DNA from: Zootoca vivipara
Lineage: Eukaryota
Reading direction: 5' to 3'
NCBI RefSeq assembly: GCF_963506605.1
Contig: NC_083277.1
Location: 18,476,001 to 18,540,000, forward strand
DNA: 64,000 nucleotides
Shown here: positions 1 to 64,000 of the stretch, piece by piece
Position numbering within the stretch: the stretch's first letter is position 1
How the letters are laid out: the number at the start of each line of letters is the position of its first letter
The notes under the pieces: model-generated
What the model saw: the letters and a program-made list of their open reading frames with translations, nothing else
Told to the model about the DNA's origin: nothing
The model's database searches: none
Program-made: the position numbers and the translations under genes

Positions 1-511
1 GTTTACAGAACCTTTTCGCCATTTGGTTCTACACGAGGTGCTTGGCCTCCGTTCCTCGTTCCCGCATTCTCAGTCCACTGGAAGTTATTGGTGGCATATC
101 TGCTGAGCCCTCTGGTCTGGTGGTGCTGAATGTCAGATCAGTCCATAATAAAACCATGCTCACCCATGATTTGTTTGTGGATTAGCAGACTGACCTGGCT
201 TGCTTCCGTGAGTGAGCTGGGTGGGCCTGCTTTTACCCAGCTGTGCCCATTTGCTTTTTCTGTACTTCTAGACTAGGGGGTTGAGGCAGGGGTGTTGCTA
301 TTGTCTATAGAAACATCATCTCCTTCACCAGGAAGCTTCTTAACCATGAGATGGGTTTAGAGCAGGGTTTTCCGAAATTGGGTCTTCAGCTATTTTTGGA
401 CTACAACTCCCATCATCCCTAGCTAGTAGGACCAGTAGCCAGGGATGTTGGGAATTGTAGTCCAAAATCAGCTGGAGACCCAAGTTTGGGAAACCCTTGT
501 TTTGAGGGTCT

Positions 512-760
512 AGCTGAGGCTCCAATACTTTGGCCACCTCATGAGAAGAGAAGACTCCCTGGAAAAGACCCTGATGTTGGGAAAGACTGAGGGCACTAGG
601 AGAAGGGGACGACAGAGGACGAGGTGGTTGGACAGTGTTCTCGAAGCTACTAACAGGAGTCTGACCAAACTGTGGGAGGCAGTGCAAGACAGGAGTGCCT
701 GGCGTGCTATGGTCCATGGGGTCACGAAGAGTCGGACATGACTAAACAACTAAACAACAG
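512..760 (+). mobile_element. BovB/RTE LINE 3' end
   Basis: YFGHLMRREDSLEKTLMLGK.EG.RRRGRQRTRWLD, ending in the gactaaacaactaaacaac tail. Confidence 0.9.
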
Positions 761-1610
761 CAGCAGCCTGGTGCTGGACCAGGGAGACAGATCATGGCTG
801 CTGCTGGTCTACCAACCACCCTCTTGCCCAGCAGCATTCCTGATCAGGTAGTCTCTGGGGTATAGTTGGGAGAGCCCTAAATAGTAATCCTGGGTGACAT
901 CAATATCCACACGGAGGCCAGCTCAAGACTTCACAGCCTCCATGACAACTATGGGTCTCTCAGCTGGTCACTGGTGCAGCACACCAAGCAGGGCGCACAC
1001 TCAATGTGATCTTTGCCCCCAGTGATAGCAAGGATGGACTGGAGAAAGAATGCTAACTAATTTCACTGGGCAACGGGGCTTTTTCCATCCCATGATCTTC
1101 CTAACGGCACAAGTGCTGCAGATGTGGCCACACCAAGGATTTGTGCAAGCTTGTAAGGACACCAGCTAATTATATTGCTTACCCTTCTGCCATAAAAACA
1201 AGCAGCTTAACTTTCTGATAACTAGATCAATCTGGTGTCAAAAGCACAGTGGTAGGCTAATTAAAGACAAAAGAACAGTCTGCTGGCTCAAGTCAAGTTG
1301 TTGGCCATCACTATAGTAATTTTTTTCTAGACAGTTGGCAAACCTAGATGGCAGCCTTCTGTGGACACTTTTAAGAAACACTTTGTGGCAGCCTTCTGGC
1401 AACCTTTTAGCTGCCCTCTTGAGTGGACCAGGGAATCTTCCTTCCTTCCTTCTCTCTCCATCACAAAAGGTACCTGCCATCACTTCCCATGTATTCATGA
1501 TTCCTGTATGCAGTCCAAGAATGGTGATTAAGAACAGTGGGAGTTCTCTCTTGCTGGAGTGTACTTGTTTGAGCATGTCTCTCTCTCTGCTGTGCTTTCC
1601 ACGCCCAGCC

Positions 1611-1864
1611 ATGCCGAAACCTTGTGTTGGAGGCAAACTGTGCACAGACTTAGACTTGGGAGCGTCTGCAGAAGACGACATGGCCCAGTCTCTTGGCCTG
1701 GTCAATTTCTTCCTGTTCATCTTTTCAGGGATGCTCCTCTATCATTACAGCAATACCTTCAGATACTATTTCAGGGTTTGTTTCCTAAATATTTGGATGT
1801 TCAATATGACCTCCCTTGTACTTCCTGTTCTAGCTCTCCGGGGTCGAACGGTGGCAAATATGAG
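1611..1864 (+). CDS. AGPAT1/2-family 1-acylglycerol-3-phosphate acyltransferase-like gene, coding exon 1
   Basis: Pyrimidine tract plus AG ending at 1608, then gccATG at 1611. An alternative in-frame ATG at 1680 gives an AGPAT-sized N-terminus. Encodes hydrophobic segments ending LRGRTVANM(R), matching AGPAT1/2 RGRxVENM. Donor AG|gtgagt at 1864/1865. Spliced CDS from 1680 is 855 nt (284 aa) with no stop. Confidence 0.85.
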
Positions 1865-1988
1865 GTGAGTAAACTCTTACAGCTGTGTGGCTTTGTACAG
1901 TATCTTGCTTTTAGGGACTCTGTGCTCACATAGGAGTGTGCAATGTGACTCCTTCATAGCGGTCCAATAACTATTGAGCTTTTAAGCC

Positions 1989-2311
1989 CAGGGGTCAGCA
2001 ACCTTTTTCAGCCGTGGGCCGGTCCACTGTCCCTCAGACCATGTGGTGGGCCGGACTATATTTTTTGGGGAAAAATATGAATGAATTCCTATGCCCCACA
2101 AATAACCCAGAGATGCATTTTAAACAAAAGCACACATTCAACTCATGTAAAAACACCAGGCAGGCCCCACAAATAACCCAGAGGTGCATTTTAAATAAAA
2201 GGACACATTCTTCTCATGTAAAAACACGCTGATTTCCGGACTGTCCGCGGGCTGGATTGAGAAGGCAATTGGGCCACATCCGGCCCACGGGCCTTAGGTT
2301 GCCTACCCCTG
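1989..2311. mobile_element. hAT-Charlie-like MITE
   Basis: CAGGGGT...ACCCCTG ends; flanking TTTTAAGC repeat. Further copies at ~3458-3712 and ~45142-45473. Confidence 0.8.
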
Positions 2312-4131
2312 TTTTAAGCAGTGGTGTCCCGTCAGGGACTTTGGGGCAGGTGTCCAGAGCCACGCTCAGCAATATGAGAGGGTGAAGGTGGGACCAACTC
2401 CAGGAGGACTGCCTTGTCACATTTTGTGTAATTAGGCCCCCACCCCACTCCAGAGACACGATCCGGTTCACTTTTAAAGGCAAACCTACAAAATCTGCAC
2501 TTTCCAAAACAATATGCGAACTGAAACACTTCCATCCTTTTACATTTGCTCTTTCTGGATTTTGCAATGCACTTCTACAGACAAGTACTGTAATGTGTTT
2601 GGAAAAGCATACATTGCAGCAAAGGGTGCATATAGAAATGCATCTATTAGGGTAAAACATGCTAGCGGAAATTGCATACAAATATGTGTGCAGTAGGAAG
2701 AATTCACTTTAAAACCCTGGTGAATTTTCATGAGGACTTTTTAAAAAACTGGAAAGGTGGAGAACTGAACTTCAAACTGGCAAAATGAGAGAAACCGAAA
2801 TTGAGAGGCTCGCCCACCCTCAGTATGGAGTAGGGTTGTCCACAGGAAGAAAATCCCTTGCAGAAACATGGTGGCCAAACCATCCTCACGTTCCCTAGCA
2901 CATAGGGTCTAGCTATAGGTCTGCTGAGGGAGGGAGTGTCCATTGGACATGGTGGCTGGGGGTGGTGAGGACTGTACTGTAGTTCAAAACCTTTGGAGAG
3001 CAGCAAGTTGGGAAAGGCTGGCTTAACACCAGAAATGAGTTATGCCTTCTTGCTAAGCAGTCTTTTGTTGACCGGGTTGCCCATGATTGTGAAAGGAAGA
3101 GAGCTTCATGGTTGGGAAAGTGTTTGTTGACACTTAAGATACTCATCAGAGGCTGGAGGTGACATTCCTTCAGCTTCAAGGAGAGGCAGCTGTGACTTAT
3201 TCAGGTCTGATTGGGAGATTTAACCATTTGGTTTTCCTGCAATCCAGATCTAAGGGCCCTGTGCCTGCTATGTGCATCTCACGTGGTTTCTTCCATTTTT
3301 TTTCTACTGCCCCCCCCCCCCGGCCTGGAGCTTAGGGCAGTCTACAAGATGCTCCTCTTGTTATCTTCATGACATCCCTGTGAAGTAGCCAAAATGAGCA
3401 TCATGGCCAAGTAGGGATTTGAACCTGGGTCTCCCCAGTTGTGATGCAACAGTCTTACAGGGGCCAGCAAACTTTATCAGCAGGGAGCTGGTCCACTGTC
3501 CCTCAGACCTTGTGGAGGCCAGACTATATATTTTTTTGTGGGGGGGGAAATGAACGAGTTCCTATGCCCCACAAATAACCCAGAGATGCATTTTAAATAA
3601 AAGGGCACATTCTATTTCTGTAAAAACTCGCTGATTCCCGGACTGTCCGCAGGCCGGATTTAGAAGGCAATTGGGCCGGATCTGGCCCTGGGCCTTAGTT
3701 TGCCTACCCATGCACTACACCATACAGTCGTACCTTGGAAGTCGAAAGGAATCCGTTTCGGAAGTCTGTTTGACTTCCAAAACATTCAGAAACAAAAGTG
3801 CGGCTTCTAATTGGCTGCAGGAAGCTCCTGCAGCCAATCGGAAGCTGCGGAAGCCCCTGTGAATGTTTGACTTCCAAAAATAGTTCGCAAACCAGAACAG
3901 TCACTTCCGGGTTTGCGGCGGTCGGGAGCCAAAACGTTCGAGTCGCAAGGCATTCAACTTCTGAGGTAAAACATTCGAGAACTAAGCTGTTTGAAAACCA
4001 AGGTATGACTGTACTAGATTTCATCCTAACAGGCTGTAGCAGGCAACTGTCTTGCTTGTAAAGTTCTCGCTCCTGTCCTTCAACACCTTTGACCTTCCTA
4101 AAACGCCTCTGGTTTTGCTGCCTTGTTTTAG

Positions 4132-4265
4132 AGTCCTCCGCTTTGCCTTGCTGCCAGCGAAATACTTCCTCGGCATCAAATTCAAGGTGCAGGGTGCTCA
4201 GAACTTTAACCAGAAAGTGCCGTATGTTGTGGTTGCCAATCAGCAATGCAATGTGGACATCCTTG
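4132..4265 (+). CDS. AGPAT1/2-like coding exon 2 (motif I region, PYVVVANQQCNVD)
   Basis: ttttag| acceptor, G|gtacgt donor, 134 nt, phase 2 to 1. Same length as I recall for the human AGPAT1/2 exon. Confidence 0.9.
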
Positions 4266-4498
4266 GTACGTTGGTTGCATGCTTAAAAGCCTCAATCTCT
4301 TTCTCCCATCCAGTTGAAAGGGCTGGAGTGACCCACCTACAGCTTTACACATATTGCCCTGTGGCATCCTAATTGCAGTGGGCCACAGAGAGTAGCTACC
4401 TGCCCTGTAGAAATTTGCTGATAGAGAAAATATATTCAGATCATCACTGGTAGGAGGGCATGGACTACTGGCACAATATACCCTAATTTAGCCCACCA

Positions 4499-4789
4499 TG
4501 CAGGTGGCGCTGTGGGTCGGCAGTTCGAATCCCCGTGATGGGGTGAGCTCCCGTTGCTCGGTCCCAGCTCCTGCCAACCTAGCAGTTCGAAAGCACGTCA
4601 AAGCACGTCAACCTGCGGGAAGGTAAACGGCGTTTCCGTGCGCTGCTGTGGTTTGCCAGAAGTGGCTTAGTCATGCCGGACACATGACCTGGAAGCTGTA
4701 CGCCGGCTTCCTCGGCCAGTAAAGCGAGATGAGCACCGCAACCCCAGAGTCGTCCGCGACTGGACCTAATGGTCAGGGGTCCCTTTACC
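4499..4789 (+). mobile_element. Sauria SINE
   Basis: gcaggtggcgctgtgg...gcagttcgaaagcacg...ggtcaggggtccctttacc; TSD TAGCCCACCA. Confidence 0.85.
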
Positions 4790-5230
4790 TAGCCCACCAA
4801 AATGTCACAAAAATCACGTGAGATTTTTGGAGAGATTTTTGGAGAGTTTATTTTATCCTGGCCATAGGCAACAACGAATAGCATTGTATAAACATAGTGA
4901 AGAGGGCCTATGCATTGTGAGGGTAATGCTCCCTGCATCCAGGTGTATGTGTGAAGAGGCAGATAAAACACAATGCGCACATCCCTCTCCCTCCAAGGAA
5001 CTCAGGCTACCTTTAGCCTCACAACCACCCTGTGAGATAGGCCAGCCAAGAGAAGATGTGTCTTTGACCCAAGATAATCCCGGTGGCTTCATAGCTAAGC
5101 AGTGATTTGGTCCCAGGTCTCCCCAGCCCAAATCTAACTAATACACTACCTCTCTCGCTAGGGGCTGTAGGGAAGGGTGGGAGGAACTGCACAGCCAGAG
5201 TTCATTTTGACTGTCTTCCAATTGTCCCAG

Positions 5231-5406
5231 CAATGCTTCAGATTTTGCCGGAGAGAAGCACCTTCATTGTTAAAAAGGAGATCTTACGCTTTCTTACTGT
5301 CGGCATGGCCTGCTGGCTGAGCAGCTTCGTTTTCGTTGACCGCCGGAACAGGGAAACATCTGCCAATTCCATATCGGAAGCAGCAGGCGCGATGGTCCGT
5401 GACAAC
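5231..5406 (+). CDS. AGPAT1/2-like coding exon 3 (motif II, FVFVDRR)
   Basis: cccag| acceptor, AAC|gtgagt donor, 176 nt. MLQILPER...KKE...GMACWLSSFVFVDRR...MVRDN. Confidence 0.92.
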
Positions 5407-5454
5407 GTGAGTGTCAGGGAAATTAGCTCTCCAGGGAAATTAACTCTCGTTATG

Positions 5455-6085
5455 AATGGTTGAGGGAATTGGGAATGTTTAGCCTGGGGAAGAGAAGGCT
5501 GAGAGGTGATATGTAAGCTCATCTTCAAATATCTGAAGGTTGCCAAGACAGAGCAAGCTTGTTTTCTGCTGCTCCAGACAGCAGGACCCAAACCACTGGA
5601 TTCAAATTACAGTGGTACCTCAGGTTACAGACGCTTCAGGTTACAGACGCTTCAGGTTACAGGCTTCAGGGTAGTGGAGCGCTAACCCAGAAATAGTACC
5701 TTGGGTTAAGGACTTTGCTTCAGGATGAGAACAGAAATCGCGTGGTGGCAGCAGGAGGGCAATTAGCTAAAGTGGTACCTCAGGTTAAGAACAGTTTCAG
5801 GTTAAGAACGGATCTCCAGAACGAATTAGGTTCTTAACCCGAGGTACCACTGTACAAGAAAGGAGATTCCGACTAAACATCAGGAAGGACTTTCTGACAG
5901 TAACAGTGGAATGGACTCTTGGCGGGGGGGGGGCAGCAGCGAGGTGAACTCTCCTTCATTTGAGGTTTTTAAGCAGAATTTCGATGGCCACCTGTCGGAG
6001 ATTCTTTAGCTGCAATTCCTGCATTGCAGGAAGTTGGACTAGATAAGCCTTGGGGGTCATTTCTAACTCTTCAGTTCCATGATTC
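5455..6085 (+). mobile_element. CR1 3' end interrupted by a Tc1/mariner-type MITE (5610-5852)
   Basis: CR1 text ttcaaatta|caagaaaggagattcc is split at a TA. The MITE has CAGTGGTACCTC terminal inverted repeats. Confidence 0.8.
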
Positions 6086-6294
6086 CATGAGAGGGGTAAG
6101 GAGGCAGTGATGTCTGCCCAGTGAATGCACCAGCAGAGTCAATCCCATGCCGTCACTGGTACTTTTACACCATGCCAACCCTATTGCCACCTCGCCCATC
6201 CTGGCAAGCTGCAGCAATACGTATGGCAGATTACGTAAGTGTTTATTGTTGCCCTGTCTTGCCAATGGCAACCAGTGGGAGGACAACCCTATAC

Positions 6295-6742
6295 CTTACC
6301 TTCCAAGTCCCGGACTGCAGAATCCGGGACCGGCAGCCGTGTGACACCGGAAATTACGTTGACGTGACTTCCAGTGTCGCTTTGCCCTTCTATGGGCACC
6401 AAAAATGGCCGCCACCGCCTTCGAAAGTCGCTTGTACGCATGTCAGGAAGTGCGCCAACGCAACTTCCGGTGTCGCTCCGCCCATCTATGGGCACCAAAA
6501 ATGGCCGCCGCCAACACCGGAAGTCGCATCTATGCACTTCCGGACATGCGTAGATGCGACTTTTGAAGCCGGCGGCGGCCATTTTTGGTGCCCATAGAAG
6601 GGCAAATCGGAAAGAAAAAAATGGCCGCCGGCAGGAGAAAATAACGGAGAAAAGCGGGAGATGAAGTGATATGGGGGACCACGGGGAAAAGGTAAGTAAA
6701 AACGGGGGTTTCCCGGGGAAAACGGGGTACTTGGCAGCTATG
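6295..6742. mobile_element. Non-autonomous hAT element with internal subrepeats
   Basis: 8-bp TSD CCCTATAC; right TIR acttggcagctatg; ctatgggcaccaaaaatggccgcc occurs twice direct and once inverted. Confidence 0.8.
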
Positions 6743-6842
6743 CCCTATACACCACTTTGCATGTCTTGGAGGAAAGAAAATACAGTAGATAGATAGACAA
6801 CTAGGCAGACAGACACCCTTCCAAGCCATTATTGATATAGGC

Positions 6843-7089
6843 TGAAATATACTCAGAGTCGCGGAGTGATTTCATGCTCTTTATTGCAGCTCGTAAAACA
6901 GTGATAAATCCCCCCCCCAACCTCTGGCTTTATATACATTATTTACACAATGGGTCCCATCTGATTGGCTGATTTTGTTTCCCTCCTGGCCTGGGGCCTG
7001 ATTGGGCTGCTCCTGCAGGCCAATCAGGTTTTTTGCCTTCTAGGATCCTACCTGCCTATTGTTCTAGGATCCAAACTTAGTACATAACA
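6843..7089 (-). mobile_element. Solo LTR
   Basis: TG...CA termini, 5-bp TSD TAGGC (6838-6842, 7090-7094), CCAAT boxes, TATA-like and AATAAA on the minus strand. Confidence 0.85.
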
Positions 7090-7247
7090 TAGGCAGTGCT
7101 TTTTTTTCCTGGGGGGGACGCAGGGGTATGCATACCCCTAAACATTTTGTGAATCTAAGTTTGTCCTCATTGAGGGGCAGCATTTCAATATGAGTAGGAA
7201 AATGAGAGTACCCCTAAACATTTATAAAGAAAAAAAATCACTGGATA

Positions 7248-7498
7248 CAGTGGTACCTCGACTTACGAAGGCGATCCGTTCCATGGCGCTCTTCGTAAGT
7301 CAAAACCTTCGGATGTCGAAGCGTCCATTTTGCACATGCTTGAAGCGCGATTGATTTTGCGCTTTGCGCATGCGCAGACCGCGCACGCGCTTCTGCGCAG
7401 GCACAGAACGCGCGCAGGGCGAAAATACTTCCGGGTTTGCCGACTTCGTAAGTTGAAACCTTCGTAGGTTGAGGCATTTGTAAGTCGAGGTACCACTG
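7248..7498. mobile_element. Tc1/mariner (Tigger-like) MITE
   Basis: TIR CAGTGGTACCTCGACTTAC, TA TSD. Relatives at 3725-4011, 16041-16281, ~20771-21006, ~22295-22582, 30286-30386, 34205-34430, 35485-35715, 48392-48649 and 52711-52987. Confidence 0.88.
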
Positions 7499-7701
7499 TA
7501 TAGGCCATTATTTCTAGGCTAAAAAATGGTCTCGTTTTCTGTACTGAGTCCTCTGCAGTATCAGAGCAGATGAAAACTTAACTGGAAGAAATCACATCAG
7601 GGAGAGACTAAATTGTAGCCACTGAATTTGTCTGTGTTCCAGTTCTAGGTGAAAGAAAATTCATGTTTGAACATCCTTTCAGTATTCTCTTTCCCCTGCA
7701 G

Positions 7702-7800
7702 CTGAGAATCTGCATGTTCCCTGAAGGCACTGGAGACAATGACAGGGCTGGTTTGCCTTCCTTCAGACATGATGCCTTCCATCTGGCCATGAAAGCTCAG
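7702..7800 (+). CDS. AGPAT1/2-like coding exon 4 (motif III, FPEGTG)
   Basis: cctgcag| acceptor, CAG|gtgaga donor, 99 nt. LRICMFPEGTGDNDRAGLPSFRHDAFHLAMKAQ. Confidence 0.92.
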
Positions 7801-8846
7801 GTGAGACCATCCAGCTTCCAATCCTGTTGCTTATTCCTGCATCCTATTTACTAATAGTGGACTCATTCTCCGAGTGGCTATCCTAAGCTAAAAGGACCAG
7901 GCTTGTAGGAGCTGGGAGCATGTCCCACTTTTAAAGTTTATGTGCTGCAGTTGGATTGAGGTCAGCCGAATAGGGCTGCCAGCTGTTGCCATTAGGCAAA
8001 TTCACCTCAGGTTCAGTATAAGGTATTTTGTGGAGTAAGCCAGGTATTTCAAATCACAGGACAGATTACACTCTCCAAATCCTGCCAGGAGCTGCTGTAT
8101 TAATGCATACCCAAAGCAGTGAATGATCTTAAAAGGGTATTTTAAAAACACATAGCACTACAGCCCAGACAGACTGACCCCTTCCCCACCACTTCCCCCT
8201 GTGTGCTATTTTTCTGACACTCCACCTAATGCCAATTTGGGATGGGGCACTGGGGAAAGCCCCATTGCACTAGCCAAAGTCTTCGGACTCAGCGACATTA
8301 GTAAAGAAACAATGCTTTGAATGAGTTATAAACATGCAACACCAGATGGCGCCAGAGGGCAGAATATTTTTCTATGTGGTTTTCCATAGGGGTTTTTTCC
8401 TCTTTTTGTTATAACAATCTAATTTATAGCATTTTCCTCTCTCCTGTGAGCAGATTTGCCCTTTGTGTAGGCTTCTACCAGCAGGACTCATTCAATGAAT
8501 CTGGCCCATTAAAAAAACAGTAAAACAAGAGACTAAAAAGAAAAAAGTTCAACAAAACACCAAAGATGAAAAGCAGGGTGGGTGGGGAGCACCAATCCCC
8601 CCCAAACAACAACTTTTTGTGATAAGGATAGGGGAAACGCAGTGGAAAGTTTGAGATAACACTTGTTTTGATGTGATGTCAGCTGACCTCACAGTGAGCA
8701 AATGGAAAGTGAATGGTCAACAAGCAGGTTGTCTGGAAGTGTTCTTAGTCTGGGAGAGCATTAAAAAGCAGGACTCCCTTAGATTCAATATGGGCAAAGG
8801 TAAATTTCCATTTGACTGGTAGCTGATGTGCCTTATGTCCACGCAG

Positions 8847-8919
8847 GTGCCAGTTATTCCTGTGGTGATTTCCTCCTACCAGACGTTCTTCAACGCGAGA
8901 ATTAAAAAATTCACACCAG
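8847..8919 (+). CDS. AGPAT1/2-like coding exon 5 (motif IV, VPVIPVV)
   Basis: acgcag| acceptor, G|gtagct donor, 73 nt. VPVIPVVISSYQTFFNARIKKFTP(G). Confidence 0.92.
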
Positions 8920-8984
8920 GTAGCTGTGGGAAAGAAATGGGATGGGAAAGTGTTCTGGGACATGGCCTGAGACTGGAACTAGAT

Positions 8985-9121
8985 CAGGCATCCCCAAACT
9001 GCGGCCCTCCAGATGTTTTGGCCTACAACTCCCATGATCCCTAGCTAACAGGACCAGTGGTTGGGGAAGATGGGAATTGTAGTCCAAAACATCTGCAGGG
9101 CCGAAGTTCTGGGGATGCCTG
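8985..9121. mobile_element. ~137-bp palindromic hAT MITE (abundant family)
   Basis: TIR CAGGCATCCCCA, TSD AACTAGAT. Relatives at ~363-498, 12110-12245, ~12370-12498, ~23129-23264, 30861-30976, ~31606-31729 and 63808-63944. Confidence 0.88.
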
Positions 9122-9241
9122 AACTAGATGCTATGAAGCAAACTCATTTTTTTCCAAACTCCATGCTTGCTACCGAAGCTGGACTGGGGAAGGGGCTCCG
9201 TTTGCAGGGGATACAGCACTTATTTTGTTTTCTCTTCCAAG

Positions 9242-9429
9242 GGGAAGTGACAATCCAGATCCTTCCGCCCATGAAGACTGAGGGACTGAGCGCAGCTGAT
9301 GTCCAAGAATTTGCAGGCCGCGTGCAAGAGACTATGCTCCCTATTTTCCATGAGATCTCAGCGCTGAAGCAGGAAGGTGCGACTGGAGAAGATGCCTACC
9401 AAGCTGCCAATCGCCAAGTATCTTCGTAA
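9242..9429 (+). CDS. AGPAT1/2-like last coding exon
   Basis: Pyrimidine tract plus AAG| acceptor. EVTIQILPPMKTEGLSAADV...ML.IFHEIS matches the AGPAT1/2 C-terminus. TAA at 9427-9429. Confidence 0.9.
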
Positions 9430-10402
9430 CCAGGTCTTTCCACCTCATTTATTCCCACCCTTTGGCTTCACATTTACCGCAGCTCTGTTTTGGCCTAACT
9501 GCCCTCCATGGCTTAGCTTGCATGTTCCGGATGGACCAGGAAATCTATCTGTAAGGTCATAGGCTGCGTACAAACATACCTTTACAGACCCTCCAAATGC
9601 CCCTATTTTCCAGTGACGTCCCTAATCTAGAGAGGCCATCCTGGTTTCTGATTTGATCTTGGAATGTCCCACTTTTCCTTAGGATGTTCCTATTTTCACT
9701 GGAGAAATGTTGGAGGGTATGGAGTTATCCGACCTCCCCGAGCCATCTGAAGGCAATCCTCTATAGGGAAGTTTGTTTAATGTTTTATTATGGTTTTTTA
9801 AAAATATGTTGGAAGCTGCCCAGAGTGGCTGGAGCAACCTAGAAAGATGTGTGGGGTATAAATAGTAAAATTATCATTATGGAATCGGACGTCCCTATTT
9901 TCATCAGAGAAATGTTGGAGGATATGCCTTTAAAGCACCTTTGTCCCCTCAAAGAATTCTGGGCACTTCATGTAAACACTCAGCGAACTGTATGTAATAT
10001 AGATCGGAAAATTGCCCAGAGTTACAATTTCCAGTAACCCTTAACAAAACTACAGTGCCCAAAAGTAGGGGGAATGTGTTTCAAATGTACTTTTGAAGCA
10101 GAAAAAGGGAGTAGCAGTAAATGGAGAGATATAGACAGTAGAGTCCCTCAAAGATTGGTAATGGGACCTGTGCTTTTTAACTTGTTCATAAGCAATTTAG
10201 AGTTGGAGTGGCCAAGTTTGCTGGTGATACTAAGTTTAAGGTTACCAGACGTCCCCATTTCCCGGGGACAGCCCACGGATTTACAAATCAGTCTCCATAC
10301 AAAAGCCATTCAAGTTGAAAAGTGTCCCCAGATTTACTGAATTTTTTTGGTAACTTTAACTAAGTTGTTGAGGGTAGATAGAAAAGACAAAGGCCAAAGC
10401 CG

Positions 10403-10442
<40 letters not shown>

Positions 10443-10459
10443 GGACAAGCTAGAATAAT

Positions 10460-10860
10460 AGAATCTCTTAGAGTTGGAAGGGACCCCATGGGTCATCTAG
10501 TCCAACCCCCTGCAATGCAGAAATCTCAACTAAAGCAGCCATGACAGATGGCCATCCAACCTCTGCTTAAAAATCTCCAATGAAGGAGATTCTACCACCT
10601 CCTGAAGGAGACTGTTCCACTGTCAAACAGCACTTACTGTTAGAAAGTTCTTCCTGATGTTTAGGTGGAATCTCCTTTCTTGCAACTTGAAGCCATTGGT
10701 TCGAGTCCTACCCTCCAGAGCAGAAGACGACAAGCATATTCCCTCCTCTATGTGACAGCCCTTGAGATATTTGAAGATAGCTATCATATCTCCTCTCTCA
10801 ATCTCCTCTTTTCCAGGCTAAACGTTCCCAGCTCCTTCAAGTGTTCCCCATAAGGCGTAG
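10460..10860 (-). mobile_element. CR1 LINE 3' end
   Basis: agagttggaagggacccc...tccaaccccctgcaatgcag...ctttccaggctaaacgttcccagctcc. Confidence 0.85.
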
Positions 10861-13014
10861 TATCCAGAAGCTGGAGGAAGTAGCAAGCTAAATCCTGTGA
10901 AGGAGAGACGTGCTTGATTTCTGCTCATATCCAAGGCTGTGTTTATAGGTGAAGCAAGACCCTTTTGGGGTGCTAATGCTGTGAACACCTCCATTGTGGG
11001 CTCAAGTTGTATATATTTGTAAATAAACCATATATCATAAAGTCCCTGCAGTCTCCGCTGTCCCTCATTCCAGAGGAAACACAAACCCTACATAAGCACC
11101 AATACCGGGAATCTAACCCCGCTCGGATATTGAGGTGGCCTGAAGCAATATTTATCACCGGGTGTACTTACTGCGTTTCATTTTTCTATTGACTGTACAC
11201 TCCCAACTGCCTATCTACCTGTTTGCCTACAACTCAGGATAACACTTCATGTAGTCTCTAGTCTGCAAAAGCTTCAACATACGATATACTAGACTTGCTA
11301 GGTTCCCCTGCATGCTACAGACAAGCTTTCGGAGTTACGGGTTTGTTGCTGTTGGTGTTTTGAACCGTATTTGCCACCCTGAGCTGCTTGGAGTAAGGGA
11401 GGGTGCTGTGAGGCCAGAAACCCAATAGGGAATGCAGTAAAAGCAGCGCCAGGACCTTGAGATTACGAGTCTCTGCTGCTTACATGGCGGTGCAAACCCT
11501 CCTGCTCTCGGCGGCTCAGATTTCCCCGAATACATAGGAAGACGAGCTGTTGCTCCTTCTCAAAGGCTTCTGCTGCCTCCGCTTGCGTGAGGCATCTCTG
11601 GCAAGGCAGCAGCATTGTGAGGCGAGCACCTGCTGCCATGGCAACCAACACCGCTGAAGCGACAGGGACGGCTTGGCCTGTGCCAGAGTAGAGCCTGTTT
11701 GGAAGACTTCACCGTCTGCTTGGGTGAGGCAAGAGACACAGGCCTCCCATGCCCTCCCAGAAGGCTGGACCCGAGACCTGTGCCCTTAACGTTGCCCTAG
11801 AGATCTCAGCCTTATTGGACCCAGGTAAAGATGGCGCAAGCAGGCCCAGCTAACTTGACCCCCTCTTCCCACCTCCATCATTCCCCGCCGTGGACCCAGG
11901 CCAGGCCACGAGGTGTGGCCTCTCCTATTGCTCCGTTTTCTAGGGGTATGTGGGGTATTCGCACTCATGGCACTGGGAACTGTCCTCATTAATACCCCCT
12001 TATTCCAGTATTCCTCTTTGCAGGCTGCAGGTAAGACTGGGCTTCCCCCAGCAGGGAAAGAGGCAACTTTGGGACACAAGGGTGAACTGGTTGGATTTTG
12101 GGTCTGATCCAGACATAGGCAAATTCCGGCCCTCCAGATGTTTGGGACTACAGTTCCCATCATCCCTGACCACTGGTCCTGTTAGCTAGGGATGATGGGA
12201 ATTGTAGTCCAAAACATCTGGAGGGCCGGAGTTTGCCTATGCCTGGTCTGATCCATCGAAATCCACAAAACTAGTTTATTGTATATTCTTGTCTGATAAA
12301 TCTGCAGTGTGTGTTGCAAGCTCTGGAATATTGTGGGATTATGTAGCGGTAAAAGTGTCGGCCTAGGACGGGCCTAGGCAAACTCGGCCCTGTTTGGAGA
12401 CTACAATTCCCATCATCCCTGACCAATGGTCCTGTTACCTAGGAATGATAGGAGTTGTAGTCCCAAAACATCTGGAGGGCCGAGTTTGCCTAGGCCTGGA
12501 CTAGGAGCTTGGAGGCCGGAGGTGCTTGCCCTGCTTGTGGGAGGCCCATTGAAATTAATGGATATTATTAACTCAGGTACATTAATTTCAATGCATCTGC
12601 TCTGAGCAGGTGGGGAGAACCCAAGAGATGGCCAGGTCAGAGGCAGTAATGCTTCTGAATACCAGTTGATGGAAATCACAAGAGGGCTCTTTTGCTCAAG
12701 TCCTGCTTAGAGGTTTCCCCACAGGCGTATGGTTGGTCACTATGAGAACAAGATGCCGGCCTAGCCTGATCCACCAGGCTCTTCTTATGGCCTTATGAAA
12801 GATCAGGGCTAATAGCAATGAGGACCCAAGCAATACCATTGCCTTATCGTTTAAATGTGTGGAGCACATGGCAGGCAGAGGCAGATGCTTAAAGGACCTT
12901 GGACCAGTTTAATGGAACACACAAGATTTTAGAGCTCATGTTGCCACCTGCCAAAATTAAAATTCCATCCCAAATGTTTAAATCAGATGTACAGTAGTTT
13001 CATAGTTTTAGTTA

Positions 13015-13414
13015 CAGGTAGGTAGCCGGGTTGTTCTGACGTAGTCGAAACAAAATAAAAAAATTCCTTCCAGCAGAACCTTAGACACCAACTACGTTTG
13101 TCATGGGTATGAGCTTTCGTGTGCATGCACACTTCTTCAGATCCCCAGACGCTTATATGTAGTCGTGTTGGTCTGACGTAGTCGAAACGAAAAAATAAAA
13201 TAAAAATAAAAAATTCCTTCCAGCAGCACCTTAGAGACCAACTAAGTTTGTCATAGGTATGAGCTTTTGTGTGCATGCACACTTCTTCAGATCCCCAGAC
13301 GCATATATATATCCGTGTTGGTCTGACGTAGTCGAAACAAAATAAGAAAATTCCTTCCAGCAGCAACTTAGAGACCAACTAAGTTTGTCATTGGTATGAG
13401 CTTTCGTGTGCATG
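13015..13414 (-). repeat. Head-to-tail array (about 2.7 units of 137-150 bp) of a Penelope-type terminal-repeat sequence carrying hammerhead motifs
   Basis: ctgacgtagtcgaaac recurs at 13036, 13173 and 13323. Each unit has GTATGAGCTTT(C/T)GTGTGCATG...; the third is cut off by a MITE at about 13415. Confidence 0.85.
13104..13147 (-). ncRNA. Minimal type I hammerhead ribozyme motif, intact core
   Basis: Minus strand: UGGGGAU-CUGAAGA-A-GUGUGCAUGCACAC-GAAA-GC-UC-AUACCCA. Stem I has 6 of 7 pairs, stem II is palindromic, stem III is reduced to the AGCU palindrome. Confidence 0.7.
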
Positions 13415-14397
13415 TTTTTTTTTGGGGGGGGGGATGCAGGGGTACGCATACCCCTAAACATTTTGTGAATCTTTTGTCCATTTACTGTATTTATTTTCCC
13501 CAATTTGAAGTATAAAATGGTGATTTTCTTGAGTCAAAATGAGAGTACCCCTAAACATTTTTTAAAGAAAAAAAACCCCCACTGGTTTTAGTTGTTTACT
13601 CCCCAACCTCAAACCCAAATTTTGCTCTGTCTCAGATTCGGGTTCTAAGAATTTGCGATTTCCATCTCAAAATGTAAATATTCCACAACCACACAAACAC
13701 AGAAAGACACACATACTTAGAAGAAGCTCAGTTCCAAATTAGCATTTGCAAATGCTAAAATTTGGGACCAGAATTGGCAGGGGGTCAGGGGAGGATTTCA
13801 CAATTTTAGAAACGTTGAACTCTTTTAATCTCCAGCTGACACCTGGGACCGAGCTGGTGTTAGGTGTTTAGGACGGTGTTTTATGGTTCATAGTGACATT
13901 TGTAGCACTGGGCACCACTGCATTTAGGGATGGGTGAATCTGTCAATTTCAGTTTCTCTCAGTTGCTCATTTTTCCAATCTCATGTCCAGTTCTCCACAT
14001 GTCCACATCACTTTGCAGTTTGTTTGTTTCAAAAAAGTTACTTGCAAATCAGTGTTCCCTAACATAGTTCATTTTTGTATGTTCTTTTCACGAACATATG
14101 CATTTTTGTGTATTAATTACCCAACCATATGCATTTTTGTACACATTACTTATCTGGACTAACGGAAAATTCAGAGAAGTTGTGAATCTTGAAGGATAGC
14201 TATGTTTAGGTTTGCATATTGTTTCCCAAAGTGCACATTGGCAGGTACACCATTAAAAGAGAACTGAGTAAACTTTCTCTCCCATCCCTAAGTGCATTTT
14301 AACAGGTGACTAGATCCATTTCCCCTCCCTCTCATCTCAGAACACAATGGCATTTTTCACAGCCCCCCTCTTCACTTCGGCCTCACCACTTGGTAGC

Positions 14398-14842
14398 TAA
14401 TAATAATAATAATAATAGTAATAATAATAATAATATATTTATACCCCGCCCATCTGGGCGGCTTACAACAGAAAAATGAAATAAAATAATATATTAAACA
14501 TTAAAAGTCTCCCTAAACAGGGCTGCCTTCAGATGTCTTCTAAAAATCTGGTAGCTGTTTTTCTCTTTGACATCTGATGGGAGGGCGTTCCACAGGGCGG
14601 GCGCCACCGCCGAGAAGGCCCTCTGCCTGGTTCCCTACAACTTGGCTTCTTGCAACGAGGGAACCCCCAGAAGGCCCTCGGTACTGGACCTCAGTGTCCG
14701 GGCAGAACGTTGGGGGTGGAGACGCTCCTTCAGGTATACTGGACCGAGGCCATTTAGGGCTTTAAAGGTCAGCACCAACACTTTGAACTGTGCTCGGAAA
14801 CGTACTGGGAGCCAATATAGATCTTTCAAGACCGGTGTTATG
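14398..14842 (-). mobile_element. L2-clade LINE 3' end with (TAA)n tail
   Basis: LYWLPVRFRAQFKVLVLTFKALNGLGPVYLKERL. A related copy is at ~56890-57220 (+). Confidence 0.8.
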
Positions 14843-14951
14843 TGTTATTCTCTAACCATGGTGGCATCCTGTCCCATGAAATTGCAGCAGGATTGCAGCG
14901 TGATTTTTCCTCCTCTTCCTTGGCAGCAGCAACAGCCGCTCCGCCGCAGCC

Positions 14952-15506
14952 ATGGGCCCCCCTGCCCACTTGGTCACAGGCCTGGTAGGAGCTGAGAAAT
15001 GGCACAGGGACACCCATGCCACAGTTCACGACACCTCCAAGCTGACGCAGCGCTGCGCAAAGGATGCCCTCGACCTTTGGTGTCCACTCCGAGCCCCAGG
15101 CCAGCCTGAGGAAACACCGTACGAGAAAAAGGTCAAGATCGACTCTTGGAAATTCAAGATAGATGTCCATCCAACTGGAGAGGTGACAAGCAAGCCACCG
15201 GAGGGGCCGGGGGTGACCCTGTGGAGGAGCAAAATCAAACCCCCTCCTTGGGTGTGCAAGATGGCCTTGCCCTGCTGCCGCGACTACGCCACCCTCAAGA
15301 ACAACGAGTATGTGGCCCAGTACGTCAGGGAGACGCGGCTGGTGGTGAGCCGCCTACGACAGGCTCTCCTGGAGATCAACGACCAGTTCAAGATGATGCT
15401 GCGTTTGAGATTACAAGTGGACGCCACGCTGGATCAAATCCGCCAGGGCCTCGTTACCAACAAGCAGAGCCAAGCCATTCGGGAGCACCGACCGGAAGTA
15501 GAGAAG
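14952..15506 (+). CDS. CCDC105: Coiled-coil domain-containing 105 / tektin-like 1, coding exon 1
   Basis: gccATGg start. KPPEGPGVTLWRSKIKPPPW and GLVTNKQS..IR.HRP..EK match human CCDC105 (TEKTL1) as I recall it. Donor AAG|gtgaga. The seven exons sum to 1437 nt (478 aa). Confidence 0.92.
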
Positions 15507-16361
15507 GTGAGACCTGCATCTCAACCCTACAGTCAACCCATCCTACCACTTACAAAACAACCAATGCTATCAGTGGCTACTCATCCTGATGGCCATGCTC
15601 TCCCTCCACTGTTGGAGGCGATATGCTTGCTTATGCATGTCACTTGCTGTTGTGCCCGGGTCCTCCTTGTTCGTTTCCTAGAGGCATCTGGTTGGGCGCT
15701 GTGAGAACAGGGTGCCTGGCTAGATGATCCTGCAGGTCCTTTTTACGTTCTTAGTCGACTCGCCCTGCACGTTCCCAACCACTAGATCTCAAACAGCAAG
15801 TGTGCTCTTGCATGACATTTATTGAGTACCTGAGCCTAAGTTTTTATTTCTTCTGAACACCTTGCGGGGCTCTCTGATTCACCTTGCGCTCCCACCCAAA
15901 GCATATAGTGCTTGCTTCACTGTACAGTACAGAACATACTGTACTGCAAAGCAGGCAACACACACACATATACACACACTAGGGCTGGGCGATATCTGGT
16001 TTTCAACACTGTGATATGTCACCAGCTAAACATTGCAATACAGTGGTACCTTGGTTTAAGTACTCAATTCGTTCCGGGGAGCCATTCGGTCCCTGAAAAG
16101 TACTTAAACCGAGTGCCATTTCTGTGTGTGTGTGTGGAGTGCTTCTGCGCATGCACGCGCCACGCAGATCGCTTCTGCGCATGCGCACGCCGTGGAACCC
16201 AGAAGTAAACACTTCCGGGTCTGCAGAGTACTTAAACCAAAAGTACTCAAACTGGAACATTCTCAAACCGAGATATGACTGTATACCAAAATATCATGAT
16301 GTTTGAAATAAGGATGGAGCACTGACTGGCTTCACAGTTTTCCCTGCATCATGGCTTTTGC

Positions 16362-16365
<4 letters not shown>

Positions 16366-16417
<52 letters not shown>
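16366..16417. repeat. (AC)n microsatellite
   Basis: Perfect dinucleotide run. Others at ~10405-10440, ~47086-47115, ~55212-55264 and ~55751-55798. Confidence 0.95.
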
Positions 16418-16420
<3 letters not shown>

Positions 16421-16594
16421 GCTGGGCAAGGTATTGATACATTGCCCAAAATTGGTTTGACATCCACATCGTGGTAACGGTTTCATAATATTCAACATGG
16501 CGATATACAGCGAATCACGATGTATTCATGTGCTATGCAGTCTAGTTTGCAACCATTCACCCACCCAACCTTTGTTCCTCTCCCTGGTATGTAG

Positions 16595-16699
16595 GTACCT
16601 GACAAGGTAGATGCACTGATGAAATGGGAGAAGAATGAGTTTCTGAAACAGAAAGCCAAGCTGGAAGAGATGATGGCGATGTCAGAAGATCATATGAAG
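16595..16699 (+). CDS. CCDC105: CCDC105 exon 2
   Basis: tag|GTACCT...AAG|gtagga. VPDKVDALMKWEKNEF..., 105 nt. Confidence 0.9.
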
Positions 16700-16827
16700 G
16701 TAGGAAACAAGGCTGGGAATGAAGGCAGGGACAAGCCTCTACAATCTGTACAGGCAAGGGAGGCAGACCCGGTGGACACCAGCACAATTATTATTCTTAT
16801 TATTTTGTTGTTATTTATTGAATTTAT

Positions 16828-17434
16828 GCCTGTTGTCTTTGTCCATGGAGTTTTCTTGGCAGGGATACTGGAGTGGCTTGCCAGTTCCTTCTCCAGGTGG
16901 ATCATGTTTAGTCAAAACTCTCCACTATGACCTGTCCATCTTGGGTGGCCCTGCATGGCATAGCTCATAGCTTCTCTGAGTTATTCAAGCCCCTTCGCCA
17001 CGACAAGGCATTGATCCATGAAGGAAGTAAGAGCTGGACCATAAAGAAGGCTGATTGCCGAAGAATTGATGCTTTTGAAGTGTGGTGCTGGAGCAGACTC
17101 TTGAGAGTCCCATGGACTGCAAGAAGATCAAACCTATCAATTCTGAAGGAAATCAGCCCTGAGTGCTCACTGGAAGGACAGATCGGGAAGCTGAGGCTCC
17201 AATACTTTGGCCACCTCATGAGAAGAGAAGACTCCCTGAAAAAGACCCTAATGTTGGGAAAGATTGAGGGCACTAGAAGGGGACGACAGAGGACGAGATG
17301 GTTGGACAGTGTTCTCGAAGCTACGAACCTGAGTTTGACCAAACTGCGGGAGGCAGTGCAAGACAGGAGTGCCTGGCATGCTCTGGTCCATGGGGTCACA
17401 AAGAGTCGGACACGACTAAACAACTAAACAACAA
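16828..17434 (+). mobile_element. BovB/RTE LINE with inverted 5' segment
   Basis: 3' part (~17024-17434) encodes SWTIKKA..RRIDAFE.WCW...; 16828-~17023 is BovB 5'-region sequence in the opposite orientation. TSD ATTGAATTTAT at 16817-16827 and 17435-17445. Confidence 0.85.
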
Positions 17435-18206
17435 ATTGAATTTATATACTGCCCTATACCTGGAGGCCTCAGGGCGGTTCACAGAAAAGATCAACATATA
17501 AACCAAATATATATATAATCAAAATAAAAACAGCAACCCAATAACACCCCCCTGCATACACAGAAGGGTTTTGCACTCTAAAGTTATCCCCTCTAAAGGG
17601 AAGACAAAGGAAATGAAACACATTTTTAAAAAAATAATTCTTACTGATTTTTAGATAAACAAAATTTTAGAATGTTTTCAAAACATCTGGGGACACTTCC
17701 GTTTATTTGGTGTTAGTTGACACCCTTGATAAATATGAAAGCTTAGGATCGCCTCGCTTTTTTGTTATATTGCTATATTTTTTATTCTGCTTTTGGGGAC
17801 TTTTTGCTTTTCTTATAAAACAATTTTTAAAGCAGCAATACATGTACTGCTACACATCACAGAATCCTATGATCTCAGGAGGTGAGGTAGCTTTGTTACA
17901 TGTGCTGGGATTGGTAGTCCTGTGAGATTAAACTACAGTTCCCAGCATTCTTTGGGGGAAGCCATGTGCTTTAAATATATGGTGTGGCTGTGACCCCTTA
18001 TGCAGCCATTCAACACAATAACTGGATGGAATTGTCACTGCAGGAGGCAATTCTGAGAGGGAAGGAGTTGAATTATAGTTGCTGCTGGCGGTGGAGCTTT
18101 CTCCCTCCGCTGCACCTAAATGGCGTGGCTCAGATTTGGGGTTGGAGGGGCATGGACGGAATCTAGTTTCTTATCATGGTTTCTTCCACCCAACGACTTG
18201 TTGCAG

Positions 18207-18405
18207 GCACTGGGCACATGTCGGCAAACTCTGGAAATGCTGTCCAATGAACGGGGCCGTGTTCTGGACCTGATACCGCAACCTTTCCGCATGGTTCTCC
18301 TAGGGGCTGGGCGTGATTCCTGGCTTGGACTGAGCCGTCCCTCATCCCCCTGGGTGGAGCGTAACGAGACACCCGTCCCTAACCCCATTGCACCCTTCAC
18401 ACCAG
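18207..18405 (+). CDS. CCDC105: CCDC105 exon 3
   Basis: ttgcag|GCA...CCAG|gtaag. ALGTCRQTL...SWLGLSRP...PNPIAPFTP, 199 nt. Confidence 0.9.
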
Positions 18406-18761
18406 GTAAGGGGGAAATCCCTCCCCAGCTTCCATAAGGAAAATTATTTACAATTCATATCACTGTACTTGCCATTCATTCGTTGGGCAGGCTACATAAA
18501 AATGAGGGGCAGTGCTTGTCTCTGGTCCCTCAAGTATACCGTAATGGGTTGGCCTAGATTTGCATAGGCTTAACTTTGGTACTTTATAGCTCCAAGACAA
18601 AAACACAGAACTGAACTGGAAACTGACCTTAAAATAGATTATTTAAGGGGCAGGGGCAGAGAATAACCCACCGGCAAAGGGAGGTGACGAGCTAGGGTAT
18701 TATGCACCATTTAACAGAACCAACAAGCCAGATTTAAGAAGCTTCCCAATTTCCTTTCCAG

Positions 18762-18928
18762 AGTGTGCGGCAGCTCTAGAGGATGCCCGGCGCCTCACCT
18801 CCCTTACCAAGGTTGTGCTCCAACAGTTGCAAAAGGCCATCAATGAAGCGCAAGAGACCCGCAATACAGCCCACACCACCATTGAAAACAGCCTGCAGGG
18901 CAAGAGGGATGAGACTCTCTGTCATAAG
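18762..18928 (+). CDS. CCDC105: CCDC105 exon 4
   Basis: ttccag|AG...AAG|gtaaag. (E)CAAALEDARRL...SLQGKRDETLCHK, 167 nt, phase 1 to 0. Confidence 0.88.
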
Positions 18929-19544
18929 GTAAAGGGAGACCCAACATGCTGATAAATTGGCTGTGTTACACATGAAATTATTCTTGCATGTGTATACAGA
19001 ACCACATATTGACTTGAAACTCTGCCTTTTAACGCTAAGTCTCAGCCTCAGTGGATGCATCTGTGAAACTTGTTTATGCAGCGCTGCTCAAAGTCAACAA
19101 AGCTGTTCCCACCTTCTTGATTAAACATGCCTCTGCAACGCAGAATTTGGGCTACTGTACACACACACACACACACACATCTTGCACAGCAAAGTTACAA
19201 AATGTGGTGGTAGCCAGTAGCTCAGGTCCCAAGTAGAAGTGATAATGATCCATGTTATTAGACCTTGCATGCCGTGTCTTTTGAAAAACATAAATAGCAG
19301 GCATAGGGACCCCTGAGATGCGTCAGGACTGGCATGGGAGAAGTGGGTGGGCTTTCACCTCTACCACAGTCCCACTCAGAATACTGCTTTTGTTTTTTGT
19401 AGTGTTTAGTGGCATAATTCTCAAGTATGATCTAATTTAGTGGCATGTTCTCAAGTATGATCTATGATTCTATGAGTCTAATACGGTAGGCGAAACTTAA
19501 TAGTCGGAAATTCAACCCCTTTTCTAATTGCTCCTGCTCTTTGC

Positions 19545-19894
19545 ATAAACAGTAAATTGCAAGAACTCGGGCCAGAATGAAAATGGATTTCAAATAAATC
19601 TTCACAAGTTTTATTTGTGTGATGAGGAGTTCAAATAGGAGTCAATCCCAGTATTGAAGGCAAATAAAGATAAATTCCAGTAAAAATCAGGACAAGGCCC
19701 TGTTTCGACAATTTTTCGTCAGCTGGAATATTGAGAAATTAGAAATGAAGAATTGTATATACTGGGATTGACTCCTATTTGAACTCATCACACAAATGAA
19801 ACCTTGTGAAGATTTATTTGAAATCCATTTTTCTTCTGGCCTGAGTTCTTGCAATTTACTGTTTATTTCTGGACTTTACCAAGAACTCCAATTT
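19545..19894. mobile_element. Fold-back insertion with ~110-bp inverted repeats, Penelope-like
   Basis: 19545-~19654 is the reverse complement of ~19758-19866. Flanked by the direct repeat CTCCTGCTCTTTGCAT (19531-19546, 19895-19910). Confidence 0.65.
19688..19725 (-). ncRNA. Second-family minimal hammerhead motif in CCDC105 intron 4
   Basis: Minus strand: CAG-CUGACGA-AAAAUUGUC-GAAA-CAGGGCCUUG-UC-CUG. Stem III is near-palindromic; stem II is degenerate. Confidence 0.55.
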
Positions 19895-20003
19895 CTCCTG
19901 CTCTTTGCATGCCTGCACACGCATTCTCACCTTTTCACACCAACAGCACACTCATGTTTCCAAACAATCTGACTCAACATCTTCATTGCTTTCTCTTTGG
20001 TAG

Positions 20004-20099
20004 GAACGGCTTGACATTACTCTGGCAGGAACTCGCAGCACCCTGCATCGCTGCCAACGTTTCCAGCATGAGATGCGTGTTACCCGGGGCATGGCTTTG
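20004..20099 (+). CDS. CCDC105: CCDC105 exon 5
   Basis: ggtag|GAA...TTG|gtgagc. ERLDITLAGTRSTLHRCQRFQHEMRVTRGMAL, 96 nt. Confidence 0.9.
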
Positions 20100-20117
20100 G
20101 TGAGCAAGAAGAGCTGA

Positions 20118-20387
<270 letters not shown>

Positions 20388-21402
20388 TAGGGACAACGAT
20401 CAGACATTTGACTGCAATACAACTGCGGTGGAGAACTGGATCTGGCTGGTAGACCAGATCCTTATTCCCTGCACTCCCCCTGCCACATCTTCTACAGGCC
20501 AACTTCGGCTGATAGGCGAGTCTGCCCACCTGTCAGTTATCTGACAATGATGTCAGGTGACCTGTTTTCCTCTGCCTGTGTGGCTTGAAATAAAACCACT
20601 GCTGGCAAAGGGGCAGGGCTTTGGAAGTGCTGACAACGAGCTGATTGCTGATGCTTGCAAAAATTAGTTGACTCTCTCCCTAAAGCTAGAACCTTATGCC
20701 GGTAAAGTGGGTACAGGTTATAGGGATGGACAATTGCCTCTTGTTTGACTGGATGAAGGTGGGCATGTTTGTACCTCGATTTAAGAACAGTCTGGTTTAA
20801 GAACTATTTGGTTTACAAACTCCGCAAAACCGGAAATAGTGTCTTGGTTTGAGAACTTTACCTTGGTCTAAAAATGGAATCTGAACAGTGGGAGGGCACA
20901 GGCGGCGGGAGGCCTCATCAGGGAAAGCACGCCTCGGTTTAAGAACAGTTTTGGTTTAAGAACAGACTTCCGGAACTGATTAAGTTTGTAAACTGAGGTA
21001 CCACTGTATAGGCTCCGGAATTTCTGGAATGTAGTCTACTGTCGAACCCATTGCTCCCACCCACTTTTCTGCTTGGGTCCATCTCCCACTGGCATGCAGC
21101 CTCCAGAAAACTGCTTGAGGGAATGCAGTCCTTAAGACTAAAAAGGGTTCCCTGCCTGTGCTGCCTGTATAGGAATTGGGCTATTTCCACTATAGATGTC
21201 CACTCACAGGAAAATCCTACTGAGTTCAGTGGAACTTACTGCCCAGGTAAGTGAGTCTAGGACTGGAGGCAACAATGCTAAATTGAACTATCTGTACAAT
21301 GCAAACCCATCTTGTTGATGGGAAGCTGACAGGTAGGGTCATCTTCCCTAACTCCGGACGACCTGCTTACTTGTCTTTTTCTGCCTTTGTGTCTCTTTGT
21401 AG

Positions 21403-21603
21403 TCCACGCAACAGTTAGATCGCTCTATAGCAGAAACAGGGGAGAACATTAATCAGCTCAAAGCCACCCGACGTTACCTGCGCAGCTGCATTCATGACAA
21501 GCAGACGGGCTACCATGTGGATGGTAGTATTAAACGGCTGCGGCAGCGCCGCATGCTTCCACGCACTAACATGAATGAGGTTCTTGACTTGGTCTACACC
21601 TAA
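21403..21603 (+). CDS. CCDC105: CCDC105 last exon
   Basis: Pyrimidine tract plus tag|. STQQLDRSI...GYHVDGSIKRLRQRR...VYT*, TAA at 21601-21603. Confidence 0.88.
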   Translation, partial: STQQLDRSIAETGENINQLKATRRYLRSCIHDKQTGYHVDGSIKRLRQRRMLPRTNMNEVLDLVYT

Positions 21604-21635
21604 GGAGCAGAGCAAATGCCTGGAGAGATCATACA

Positions 21636-21641
21636 AATAAA
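21636..21641 (+). terminator. Polyadenylation signal of CCDC105
   Basis: AATAAA 32 nt after the stop codon. Confidence 0.6.
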
Positions 21642-23021
21642 GAGCTGAACATGCTAGAAAGGCCCAGTATAATTTCCTCCCAACTGGGGATGAGGGGAAA
21701 TATACGACAGGCTGCAGTCACACAATAGAGAATCTAATAATACAGCATTTTAAAGCTCAATCATTATATATACATATATAGAAAATGCAATTGCAAGTTT
21801 TTAGAGGGGAGCGTGATTTCATGAATGACAAGAATTAGTACTTTTCTATTTGAGAATCGAATCAGTAAATCCAAATCTGTCACTAATAAACTTTATGTGT
21901 TAAATATTAAATATACGGTCAATGCTGGAGCATCTTGTGTAAATGGAGTCTTTGAATTCTCTTCAGGAAAAAATCTCACCCCCACCAAGTACTTTACTTA
22001 GGTACTGGTATCAGTTTGGAAGTAGGAAGTAGGAAGAGACAAAGATCTGAGTGTACTGCTGAGAGGAGGGGCCCTGTTTTGCAAGTGAGCACTTTGCCAT
22101 GGGCCCCTTCAATAGATCAGGTTGGTTTTCTTTTAACAGTGGTCTGCAGTACGATTCCTCCAAGGGAAAGGAGTCCTCTTGTGAGAGGAACAGCATAATC
22201 TATTCACTATGAATACAGCAAAAGACAGAAACCAAATCTGTTAAGTCAGAGATGTGATGGTGGGGACAAATGTCAAGTATGCAACTACCTGGAACCGTAG
22301 TACCTCGGTTTGCGACCGCAATCCATTCCACGGAGGCGGTCGCTCGCCGAAGCGGTCGCTCCCCGAAGGCATGCTTCACTGCGTGTGCGAAGCGCCAATA
22401 GAGCGCTTCTGTGCACGCGTGAGCTGCACAGATCGCTTCTGCGCACGGGTGAGCTGCGCAGATTATGTCTGCGGTCTGCGCATCCGACGCCACGGAACCC
22501 GGATGTAAACACTTCCAGGTCCATGGCGGTCGCTCGCCAAAGCGGTTGCAAACAGAGGTAGGTGTAAACCGAGGTTTGACTGTAGCGGCTGATAAGAAGC
22601 AACAGTAGGTTTCACATGCATTTGTGCCAGGCAGCAGGATGGCAGTGTCCATCAGGGTGGTTGGGCGAATGCAATGAGACCGTCTGGCCATTGTAGGGCA
22701 TACCAGACTGGGCACAACCCGAATATGAGAAGGACACATTTCCCAAACAGCTCTGAAGTAAGGCTTTATTCAGATGGGGGTACATATGTATGGTAGCAGC
22801 AAGGGGAGCAGTTATGAATATATTCCAGCCACACATCTGGGCAGTATAATAAATGGAACTGTTTCAGCAGCTCTGAAATTGGTACTGGGGGTTTAATGGG
22901 TTGTTTTTATTTTGATTATATATTTTGTGGTTTCATATTTTGATTTTGTTCTGTGAACTGCCCTGAGACCTCTGGGTATAGGGCGGTGTGTGGTCAAAGC
23001 ATGGTCACTGAGCATGCCATG

Positions 23022-23111
23022 CATAACTGCCAAGTTCTCCCTTTTTTTAAGGGAAATTCCCTTATGCTGAATAGGCTTCCTCGCGAGAAAAGGGAAAACT
23101 TGGCAGCTATG
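23022..23111. mobile_element. 90-bp hAT MITE (TIR CATAGCTGCCAAGTT)
   Basis: 8-bp TSD ATGCCATG. Near-identical copies at 40429-40518 and 50493-50582. Confidence 0.9.
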
Positions 23112-23339
23112 ATGCCATGGCTCTAGTGCAGGGTTTCCCAAACTTAGCTCTCCAGCTGTTTTTGGACTACAATTCCCAGCATCCCTGAACACTGGTCCTG
23201 CTAGCTAGGGATGATGGGAGTTGTAGTCCAAAAGCCGCTGGAGACCCACGTTTGGGAAACCCTGCGCTGGGGTTTCAGGCCAGCAGAAGAACCCTGAGAC
23301 ACCAAACAGTCGCCCCATTGCAAATGTCTACTGCCTTCT

Positions 23340-24235
23340 TATAGGGCTCCCCGCCGCCCGGCATGTGCTTGTCTCCGAGAGACTTCGAAACCCAGCCTTC
23401 GCCGACTGCCGCGGGGATAAGCTGCGCTTCGGTTAAAATTAACAGTACGCACGCGCCATCTCCCGAAACAACGCGATAAAACGCGACGGAGAGACAAAAA
23501 AAGTTTAACTTGTAAAATCTCTATACCTATATTCAGAGGTGCCCAAAATAAATAAATCGACAACCGAATATCGGAAGCGTTACAAAACGTCGCAAGACGT
23601 GGTGGGGTGGGGGCGAAATATAAGAAAAACAAGATAAATTTCCTCAGCAACCGCTTCTTCAGCATCCAAGCTGCCATTTTGAATCGGAAGTAGAGGGTGG
23701 TTACAGGCGCGCGTGCACGGAACAAACCACGCGAGAACTTCGTTCGCCGAGAGAGAGTGAGAACGTAGCCGCGCATGCGTGTGGCGCGCCGGAAGCCGGT
23801 AGCCCGTGCATAAGGTTCTGGGTAACCCCGCGCCTGGCCCTTTTTTGCCTCTGCGAGCGAGCGAAACGCGGGGAGGAGAGCGAAGCGCCTCCATGTGAGT
23901 TTCTACGGAGGGGAAAAAAGGGGTGGAAACCGGAGGCTTATTGGGGGGCAGTGAGGGGGTAATACTATCAACCAGCGTGAAGGCCAGAAAAAGGCCTCCT
24001 GAGGGGCCGGGAAGGAGGGAGGCGCAGAGAAATCGAGGGCGGCGGTAAAGCCACTGTACGGGGAGGCCCCGCTTCAGATCCCGCCTGACTGCTGAGCTGG
24101 CCACGTGGCTGCTCGTCATCCCTCTGTGCTACTCCGCAGGGTTGTTGTGAAGAAGGGAGACGGAGGACAATTTGCGCCTCCCTCCCTCGGCTCCTGGAGG
24201 CGGGAGTGGGGGAAACGGCGGGATGCGGGGGGGGG
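23340..24235 (+). promoter_or_regulatory. RPS5 CpG-island promoter
   Basis: CpG-dense. YY1-like GCCATTTT 23673-23680, ETS/GABP CGGAAGT 23685-23691 and GCCGGAAG 23788-23795, NRF1-like GCGCATGCG 23771-23779, weak TATA-like CATAAG 23809-23814 about 30 nt before the pyrimidine initiator. Confidence 0.85.
23838..23894 (+). other. RPS5: RPS5 non-coding exon 1 with 5'-TOP tract
   Basis: CCCTTTTTTGCCTCT at 23838-23852 is a ribosomal-protein TCT/TOP start. Donor CAT|gtgagt at 23894/23895. Exact TSS is approximate. Confidence 0.8.
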
Positions 24236-25361
24236 AATGTGATGAGATTTTTTTAAGCAATAGTCGTTTTAAGAAGGGAAGGCGAGCGAGCTTAGCTTTC
24301 TCCCCACCTGGCCTTGGTTAGCTGATTGCTTCATTGCCGTGGGTTGGACCAAATGACCCTTTTTGGGGGGGGGGGTCCCTTCCAACCCTACAATTGTGTG
24401 ATACACTTCAGCCAGGCTTTCAAGTCGTATTTAGCCCCACCAATTTTATATGAGGCCCATTTCAAGAGCCCTCCCTTTCTTTCACCACTTCACAAAAGGG
24501 AAAAGTTAGGTCCGATTTTGCAGATCTGCTCCCCACTTTTGCTTAAGAAAGATGTAAGGGACCAAGCCTGCAGTCATACACTTTTGACACTTTGTGCAAA
24601 GATAGCATTTCATTTCTTTTTATTTGTTGCACAAGTCAGCTTGTGTTGTCTCATTTGCATTATCGCAAGGGTTTAGGGTGCCAGATCTTCACATTCAGAA
24701 GGAGGGTGCAAAACAGTGCCCTAACTTTCTAGACAAGAATACAGCAACATTACAGGTAGCTAAGATGATGGCCTCTGTATATTGTTTAACGGCAGCTCCC
24801 ATCAGCCCCAACCAGCATGGCTAGTGGTCAGGAATGATGGGAGCTGAAGTTTATCAACATATGATGGGCACCATGTTGGCCAATTTTGATGTATTCATTT
24901 ATTGTGGAAACGAATCGAGTGGTGGATCTGATAGTGAGCAAGGTAACCCAGATTTGAATGAATTAGCATATGGTATTTTGAGTTCTGTACAGTACATGGC
25001 ACAAACAGATAGGGAATCTGTATTCAGTGTCTGGGTGCATATGATAAACAGTCAATGAATTGTATATGGGCTGTATTAAAGATGTTGAATGCGGGATGTA
25101 GCTCACATAATTGATACCTATCCAAACCTGTGCAATAATCTTGCAGCTTGCTTTGTGTCTTCACAAGATTTGATGTCCTGTGTACCAGTAAAGGGTGACA
25201 GCTCATACCTTTCATGTGCATAAAGGTACTTGACCCTGCTATATAAAAAAATCCCTTTTGTGTGGCAGCCAGTATAGGTTCAGTTTGCATATTCTATCGG
25301 AGCCATTGAAGGGTAGATCGGGCCAATTCAGGACCTAATAGCTATTTATTCCACCTCTAGA

Positions 25362-25466
25362 ATGACTGACTGGGAGACAGCCCCTGCTGTGGCAGAGACC
25401 CCTGATATCAAGCTGTTTGGGAAATGGAGCACAGATGATGTGCAGATCAGTGACATCTCCTTGCAG
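25362..25466 (+). CDS. RPS5: 40S ribosomal protein S5 (uS7), coding exon 1
   Basis: ctctag|[39 protein letters not shown]. The five coding exons sum to 612 nt (203 aa). Confidence 0.98.
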
Positions 25467-25583
25467 GTATGGAACAAGGTTGTAAACAAACTGGGCAGAG
25501 CTCCAGGGCAGCGTTGTCTTCCGGTTGAGAATGAGCTTGCACCCATGCTTGTTCCCTAATACTTTTTCCTTATGCTTCTTTAG

Positions 25584-25832
<249 letters not shown>

Positions 25833-27003
25833 TGACATATTGTGAGATGGGCTTTTGATCCTAGAGGCTAGAGGGAGAGGAGATGGATAAACGCCCACCA
25901 GAAAGAAATATCTGGTGTGACTTGAGGCCTAGCTATGCACATTGAAGATTAGTTGACTAAGAAATGTGTTTTAGTCATCTAAAGAGCAAGTGAATGTTCT
26001 TTCTACTCACTAGCAGTGTATTTTGGTAAGAATAGTTCAGTGTGTGTTGATTCAGAAGGCAAGCAATAGAAAAATCTAAGTTCCTTCCCAACTCATCAGA
26101 CACAAATTGTGTTGACTGCTGTGGCCCATTACACACTTCCCATAATTTTCAGTGTGATGCAAAGTACTGTGTTTCTCAGAATATGTTTGGGTATTGGTCG
26201 AGGTAAAGGTTTTTAATCCATTCCCTAAGGTCCAATGAGATACATGGATTGCTAAATATGTATGTTACAATCTTATTTTCCCACTTGACAGATTAAAAAC
26301 TATCAGATCAAATTGGTTCTGACTCACATCCACTTGAGAGTTCTTAAAGTACTCATAAATGAAATTGTGGGTTTCCTAATACATATAAGTGATTTGTTCC
26401 TAAAATCAATCTCCATTCTTGCAAGGTTTCCAGAACTACCATAGTACGACTTGGTTTGTGTTGGGTTTTTAGCAGGTGTTAAGCAGTTAGCATTTTCACA
26501 AGTGTTTTAATTGTATTATTAGACAGCTCTAGTGAAGGTTTCCACTACCAAGCCTTCTGGATATGTTGGGGTGAAAATTCAGCTCCCCCAAAGTACAGAA
26601 TTGCATAGGTTTGCATTTACTGGGCTATCCTGATTTGCTATGCATTTGTGTTTCCTATATTATTAGTAATACTCTTATATACTAAGAGCATTTATGTGAA
26701 TTAACTTTTGGGCAGGTCTCCCTTTCACTTGGGATGAAATTTGCAGGTTTTGTGGATGGGCTTACATGATTCTTCTCAGTTCCTTAAGTATATATTACCT
26801 TTGTTGTTTAGCCTTGTTTTTTTGTTTTTAGTTTGGAGGAATTGTTTCTCTCATTGGAAGGATTGTACCAGTGGTAACTGTAGAATAGTTCATAGACCAA
26901 TTTTATTGTCTAGGAAGATGGGAGGCCTTGTCACTAACTTCCTGTAAGTCAAATAAAAAAATTCCTTCAGTAGCACCTTAAAGACCAACAAAGTTTTTAT
27001 TTT

Positions 27004-27043
27004 GGTATGAGCTTTCGTGTGCATGCACACTTCTTCAGATACC
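27004..27043 (-). ncRNA. Minimal type I hammerhead ribozyme motif in an RPS5 intron (antisense to RPS5)
   Basis: Minus strand: GGUAU-CUGAAGA-A-GUGUGCAUGCACAC-GAAA-GC-UC-AUACC with a perfect 5-bp stem I. It sits in a ~100-bp insertion (26952-27050) with TSD ACTTCCTGTAAGTCA. Confidence 0.75.
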
Positions 27044-27220
27044 TTAAATGACTTCCTGTAAGTCATTTCTGGTATATGAACCTAGAATATTTTTTGCTAA
27101 TCTTCACTTGTGTGGGCTGTGTCCATTATACAGAAGGGGAAAGTGAGTCTGAAGAGATGTGTCTTATGCAAGTCATGATATTGGCTGTGGTTAGAAGCTG
27201 TACGTTACTCTGTGGAGTAG

Positions 27221-27415
<195 letters not shown>

Positions 27416-27561
27416 TGACCGTGGAATGAACTCCCTTGGGAGGTGGTTTTTAAGCAGAGGTTGGATGGACAGCTGTCGGGGTGCTTTAGTTGAGATTCCT
27501 GCATTGCAGGGGGTTGGACTGGTTGATCCTCAGGGTCGCTTCCAACTCTACAATTCTATGA

Positions 27562-27744
<183 letters not shown>

Positions 27745-28551
27745 TAAGAGCAAGTTCCTTCAGTGGGGTTTAAGTAGCTTCCTGACAGTGGAACATTCTA
27801 AGCTTTTTTACTGTTATTCTAGTGTGTGGCTAATTAATTTCCTGTTTTGGAAGCAGTTTAACTGCTTCTTCTTCTTAATTTTGAAAACATTTTTCTAGTA
27901 GTGTCGTGTTCTTGTGTTTTATGTTTTTAAGTTTTATGCAAGAGCAGCGCTTTCCTGAAAGGCGGTGTAGGAATAAGTAAATTGTTGTCACTTGGAAATC
28001 AGCAGCAGGGTTTTCAAAGCCAGATGCAGGATGGTAAATAGGGCTCTCATTATAACTCCAGGAGTGAATTGGTTTGCGGTGATAGTTGTCCTAAACTGCA
28101 AAATATACAATTGCAGCACTCCTTGAAGTTTTTAGCTGTAAGTTGCCTAAGAGATGCCTTGTGCAGCAGTAGGGACAGTTCCTGAAACTGAGGCATTGTC
28201 ACAGCAGCCCACAGTTTCTGTATGTCCAGCTGTTAACAGCATTCTCAGTCAACATAATCCCTCTTGTAAGATGGTTGCTTGACATGCAACCTGGTATTTG
28301 GCCCAAAAATCTTAATGGTGTTGTGGGATTGAAATCATAATCTTAAATAGCTGAAAAGGTATCCATGATGTGTGTACACCAGTTGCTGCAACTATTCTGT
28401 AGCAACTCCTTCAGCTGTTCATTGGAAGGGTGACTGTGTGAAGGTGTATGTGACTGGAATCGCCACCTATTGGGAAGACGTTATTTGAGCAAATTGCTTC
28501 AGGCTGCTTGTGTGTGTATGTTTGTATCTCACGGTTGCTTCCCATTTCTAG

Positions 28552-28620
28552 GGTTCCTCCAACTCTTATGCCATCAAGAAAAAGGACGAGTTGGAGCGTG
28601 TGGCCAAGTCCAACCGTTAA
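28552..28620 (+). CDS. RPS5: RPS5 last coding exon
   Basis: GSSNSYAIKKKDELERVAKSNR*, 69 nt. Confidence 0.98.
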   Translation, partial: GSSNSYAIKKKDELERVAKSNR

Positions 28621-28655
28621 AGAACTGCTGCTGCTGCTGCTGGATATCCAAAGCA

Positions 28656-28661
28656 AATAAA
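28656..28661 (+). terminator. Polyadenylation signal of RPS5
   Basis: AATAAA 35 nt after the stop, followed by a GT/T-rich downstream element. Confidence 0.8.
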
Positions 28662-31600
28662 TTCTCATTTTCACACTGTTTTGCTTCTCTTCCTTGCGAT
28701 CCACCTTCTTCTGAAGCATGTGGAGCTATGCCCAAAAAGAGAATCTGTGTTGTGATGTAGCAGTAGACTTGTCAGTTGCTTGATATCACAAGTGGGGAGA
28801 GTTGCTGTCACACTCAAGTCCTGCTTGTGGTCTCTCTACAGGCACCTGATTGACTACTTGGAGAGTATGCTGGACAACATAGACCCATGATCAGATCTAG
28901 TTTGGCTGTTGTGTTCTTAAATAAATTAACAGCAACAACCAATCCAGAACCACAGCTAAAACAACTGAAACTGTTAAAGCTAGCATAAACTGCACCCAGC
29001 GGGAACTTGGTGCAGAAAGTAAAGCACTCCTAGATTGTGATTAAAAGCCTGGGAGAGAACAAGAAGCTCTCCTTATCATTTGCCCTGAAATAACATAGCG
29101 CAGGCACCAGGTGAGCCTGTGGTGGGGCTACCATTGAAAAGGTCCTCTCCCTAGCAACTGCCTAAGTTACTTCATTAGACACCTGGAAAAATGCCTTTGG
29201 ATATCTCCTGCAAGCCACCTAGATGCCTACTTAGTAGACCCCCAATATGTGTTTTGCCCACTTCTGTTCTGTTCTAAAGGAATGTGGAAGAGTTGCTGTT
29301 TCCTGGAGCTCTCTGTCATTTTCATGTCTTCGGGAGCAGAAGAGTTAGGTTACCTTGTTTGTTTTACCCTCAGTCAGGGATAAGTTAGTACAGCTCAGAC
29401 CTTTGTGCTTAAAAACGGTCATTTGGAATGACATCCTTTGCTGCAAGACATCCAGTCTGTGGACATTTTTCATTTCCAGTTTCTCTAGGAAGGCTGCATT
29501 CAGCTATTTGTGTTCATGATCTGCACAAGTCAAAGGTTTCACAGGTCAGTCATGCCTGCAAACCACACAAATCTTGGGTTTTGAATTGCTCCGAACAAAC
29601 TTGTCTCCTTTCTGTAAAACTTGGTCTTTCACTAAGCAAAATACAACAGGGTTATTTGTTTAGAAAGGGAATTCCAAATTTGCATGTGTCTATTGATGCT
29701 GGGTGTGCATCCTTCACCAAGTGCACTACAAAAATTCCATGCCAAGCAGAGTTTCACTTCCCCAAAGAATTTACAGAAGTGACTTTGGCATGGTAAAAGT
29801 TGGGAAAGGGCTGTTACTTAGTGGTTCCAACACCACCTTTGTATCCGGAGGCCAGGTTTAATCTTTTCTTAAATTTGCAGCTCCAGGATGAGAGATTGTA
29901 TTGCAATTTGGTGCGCATAAATACAAGTTGTGGAATTTATCAAATGCCAAAAAGCCGAAGGGCTTTCCACATCCCCCTCCAATCAGCCTCGACTTCTGTA
30001 CATGGAGTCTGGTTAGCTAACATGGATCATGGTTACAGGTCTGTGGAGATATCAAAGCTGTTTGACTGTACGTCCTTGTCCTCTGTCATTTCAGATAATG
30101 GATGAGGAAACACTTTGTCTCCCATTATCCCTGAGCATTGGCCATACGGGGTGGAGTTGATAGAAGTTAAGAGTTGAATGGCATCTGGAGAGCTGCAGGT
30201 TCACATAGGGGGAAATCGCCAAACAACTTTTTGAAAGGGGTTTGCTGAAATCAAAGGATTCAGGGGTGAATCCAGTGTCCACATACAGTGGTACCTAGAC
30301 GCAAAACGGACGCTTTGACAACCGAAGGATTCGACTTACGAAGAGCGCTGTGGAACGGATCGCCTTCGTAAGTCGAGGTACCACTGTAAATTAACTGGCA
30401 CCACCTGCTCTGCAAAATGTGCGTCCTCGTGATGGCAAGCAGATCAGTGTTCCCCAGTTGTCCCTACTAAGATCCTGTGGGGCAGGTCCTCCCTGTCTGG
30501 CTGCATGTCCGTCACCCAACGCCACCTGAAGCAAGTCACAACCACATACCAGGCCACTGGGTTTACCCCCCAGGGGTAGTGGCTTCCTGTTGGTCAAAAA
30601 TGCCCTTGGAATGACATGGGACAGATCTTCCGGTTTGGTCCTGTCTCACCAGCATGTACGTTCCGCGTTCCAGGACAGGTCCTTGAGGTGGTTCCCTTAA
30701 GGGCAGGTTGGCAGAAGAGACTGACTTTCAGGAGGATGCAACTCATCCGGATGCGCTCCTATGGAAGCCCTGTTGCAACAACGCAAGGCAACTCATACGC
30801 AGGTCCTGCTTGGAAGCATAGAATTGTAGAGTTGGAAGGGACGCTGAGGATCATTTAGTCCAGGCATCCCCAAACTTCGGCCCTCCAGATGTTTCCCCGA
30901 CCACTGGTCCTGTTAGCTAGGGATCATGGGAGTTGTAGGCCAAAACATCTGGAGGGCCGCAGTTTGGGGGTGCCTGATCTAGTCCAACCCCCTGCAATGC
31001 AGGAATATCTCTTGTGAATGAAGAGATAGTTGTGGGGAATCTGGTCTTCTGAGATTGTGCCAAGACAATGCCCATCAGTTCCCAGCAAGCATAGCCAATG
31101 GCCAGGGATGATGGGAGGAGTAGTTCTGCAACATCAAAGGCCAAGATTTCAATTCCGTAACAATGAAATTATTATATGTTATTATTTATTAAATTTGTAT
31201 ACCGCCCTGTACCCGCAGGTCTCGGCAGTTCACAACATAAAAAGAAAATATGTAATAAAAACAACCCCCTCCTCAACACATTTTAAAAGGGCATTGGATT
31301 TTAAAACCTCTGCAGCAGAGATTTCCGTGTGCAACCGAGGACTGGTTTAAAACTGTTGCAGAAACAGCCCAAGGGTCGCGCAACACAAAACGCTTTTTAT
31401 GATTCTTTTGCTAGCAGAAAATGCCCATTGCTTTTTGGAGCTCACCAAAAGATAATGCCAACAGGTGGCAGCCTTCCTTAGTCAAGGAGATAAAGCAGCA
31501 GGAGCAGGAAAGTTGCCTTGCCGGTGATTTACAGAGTAACCACTTTGTGGCAGAGGCTTTTAATTTAATTTTTGTTGTGGTTGTATTCTGCAACATGTTC

Positions 31601-34600
31601 TAGGCCAGGGTTTCCCAAATGTGGGTCTCCAGCTGGTTTTGGACTACAACTCCCACCATCCTCAGCTAGTAGGGATGATGGGAATCGTAGTCTGAAAACA
31701 GCTGGGGGACCCAAGTTTGGGAAACGCTGGTTTAGACACATCGGGACATGGGAAGCTGCCTTGTATTGAGTCAAACCAGTGTTTCTCAACCTTTTTTGGG
31801 CCAAGGCACACTTGTTCCATGAAAAAAATCACGAGGCACACCACCATTAAAAAAGTTAAAAAATTTAACTCTGTGCCTATATTGACTATATATAAGGGTA
31901 GGAACAGAGATAACAATTGTGACTGGGGATGGTAGCCTTATTGTGGAATTATTATTGGTGTTGTTGAGTTGAGAGCTATAATCTTGCAATCACACACTTA
32001 TCTATATTTTCACAGAGGGAGGCAGAGGGGAAGTGAAGGCAGTGAAAGTAAGGGGAGAGGGCAAAATAAGGTAGTGGGTGGGAGGGAGAAGGAAAGTTTT
32101 TCCTGGGGAGGGAGATATTGATGGGGAAGCGGAAGGGTTCTTTTGGTTTTGGCTTTTTGTTGCTTGTTTTCCTTTTTCCTTTATCTTTGTCCTGGGGGGG
32201 TGTTGGTGTGGTGGCCGTTGGGGGGGGTCGGGGGTTTCCCTCTGGGGGGGAGAGGTTCCCTACCCTCTCACCTGGGTTGGGGGGTGGCGAGGGGCCCTCT
32301 CCTCCCTATCTTTCCCTTTTCCCTTTCTTCTCTTCCCTACTCCTCCTTGGGGGTGGTTGTTTCGGCGGCAGCAACGGCGCCAGCGGAATCGGGGCGTCCC
32401 TTGGCTCCCGGTGCCCCGGTTCTCCACGTGGCTCCCCGATGCGGTGATCCCTCACCTGGGGGGGCTCCCTCCTTTTCCTCTTCTCCTGGGGCTGGCGATG
32501 GCTGTGGCGACGAGGCAGGGCCGTCGCGTGGTGGGAGGTCCCGGGCTTCGGAGCTCTTCCAGGCCGCAGGCCGGGCGCCTTTGGGTTAGGTCCGGCGGGC
32601 TCGCTGGGGGGCTTTAGCGGCTCCCCGCTTGATCCGCCGGGCGATTCCGACGCCCACGCGGCTGCTGCGGAGTCCGCGGCCGCCACGGAGTCCGCAGCCC
32701 GGCGAGTGTTCTCGGGCCTTGAGGCCCAGGGGTCCGTTGATCCTCCGGCCACGCGCCATCTTGCCTCGCCGGAAGTCCGCCAGGCACGTGACAATGCAAA
32801 TCGCCCTTCTCGTCGCCGCACGTCGCGGCACACCAGCCAGCGTCTCGCGGCACACTACCTTTCGCAGCTTTGTGAAAACGGGAATTTTGGAAGGTGCAGT
32901 TGTTGTGCCCAGGGGTGGTGGTGGTAGGTGGGGTGGAGAAAAGCACGAATCTGCACACACTCCTTCTACACTTTGAGGAAGAGGAACCTGTGTCCCTCCA
33001 TGTTTTGTTGGACTGACTCCAACTCATATCAGGTCAGGGATGCTGCGAGATGTAAGACCAGCGCTCTATCGCCCTTCCTCTGCCCTGCACTCTTAAAGAT
33101 CCAGGGGTGCAGTTTTTCACTTGTCGCGTCGTTCTTTCACTAGATAGCGTGGAGCAGTTTTTGCCAACGGGGCACCCTCCCAACATTTTGGGCTACAAAG
33201 CCCCACATGCGCTGGCTTTGGGGAGTTGTAGTCCAACTTGGGGACACCCGGTTGGCAAAGATTGGCGTAGAGCAGGGGTGGCCAACTTCCAAGAGACTGC
33301 AATCTACTCACAGAGTTAAAAACTGGCAGTGATCTACCCCCTTTTGGGGGTTCACATAAAAGTTGTTGAGCTTCTTTAGGGGGGAGGAAAGCGACATTGA
33401 GCTTTTTTTTAAGGAAGGAAAGCCCTGTTTTTGGTGGTTCAGGTCATTTTAGGGGTGTAGGGCAAAGATGTTGAGTTATTTTTAGGGGAGCCAAAGTTTT
33501 TAAGCTTTGGGGGGGAGCCACTAGAATCATAGAATCATAGAGTTGGAAGAGACCACAAGGGCCATCCAGTCCAACCCCCTGCCAAGCAGGAAACACCATC
33601 AAAGCATTCTTGACATATGCCTGTCAAGCCTCTGCTTAAAGACCTCCAAAGAAGGAGACTCCACCACACTCCTTGGTAGCAAATTCCACTGCCGAACAGC
33701 TCTTACTGTCACTAATCTTCTGATGATCTACCACAGATGTCCAGTGATCTACCGGTAGATCACGATCTACCTGTTGGACATGCCTGGTGTAGAGGATCAA
33801 ACAGGTTTCTCATGCACAGCACAAGGTGGCCAATGTGAAGGGGGAGCTCCTCTTCATCGTTGAGGTCCCCCCCCCTCAAGGTTCTCTTCTGAGTTTTTTT
33901 CCAGTCCTGGCAAGGGCAAAACACAGATCCGGTTCTGTCGGCTGTGGGAGTTGTGGGCTGGTTAGGCAAGTCAGACTTGAACAGGGACCAGGCAAGTCTT
34001 CAGGAACCTCAACCGTCTTGTGTTGTGCTGTTGGGGCAGATGTCGGGTGTCACCCCTCCTTCTGAGAATGGGCAGGAGGCAACGAAGAGGTCTAGCTTCA
34101 GGTGACAGTCCAAGTGTTGTTGTTTTTTTGGCAGGGGGGGAGGGTGTATTCTAGTAGCAAACCTGGGAGCCTGTCAGCTTCAAAGTGTGTGTAGAAGTAC
34201 AGTACAGTGGTGCCTTGCGTTACAGATGCTTCAGGTTTCAGACTCCGCTAGCCCAGAAATAGTACCTCGGGTTAAGAACTTTGGTTCAGCATGAGAACAG
34301 AAATCGTGTGGTGGTGGTATGGTGGCAACGGGAGGCCCCATTAGCTAAAGTGGTACCTCAGGTTAAGAACAGTTTCAGGTTAAGAACGGACCTCCAGGAC
34401 GAATTAAGTTCGTAACCCGAGGTACCACTGTATATAAAATTTTGTAAATCAAACCTCCTTTGATAGGTCTCCTTTGAGCTTCTATCCTTAAATAATACAG
34501 GTGGCAGTTGTGCCCATAAAGAGAAAGAGAGAGAGATTATTTGTTTCTTTCTTTACTATTAATTTCCCACCCCACCCTTCCTCTCAAAGAAGCCCAGGGA

Positions 34601-37600
34601 AACACATAACTAAGCAGCAAAACAATATAATGAGAACTACAGCACATTCATCCCTCAAAGGATTCTGGGTACTGTCGTCTCAGAGAGTTATCATTCCCAA
34701 CCACCCTTAACAACCTGCAGGGCCCAGAATTCTTTGAGTGAAAGAGCGAGCTTCGGATGTGCTTTAAAGATACAGCCAAAGTTCTCTATCAGAGTACAGT
34801 AAATAGACCATTGTAAAGACTAGACCCAAGTTAATTAACTTCAGCAGGTCTCCCCTGAGCATGACTAAAGTTAGAGGAAACCCACAATAAACAAAAACAT
34901 GTAAAATACTGAGAAAATGAGAACGTCTAAAAAAGTGTGGAAACAGTCATTCACAGCTGGTAATGTCAAGGTTGCCGGGAACAGTATCTCACAGCCATGG
35001 GATGCCTGGGTGAATAGGAATGTTTTGAAATCCCCCTGAAGGTTAATCCTGAGGGGAAAAGATGGACCTCAACCCAGTTTGGGAATCCCCAAAGCATTGT
35101 GTATCGACTCCATGACCCTGCCCTTGGCTCCAGCCATGGACGATTCAACACAGTTTCTTATGAGGCAGCTGTGAAACGAAACAGCCTTCCAAAGACTCTT
35201 GCCGCTGGCTGGTTAGTGCCTGGCAGTAACTTCAAAGCTCTGGGCGCATAACCATTTCAGGCATCTTGGACACTGCTTCCAAAAATGGAGAGTCACCACT
35301 GAGAAGGCCCCGTCATGGATCAACGCTAACTGGGGCCCATGTGGGAGCTGTGGTTTGTTAAGGGTGCTATTTCCCTCCCAGAGCTACAATTCCCAGAATC
35401 CCCCATGAAGAGGGAATGGTTTTTAACCACTCTGGGAACTGCATATTACTTGACTGATATATTAAGACTTTTGAGACTTTGTTACAGTGGGACCTTGGGT
35501 TACAAACACTTCGGGTTACAGACTCCGCTAACCCAGAAATAGTACCTCGGGTTAAGAACTTTACCTCAGGATGAAAAACAGAAATCGTGTGGTAGTGGCG
35601 CGGTGGCAGCAGCGGGAGGGCCCCATTAGCTAAAGTGGTACCTCAGGTTAAGAATGGTTTCAGGTTAAGAACGGACCTCCAGAACGAATTAAGCTCGTAA
35701 CCAGAGGTACCACTGTATTCTAGATCTAAGAACTTTGCCAGTGAATCTTATTTTTTAAATTATCTGAGGCAGGAGAGGACCACAGGACTGCCACGTGCAA
35801 ACTGCTGCTTTTCTTGTGAGGTTTATTCTCCCCGTCTGCTCTCTCCTCCGCGCACATTCTGCACCTCGGAAAATTAACATGTTGAGATTCACGACCAGCT
35901 GTAATAAATCTACAGGGGAGGAAAAGTGCTAGGTGGCAAGGGATGGCTTATAAAATGATTTAAGCTGGGTTGGGGGCTCCATCCCATAGAATCCTTTGCA
36001 CCCACTTTAATTTCCAAAATAGCTCTTTCCTCACACAATAATGCACAGCAAATGTGCTGCTGCAGGGCCTGTATAAGAAGGTGACCAGTTTATAAGGACC
36101 GGTGTTTACAGGCCAAAAGAGCCTCTGTCCTGCGAAAAGGACGGACTCTGCAGCTTGCAGTTGATGTCGCGGCTGGAAGGAGGCACTGTGGGAACCCTGA
36201 GGAAGGATTATGTGCCGGCAAATTCCTCCCCAAGCAGCCTAAAAGAGAGAATGTGGCAGCACCGGCTGGGCCACCCCTGCCTTGCCTCGCAGCAGGTGGA
36301 GCCCTGAGGTGGGGTGTGACCTGGGAATACATTCTCTCCAGGGGGCAGATTCCAGTGGCAGGGAGTGGCTACGAGCGAGCGGGCGACTGGACACACGAGA
36401 AGGCACCGCGGGACGGGCAGGAGCGAACCCGGCACTCAGCTAGCTGGAGACAGATCTCTCTTGCAGGAAAACGCCTGCCGTTCGAGATCAGGTGAGGCTT
36501 TACAAAGAACTGGCAGGGGTGGGCCTGGAAGGAACAGGGGGCTGCAGACAGATGGGCAAGAGTTTGGGGGGCTGGCAGAGGTTGTGAAAGCGGGCAAGTC
36601 CTCAAAAATGGGGCCAGCTGAGAGCAGAAGGTGCTCAATGCAGGAGCGAGAGAGGGGGAAGGTTTTTGATGTGGCTGGAAGCTGATTTCCGGGTGGCCCA
36701 CAGTATGCTGAAAACTATTCCTAGCAATGCACTCAGTGGATGCCGGGTGCCTGCTTGTTTGTTTTGGGCAATGGATATATTGGCATACGATTGTGATACA
36801 TCGGGTTTAAAACTGCCCCTCTGGGAAGGCGGTGGGCAACTATCCAATGCTAAGAACCTCCTCCTAAAAAACAGACAATGAATACAGTACCAACTGCACC
36901 CTTGCTTCTAGTCCCTGTGGTTCCAGGAAAACCTATGAAAGCCACTTCTGCTAATCGCTTAATATTTAGAATGGAATTGGTAGACAAGGAATGGTTGTAT
37001 TGCATAGATAGGGATTTCTAACGTCTGCAATAGTCCCATCCCATAACAAGGAAATCCCACGGCGGGCATATGGGAGCTGTTTGTAGTTATCCAGCAGTGT
37101 GAGGGAAGCGCACTCAGCATATGCTCAAGGGCACTCTGTCACAGGTGTGCCTGACTTCACATCTTCAGGGATTGCATACTCAATCTGGAAATGAGTTTTG
37201 TGGTCTGTGGTGGGTTCCAAGTCCAACAAAACTCTGTATTTTGAGATCACTCCTTTGCTTGGTCGCTGCTTCGAGGCCCTGCGATCCAGGGATGTGACCC
37301 TCGTCGTGTTTTCAGGTGGTCCCTAGGACCACAATTGAAATAGCAGAGGAAGGTGCTGAAGAGCCAGAGATTTCTTTGAAGAGGCTGTGCAAAAGAAAAA
37401 GAAAGAAAGAAAGAGCAAGCTAGCCTCTTCGGCAGCACCAAAAAAGAAAAGAAAAAAAAGGCTAGCCTCTTCAGCAGCGCAAGCAGCAGCAGCCATGGAA
37501 ACCTGAGAGCACTCCTGAGCTGCCTGTGTGTGTTTGTGAGCATATAGCTTTGCTTGATCAGGGCTATACAATAGAAAGACCAGTAGTGTAAATTAGGGAG

Positions 37601-39001
37601 CCTTTCTAGAAAGCAGGGGACCATTGGGTGGGATGGAGGTGGAGGAATGTAGTGGTACACAAAGAACAAGGCAAACAGAATAGTGCTCCTCGGTGTAATA
37701 ACTCCTGGGCTCTGTTTATATGTACTGCCTTTGCTCTGCTTGCATCCCATACTCCACGTCTGAAGCCACAGGTGAGCAATAATAGAGAAATACAGGACAA
37801 TCTGTACATGGGCTTCAGGTGTCTTAAGGACAGTGCCTATTACTCATTTCCCTGGCTGAAACACTGTTACCTTTTAAAGGAAGTCTCTCTAAAATTAGTT
37901 TAGGATATCTTTAGGTGCCAGGCAAAAGCATTCTTCTTCTCCCAGACCTTTGGCTAATGAAACTATGCATACATTTAAAACACATTCCCATTCCTTCTCT
38001 CACCCCATTTTTTAAAATTAAATCATCTGAAAAATCCAATTAAGAAAAATCCTGTGAAAAAATTCTGTTAAGAGTGCTGATAATTGGATGATTATGATTG
38101 TAACTTTTTATTATTGCAATTCAAATGTGAATCACCTTCTAAACCGCTGTCTCCATGCGATTTTCACGTGAGAGCTACACAACCGTAGCTGTGTGAATAT
38201 TCTTTAAGGAGAGGTGTATGTATGATTGAAAGTCTATGCAGCCCAGTTTTCAGCACCCTTCCTGAAGTGTCTTGGATACGGTACGCCGAGTCCTGTGAGG
38301 AACGCTTGGAAGCGCTGCATGAGTTTAGCCTGAATGGTTGCCTTCAAATACCTGAGGGGCTGTCATGCAGAAGATGTTGTTCCACAGGTCAGAACTAGAA
38401 CTAATCGGAGGAAATTGCAAGGAAGGAGGTGTTGGCTGAACCTTCTCAACAGCCCAAGCTCTTTCACGGTGCAGCACACAGCCCTCCGGAGAAGGTTGGA
38501 CCTTCCTTCACTGCAATTATTTAGGAAGAGGCTGGGCAGCTATCCATAGCTACATCTTGCAATGCAATCCTGCGTTAGGAACACAACAATGTTTTTCTAA
38601 GTATACTCTGTAGCACTCCCATTCAGTTTTAAATTTTTGGTTTGTTTGATTCCTGATGGCCTCTGTCATCTTTGCTAGTTCTAAGTATTCACATAATTTA
38701 ATTTGCCATTCTTCCTCTGTTGGAATTTTCTCTCCTTTCCAATTTTTGGCAATTAACATTCTTGCCGGAGGCAGCGATTTGTGTGCCATCCTGTGTTCAC
38801 TGCAACCAGCGCTGTTTCCATTCTGCTGCATTCTGGCTTCTGCTGAAATATACCATACATTGATCACAACTAATGCCCTTCAATGTATTTCAATGGAAAG
38901 GAAAGGGACAAAACAATGCCGGGGACAACATGGTTATTTATGTGTAACCATCTGCGGACTAAAAAATCCCAACGATCGCAAATGCCACTCACATTCATTT
39001 T

Positions 39002-39062
39002 CACGAAAGCTCATACCAAGAACAAACTTAGTTGGTCTCTAAGGTGCTACTGGGCAATTTTA
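39002..39062 (+). mobile_element. 5'-truncated copy of the same repeat (hammerhead 3' half only)
   Basis: cacGAAAgcTCataccaagaacaaacttagttggtctctaaggtgctactgg; the CUGAAGA half is absent. Confidence 0.7.
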
Positions 39063-39163
39063 AATTTTTTAAAATATATATTCATTTTCGTGGTTTCCAT
39101 TCCTGACCTCGGGCAAACATGAGAATTGCGGCAATTTCCAAATCCCATTTCCGATGTCCTGAG

Positions 39164-39470
39164 CAGTGGCGGAGGAAGCCGCTTGGGCGTCTGGAGCAGC
39201 GCGTCCAGGGGCGGGGTTGAGCCGCTCATAGGGGCTGGGCACACCGTGGGGCCTCTGGAATCTGCCCGCCTCCTCCCACTCAGCCGCCCTACAGCTGGTG
39301 GCGAGGCAGCGGGCGGACCGCTTGGGCAGCGCAGAGCCTGTGCGTGCCCGAACCACGCGTCTCTCCTGGGGCAGGCCCCACGGTGAGTGCCGCTTGGTAT
39401 TTTGTCACCCTCCTCAGTGGTGACACCCAGGGCGGTTCGCACCCACTGTACCCCCCTTCCTCTGCCCCTG
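39164..39470. mobile_element. GC-rich hAT-type MITE
   Basis: TIR CAGTGGCGGAGGAAG / CTTCCTCTGCCCCTG, 8-bp TSD GTCCTGAG. Confidence 0.8.
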
Positions 39471-40082
39471 GTCCTGAGTCTCGAGAAATCTGGGAAGATG
39501 GTGCCCCTGGCCTCTAGGGCATATGCTAAATGCCAGCCGCACCATTTGGCAGTCTGAGGCGGCTGCCTCAGGCAGCTGACTTTGGATGTCATAAAAAGGC
39601 AGACAGCTGTTAAGTCGTTCAGTTTATTGCTGTACTTGTACTGCCAGGGAGGGGAGAGGCACTTGTGGGAATCTGCCTCTGGTGCTCCGGAATCCAGATC
39701 CATTGACCTGCCTTGAATACTAGGCACTTTGTCTTGGGTCGGGGGTGCTATTTGTTCCTCTGCTGGCCCCCAAGGTTTCTTGGACTGGCCCTGATGAATG
39801 CAAGTGTACGTACATCAGCACTAAGACCTCATTGCAATACTTAGTCCCCTGTTTCAGTCTGGGTATTTGTAGCAACTGGCAGTTACAGTGTTTATTTATT
39901 TCATGAAAGCTATATACTGCTTTGAATGTAAACCTCAGAGCGGTTTACAAAAAAGGAATAAAGCAATAAAATTATTGCCAAAAAAATTAAAACCAGAATC
40001 TAAAACATACGGAAAGTTACAAACCCCACAACAGAGCAGACGAAAACAAATTACATCCCGTACGAACTTTCTAAACATCTGG

Positions 40083-40531
40083 GTAAAGGTAAAGGGACCC
40101 CTGACCATTAGGTCCAGTCGTGACCGACTCTGGGGTTGCGCGCTCATCTCACATTATTGGCTGAGGGAGCCGGCGTATAGCTTCCAGGTCATGTGGCCAG
40201 CATGACAAAGCCCCTTCTGGCGAACCAGAGCAGCACACGGAAACAACGTTTGCCTTCCCGCTGGAGCGGTCCCTATTTATCTACTTGCACTTTGACGTGC
40301 CTTCAAACTGCTAGGTTGGCAGGAGCTGGGACGAGCAACGGGAGCTCACCCTGTTGCGGGGATTTGAACCGCCGACTTTCTGATCGGCAAGCCCTAGGCT
40401 CTGTGGTTTAACCCACAGCGCCACCTGCCATAGCTGCCAAGTTTTCCCTTTTCTCGCGAGGAAGCCTATTCAGCATAATGGAAAATCCCTTTAAAAAAGG
40501 GATAACTTGGCAGCTATGCCACCTGCGTCCC
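40083..40531 (-). mobile_element. Sauria SINE with nested 90-bp hAT MITE
   Basis: ggtaaaggtaaagggacccctgacc tail; flanking direct repeat TAAACATCTGGGTA; MITE at 40429-40518. Confidence 0.88.
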
Positions 40532-43500
40532 TAAACATCTGGGTAGCCTTGTCTAAAAAAGAATGTCTTCAGCAGGCACCCAAAAATTATAGAGGTTGGT
40601 AATATTATAGTTACTAACATTAGTAGTATTATGGGTTAGGATTCCCTACCAATTACTGCAAGCCATTTACTGCAATATCTTTTATTCTGTATATTGCCTT
40701 TCACACACGATAACAAAGTGGTGTGCGGAAAGAAAAAATACAAGAGACCCACAAAATCCAGAATAAAACAACTTCCGCCAACTTGGGTGTGGGGAATCTT
40801 TTTCCGCCCAAGGGCCACATTTCCTTTGAGGTGACACTCTGGGGTCCGCATGCTGGTGGTGGGTGGAGCTAAAGTTAAAAATGGGTGGAGTAACTAATGT
40901 AATTTTTACCTTTGTACAGTGTGTGTATATAAGCTAGCCTGGGGTGCTATGGGAGAGGTAGTACCTCTCCTGCTCCTGGGGTAGTTTGTTCCACCTGGCA
41001 CTCAGCTCTCACCTGCTGCGCCTAGAAGCTGACAGTGGCCACACCCCAGGAAATGGCTTCAACTGGCCGGACAAAGCAGGTGAGGGAAGCCAATGGGTCT
41101 CAAACCCTCAGTGAGTTAGGGATTTCCCTTGCCTGCAAAGACAGGCTCTGGTGGATTGAGCAGATGAGACCAACAGTGGGTCCGATGGTCAAGAAGGCAG
41201 TTTCTGCATGTGCTGTAGAGGGACGTGAGGGGCAAGTGGGGCCTGCCAACCTGGGAAGGTAGCCCATCTAGGAGATGGAAAACTCTGATCCTAAACCTCC
41301 ACTGCATTGAGGGCCATATTGGGGAGAAGAAAAGGCTAAGGAGTAAACCCTGCTACACAAATCTGGAGTAGAGGTTCCTGGGACGGTTGGATAGCTCCTT
41401 GTATGCCTCCTTCCGGCAACTCCTGCAACCCAGCTGGTGCCAAACACATTGCTCTGCTTTCTTTTGGACCCCATCAATGAGACTGAGAGGGGAGTCTTGT
41501 CATCTGGGCAGTGGTTCTGCAGGAATGGTGCCAACTACAGAAAAGGCCAGCCCTCTCCTTGCCACTAGAATAAGCCTCGGCAGGTTGAGGCACGACCAGG
41601 AGAGCGTCGTCATCCTTTGAGGTTAGGGCAATTCTTTCTGGCTGTCAGTGGCTACCAGAAACAACTTTGTTTTGTTTTATTTACAAAGCTGCTTGTATGT
41701 CGCCATTCCACTGGTGTTGCTTGGGAATTTGAAGAAACCGAAAAATTCGGTGACATTTTGAACTCTCCGGTTAAAACCAGTGCAGGTTCAAAAGGTTCCA
41801 TTGGGCATCTTGCTTCAAAAAAGGATGCCTGGCTGAATCCAAACATAGAGGACAACCTGCGCCTTGATCTCAGGAGCCATCGTGCAGATTTGGGTTACGA
41901 TCTCTTAAGAGGTGCCCAAATACGTAGAAAAGGCAGAAACGGCTTTTCGAAATCTCTAGTAGAAGTGTGATTGTGGAGCAAGTGAAGGTGTGCAGAAGAG
42001 GCAGGTTGTGCATGTGTAGGTAGGTGTGCTCCTTTTTGTGAGTGTACCTGTTTGTTTTAAAAGCATCTCCTTCATCCTGCTCTTCAGCCAAAGCAGGCTG
42101 CTCAAGCTGTTTGCAAGTAACAGAAACAAGGCAGTCCCTGCCCTGAGGCAGGCAATCTTAAAAACACAACACAAAAGGGGAAATGATTTCAAGGCGGGGA
42201 AAGAACAACAGCCGGCTGGGAGTTTAGGTGCAGTAACAGCCAGCTGGGATGGAAAAATCCCAAGGAGAAGCAGACAGGCGCTGCTGGTCTTTCAGCAGTG
42301 CAGAAGGAGAGGCCTGCCAATCCCTTTCTCTCTCTCCTGAAGCCTGATGGATTGGAGTAGGTCTAGTTATTACACATACATTTGACCCTATTTTTACCTG
42401 TGAAAAGCTGTTGAACATTAACCTCAAAATCCACATGTCATTGTGCCACAGACTAAGGCCACCTTCACACCAAACATTTGAAAACTATGATGCCACTTTA
42501 AACAGTCAAGAATTATGGGAGCTGTTATTCATTAAGGGTGATGAGTGTTGTTAGGAAACCCTGTCTATTCCCCCTACAGAGCTACAATTCCTCAAGCGGT
42601 TTCAAAATCGATCTTCACAGGGAATGCTAGGAAATCATAGCTCTGTGAGCTGGATGCAAACGCTGCAAAAGCTGCCACAGGTTTGGAGGGGGTTCCAAAT
42701 TTTGGGGTTCGTAGTTAATTTTACTGGTGATATGGATTTCCCAGCAACCTCCAGCACCATAAACAAACTACATATACAGAACATACAACCACGAACCTGA
42801 GAAGAGCTGGATCAAGCCAGGGGCCCATCTAGCCCAGCTTCCTGTTCTTACAGTAGCCGACTAGATCCCCCTGGGTAACCCCCCAAGCAGGACCCGAGAT
42901 CAAGAGCCCTCTCCCCTCCTGCAATTTCCAGCAACTGGTATTCAGCAGCATTTCTGCCCCCAACCATGAAAGCAAAGCATAGCTGTGAGGTCTAAAAGCC
43001 ATGGATTGACTGATTCTCCAGGAGATAAATACAATATTCATGTTATGCACTCTTTCCCCATCTGAATGGATTTTGGTACACATTCTTTGGTTGGAGAACT
43101 GTATCGAAACATTTGCTGTTAAAAAGTGTCACCTGTTGTTCTGGAAAGTCGAAATCTGATAAATTTGGCTTCAAAAACAAACTGATTTTCGCTGCCACCC
43201 GGGGTTGCGAGGCTCAAATGAGATGAAGGCGGAAAACGAGCGACATAATTTCAATATTTCTTAGTGTGAGGTTTGAGATTCTCGTGATGTGGATCTTCCG
43301 GACCCCCAAGTAGAGGGCAGCGAGCGTATGTGCATGAATTGGGGACGACGACATTTTTTAAAAAGAGAAACCAGCAGCCCCTTCTGTGGTGCCTTTAACA
43401 GTAGCTTTCCATCGCTGCCTTTAGCAGGTGATAACGCTTATCTCCTTTCTGTGAAAAGCTTTTCTTACCAATCTGAGCAGAGCAGGGTCCTGTTAAAGCC

Positions 43501-43842
43501 ACAAAAGTTTTTCCCTCCTTCCTGCTCAAATTGGCAGCACTAGAGAGTTGCCAGAGGTTCGTTTGTTCATGAAATTATTCCGGATTTTGAAAGGAAGAGT
43601 TTATTACAGGAGAATAAGGATCTCGAAGGCAGAGTAGATGTTCCGTCTTTCAAAACACAACAGCTCCTAAAGTTGATGGTAAGCTGAAATAGGATGGGGT
43701 GTGCTTAGTGGAACTGATAGGGGGGAGGGCAATTGGATGGCCAGGTGTCCTGGCTGCACCTTTAACAGTGGGGCAAAACAAGGAATTTCCGCAGGGTGTC
43801 ACTTATTGTGTAACCTGCAGCTGCTGGACTTCCCTTGTTCTG

Positions 43843-44545
43843 TTGTTTAGTCGTTTAGTCGTGTCCGACTCTTTGTGACCCTATGGACCAGAGCATGCCA
43901 GGCACTCCTGTCTTGCACTGCCTCCCGCAGTTTAGTCAGACTCATGTTCGTAGCTTCGAGAACACTGCCCAACCATCTCGTCCTCAGTCGTCCCCTTCTC
44001 CTAGTGCCCTCAATCTTTCCCAACATCAGGGTGTTTTCCAAGGATTCTTCTCTTCTCATGAGGTGGCCAAAGTATTGGAGCCTCAGCTTCCCGATCTGTC
44101 CTTCCAGATCACTGAGGGCTGATTTCCTTCAGAATGGATAGGTTTGATCTTCTTGCAGTCCATGGGACTCTCAAGAGTCCTCCAGCACCATAATTCAAAA
44201 GCATCAATTCTTCGGCGATCAGCCTTCTTTATGGTCCAGCTCTCACTTCCATACATCACTACTGGGAAAACCATAGCTTTGACTATACGGACCTTTGTCA
44301 GCAAGGTGATGTCTCTGCTTTTTAAGATGCTGTCTAGGTTTGTCATTGCTTTCCCCCCAAGAAGCAGGCGTATTTTAATTTCGTGACTGCTGTCACTATC
44401 TGCAGTGATCAAGGAGCCCAAGAAAGTAAAATCTCTCACTGCCTCCATTTCTTCCCCTTCTATTTGCCAGGAGGTGATGGGACCAGTGGCCATGATCTTG
44501 GTTTTTTTGATGTTGAGCTTCAGACCATATTTTGCGCTCTCCCTT
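43843..44545 (-). mobile_element. BovB/RTE LINE, 5'-truncated
   Basis: MATGPITSWQIEGEEMEAVRDFTFLGS.ITAD...VKAMVFPVVMYGSESWTIKKA, frameshifted, with the 3' tail. Confidence 0.92.
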
Positions 44546-45849
44546 GTTCTACCTCACTCTTAAAGTTGCAGCCAGGACACCTGTCCTCTTTCGCACCTGA
44601 TCTGCTACCCCAGTCATGACTAAGTTCAGCATGCTACCTTGAGATGAAACATTTCCAGGAACTTCACAGGAAATGGAGAAGGGGATTTCACGGGGTGGGG
44701 AGGGGGTGACGCTTTGCAGAAAGCGAAAAGCCTTTGCAATCCTTGTTTTTAGCATGTTTCTCAATCCCACAGGACTCTGTGCCCCTTCTAAACCTGTGCG
44801 CGTGTATGTCTGTGGTAAAATGTATAAGATCAAGCTTGCCAAACGAGTTCCTTTGTCCCAGGTAATGGCTTTGGCTGGGATCCCGCTTAGATTAACAAAC
44901 CTTCCCCCAACCCTAGGGAGGATGCTGCTTGCTTCCTAGTGAAAGCAGTGTTCGGCGGGTCCAACATTTCTTCCAACAGAACAGGAACCTGTGGCTCCCC
45001 CGGTGTTTTGGACTACAACTCCCATCATCCCTGACCGTTAGCTGTGCTGGTTGGGGCTGATGGGAGCAGGAGTCCAACACCCGGAGGGCTGCAGGCTCCC
45101 TCCCCAGAGCTTTGCTGGAATGTGAGGAGAAACGTCTACATCAGGGGTCAGCAAACGTTATCAGCAGGGGGCCGGTCCATGGTTCCTCCGACCTTGTGGG
45201 GGGCCGGGCTATATTTTTTTGGGAAAAGAATGAATTCCTATGGCCCACAACTAACCCAGAGGTGCATTTTAAATAAAAGCAGACATTCTACTCATGTAAA
45301 AACACCAGGCAGGCTCCACAAATAACCCAGAGATGCATTTTAAATGAAAGGACACATTACTCATGTAAAAACACGCTGATTCGCCCGCAGGCCAGATTTA
45401 GAAGGCGACTGGGCCAGATTTAGAAGGCGATTGAGCCGGATCCGGCCCTTGGGCCTTAGTTTGCCTACCCTTGATCTACATAGTTAATGACCCAAGTTGG
45501 GAAACGCTTATGAAGCCTGCCTCAGATGAGGCCTAGTCCTTTGGGACTGGCAGAGAGGAATGGCAAACCAAGCTGATGGACTATGCCGAAATGGCAAAAC
45601 TGACCGGAACACTCAGAAACCAAGAGGACAAAAACTTTATAAAAGAATGGGGGAAATTCATAAGTTATTTAGGAGACCACAGGTGGAAACACTGGCAGGA
45701 TTTTGATTTCACTTGTAGTCTAACAAATACCATGGACAATATGGACTGATATAAAAGTTAAGAGAATGGAAGAATATGCAGTTGTAAATGTTAAAAATGG
45801 GACCCCATGGAGGGGGGGGGGAGTCATGAGATTTGGAGGAATCTCTGTA

Positions 45850-46186
45850 AAGGTAAAGGGACCCCTGACCATTAGGTCCAGTTGTGACTGACTCTGGGGT
45901 TACAGTGCTCATCTCGCTTTACTGGCCAAGGGAACCAGCGTACAGCTTCTGGGTCATGTGGCCAGCATTACAAAGCCGCTTCTGGCGAACCAGAGTAGCA
46001 CACGGAAACGCCGTTTACCTTCCCACTGTAGCGGTACCTATTTATCTACTTGCACTTTGACGTGCTTTCGAACTGCTAGGTTGGCAGGAGCTGGGACCTC
46101 ACCCCGTTGTGAGGATTTGAACCGCCGACCTTCTGATTGGCAAGCCCTAGGCTCAGTGGTTTAACCCACAGCGCCACCTGCGTCCC
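45850..46186 (-). mobile_element. Sauria SINE inserted into an L1-like 3' end (~45510-46300)
   Basis: Same family as 40083. The host encodes W..KL..YAEMAKLT..LRNQ..K.F..EW and ends in AATAAA plus an A-rich tail. Confidence 0.8.
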
Positions 46187-46799
46187 ATGGAGGGGGCAGT
46201 CGTGAGATTTGGAGGAATCTCTGTACATGGATTTATATATGGATTTTTATAACTTTGTATTTGTAAAAACAAATAAAAATGATTTCAAAAAGAAAAAGAG
46301 AAGGCTATGGTTTGGGATTGAGATGCCTTGTTTATAGGATGGGATGGGATGAGGGGGGTCATGGTAGTGCCGGCAGTGAATACCTTTATATAGGGCCAGT
46401 GAAATGCACTTTGATTATTATAGCAAAGAGGGCAGGCTATGGTAACTGATCTACGCCAGCACAGTGGCGCCTGTGGAGTGGGCTTGAGGAAGAACCAGCT
46501 GCTCTCAAAACTCAGTTCTGATAATATTTCTACAAGTGACTGGATATTTTTGAGGGGCAGCAAGATCATAATCTTGCTTCTGAATAACAGTTGCTAGAAA
46601 CCGCAGGAGAGGGAAGGTGATCTCACACTCGGATCCTGCTTGTGGGCTTCTCAAAGGTATCTGGTTGGTTGCTATGAGAAAACAGGAAGCTGGGCTAGAC
46701 ATGCCACTGGCTTGATCCTGCAGGCTCGTCCTCCTCCTCCTCCCTTCTCACATACTGCATCTGTGCTTGGTTTTCCAGCTGCACAGTCATGGACAGGAA

Positions 46800-47075
46800 G
46801 TGCTCAGAAGGTCATAACCACGGGCCAAAATATTAGCGGTCATCCTCTCCCATCTCTGGAAGAAGTATACAATTCCTATTGCCTTAAAAAAGCAAATAAT
46901 ATTTTTAGAAGATTAATCTCATCCTGGATATAGTCTTTTTGCACCATTGCCTTCGGGCAAGAGATACAGAACAATTAAATCAAGAACGAATAAATTAAAA
47001 AACAGCTTCTGTCCAAGAGCTATAACCATCTTAAATGCTGTAACTAAATAATATGATCTTGGGGAGTTGTGATGG

Positions 47076-47117
<42 letters not shown>

Positions 47118-47207
47118 CTGTAATTGTGTTTTTGTTTTTGTTTTTTTATGGGATGGAATTCAATTTCGTTGTACTATGTACAATGACAATAAAGTATCTA
47201 TCTATCT
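46800..47207 (+). mobile_element. Rex1/Babar LINE 3' end
   Basis: HPGYSLFAPLPSGKRYRTIKSRTNKLKNSFCPRAITILN, then AATAAA and a (CTAT)n tail. Confidence 0.75.
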
Positions 47208-48672
47208 TTCTCCTCTCTTTCATATTCATCGTGACTTCTGATCAGAACCCTGTGTGTTGACAGATGGTATGCATGTTGGCTGTCTTGATTGTGGAAGTGG
47301 CAGAAGAGGATGAGAGCCACTTTTTGCACATTCAGTCACATATTCTGCAAGTGTCCTCGCGGGAGTATGGCAGCGACTTTGGGCGTCGTGATCTTGCATG
47401 ATTTTGTGCCAAGATCTTGCCCCCTCCCTGCAAAAAGTGCTTTTTTTCAGGGCCGCAATCTTGTGCAGCGCTCTAAAACTCATGTTTTGGGGCACTGTGC
47501 TCTCGTGCAAGAGCAAAATACAAAGCATGTATTTTGGGCTCTGTGATCTTGGTTGGCCAGGAAGATGCAAGTCCCGGTTTGGGGACTGAACATGTTGGAG
47601 GGTATGCAGTCACACAATGTGGGGTGTCTGAATAGTGGCAATGAAAGCTCTCTTTATACATTACACAGGAAGTTGCCTTATAGATGGTTAGGCCATTGGT
47701 CTCTCTATCCCAGTGCTTCCAACACCAGTGTTTGGAAATATCTGTGGCCCTCCAGATGTTTCTGGACTGCAACTCCTGGCCAGGGAGGATGGGAGTTGTA
47801 GTCTGAGAAGCCTGAGAAGCCAACCCTGGTCTGCACTGACCAGCTGAGACGCTGCCGGATTTCACACAGGGTTTTGTCTCTTGGCCCAACCTGGAGATGC
47901 CATTGGGGACTGAACCTGGGATCTTCTGCATGCAAAGCAGATGTTCTACCCCTCAGCTATGGCTGAATTGCCTCTGGGAGGAGGCATCACGGTTACCAAG
48001 GGGCTGCATGTCCAGCCCAATTCTCAAGGTCACCTGCTTCTTCCCAGCTGTAGAGGTGCCTTGCACAATTGGAAGCCTGAACTTAGGGGGCTGGAAATTG
48101 TAGGGGGAGCCTGCATGAACAGAGAAGGTTCTTTGCTTCAGATGTTATCCCTTAGCATCCGAAGGCATGGTGCAACCTCGGGAGCTGGACTGAAACAGCA
48201 GGCCCTTTGTATCAGTGTTGCTCCTCCGTACGAGTAGCACATAAACGACGGCTGCAGGGGTGGCACAAATCGGGTGTTCTCAGACTATTGTTCTCAATTC
48301 CTGCATTGTCATTGGTTGAACTGGATGACCCTCAGGGTCCCTTCCAGCTCCACAATTCTATGATTCTACTAACGCTGGCAAGCATAAAATACAGTGGAAC
48401 CTCGGGTTGTGAACGTGACCCGTGCGGGAGGCACGTTTTCGACCCACAGCGTTTTCAACCCGTAGCGCGTGTCTGCGCACACGTGTGACGCGATTTGGCG
48501 CTTCTATGTATGCGCAAAGCACAATTTAGCACTTCTGCGCATGCGTGAGCGCCAAAACCCAGAAGTAACCCATTCCGGGACTTCCGGGTTCAGTGCGTCT
48601 GTAACCCGAAAATGAGCACCCGCAGAAATTGCAACCCGAGGTATGTCTGTATGTCAGACATGATTCTAGATT

Positions 48673-48800
48673 CAGGTAGGTAGCCGTGTTGGTCTGATGC
48701 TGTTGAAATAAATAATAAATAAGAAAATTAAAAAATTGTCCAGTAGCTCCTTAGAGGCCAACTAAGCTGGTTCTGGGTATAAGCTTTTGTGTGCATGCAG
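48673..48800 (-). mobile_element. Degenerate copy of the hammerhead-bearing Penelope-type repeat
   Basis: caggtaggtagccgtgttggtctg...ccagtagctccttagaggccaactaag...gtataagcttttgtgtgcatgca, similar to the 13015 units. Confidence 0.7.
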
Positions 48801-49282
48801 ACAATTTGGACAATTTGTAATTTATTTCTAATATGTCAGACAGAATGTCTGGGACCGTTTACACACTTTTATCTGCACCCACTGGGCTCCCACCACTGGT
48901 TTGGGAAGAGGCGTACCCATGAACATTAGACACAACCCATATCTGTCCTGTCGTTCTTCACAAAATGCTGTGCTTTGATGCACCCCCACAAACACAACCC
49001 CAGCGTTAATCCCAACTAAGAACGAGAATCGCTTAGCTGCGTTTTGAGCCCTGTGCTGACTTTTAATGTGGTTTGCCTGGTCCGTCCCCCCCGTCTGGAC
49101 ACCCTATCATGGTAGCTCCAGACACAGTGGTGCACCTCCCTTTTAATCTACCTCGGTGGTTCCTGTGCCAGTGTGGTTGTGCGGCCCCTTATCACCGGGG
49201 GTAAATATTTGGCCTCTCTCTCTCTCCTTTCTAGAAATGTCAACACGGGCACAACCCAAGTCTCTGGGGCGGCTGAGTGGAG

Positions 49283-50047
49283 ATGCTGCCTGCTGAAACA
49301 GAACCGGAGGCCTCGGCCTCTGGGCGCAGCGTGGCGGTCAGTGAGGCCATGGACCAGCCTGACGTCAGCTTCCAGCCTGAGGCCTCAGCCCAGCAGCCGG
49401 CCTGCAAGGAGGAAGCGCCCAGCGCCGAGCCCAGCGCCCTCGACTGCGTTATCTGCTTCACCCCTTACGACCGGCTCTTCCGGCTGCCCAAGGAGCTGAG
49501 CTGCGGCCACGTCTTCTGCCTCGAGTGCCTGGCGCGCATCAACGTCTCTTCCGAGGATGTCAACGCCCTCACCTGCCCCGTCTGCCGGGCCCCCACGGCC
49601 TTCCCCTCCCGCAAGGGGTTGCCGGGCCTCCCCACCCGCAGCAACCTCCTGGAGCAACTATCTTCCATGCCCGCTGTCCCCCCGGGCTCCGTGCGCTTTG
49701 ACCGTCGCCGGGGGCTGCTCTACCTGCCGGGTAGGGGCCGAGGCGGCGCCCCAGCCGGGCCCAAGCCCGGGACTTCCGTCAACACTGTCAGCCTGAGTGT
49801 CGACGTTGGCAGGCCTGCGCCGCCAGGAGCCAGCCGCAACCTGGCCCTCTCAGGCTGGCCGTTCTACGTGGCCCTGGCGGTCGCCCTCCTGGTTACCATT
49901 GGCTTAATTACCTGTGGCATTTACATATTTTTGATGCCGTCCATGTACACTACTTCCATGGGAGGCCCGCACTATAGTAACCAGAGTCATGGGCCAGTGC
50001 GGAACTGGACCTCCAGCCCAGCACCTGGCTCTGTACCCCAAGGCTAA
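49283..50047 (+). CDS. RNF225: RING finger protein 225 (RNF183 family; RING-HC plus C-terminal transmembrane helix)
   Basis: C3HC4 RING CVIC...LPKELSCGHVFCLECLAR...CPVCRAPT, the RNF225-type motif GSVRFDRRRGLLYL, and TM segment FYVALAVALLVTIGLITCGIYIFLM. Lies downstream of RPS5 as in human. Splice acceptor ends at 49234. Start may instead be gccATGg at 49349. Confidence 0.9.
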   Translation: MLPAETEPEASASGRSVAVSEAMDQPDVSFQPEASAQQPACKEEAPSAEPSALDCVICFTPYDRLFRLPKELSCGHVFCLECLARINVSSEDVNALTCPVCRAPTAFPSRKGLPGLPTRSNLLEQLSSMPAVPPGSVRFDRRRGLLYLPGRGRGGAPAGPKPGTSVNTVSLSVDVGRPAPPGASRNLALSGWPFYVALAVALLVTIGLITCGIYIFLMPSMYTTSMGGPHYSNQSHGPVRNWTSSPAPGSVPQG

Positions 50048-50390
50048 AGAGGGGCGAAGGAGAAAGGGCCCCCTTGCCCTCTTCCAGTTGCCATTTGTAG
50101 CGGCTGCACCACTTGTAGCCTCCGATTGCACAGAGGCTGCTTGCCTTACTCAGAAGCAGGATACTGGGGGAATTGCCACGTGTCCAAGACTGGCTGAAGC
50201 TGTGAAGGCAATTGCACTTTACCAGTTGAAGTACTGCTTGAATGACCGGAAGAATTCCCACCGCAGCCGCCTGGGGCCACGTTGCCTCAATATGGCATAG
50301 CATACCTTAAGTTACCGTCTACCATCTCTTCGCTGCACTCAGAAGCAGGGCAGTACAGAGAGAACAAATCCACCTTCTCAATGCAAAATG

Positions 50391-50396
50391 AATAAA
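50391..50396 (+). terminator. Probable polyadenylation signal of RNF225
   Basis: First AATAAA after the stop codon. Confidence 0.55.
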
Positions 50397-50426
50397 TGTG
50401 TGAATAGGACTATTGGGTTGGTCCAA

Positions 50427-50918
50427 TGAAATATACTCGGAGTCGAGAGTGAATTTCATGCTCTTTATTCAGCTCTTACCGGTAGTCATCAACATAGCTG
50501 CCAAGTTATCCCTTTTTTAAAGGGATTTTCCCTTATGCTGAATAGGCTTCCTCGCGAGAAAAGGGAAAACTTGGCAGCTATGGTCATCAAGGAGAAGAAG
50601 AGAAGAAGAATGCCCTTTCCCCAAAACCATCTGCTTATATACATTATTTACACAATGGGCTTTGCGTGATTGGCTACTTCAGGGCTACACCTGTGGGCCA
50701 AGCAGTTTGTGGATTGACTTCTGCCAGCCGCCTGATTGGCTGCTCCTGCAGGCCAATCAGGTTGCGGATTCACTTCTGCCAGCCACCTGATTGGCTGCTC
50801 CTGCAGGCCAATCAGGTTGCGGATTCACTTCCACCTGGAGTTGGATTGGGTGGCTCCTGCGGACCAATCAGACTGATTCTGGATCCTATTGTTCTATGAT
50901 TCAGCTCAGTACATAACA
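50427..50918 (-). mobile_element. Solo LTR of the same family with nested 90-bp hAT MITE
   Basis: Same termini (tgaaatatactc...agtacataaca), TSD TCCAA/CCCAA, internal tandem CCAAT-box units. MITE at 50493-50582 with TSD GTCATCAA. Confidence 0.85.
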
Positions 50919-53326
50919 CCCAAGAAGGCGATGGCAGAACCCTGAGGTGATAAGACTTGCGTATGATTTCTGGAGGAAGGGGATAAGGGGTTGCCTTTTT
51001 GGAACGCTCTCCTGCATAAAAAACATACAAACCTGTGCCATAGGAAAACTAGTTCAGCAGCAATTGGGTGAAGACAGAACCTTCTCCTCCTTGATGTGCT
51101 TGATTTTTTAATTTGGGACAAAGGAAAGCAAATGAAGATGGGGTCCATAGGGGCACAAAATCCATTTTACCATCTCCGTGTGTAGAGTTTGCAGCATAGG
51201 CTCTAGATCTTTGGTGGGCGTGAGGGTGGGGATGTTAACTTGGCCAGGGGGGCTCTCCCTCCTCAGCCTCACCTCTGTGTTGCTGCCCATTCACTCACCC
51301 CGTCCCGGTCTCCATCACTGCCTGGGAGGAGAGGGCAAAGGGATTGGTGATGGCTGCTTCTCCTTGGGCCAGTCCCTGTTCACTTGCTTGGTGAGGGGGT
51401 CCCCAGGGCTTTGGGAATCAGCAGTGGTGGGGTCCTACCGTAGCTAGGGATCTGGGGCCCCAGCAGATGCTCAGCAATGCTGACTCCTTGTACCAGCGCA
51501 ATGCGAGTACAGCTCCTAAGGGATGACCATTTCTCCAACTTAATTAACATGCACAAGGATGAGGACTTGAGAGCCTAAGTGTGCACGCTTGCAACTTCAT
51601 GTTGGAGGAATGGACAGGCTCTCTTGTCTCTTACATTCGCAACCGCTAGCAAGACAGCCTGCTTGCTTTCTGTGTCTTGAATAGCTGCATGGCCAGCAAA
51701 AATTCAAATTGCATAGCCTCTCTCATTAGAGAGATGTGGTAACAGGTTGGTGGTGGAGGCTTCACCTGTTAAATTTCTACCTGACACACAGGAGCCCTGC
51801 TGGAGGGGGGCAGCCCAGCACAGGAGGAAGGATAATCCAGTTTGTATTTGGGATTTCTGTCTCCATCATGTCATAACTTGCTATTGGATTTAAGAGGGCA
51901 ACATGGTTACAGGAGAGGCCGCCTTGGCTTGTTTTGGTGCCTTTTTAAGATACAGAAATAACCTGGTAAAGCACAGAAATGAACATGGTTGGCTGCCAGT
52001 TTCCTGAAGATCAGATTCCTGTCAATGTCACGCCAGTGGGGGTGCCATTCAAGAGTTGGCAACTAGATTTTGCACCCACTCAAATTTAGTGCGCCAGCAA
52101 ATTGTTTTCCATTTTATATTTCATGTCTTGCTTGTCTGCTTTGGGCAGCTGGGCAAGAGCCAACATGACTTCCTCCCTAAGTGATGCTGCTGGTCCAAAA
52201 ACTCGGATATTCCTCGAAGACATAACCATATATTTTTTTTTTAAATGAAATCTACTACCAGCACAGGCCCACAGGTTTCCAAAGAACGCCTTGGAAGATT
52301 TGTTGTGGATGGGTGATATACTTATTTTTCTCTTCTTATGGCTTCCCATGAGCTGATCAAACTGATCTCCATTAACTAGAAACCTTGGGACAGATGCTGG
52401 AAGCTTCATTAATGGACACTTCCCATTGTTTCCCCACGGGGACTGATTGAAGGGACTCCCCAAATAATTTGTCTCCCCCCTCCCTCCTTTGTCCCCCCCA
52501 ATTAAAAATTGTTTTCCAGAACAGTATTCCATTTTTTTTAAAGTTTAAACACCCTGTGATTTCACAAATGGAATATATCATAGGCCAAAGTAAACACGCA
52601 GGGATAGGATCATAGAGAAGAGGGCAGGACGTGGAAAAAATGCTAAGGCATGCGGGATCTAGCTTTTTCCTCTGCTGGAAGGGCCACCACACATAACCAG
52701 GTATAAAATACAGTGGTACCTCGCTAGACGAATTTAATTCGTTCCACGGGTCTTTTCTTATAACGAAAAATTCGTCTAGCATAGGAATGCATTGAATTTT
52801 TTTGAATTTTTTTTTGCCCATAGGAACGCATTAATTGGATTTCAATGCATTCCTATGGGAAACCGCGATTCGCTAGACGAATTTTTCATAAAATGAATTC
52901 GTCTAGCGAGGCAACCTCCACTCGAAAAATCCTTTCGTTAAGCGGAAATTTCATTAAGCAGGGCATTCGTTAAGCGAGGCACCACTGTAGTGGCACATGG
53001 GCCAAAGCTAATTGCCTACCTCAGCTCCTGAAGCTCACACTGGGACAACCTGTATATGCAGGTACAAAACTACAGGTGTGTTACTACAGATTCTAACAAC
53101 ACACTTTAGGGCAGGGCAAACCTCCTTTGTTATTGCTGGTCTTATGACAACTGGGAAACCCTTCCTGATCTACTGCAAATCAATGATCTACCAGTAGATC
53201 CCCCACTGTACTTTCTTTTCTACCTGGTGTAGAGTTAGAGCAAGACTAGTCTAATGATAAGTTGGGTGGCCAGATTCTTACAAGCTGAATGACGAACATA
53301 TCGACAGATGCAAAGTACAGAATACA

Positions 53327-53672
53327 GTAAAGGTAAAGGACCCCTGGATGGTTAAGTGCAGTCAAAGGTGACTATGGGGTACAGCAATAATCTCGCTTCA
53401 GGCCAAAGGAGCCAGCATTTGTCCGCAGACAGCTTTCAGGGTCAGCATGACTCAACCGCTTGTGGCGCAATAGAACACCATGACGGAAACCAGAGTGCAT
53501 GGAAACACTGTTTACCTTCCTGTCACAGCGGTACCTAATTATCTACTTGCACTGGTGTGCTTTCAAACTGCTAGGTTGGCAGAAGCTGGGAGCTACCTTG
53601 TAGCGTGGATTTGAACCGCCAACCTTCCGATTGGCAAGCCCAAGAGGCTCAGTGGTTTAGACCACATCCACG
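53327..53672 (-). mobile_element. Sauria SINE (older subfamily)
   Basis: gtaaaggtaaaggacccctgg tail...ggctcagtggtttagacc head. Confidence 0.8.
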
Positions 53673-55210
53673 CAATACAGTTAAGGCAGTTCCCAGGATT
53701 CTTTGGGGGAAGCCATACCTGTTACAAGTGGTATAAGAGTCATGGTTTCCCCCCAGAGAATCCTGGGACTTGTAGTTTTCTGAGCGAGCCGGCCACTTGG
53801 AGCCTTCCTTCACAGCTCCTCTGTCTTCCCCTACAAGCATCTTCCATTACTGCTCACTCATCCCACCCCCCCACCTGAGTTTTTCATCAATCCTGCTACT
53901 GTAGGGCTTAAGTGACAAAGCATATATTGTGCATGGATTAGAAGCCTGTGTGTGCAGCTTCCGTTTAAGCTGCAGACAGGCACACCGTTTTCAGAGCCAA
54001 TTTGGAAGCAGCCTCGCCGCCTTTGAATCCAAGCGCACCTTCCTTCTCCCGGAGCTGGGCTCTGAAAGAAAACGAGTTCTGCAAGTTTGCAGCAGCAGCC
54101 GGTTGTGGCTGGTGCAGATTGGCTGGCCCCTCCGATGTCACCGAGAAACCTCCTCCGCCCAGTCACCAGAGCAGCTTTGTACTTTCCATTCAAGAAATTA
54201 AAGTGCACTAAGTTAGTGAATTGATAATTCATCTACCTCTTATGGACACCACCACCACTACCTAAAGCAGGTGCAAGAATAGAAAAATGGAGCACAGGTT
54301 GGGGAAATTGCTTCATTCACAGATGACACGAGAGCCCAAATCTCATATTGTATTATTTTACTGAAGAACATCTGCACGCTGGATGGGGACGTCTGGCAGG
54401 CACCTGGGCTCCCCTTCTCTCTCCCCCACTCCCCTTGGCAGCAGCCACTGCTCCCACCCACAACTGCTGGGACAATAAAGTGCTCAAATTGGAAAAGTGT
54501 GGGGAGGAACAGGTGCTGACGCATGCATGCATGCATGCTTGCACACGCACACGCACACACAAGCTACTGAGGCAGCCCCAGGGCTGGTCGTAAGGGAGCT
54601 GCCGACCCACGTTCCCCTAATATTCACCAGCATCCTGCCCTGCTCTTAACCTCACTGTGGCTTCAGATCCTACATTCCTGGTGGGGTGAGAGATGAAGGC
54701 ATTCGTGGCGAGTCTGGCAGAGAGTGCGCGGTGCAGGCAGCAATCTCGTAGGCAGAGCTCGGAGTTGGCAAGCGCACTGGAGATGCCTCTGCCCACCCCA
54801 GGCCCCAAAGAGCAACGCTTCTTCGTTACAAGAGAACTGGCAAGGTGTTCGTGTCTTCAGTGGCTGACAGCTGCCTCTGAAAAGGAAGCCACCTGGTTGG
54901 GTTTCAGCCTTCTTGCACAGTCTCTGGATGTACCCCTGGATGTCTAAATAGGAGCTTCTCCCTGTTTAACAAGTGCATCCTGCAAGTGAGAATGCGCAGG
55001 AATGTTGCAACTTCCACCACCACCTGCAAGCTAACTGCACTTGATCCCCACTTCCTTAATTTATGCCTTCAGTCTTAACACACGGCGTGGATGGGACTAG
55101 ATTGCAGTCACGCACAATCCCGCACTCGTATGCACACAAGCATCAAGGGAGGTCAAAGTGAGGTTCGATAGCCTTGTGCAATGTGGCTCAGAAGCGCAAC
55201 CATAGGAGGA

Positions 55211-55266
<56 letters not shown>

Positions 55267-55747
55267 CTAGTTCCCAATACAAACAGCCACAATCAGACTG
55301 GGCCGGGGTCCTAGTTTGACCATTTCGGTGCCAAATGACATACGAAACCAATCCGTTGCTGCACAGTCTAACTGCATGGAATCGTTCGGGGTTTGCACAG
55401 GACAAAAACGCTTTGGCCGAGCTGTGCATCCTAGTGCAACAGGCTGGCTTGGCCCACAAGTAAACGGATTATCCCTTTCAATACTGTTCATACAGGCGGA
55501 CTGTCTCAGAGCTACAGTGCCTACCTTTTCCAGACACCCAGCTGCACCTGGAAGCGATATGCTTGTGGGAAGCAAGGAGGGAAAAGCTTCCACTGTTAAC
55601 TGCAAGCACAACTGTCAATTGCTATGCTGCGGTTGAACTGTACTTCGACTGGGGCTTCTGTAGGCTGCAGGAGTAGCCAAATAGCTGCATGGAGAGAAGT
55701 GCACAGGAACAGATACTGCAGGATGCAAGTGTTCAGAGTCTTGAGAG

Positions 55748-55799
<52 letters not shown>

Positions 55800-56187
55800 C
55801 CACAGAACCCTTATTTCTGCCTGATGCGCATCCATCTTTCCAGAGAGGCACATTTGTCAAGTAAGCAAGTGTGCATGTGCATTTGGGGAGGGGAGGGGCA
55901 AACAGCGGTGTCCCCTGCGACCCGCTACTTCTAAAACAAGTCTCCATAGAGTTGGCACCTCGATTCCAGGTCCAAGGGGCACAGGCAGGTGGACGGACAC
56001 AAAGGTATTTTACAAAAACCAGAGGTTATGATTTCTCTTCTTCCCTCCCCCCCCCTTAAAAAATGAACAAAAGAACTTTGAGCAAACTCCCCAGCCGGCT
56101 GTACAAGTCCCTACGCACTGGTTTTGTGAGCCTCTGTACCGACTGCCCACCCTCCCCTGCTTTGTGTAGCTTGCCCAGGAAAAAATG

Positions 56188-56433
56188 TCACTTGTAGAGC
56201 AGGTGAACGCGGCTGCCGTCGCAGTTGTTTCGCCCCAGCTTGTCGGCCTGCTCGGCCACCAGGCAGCGGACGAGAGGGAGGCTGGGCTGGTAGAGGTTGG
56301 GGCCGGTGGCTGCCGAGGCCGAGGCCGAGTTGTTGAAGTGGTTGTCGGCGGCACAATTGGAGGAGCGCCGCCGCGACCGGAGCTGCTGCCGCTCTTTCAG
56401 CTGTTGCTGGAGCTCAGAGACCCGCTCTTCCTT
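56188..56433 (-). CDS. GABBR1: GABBR1 last coding exon
   Basis: KEERVSEL...QQLRSRRR (RSRR ER-retention motif)...CDGSRVHLLYK*, the GABBR1 C-terminus. Confidence 0.96.
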   Translation of the reverse strand, partial: KEERVSELQQQLKERQQLRSRRRSSNCAADNHFNNSASASAATGPNLYQPSLPLVRCLVAEQADKLGRNNCDGSRVHLLYK

Positions 56434-56450
56434 CTGTTGGGGGGTGGGGT

Positions 56451-56837
56451 GGTAAAAAAGAAAAAAGGTAAAAAGGACCCCTGGACAGTTCAGTCCAGTC
56501 AAAGGCGACTATGGGGTCGCGGCACTCATCTCGCTTTTCAGGCCAAGGGATTGTCCACAGACAGCTCTCCGGGTCATGTGGCCAGCAGGACTAAACCGCT
56601 TCTGGTGCAACGGGGCGCCGTGACAGAAGCCAGAGTGCACAGAAATGCTTTTTTACTTTCCTGCCACAGCAAAATCTATTAATCTACTCGTACTGGTGTG
56701 CTTTCGAACTGCTAGGTTGGCAGGAACTTGGGGAGAGCAATGGCATCTCACCCTGTTGCGGGGATTTGAACTGCTGACCTTCTGATTGACAAGCGCAAGA
56801 GGCTCAGTGGTTTAGACCACAGCACCACCCATGTCCC
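56451..56837 (-). mobile_element. Sauria SINE abutting the last GABBR1 splice acceptor
   Basis: Head gggacatgggtggtgctgtggtctaaacc (minus strand); tail of TTTACC-like repeats. Confidence 0.85.
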
Positions 56838-58187
56838 TTATTGTTGGGTGGGGGGGCAAGGAGGGGAAACGGGTGGCTGCAAGTGACTTAGAAGCATGAA
56901 AGAGGCGTATATCTCAATACCCCCAGGGCTGCCTCTCTTTCTTCAGGACTACGGGATCGTAATCTGAGGCCGTTCTTTGTGTGTCTCCTCTGTGTGAGGT
57001 CCAGAGGGTGGCAAGATGAGAATGGGGCCTTTTCTGCGCTGGCTCCCCATTTGTGGAATGCTCTCCCCAGGGAGGTCCGCCTGGTGCCTTCATTACATAT
57101 CTTTAGGCACCAGGCGAAAATGTTCCTCTTCAACCAGGCCTTGGACGGACTAATATTCTACAGCCTTTTAAATGTGTTTGTGGGGAGGGAGGGGGCTTGT
57201 TTTGTTGGTTTTGTTTTAATAACAAAAACAACTGCCATCAGGCAGGCCCAGCCAGCAGGGGCAATGGTCAGGGATGATGGGAATTGTTTTTTTTAATATT
57301 GTAGCATCCGGAGGGCCGCAGGTTGTCCACTCCTGTACGATTCCCCTCTGCAAACACACCCAGGAAGTAATTAACAGCAGGCCCTAAGGTTGCCTGGCAA
57401 CCAAATCAGGCGTCGAGTCGTACCATATTTATTGGTACATTTGGTTTTCTCAGATCGTACGCCAAGTACTTTGAATGCTTAAGGAAGAGTTATAGGAACA
57501 GTAAACATCGTAACACAGCCTTGTGTGCCCTGCGGGTGAGATCGTGCCAAGTCATACTCAAGAGTAGACCCACTGGTTATAACAGGTCTACTCTGAGCAG
57601 GACTAACATTAGGTGTCATCACCCCTTGTAGTACATCTGATGGCTTCACGGCTGGTGTGCGCCTTTATGTTTTATTGTATTTAATCTGATTTTAACTGTC
57701 GGTGTACTATATCCTGGGACTTTTCACTGCAGAGCGGGTTTATCAGTAAAAGCCAATGAAAAAAATTCATTGGTTTGAGGTTTTCTTTCTGTTTTGTTTT
57801 AAAACATCTCCCCCCCCGCCCCATCTCAGCCAGGAATCTCAGCCAAAGCATCCATGACAGATGGCCCTCCAAGCTCCGGTTAAAAACCTCCAAGGAAGGA
57901 GAGTCCACCATCTCCAGAGGCAGATTGTCCCATTTGCAGCTTTTTAGCTTAGAAAAATGATGTGTAGCGGGTGACATGACCGAAATGTATGAAATTATGC
58001 ATGCCATGGAGAAAGTGAATTGGGAAAAGCTTTTCTCCCCCTCTCATAGCATTAGAACTTGAGGATATTCAACATAGCTGAATGTTGGAAGATTCCAGGC
58101 AGATAAAAGAAAGGGCTCGGTCATGCAGCACATAGTCAAACTATGGAACTCACGGCCACAAGAGAGGCCAGTGACCACCGCTGACAG

Positions 58188-58708
58188 TACTCCTCACCTG
58201 GAGTACTGTGTCCAGTTCTGGGCACCACAGTTCAAGAAGGATACTGACAAGCTGGAACGTGTCCAGAAGAGGGCAACCAAAATGGTCAAAGGCCTGGAAA
58301 CGATGCCTTATGAGGAACGGCTTAGGGAGCTGGGTATGTTTAGCCTGGAGAAGAGAAGGTTAAGGGGTGATGATGATAGCCATGTTCAAATATATAAAAG
58401 GATGTCATATAGAGGAGGGAGAAAGGTTGTTTTCTGCTGCTCCAGAGAAGGGACACGGAGCAATGGATTCAAACTACAAGAAAGAATATTCCACCTAAAC
58501 ATTAGGAAGAACTTCCTGACAGTAAGAGCTGTTTGACAGTGGAATTTGCTGCCAAGGAGTGTGGTGGAGTCTCCTTCTTTGGAGGTCTTTAAGCAGAGGC
58601 TTGACAGCCATATGTCAAGAATGCTTTGAAGGTGTTTCCTGCTCGGCAGGGGGTTGAACTGAATGGCCCTTGTGGTCTCTTCCAACTCTACGATTCTATG
58701 ATTCTATG
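58188..58708 (+). mobile_element. CR1 LINE 3' end
   Basis: [35 protein letters not shown]...[14 protein letters not shown], with (GATTCTAT)n tail. Shorter copies at ~33524-33710 (-) and ~61058-61243 (-). Confidence 0.93.
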
Positions 58709-59002
58709 ACTTGGATAGCTTTAAAAGAGGATTGGGCAAATGCATGGAGGAGAGGATTACTGATGGCTACTAGCCATGATGCCTATTGTTCTACCTCCAC
58801 TGTCAGAGCCGCTTCTGAATATCAGTTGCTGGAATCCCCGGGAGGAGAGAGGGCTATTGTTCCCAGATCCTGCTTCCAGGCTGGTTGGCCACTGTGAGAA
58901 CAGGATGGCTGGACTCGATGGGCCAGATCCAGCAGGGTCCTTCTTACTAGCCCCCAATGGCAGGTAGCACGGGGCAAGGGGGAAGACACACACCCAGCTT
59001 CA

Positions 59003-59218
<216 letters not shown>

Positions 59219-59625
59219 TCAGCCACACGACTGCACCTCAGTGTCAAGAGAGGAGAAGTGTCGCTGGCAGCAGGAAGGGGAAGAAACTCTGTTGCTGGGC
59301 CAAAAGTGCCAACCTCAGGTCTGCAGCCCTCGTTGGGCTGTGAAAGCAGAGGAATTTTTCGGGGGGAGATTAGAGAGATTCCTAAAAATGTGGAAGTGGG
59401 GGGGGGGGCGGCGGCATTTGGGGGGAAAATGCTTCTCTATCTGGGCCTTGGGACTCCCTCCAAGCCTCATCCCTCAGTGGGCTGTTGTTTTGGTTTTGTA
59501 AAACTCCCAAGCAACACTAGGCAAGTCCTTTAAAAGAGGATTTTGGTAAGTGAAACCTGAGATTCTTGGGCATGCGCTAAGTTATGCTGCAAACCACGCT
59601 AGGAGCCAGTTGCTACCAATGCTCA

Positions 59626-59922
<297 letters not shown>

Positions 59923-60054
59923 TCAGGGCGGATAATGGCACTGAATTCACGCAACATGACAACAAGGCTGCACAAAGGCAGGTGGCTGACACTGCGGCCA
60001 TGTAGGCGTCATGGCTAGACTGAACCCAGATGTTCCAAGACAGATGGACATCCC

Positions 60055-60254
60055 NNNNNNNNNNNNNNNNNNNNNNNNNNNNNNNNNNNNNNNNNNNNNN
60101 NNNNNNNNNNNNNNNNNNNNNNNNNNNNNNNNNNNNNNNNNNNNNNNNNNNNNNNNNNNNNNNNNNNNNNNNNNNNNNNNNNNNNNNNNNNNNNNNNNNN
60201 NNNNNNNNNNNNNNNNNNNNNNNNNNNNNNNNNNNNNNNNNNNNNNNNNNNNNN
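60055..60254. other. Assembly gap (200 N)
   Basis: Run of N. Confidence 1.
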
Positions 60255-60891
60255 CCTCACAACGGCCTTGCAAGGAGGGTTAGGCTGAGAATGAGCGACT
60301 GGCCCAAGGTCACCCAGTGAGTTTCATGGCCAAGTGGGGATTTGAACCATGCAAGAGGAACATTGCAGAGCACAAGCCATGAAACAGGAATTGTGTTGCA
60401 GGACACCGGGCTGGGAGAAAGAAGGAAGGATGCATCGCAGTATGTGTAGGACGGTGAACTTAGTTGTTTTGGGTCCTCTCCAGACATCCTTTTTAATTGC
60501 GCATAATCTGTTCTTCTGGATATTCTAAGTGTATCCTCAAAATAGACATGGTGCCTTTGCTGGAACAATAGGCTAGGCGCAGGCATAGGCAACCTTTGGC
60601 TCCCAGATGTTTTGGAACTACAACTCCCATGATCCCTGACCACTGGCCCTAGTTTTGTCCATGAAGCTTGGCCACTTTCAGCTTCCTATTTTCTGAAGCC
60701 AGAAGTGCTGCTTTCTCCCTAGCATATATGGTGTTTAATAGCAAGCAGTTGTGTTTAAATCTGGTATTACAGCACCAATTCTGAAACATGTTTTCAGAAA
60801 GGAGGAATGGGTCGTCCATGGACATTAACAGAACTAACTTTAAAAGAACCTTGTTCAAACTTACCACCAATTTGCCTAGTCTGGAGACAGT

Positions 60892-60964
60892 TCACTGATA
60901 GCTCAGTCGGTTGAGCATGAGACTCTTAATCTCAGGGTTGTGGGTTTGAGCCCTACGTCGGGCA
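60892..60964 (+). pseudogene. tRNA-Lys(CTT)-derived pseudogene or SINE head
   Basis: TAGCTCAGTCGGTTGAGCATGAGACTCTTAATCTCAGGGTTGTGGGTTTGAGCCCTACGTCGGGC. The anticodon arm is intact, but the acceptor stem is unpaired and the T-loop is TTTGAG. Followed by CR1-tail-like sequence. Confidence 0.8.
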
Positions 60965-61643
60965 AAAGATTGCAGGGGGTGGGGGCTCATGGTGCTGTCA
61001 GGGTGCTTATACCCAATGTGCTTTTCGACACCCTGACTGCCAAAGGTTTGTGGGAAGTCATAGAATCGTAGAGTTGGAAGAGACCACAAGGGCCATCCAG
61101 TCCAACCCCCTGCCGAGCAGGAAACACCATCAAAGCATTCTTGACATATGCCTGTCAAGCCTCTGCTTAAAGACCTCCAAAGAAGGAGACTCCACCACAC
61201 TCCTTGGTAGCAAATTCCACTGCCGAACAGCTCTTACTGTCAGTCATACTGCTCCATTTCCAACCAGTGCATTGTCCTGCAGCTTCCTGGTGAAATTCTG
61301 CAGCTTTTCATACCGCGGTTGTGCTAGAGTGAGGTGGGCGTGTCCCATTTTTGGTGCGCTGTCATGTAAAAGTGTCCTTCCGGATGGGAATAATGCAATA
61401 GCATTGCAGAAGCAGCAGAGATGCATTACTAATGTACTATTATTGCACCGATGACATGTTGCAGAACACACACACACACACACACAAACATCCCAGTTTG
61501 CAGGGCCTCTAGTAGTCCTGGGATGGGGAAACAGGTATTCCAGTATTCTAGATGACAGGAAGGAGGGCACAGACATAGGGAAGAAGGGATGGGCAGAAGC
61601 TGGACAAAACCAGCCCCCCAGCAGCATGGCTGAAGAGGCTCAC

Positions 61644-61737
61644 CCAGCCAAGTGTTCATCCTCTCCGAACTGCAGTGCTCCAGCTTAGGGAGGATCAGCA
61701 CGTCAATGTCACTCTTGGGCTCCTCTTTGGTGAATTC
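61644..61737 (-). CDS. GABBR1: GABA-B receptor subunit 1, exon encoding extracellular loop 2
   Basis: ctgcag|[31 protein letters not shown](G)|gtgagc, 94 nt. Upstream exons lie beyond the window. Confidence 0.93.
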
Positions 61738-62803
61738 CTGCAGGGGACACAGGAAGGAAGGGTTTAATAACTGAGGAAGATACAGAACACAAGTTAACGA
61801 TGATGAGTCACAGTGCCAACCATTTATTTAGTTGTTGCCTTGGGTGGGCCAAAGTGCGTGTGATGCCGGCAGAGTCAGGCCTGCCCCAAATCACATGCCC
61901 AGGAGCAGGAGATGCAGTAAGTGGGTTTGAACTAGGCCCTCCTCATGCCTGCTGCCTGTTCGCTGGGTTTGTCTTTCAAGCGACGGGCAGGGTTCCACCC
62001 TTCCACGTTCTGCTTCTGAGGCAGAAACGGTGGCAAGCTTTCAACACCTCTTAGAAGACCCATCTATTAAAGTGGACTTTCTCCTTGTAGGGTTTATCCC
62101 AACACTCTGTTTTATTACTTGTTGAAATTTACACTGGTGGGTTCTCTGCTTTTATATGTTTGCTTATGATGTTGTGTGTACATCTTTATTTCCTCTTTTA
62201 ATGATCCGGGGCAGATCTACAATGTAACTAATGGAGCTTAAACATCAGGGCCCCCTAATCCTGGAAGGGGCTCCCAGAAGTGTCTTCAGCCCACATTGCT
62301 TTTAAAAATTGGGTGTAGTAGACCCCATTTGAGTCACACGACTCAAATCGATTAATTTTTGCTGTTGTCTATATTTCAACATCCCCAAAGCTTGAGACTC
62401 AGTAGCACAGATGTTGTAAAAGTTTTTGTAAACAACCCCAAGGAAGGGGATAACAGTGGTTACCTAGACCTCGGTGGTGGTTTCAAAGGGGCCCCCACAA
62501 CAGTTCGAGCTTCAAGGCCTCCAAAATGTAGGTCCACCCCTAAATCTCACTGCGGTGTTTTATGTTTAAAAACCCTTATGGAATTTGCATATTAGGCAGC
62601 AGGTAAATGGGGATGATGAATGAATGAAAAATTACTCTGTGAGCAGACCATGTGGATAAATGTGGCAGGAGGGTTTAGTGCCATTCACTCATGGACACAT
62701 CGCTTTAGTGCTGTAAATTGTAGACCCCGATTTACAAATGATGGGGGGGCAGAGCCACACTCAAGGGCAACTGGCTGCTATGAGTCTGGCCGGTCATTGC
62801 AGA

Positions 62804-62930
62804 AGAGCCGTAGCTCAGGGGTTGAGCACCTGCTTTGCATGCAGAAGGTCCCAGGATCAATCGCCAGCATCTTCAGGTAGGGTTGGGAATGTCCCCTGGT
62901 TGAAATCCAGCCCACCAGCAGTGACTGATG
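62804..62930 (+). mobile_element. tRNA-Ala(TGC)-derived SINE
   Basis: gtagctcaggggttgagcacctgctttgcatgcagaaggtcccaggatcaatcgccagcatc. Relatives at ~63580-63700 (+) and ~47830-47964 (-). Confidence 0.7.
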
Positions 62931-64000
62931 CCCATTGAGGCTGGTAGGGCAGAAGACAGGGAGACCAACAGTAGGTGGTACCAAAGCCCATCCCCTGACT
63001 GGATGCAAGATGGCAGGCTGGTGGGACCCCACTGAATGCAGACTGAGGTTGAAGAGGGACAGGGGGCCAGTTCCCCCAAAGGACCAGCCTCTACTGCAGC
63101 CATCTGAGCTAGACGGACCTATAGGCTGACTCGCTAAAAGGCAGGTTCCTATCTCTTGCCTCATGGGAGTTGCAACACAGGAGATATTATTAATGTTCAG
63201 GCATCTCTATCTGACCACATGCCAACGTGATGCAAGAGAGACTCCTTGAACAAAAGAATCTGGCCAATAATCAATCACTTATCTGTCAAAGGGCAGAGGT
63301 TTTCAAACTTCCTGATTCCAGAAGGGTTAGAATGCAAAGAGGCTTTCCATAAACCCTGAGATGTCACATTCCAAGCCCCCACAGCCACTTCCTCATCTTG
63401 GCCGTTGGTTGCCCTCAAATCTCAACTTCTGAATCCCGTGGGCCTTGCTTGACTCATGGTCCTCAGCAGAGGGCTGATAGGCTGAGGTAAGTTGTGTAGC
63501 TGTTGCTTGAGGATTTTAGGGGGCATGTCTTATAGAACAAATGAGAAGAACAGCCGTGGAGGCTCCCCCCCCTCAGGAAGGGTCATGGCTCAGTGGCAGA
63601 GCACCCACTTCTCATGAAGAAGGTTCCCCAGTTCAATCCCCAGCATCTCCAAGCTGGGAAGCCCTGCAGAACTGCTGCCTGTCTATGTAGATAATGCTGG
63701 ACTAATGGCGAGTCAGCACATTGGTCCATCTAGCTCAATGCTGTCTGCACGGACTGGCAGCGGCTCTCCAGGATTTCAGACATTCTCAGTCCTACGACTA
63801 TCTAGAGCAGGCATCCCCCAAACTGCGGCCCTCCAGATGTTTTGGCCTACAACTCCCATGATCCCTAGCTAACAGAACCAGTGGTCAGGGAAGATGGGAA
63901 TTGTAGCCCAAAACATCTGGAGGGCCGAAGTTTGGGGATGCCTGATCTAGAGGGCTGAGAAACGTTGTGTAGCTGTTGCTTGAGTTTGAGGAGATGACGT

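Follow-up and report, generated by a model that had tools for sequence, protein, structure and literature searches.

Pseudo-enzymes are known in many families, and our literature search found none described among the AGPAT1-type acyltransferases, nor any description of motif loss in a squamate AGPAT1 paralogue. In human AGPAT1, the mutations H104A, R181A and R181K abolish the activity, and motif IV has been connected with the binding of acyl-CoA (PMC4280512). In E. coli GPAT, the H306G mutation reduced Vmax rather than abolishing it.

The window analysed here is a stretch of 64,000 nucleotides of Zootoca vivipara (contig NC_083277.1, positions 18,476,001 to 18,540,000 of the forward strand). 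Six exons, all with AG/GT ends, splice into 307 codons plus a stop with no internal stop codon (Table 1), which agrees with the open frame and canonical sites of the original prediction. The frame can also be read from an ATG at 1611, 23 codons upstream of the ATG at 1680 (exon 1 is then 1611-1864). Translation probably starts at the conserved ATG at 1680, for a protein of 284 amino acids, and most full-length orthologue models have this start; two spliced contigs start at 1645 and 1659, and contig ends cannot prove the translation start. The altered motifs that had been read from the DNA were all found again: NQQCNVD as motif I, FPEGTGD as motif III and, from 7759, SFRHDAF as the PFKxGAF loop. 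It means that two features of an active LPAAT, the His of motif I and the Arg of motif III, are both missing from the window protein. The Asp of motif I, the Phe and Arg of motif II, the Glu-Gly-Thr of motif III and the Pro of motif IV are retained. The marks of a pseudogene (stop, frameshift, broken splice site, silence) were not found, as the frame is open and there are spliced contigs and reads.

Table 1. Features of the AGPAT1 paralogue in the window.
Feature	Position	Strand	Remarks
Coding exon 1	1680..1864	+	Conserved ATG at 1680; encodes two N-terminal membrane helices
Exon 2, 134 nt	4132..4265	+	Carries motif I, NQQCNVD
CAG (Gln) where the catalytic His is expected	4241..4243	+	Equivalent of human AGPAT1 H104; fixed in lacertids
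Asp of HX4D	4256..4258	+	Kept in all squamate orthologues scored
Exon 3, 176 nt	5231..5406	+	Lys equivalent to TmPlsC K105 (5272-5274) and motif II Arg (5341-5343), both kept
Exon 4, 99 nt	7702..7800	+	Motif III FPEGTG, eroded PFKxGAF loop, one extra codon; most variable exon among lacertids
GGA (Gly) replacing the Arg of EGTR (human R181)	7732..7734	+	Common to Lacerta; absent from Podarcis
Exon 5, 73 nt	8847..8919	+	Motif IV VPVIPVVISSY intact
Exon 6, to TAA	9242..9429	+	3' UTR continues in the transcript to at least 9593

The genome was searched twice for copies, and the paralogue was single-copy, besides four other AGPAT1/2-type genes. Exon 4 has 96 nt in those four genes versus 99 nt here. 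The extra codon, which had been listed among the signs of inactivation, is really present, but it was rejected as part of the inactivation because Rhineura carries it with the His intact; it is also found in Salvator. As judged from the orthologues, the codon predates the loss of His.

The window protein is assigned to the AGPAT/PlsC family by Pfam PF01553 (93 bits, with a cut-off of 23), by its N-terminal membrane helices and by a predicted PlsC-like fold. The AlphaFold2 prediction, which leans on the many active relatives in its alignment, had a pLDDT of 93.5, and its best structural match was PlsC (5KYM; Z 20.7, rmsd 3.6 over 235 residues). The spacing of human H104, R181 and the motif IV residues is matched in the window protein, and a search of the ESM Atlas gave ordinary AGPAT clusters only. 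Such a Pfam score would suit an ordinary LPAAT that works in spite of the substitutions, as would the database name, an AGPAT alpha-like enzyme, and the remaining activity of the E. coli mutant. However, the human mutants are inactive, and His was found in all scored rows of 50 canonical-type sequences. We consider this explanation very improbable, together with its other form, in which the odd codons are assembly errors.

As to such errors, CAG, and not CAC or CAT, recurs at 4241-4243 in four further run assemblies (X3, X19, X10 and X13). A spliced contig of run X3 over 4130-4264 and the sequence of run X19 over 4090-4440 had no differences to the window, X19 possibly being the window's own source. 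Runs X10 and X13, which carry two other organism labels, had no difference listed at 4241-4243, and run X7 had no coverage of exon 2. Elsewhere in exon 2 of run X13 we read by hand two synonymous and three non-synonymous changes among the listed differences, five more being unlisted. In addition, NQQCNVD was present in 5 of 5 lacertid database proteins. A sequencing error was rejected, as CAG recurs in other runs and lacertid species, and the original prediction was right on this point. Spliced transcripts were found in runs X1, X2, X3, X23 and X10; among the runs listed as carrying the gene, none is on record as RNA.

The gene had been called an AGPAT1/2 paralogue, possibly from a squamate expansion. 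The family was correct, and exon structure and tree place the gene among AGPAT1-derived genes, not AGPAT2. The squamate clade (support 100/98) was sister to a Crocodylus gene (98/93) within a sauropsid paralogue clade (97/95), whose branching relative to amniote AGPAT1 was not settled by the tree. By this phylogeny the gene is an AGPAT1 paralogue specifically, and the duplication is sauropsid, not squamate, because the sister of the squamate clade is a crocodylian gene with intact motifs. A squamate-specific or tandem expansion was rejected, given one copy in the genome and the crocodylian sister. Orthologues were identified in geckos, scincomorphs, lacertoids, iguanians, anguimorphs and snakes. 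Turtle, tuatara and Pantherophis orthologues were not among the matches listed, which does not show their absence.

With the motif columns left out of the tree, there were three separate losses of the catalytic His: to Gln in lacertids, to Gln in Hemicordylus and to Leu in 15 of 15 snake proteins. A single origin of the His-to-Gln change was rejected, since a tree with all Gln proteins in one clade failed the AU test (p=0.003). The suggested check whether orthologues share this change came out positive for all five lacertid proteins, and the two other losses came in addition. The loss of the motif III Arg (R199G) is more restricted: it is common to the window species and Lacerta agilis, but EGTR is kept in 3 of 3 Podarcis proteins. 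Altogether, seven of ten squamate lineages are altered at some residue that human AGPAT1 needs for its activity, as its mutants show. In Rhineura, Sceloporus and Elgaria all six catalytic and acceptor residues are intact (three lineages versus 1.0 expected, P=0.07), and some of the orthologues keeping all six may be active enzymes. The database label "enzyme" is probably wrong for lacertids, snakes and Hemicordylus.

Some of these replacements could also belong to a neofunctionalised transferase that shifted from LPA to a neutral acceptor or to another chemistry, for example with a Cys at +2 from the lost His or with the new His of FSEGHR in snakes. The seven gecko proteins would suit it, as all keep His and Asp and have three phosphate-binding residues replaced (K to T, R to D/H/N, R to K). 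So would the +2 Cys, present in every lacertid and snake protein (5 of 5 and 15 of 15), the freezing of the snake motif as E[GS]HR in 14 of 15, and the Asp and Glu kept clade-wide. But the retained Asp and Glu could have a structural role, Hemicordylus has lost the His and does not have the Cys, and lacertids have no replacement His in common (H211 is Asn in two Podarcis). We regard a new transferase as improbable, though less so than an ordinary LPAAT.

The six catalytic and acceptor-binding residues, which are invariant or nearly so (98-100%) in the 50 canonical-type sequences, were kept 41 times across the ten squamate lineages versus 40.2 expected at the rate of variable sites. Eight functional sites named in the literature had 31 changes, where the rate over the full set of 46 highly conserved sites predicts 15.9 (P=0.0075). 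Meanwhile, the 18 conserved sites that lie beyond motif III had 0.5 changes per site, and the core was nearly invariant, as was motif IV, the acyl-CoA motif. The His-less snakes showed constraint, with 39 changes at family-conserved sites versus 67 expected (P=0.0004); among their 15 models, three had no last exon, one had no first exon and one was flagged low quality. In a comparison over nine matched snake species, the paralogue had 134 changes versus 33 in AGPAT1.

The same test showed no signal of constraint in lacertids (17 changes versus 18.8 expected, P=0.37). A dN/dS near 1, named by the original prediction as a sign against it, may thus hold for lacertids. Here the main rival explanation comes in: the lacertid gene may be a redundant duplicate, no longer under strong selection and drifting towards loss, the His having changed early and the frame being merely unhit so far. 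Drift would suit several other observations. The window lineage is the longest lacertid branch (0.093 versus 0.02-0.04), and lacertid genera are 86-91% identical. Isoform models of Podarcis muralis and Anolis skip exon 4, and read depth was low in run X23. Two alleles of Zootoca vivipara differ at 6 of 284 residues, and P207, in the PSFRH stretch, is polymorphic within the species (Leu in run X2). Coding differences to the window were mostly non-synonymous (five of six among those listed). Against drift, exon 2 has only 3 changes over 44 residues in lacertids, the His-less snakes are clearly constrained, and the gene is retained in ten squamate lineages. Furthermore, all five lacertid species found have an open frame, in an orthologue set drawn from protein databases, where broken copies would be missing; neutral evolution over an assumed tree length of 0.1-0.15 would be expected to leave 7-15 disabling hits. 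A literature search gave no usable figure for neutral divergence between lacertids. With none of the expected hits, neutrality is unlikely for the assumed tree length, and we consider drift towards loss unlikely, but the least unlikely of the rival explanations.

The reading we prefer, and hold to be probable, is a spliced single-copy AGPAT1 paralogue, predicted to be dead as an LPAAT and likely persisting as a membrane-anchored acyl-CoA- or lipid-binding protein. The proposed pseudo-enzyme is in this way upheld by the three losses of His and the intact frame and splicing, and weakened by the missing constraint in lacertids. With both the catalytic His and the Arg of motif III lost, the protein is expected to lack lysophosphatidate acyltransferase activity: from the human mutagenesis, it would have no base to activate the acceptor hydroxyl, and the LPA phosphate would be poorly held, so that no phosphatidate would be formed. 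After the sauropsid duplication, catalytic constraint may have relaxed at or near the squamate ancestor, because intact AGPAT1, AGPAT2 and two further paralogues would have met the catalytic need, and each lineage could then have lost different residues. The N-terminal helices would anchor the protein in the ER membrane, where the kept motif IV and acyl groove might bind acyl-CoA or lipid, buffering substrate or handing it to active acyltransferases. The broader scenario, of a pan-squamate duplicate that stopped acylating LPA at the root of Squamata and became a conserved non-catalytic lipid handler, we advance more tentatively, at slightly under an even chance.

We also looked for the protein in published supplements. 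The femoral-gland proteome supplement of Lacerta agilis (PMC9000839) had no match to our accessions or enzyme names; it uses human gene names and so gives no tissue evidence. Two supplement files of PMC8075977 had no match either.

If the broader scenario is true, this would be a vertebrate GPAT/AGPAT pseudo-enzyme clade with three convergent losses of His, of a kind we did not find described, and living orthologues would span intact, acceptor-site-remodelled and catalytically dead states. The clade forms a natural series, from intact (crocodylians, Sceloporus, Rhineura, Elgaria) through a remodelled phosphate site (geckos) to the triple loss of His, with its scope limited to reptiles. Such a series makes it testable whether an AGPAT fold can serve a purpose beyond catalysis, and by which steps a duplicated enzyme becomes a binder.

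Compared with known systems, the paralogue shares with AGPAT1 (LPAAT-alpha) six coding exons of matching lengths and phases (134, 176 and 73 nt), the motif spacing and PF01553, but differs in the missing HX4D His and EGTR Arg, the eroded PFKxGAF loop and one more codon in exon 4. The crocodylian AGPAT1-like paralogue (P0022 and its relatives) is the sister group and has an HQSNVD-type motif I, whereas its motifs are all intact in 4 of 4 proteins, and it is probably active as an enzyme. Thermotoga maritima PlsC (5KYM) has the same two-helix anchor and alpha/beta domain, and the equivalent of its K105 is kept in the window protein; it differs in keeping the catalytic His and R159, at about 24% identity. 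ZDHHC13 and the SCPL-AT companion paralogues are reported to be non-catalytic acyltransferase paralogues, duplicates that lost catalytic residues and yet were kept, as here. Their folds are unrelated, and functional work is reported there, whereas the squamate gene is known from sequence and prediction.

The six exons that the original prediction gave for this gene, a squamate AGPAT1 paralogue (1611-9429, + strand), all carry canonical AG/GT ends and splice into a frame of 307 codons plus stop. The altered motifs were also read as claimed: motif I (HX4D) is NQQCNVD with CAG at 4241-4243, motif III (EGTR) is FPEGTGD with GGA at 7732-7734, and in the loop after motif III the eroded PFKxGAF is SFRHDAF. 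The extra codon of exon 4 is real: the exon measures 99 nt, and its counterparts measure 96 nt in all four further AGPAT1/2-type genes reconstructed from this genome. P0121, a database protein labelled Zootoca vivipara, is exactly identical over residues 25-307. Because most full-length orthologue models begin at the Met encoded at 1680, the product is likely 284 aa long; residue numbers here follow the 307-aa frame, and are 23 lower in the 284-aa frame. A pyrimidine tract and AG directly before ATG 1611 (1570-1610) resemble a splice acceptor, which suggests a non-coding exon upstream. In Podarcis muralis and Anolis, some isoform models leave out the motif III exon (7702-7800) in frame, and a comparable isoform is known for human AGPAT2.

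GT..AG joints of exons 2-3, 3-4, 4-5 and 5-6 are present in contigs of the run assemblies X1, X2 and X3, and a single X3 contig spans exon 1 to exon 3 with zero differences from the window. Run X10, under a different organism label, is spliced too, and two exon junctions have spanning raw reads in X23, at very low depth. X1-X3, X10 and X13 are tentatively treated as RNA runs, and the spliced joints in X1-X3 and X10 speak for transcription of the gene. No difference at the Gln codon is listed for X10 or X13. X19 is identical to the window over 4090-4440 and may be its source; cover of the Gln-codon region was sought in X7 and none was obtained. At 7746 three alleles (G, C, T) occur across runs, both non-window alleles encoding Ser.

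According to one review (PMC4280512), human AGPAT1 loses its activity with H104A, D109N/E, R149A, E178Q/D, G179L or R181A/K; the review names the His as general base, assigns acceptor binding to motifs II and III, and gives motif IV an effect on acyl-CoA binding. In T. maritima PlsC, according to a second review (PMC6688108), the LPA phosphate is held by K105 and R159. Window residues Q122, D127, R167, E196, G197, T198 and G199 have the same spacing as these functional residues. Since the exact H-to-Q change is absent from the reported mutants, we infer inactivity: the lacertid protein very probably lacks LPAAT activity. Normal activity, or an error in the sequence, would be highly improbable. 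In seven of ten squamate lineages at least one residue that human AGPAT1 needs for activity is changed; the other three, Rhineura, Sceloporus and Elgaria, have no such change. The AlphaFold2 model of P0001 (second allele, 278/284 identical) had pLDDT 93.5 and PlsC as best match, which shows compatibility with the fold and not function, because the alignment is rich in active relatives.

Exon 3 and exon 6, each used as a query, gave an identical set of five AGPAT1/2-type loci in the genome, and the four other loci all retain NHQS and EGTR. In the tandem pair on contig C13, the C-terminal exons are near-identical between copies and the motifs are intact; Hemicordylus, Pantherophis and bird paralogues group with this pair. 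The orthologue tree proposed with the original prediction, built from 69 hand-picked rows that omitted three isoform models and the majority of bird rows, gave one AGPAT1-derived clade of 25 squamate proteins (100/98), roughly matching the species tree. Crocodylus is its sister (98/93), and both are nested in an AGPAT1-derived sauropsid paralogue clade (97/95) which also contains two bird groups and the C13 pair. It means that the duplication is older than the crocodylian/squamate split, and not the squamate expansion that had been raised as a possibility.

The H-to-Q change proved to be shared, with Gln in the window and 5/5 lacertid proteins. The His position is Leu in 15/15 snake proteins and His in 4/4 crocodylian proteins; of the 17 remaining squamate proteins, 15 have His and Hemicordylus has Gln, and the Salvator model, which lacks exon 2, gives no score. 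On a 30-row tree from which the motif columns and Salvator were excluded, the state at this position requires three changes. A single group of the five Gln rows was rejected (p-AU 0.003).

Other replacements were K144T, R167D/H/N and R199K in geckos, R167Y and R199Q in Varanus, G197D in Pogona, and R167C and T198P in Tiliqua. Geckos P0008-P0011, P0014, P0361 and P0362 retain His and Asp with all three phosphate-binding residues replaced, as would be expected if the enzyme's acceptor were non-phosphorylated; as a general explanation, changed chemistry or acceptor seems quite unlikely. The rewritten motifs of snake orthologues (e.g. P0015, P0019) are almost frozen, with NLQCS[VML]D in 15/15 proteins and, in 14/15, a new His where EGTR has its Thr; this may be a functional residue that has moved. 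Raptor proteins P0102, P0110 and P0114 (Circaetus, Harpia, Morphnus) read NDQTSLD and FPEGTCSH; they resemble a separate bird AGPAT1-like paralogue, two of the three are flagged low quality, and they apparently represent another independent loss of His and motif III Arg.

Over the squamate and crocodile tree, eight functional sites had 31 parsimony changes versus 15.9 expected (P=0.0075), the expectation coming from all 46 sites with 90% or higher conservation in 50 hand-picked sequences of presumed canonical type. Downstream of motif III, 9 changes in total fell on the 18 conserved sites. Six catalytic/acceptor residues were kept 41 times over ten lineages versus 40.2 expected at the variable-site rate, the stand-in ancestor being a plurality sequence that inflates the expected kept count. 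All six were kept in 3 lineages versus 1.0 expected (P=0.07), so this count does not reject release at the squamate root, and active enzyme in some lineages is possible.

At family-conserved sites snakes had 39 changes versus 67 expected (P=0.0004), and the gecko test was about equally strong (P=0.0009); the His-less snake protein is still under selection. In nine matched snake species the paralogue changed four times faster than AGPAT1 (134 versus 33 changes). The lacertid test was null (17 versus 18.8 expected, P=0.37), as it would be for a lacertid copy drifting towards loss. The two Zootoca vivipara alleles have six residue differences, and 5/6 of the coding differences listed between runs and window are non-synonymous. 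An argument against pure drift is that 5/5 lacertid species found in protein databases, where broken orthologues would be missing, have an open frame, versus 7-15 disabling changes expected at an assumed indel rate and tree length (0.1-0.15, loosely from 5-10 differences in ~123 intron bases of X13). We regard drift as not very likely.

The gene is expressed and has orthologues across squamates; catalytic and acceptor-binding residues have been lost repeatedly, and the core is conserved. Its retention for a non-catalytic role, most likely acyl-CoA or lipid binding at the membrane, seems reasonably probable. Retained anchor helices would place the protein at the membrane, assumed to be that of the ER as for AGPAT1, and the retained motif IV and groove would bind acyl-CoA or lipid.

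A C2H2 zinc-finger gene ~7 kb upstream is closely similar to the zinc-finger stretch fused onto the Phrynocephalus orthologue model, which suggests conserved local gene order. Two of the three upstream C2H2 genes lie on opposite strands with near-identical 3' ends. The tektin-like frame gave no Pfam match and probably belongs to a tektin-like gene as one of its exons; the RING frame we take to be RNF225-like from its position beside RPS5. The GABA-B receptor 1 gene sits in the extended MHC of mammals. The tRNA-like match is probably a SINE.

AGPAT1/2-type loci of the genome and features around the paralogue
Feature	Position	Strand	Basis
Canonical AGPAT1	same contig, 7 Mb from paralogue		genome search with exons 3, 6
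AGPAT2			genome search with exons 3, 6
AGPAT1-like tandem pair (L009-L014)	other contig, G000:C13:23274800-23312100		genome search with exons 3, 6
Three C2H2 zinc-finger genes, upstream (L019-L023)	G000:C2:18433100-18470700
Tektin-like open frame	14950-15520	+	ESM Atlas 0.95
RPS5 (ribosomal protein S5) exons, downstream	25400-28620	+	Pfam Ribosomal_S7
RING-finger open frame, 256 aa, downstream	49277-50044	+
GABA-B receptor subunit 1, 3' exons, downstream	56190-59920	-
Assembly gap, 200 bases	60055-60254
Partial tRNA-like match	60899-60956		Rfam

A duplication of AGPAT1 in the MHC region of the brown anole is noted in PMC9679377, in passages that leave the motifs unmentioned. In the titles and abstracts searched, mostly open-access, neither the squamate clade nor any inactive AGPAT1 paralogue is described. 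Compared with an active LPAAT, the gene is homologous to AGPAT1 but fails the defining catalytic motifs.

Follow-up and report, generated by a model that had tools for sequence, protein, structure and literature searches.

A short hammerhead array in Zootoca vivipara, apparently derived from Penelope 5' ends, has a joint private to one locus

The 64,000-nt stretch of Zootoca vivipara DNA analysed here (the window) carries a tandem repeat at 13023-13414, for which TRF reports 2.8 copies. Its units start at 13023, 13160 and 13310. They run head to tail at spacings of 137 and 150 bp, in agreement with the first-pass annotation, and are read on the minus strand. Unit 1 (13023-13159, 137 bp, delimited by TRF and sequence) consists of the 5' UTR of a Penelope-like element (PLE), a hammerhead and a joint. 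An intact minimal hammerhead core with its stem II occupies 13111-13140, with the predicted cut between 13111 and 13110. Joint 1 (13143-13159) is the element's upstream TATA-region sequence lacking 16 nt, fused to the element's tail via GTAG. Unit 2 (13160-13309, 150 bp) has 13 additional bases in an A-rich tract. Its hammerhead (13290-13261) carries a G12 to A change at 13268, and joint 2 spans 13293-13309. Unit 3 (13310-13414, 105 bp) ends within the stem II palindrome; GAAA and the cut site are kept and CUGAAGA is missing. Ahead of the units lies a 14-nt lead-in (13009-13022, minus strand), present once and outside the repeat. This is the element's genomic 3' end, a start common to most of the 30 best copies, and in L225 and L237 it sits directly upstream of the ATG of the element's reading frame.

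The array adjoins a MITE at 13415-13584, whose ends are CAGTGCTTTTTT and AAAAAAGCACTG and whose left end lacks CAGTGC. The 8-bp target duplication of the MITE, GTTTTAGT, lies at 13005-13012 on the left, with an identical 8-mer at 13585-13592 on the right. The left 8-mer overlaps the Penelope end by four bases, TAGT, which close the one and open the other. The array looks intergenic. About 1.5 kb away, an open frame at 14904-15704 has a weak Tektin match (PF03148, E = 0.006, below the cut-off). On the other side are two copies of a hairpin repeat (12109-12246 and 12362-12505), likely another MITE family. Matches resembling mir-5408 at 12136-12219 and 12391-12470 were rejected; they score below the Rfam gathering threshold and fall in this hairpin repeat, which is unrelated to the array.

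The minus strand of unit 1 reads CUGAAGA-A-GUGUGCAUGCACAC-GAAA-GC-UC from 13140 to 13111, as had been proposed. It contains the features of PLE minimal hammerheads: CUGANGA, GAAA, UH, stems I and II, no true stem III and palindromic positions 15.2-16.2. Stem III is indeed confined to the palindrome AGCU, and the GAAA to AAAA change reported for unit 2 does fall at a CpG (plus strand 13268), removing G12. With unit 2 lacking G12 and unit 3 lacking the core, one of three units has a complete core in this assembly. The hammerhead pattern matches twice within the 64-kb window against 0.05 matches expected by chance, and 1 of 100 shuffles reached two; the other match, at 27009-27038, belongs to a solo copy. 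An Rfam scan returned no hammerhead match at E <= 10 for the minimal motif. The 66-nt fold of unit 1 is not unusually stable (z = -1.64; 11 of 200 shuffles folded equally well). The assignment to the Penelope type of minimal hammerhead, placed here by Penelope machinery, stands.

Unit 1 used as a query gave 990 candidates genome-wide, of which 40 were scored, and a 19-letter hammerhead word occurs without mismatch 24,316 times in the 1.44-Gb genome. Of the 30 best loci, most hold one copy of about 130 bp that ends sharply at a shared position; an inverted partner or a target duplication accompanies several of them. Among the first 100 matches listed for the 19-letter word, 60 stretches were picked by position on contig C1. 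These hold 72 matches; 38 reach the TATA region or beyond, and 34 stop earlier. In L237 the hammerhead core is at 3127 and an ATG at 3260, 133 nt after the core, opening a frame of 580+ codons with a reverse transcriptase domain (RVT_1, E = 5e-12). Upstream of the hammerhead in L091, a frame ends in GIY-YIG (PF01541, E = 1e-4) and contains the cysteine linker CNKPRCQLC (CX4CXXC). This linker fits the form CX2-5CXXC between reverse transcriptase and endonuclease that, in the available text of PMC8557442, marks the Neptune clade and is common to Nematis too. The motif thus has a pseudo-LTR (pLTR) position beside the reverse transcriptase (L237 and L225, RVT_1) and GIY-YIG (L091) coding sequence. 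Judged from sequence, the unit is the 5' UTR or pLTR of an abundant protein-coding PLE with a Neptune-type linker, because longer copies end in the GIY-YIG frame and the other side leads into the ATG of the reverse transcriptase frame.

Long open frames of the element (521+ codons) at four loci (L225, L228, L234 and L237) are nearly identical, and a young subfamily may therefore still be active. In many short copies, such as L056, L065 and L073, the sequence breaks off where the hammerhead begins on its 5' side, some 25-30 nt downstream from a TATA box, and an extra C is frequent. At this edge, TACC comes next in 63 of 287 matches, in a set enriched for tandems. Such stops would be consistent with run-off on a capped transcript beginning at GUAUCUG.

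What stands between the units is CCCCAGACGCTTATATG, the element's own upstream TATA-region sequence with a 16-nt gap. Since the spacer is element sequence, a novel or target-derived origin is ruled out. The hammerhead edge combined with the spacer word has 364 matches in the genome. In the first 100 of these as listed, 15-16 bases separate edge and word in 98, and the only two with no separation are those of the array. Across the 1.44-Gb genome, the gapless joint is matched just twice, whether 0 or up to 2 mismatches are allowed, and both matches are in the array. No lineage or source copy sharing the 16-nt gap was found genome-wide by exact-word searches, which undercount old copies. The parent runs on as ...TATATGTAG and the tail reads ...GGTAGCCG. 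Both carry GTAG, so the fusion uses this tetranucleotide.

These results bear on the first-pass annotation, which had proposed a non-coding, array-forming element copied from multimeric or circular RNA. The form it described, a non-coding head-to-tail repeat with type I hammerheads, is present. A retrozyme would be expected to disperse one monomer over many loci, and the joint occurs twice in the genome, both times here. Two outcomes that the annotation had itself set against its reading are largely what we see: the unit-to-unit joint is private to this locus, and the family copies are ends of a protein-coding Penelope element. The proposal of such an element is thus not borne out. In addition, the 14-nt lead-in lies outside the repeat and would be missing from any copy made on a circular monomer.

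The relation of the array to the MITE had also been read differently, with unit 3 cut by the MITE. The missing part of unit 3 was not found beyond the MITE, and such a cut is ruled out by the 8-bp duplication, which encloses array and MITE together. Because of this enclosure, the array is placed as having landed in the MITE's left end. The MITE family has at least 1,903 candidates in the genome, its copies have the same two ends as the one here, and copy L216 is flanked by an exact 8-bp duplication. Beside the array, the left inverted repeat has lost CAGTGC, that is, six target bases. A target duplication such as can surround a retrozyme insertion is absent, the flanking 8-mer being the MITE's and six target bases having been lost. 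Contigs of two other species (B and C) stop aligning exactly at 13012 and resume at the MITE's CACTG (13580); the unaligned letters left beyond 13012 number 57 and 10 and are known by length alone. Two runs of the same species (organism A, two studies) continue from the flank into the array. Since the duplication encloses both elements and the other-species contigs leave at 13012, the array is younger than the MITE. It is likely restricted to this species' lineage.

Divergence among the units was scored against the majority of 43 family copies, which were picked by exact patterns and not chosen for likeness to unit 1. At the sites counted, the units carry 9 changes, none of them common to the units. 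Because no derived change is common to them, the repeat appears to have been made at or soon after insertion. The units have 7 transversions and 2 transitions, against 19 and 63 in the 43 family copies (Fisher p = 0.002, post hoc). Decayed CpG bases number 1 of 24 in the units and 32 of 179 in the family (p = 0.055). The transversion excess is not ordinary decay; error-prone copying at formation would fit it. One subfamily-marking site, excluded from the count of changes, reads G, A and T in units 1 to 3, and among the first 100 genome copies listed it reads T in 67 and A in 33. The A of unit 2 is the other subfamily's letter. Under plain duplication only chance mutation or conversion would fit. 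In one contig of another individual, joint 2 reads G at 13309, as joint 1 does.

Tandem copies exist elsewhere, and head-to-tail pairs make up <1% of family copies. Pairs of a 15-mer gave 63, 18 and 63 matches for periods of 55-124, 125-155 and 156-215, a total of 144, with overlapping matches counted separately and old arrays undercounted by the exact words. Many of the longer-period pairs join a short piece of 90-130 bp to a longer one containing the first codons, and their joints vary. At seven other loci a single joint is present two to four times; the joints are private to each locus and the periods unrelated: L068 (54 bp), L038 (66 bp), L236 (90 bp), L235 (91 bp), L067 (103 bp), L238 (113 bp) and L230 (219 bp). 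The first unit starts outside the repeat in 6 of these 7, as it does in the array at 13023-13414. In L235 the unit types alternate (2 like 4, 3 like 5), which points to a later block duplication of DNA. L236 repeats a filler joint three times, and the joints of L068 differ by one C. L230 (G000:C13:30059124-30062151) holds, at 1122-2030, four near-identical 219-bp units made from three element pieces and has no hammerhead core. It starts at the usual element end, inside its repeat, and is the best candidate in this genome for a circular template without a ribozyme. With private joints, unrelated periods and the coreless L230, these arrays arise sporadically, need no ribozyme and have no monomer in common. 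Three further loci (L042, L051 and L066) are mixed-subfamily composites.

Other repeats of the family were also seen. In L067 (G000:C3:120024166-120027386), four units have identical joints and one carries another subfamily's diagnostic letter. L170 (G000:C1:2776800-2780600) has four hammerhead words at 598-bp spacing in a partial-tandem Penelope insertion. In L181 (G000:C3:81096184-81099262), a 32-bp unit present twice begins at the hammerhead's 5' edge and ends precisely at the predicted cut; it could be a copied 5' cleavage product or chance AT microhomology. This is the one exact start at the cut site among 21 short re-entries at other loci. None of 55 position-picked copies starts at or near the cut site.

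Adjacent units had been suggested to supply each other's dimer partner. In the known dimer geometry, the intact unit 1 core would cut the unit 2 site and the dead unit 2 core would face the unit 1 site. Each double-hammerhead fold would then give one cut because only the unit 1 core is intact. With one complete core in three, the array as it stands could free no monomer as a double hammerhead unless it refolded. Forcing the double-hammerhead fold costs 19.7 and 17.9 kcal/mol relative to the minimum-energy fold. In seven parent copies folded with 45 nt of upstream sequence (an eighth, with a changed core, was left out), the mean pairing probability of the core was 0.65, 0.87, 0.38, 0.97, 0.77, 0.85 and 0.99. 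With 2 nt upstream, the same copies gave 0.41, 0.23, 0.60, 0.85, 0.58, 0.22 and 0.85. Units 1 and 2 of the array gave 0.27 and 0.60. In parent copies, the 16 nt that the array lacks form the strand with which the core is predicted to pair, with an uneven effect, and the new spacer can lengthen stem I in the predicted fold. This suggests a switch in which the upstream strand would mask the core in read-through RNA.

In three RNA runs (about 6% of each; tissue unknown, small RNAs and circles likely lost), family reads came from other loci and essentially none lay on the unique flank or the joint. Nor did read ends pile up at the cut site in these same runs (about 6% of each), whose libraries are unsuited to small circles. 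Where RNA reads have loose ends at 13142, these go on into the 16 nt of the parent; such reads thus come from other family copies.

Several hammerhead-bearing systems invite comparison, each as described in the available portions of its source. Minimal hammerheads are carried by the pLTRs of metazoan PLEs, including Neptune of fish, with turtle and snakes also among the reported hosts (Cervera and de la Pena 2014, PMC4209133). The array shares with them the core, the extra base before stem II, the G10.1-C11.1 pair, the palindromic 15.2-16.2 and a short stem I. The Penelope family here shares the pLTR location and the mostly single, scattered motifs from truncated elements. That work found low dimer activity and hypothesised a circular-RNA route to tandems; our locus differs in being a short local array, for which this route is not supported. 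Metazoan non-LTR retrozymes of coral, mussel and axolotl (Cervera and de la Pena 2020, PMC7229834) are likewise non-coding head-to-tail units of low GC with one type I hammerhead. Theirs alone are canonical hammerheads in 170-400-nt monomers, with hundreds to many thousands of motifs in tandem repeats. They give abundant linear and circular RNA, whereas the array is known from DNA.

Tandem hammerhead repeats in reptiles have already been reported, as vertebrate "non-LTR retrozymes" from PLE pLTRs (Li, Clavereau, Pollet 2026, bioRxiv 10.64898/2026.07.22.740005). In the accessible part of this preprint, they resemble the array as short tandems of minimal or canonical type I hammerheads, homologous to pLTRs and present in 4 of 5 reptile genomes. 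Their mean length is 176 bp, most have at most 7 units, 1 of 9 tested dimers cleaved, and local amplification of a PLE terminus is allowed for. The array differs from the preprint's "active" class, defined by two consecutive complete motifs, in having one complete core of three. It also differs from a retrozyme family in that its monomer joint is found at a single locus. The supplementary species tables of the preprint may list the Penelope family of the array. In Poseidon of Anolis carolinensis, internal reverse-transcription start sites downstream of the hammerhead fix the genomic ends, and the template is mainly uncut RNA (Frangieh et al. 2024, PMC11167929, as far as its available text goes). 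The element here would resemble it in internal starts and an uncut template. The Poseidon frame starts inside the hammerhead, whereas the element here has its ATG 133 nt after the core, its reverse-transcription starts in the 5' UTR and the Neptune-type linker. Partial tandems and inverted copies are described as standard PLE anatomy in the accessible part of PMC8557442. A literature search covering few subscription journals returned no paper on this lizard Penelope family or on microhomology looping in PLE insertions.

A short hammerhead tandem need not be a retrozyme, since arrays in this genome arise sporadically from Penelope ends with their own joints, once without a ribozyme. This is a caution for pipelines that call every hammerhead tandem an active retrozyme. 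A simple test for a tandem is to ask whether its joint is common to several loci and whether the insertion starts inside the monomer. By-product arrays also map where the element's reverse transcriptase starts and stops.

That the array is not a dispersed retrozyme family we hold with high confidence. The array represents the 5' UTR end of a Penelope element with its hammerhead, and we think it probable that one truncated insertion was re-copied at the DNA level via GTAG microhomology. Beyond the observed unit identity, parent reading frame, private joint and enclosing MITE duplication, we infer the following steps. With uncut RNA as template, the element's protein would have started cDNA synthesis at the left edge of the MITE, where the TAGT agrees with the terminus of the element. 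Copying would have passed through the hammerhead, skipped 16 nt and gone 17-20 nt into the TATA region. The new strand would then have slipped from the TATA-region GTAG back to the tail GTAG, and the last ~137 bp would have been re-copied. A second slip, or unequal exchange between 105-bp repeats, would have copied the joint again at or soon after insertion. Synthesis would have ended in the stem II palindrome and been joined to the MITE with the loss of six target bases. The hammerhead would be a passenger, and unit 2 would have lost G12 afterwards. Against re-copying of one insertion as DNA stand the G, A and T at the subfamily site, the 7:2 transversion excess, the start of L230 inside its repeat, as a circle would give, and the L068 joints one C apart, a better fit to repeated enzyme jumps.

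Those jumps are at the heart of an account we regard as rather unlikely, in which the Penelope reverse transcriptase looped on one linear read-through RNA, realigning twice at GTAG in the manner of telomerase within one insertion. The template would already have lacked the 16 nt, or they would have been skipped at each pass. A lead-in outside the repeat suits a linear template, the units have no derived changes in common, the transversion excess could be enzyme error at each pass, and PLE reverse transcriptases are related to telomerase and start internally (PMC11167929, available text). However, no source copy with the 16-nt gap was found, and an identical skip twice is unlikely without one; moreover, L236 repeats a filler that element RNA should not contain, and L235 shows duplication of a two-unit block. 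The mixture at the subfamily site would instead be natural if the array had been assembled from different element RNAs, or if another copy had later patched one of the units. Composites L042, L051 and L066 and the odd unit of L067 amid identical joints give this serial insertion or conversion some precedent, yet both joints have the same unique 16-nt gap and fusion point, and the G at 13309 makes joint 2 like joint 1 in one other individual (one contig). We consider it highly improbable. Also very unlikely is a retrozyme-like origin, in which circles or multimers of RNA made by the hammerhead were the template and neighbouring units acted as dimer partners. Tandem minimal hammerheads are present, dimers and trimers of such motifs cut weakly in vitro (PMC4209133, available text), and the loss of the core-pairing 16 nt and the longer stem I would favour it. 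This reading has to face the private joint, the lead-in absent from the monomer, the single complete core, a forced fold 18-20 kcal/mol above the minimum, the hammerhead-free L230 and the 0 of 55 copies starting at or near the cut site. The lack of joint or flank reads in the three RNA runs (about 6% of each) weighs weakly, with tissue unknown and small RNAs likely lost. A distinctly doubtful further idea is that of a retrozyme at birth: the parent's upstream 16 nt would silence the core in read-through RNA, and the array lacks that strand and has a longer stem I, so that at its founding the trimer would have processed itself, yet it never spread. If so, many short reptile "retrozymes" would be Penelope integration by-products, the raw material for selected true retrozymes.

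The element recurs elsewhere in the window. A solo copy at 26951-27043 has an intact hammerhead and a 15-bp target duplication (ACTTCCTGTAAGTCA), and lies within an intron of a gene whose exons we take to be those of ribosomal protein S5. Further fragments of the element are at 39002-39061 and 48721-48802.
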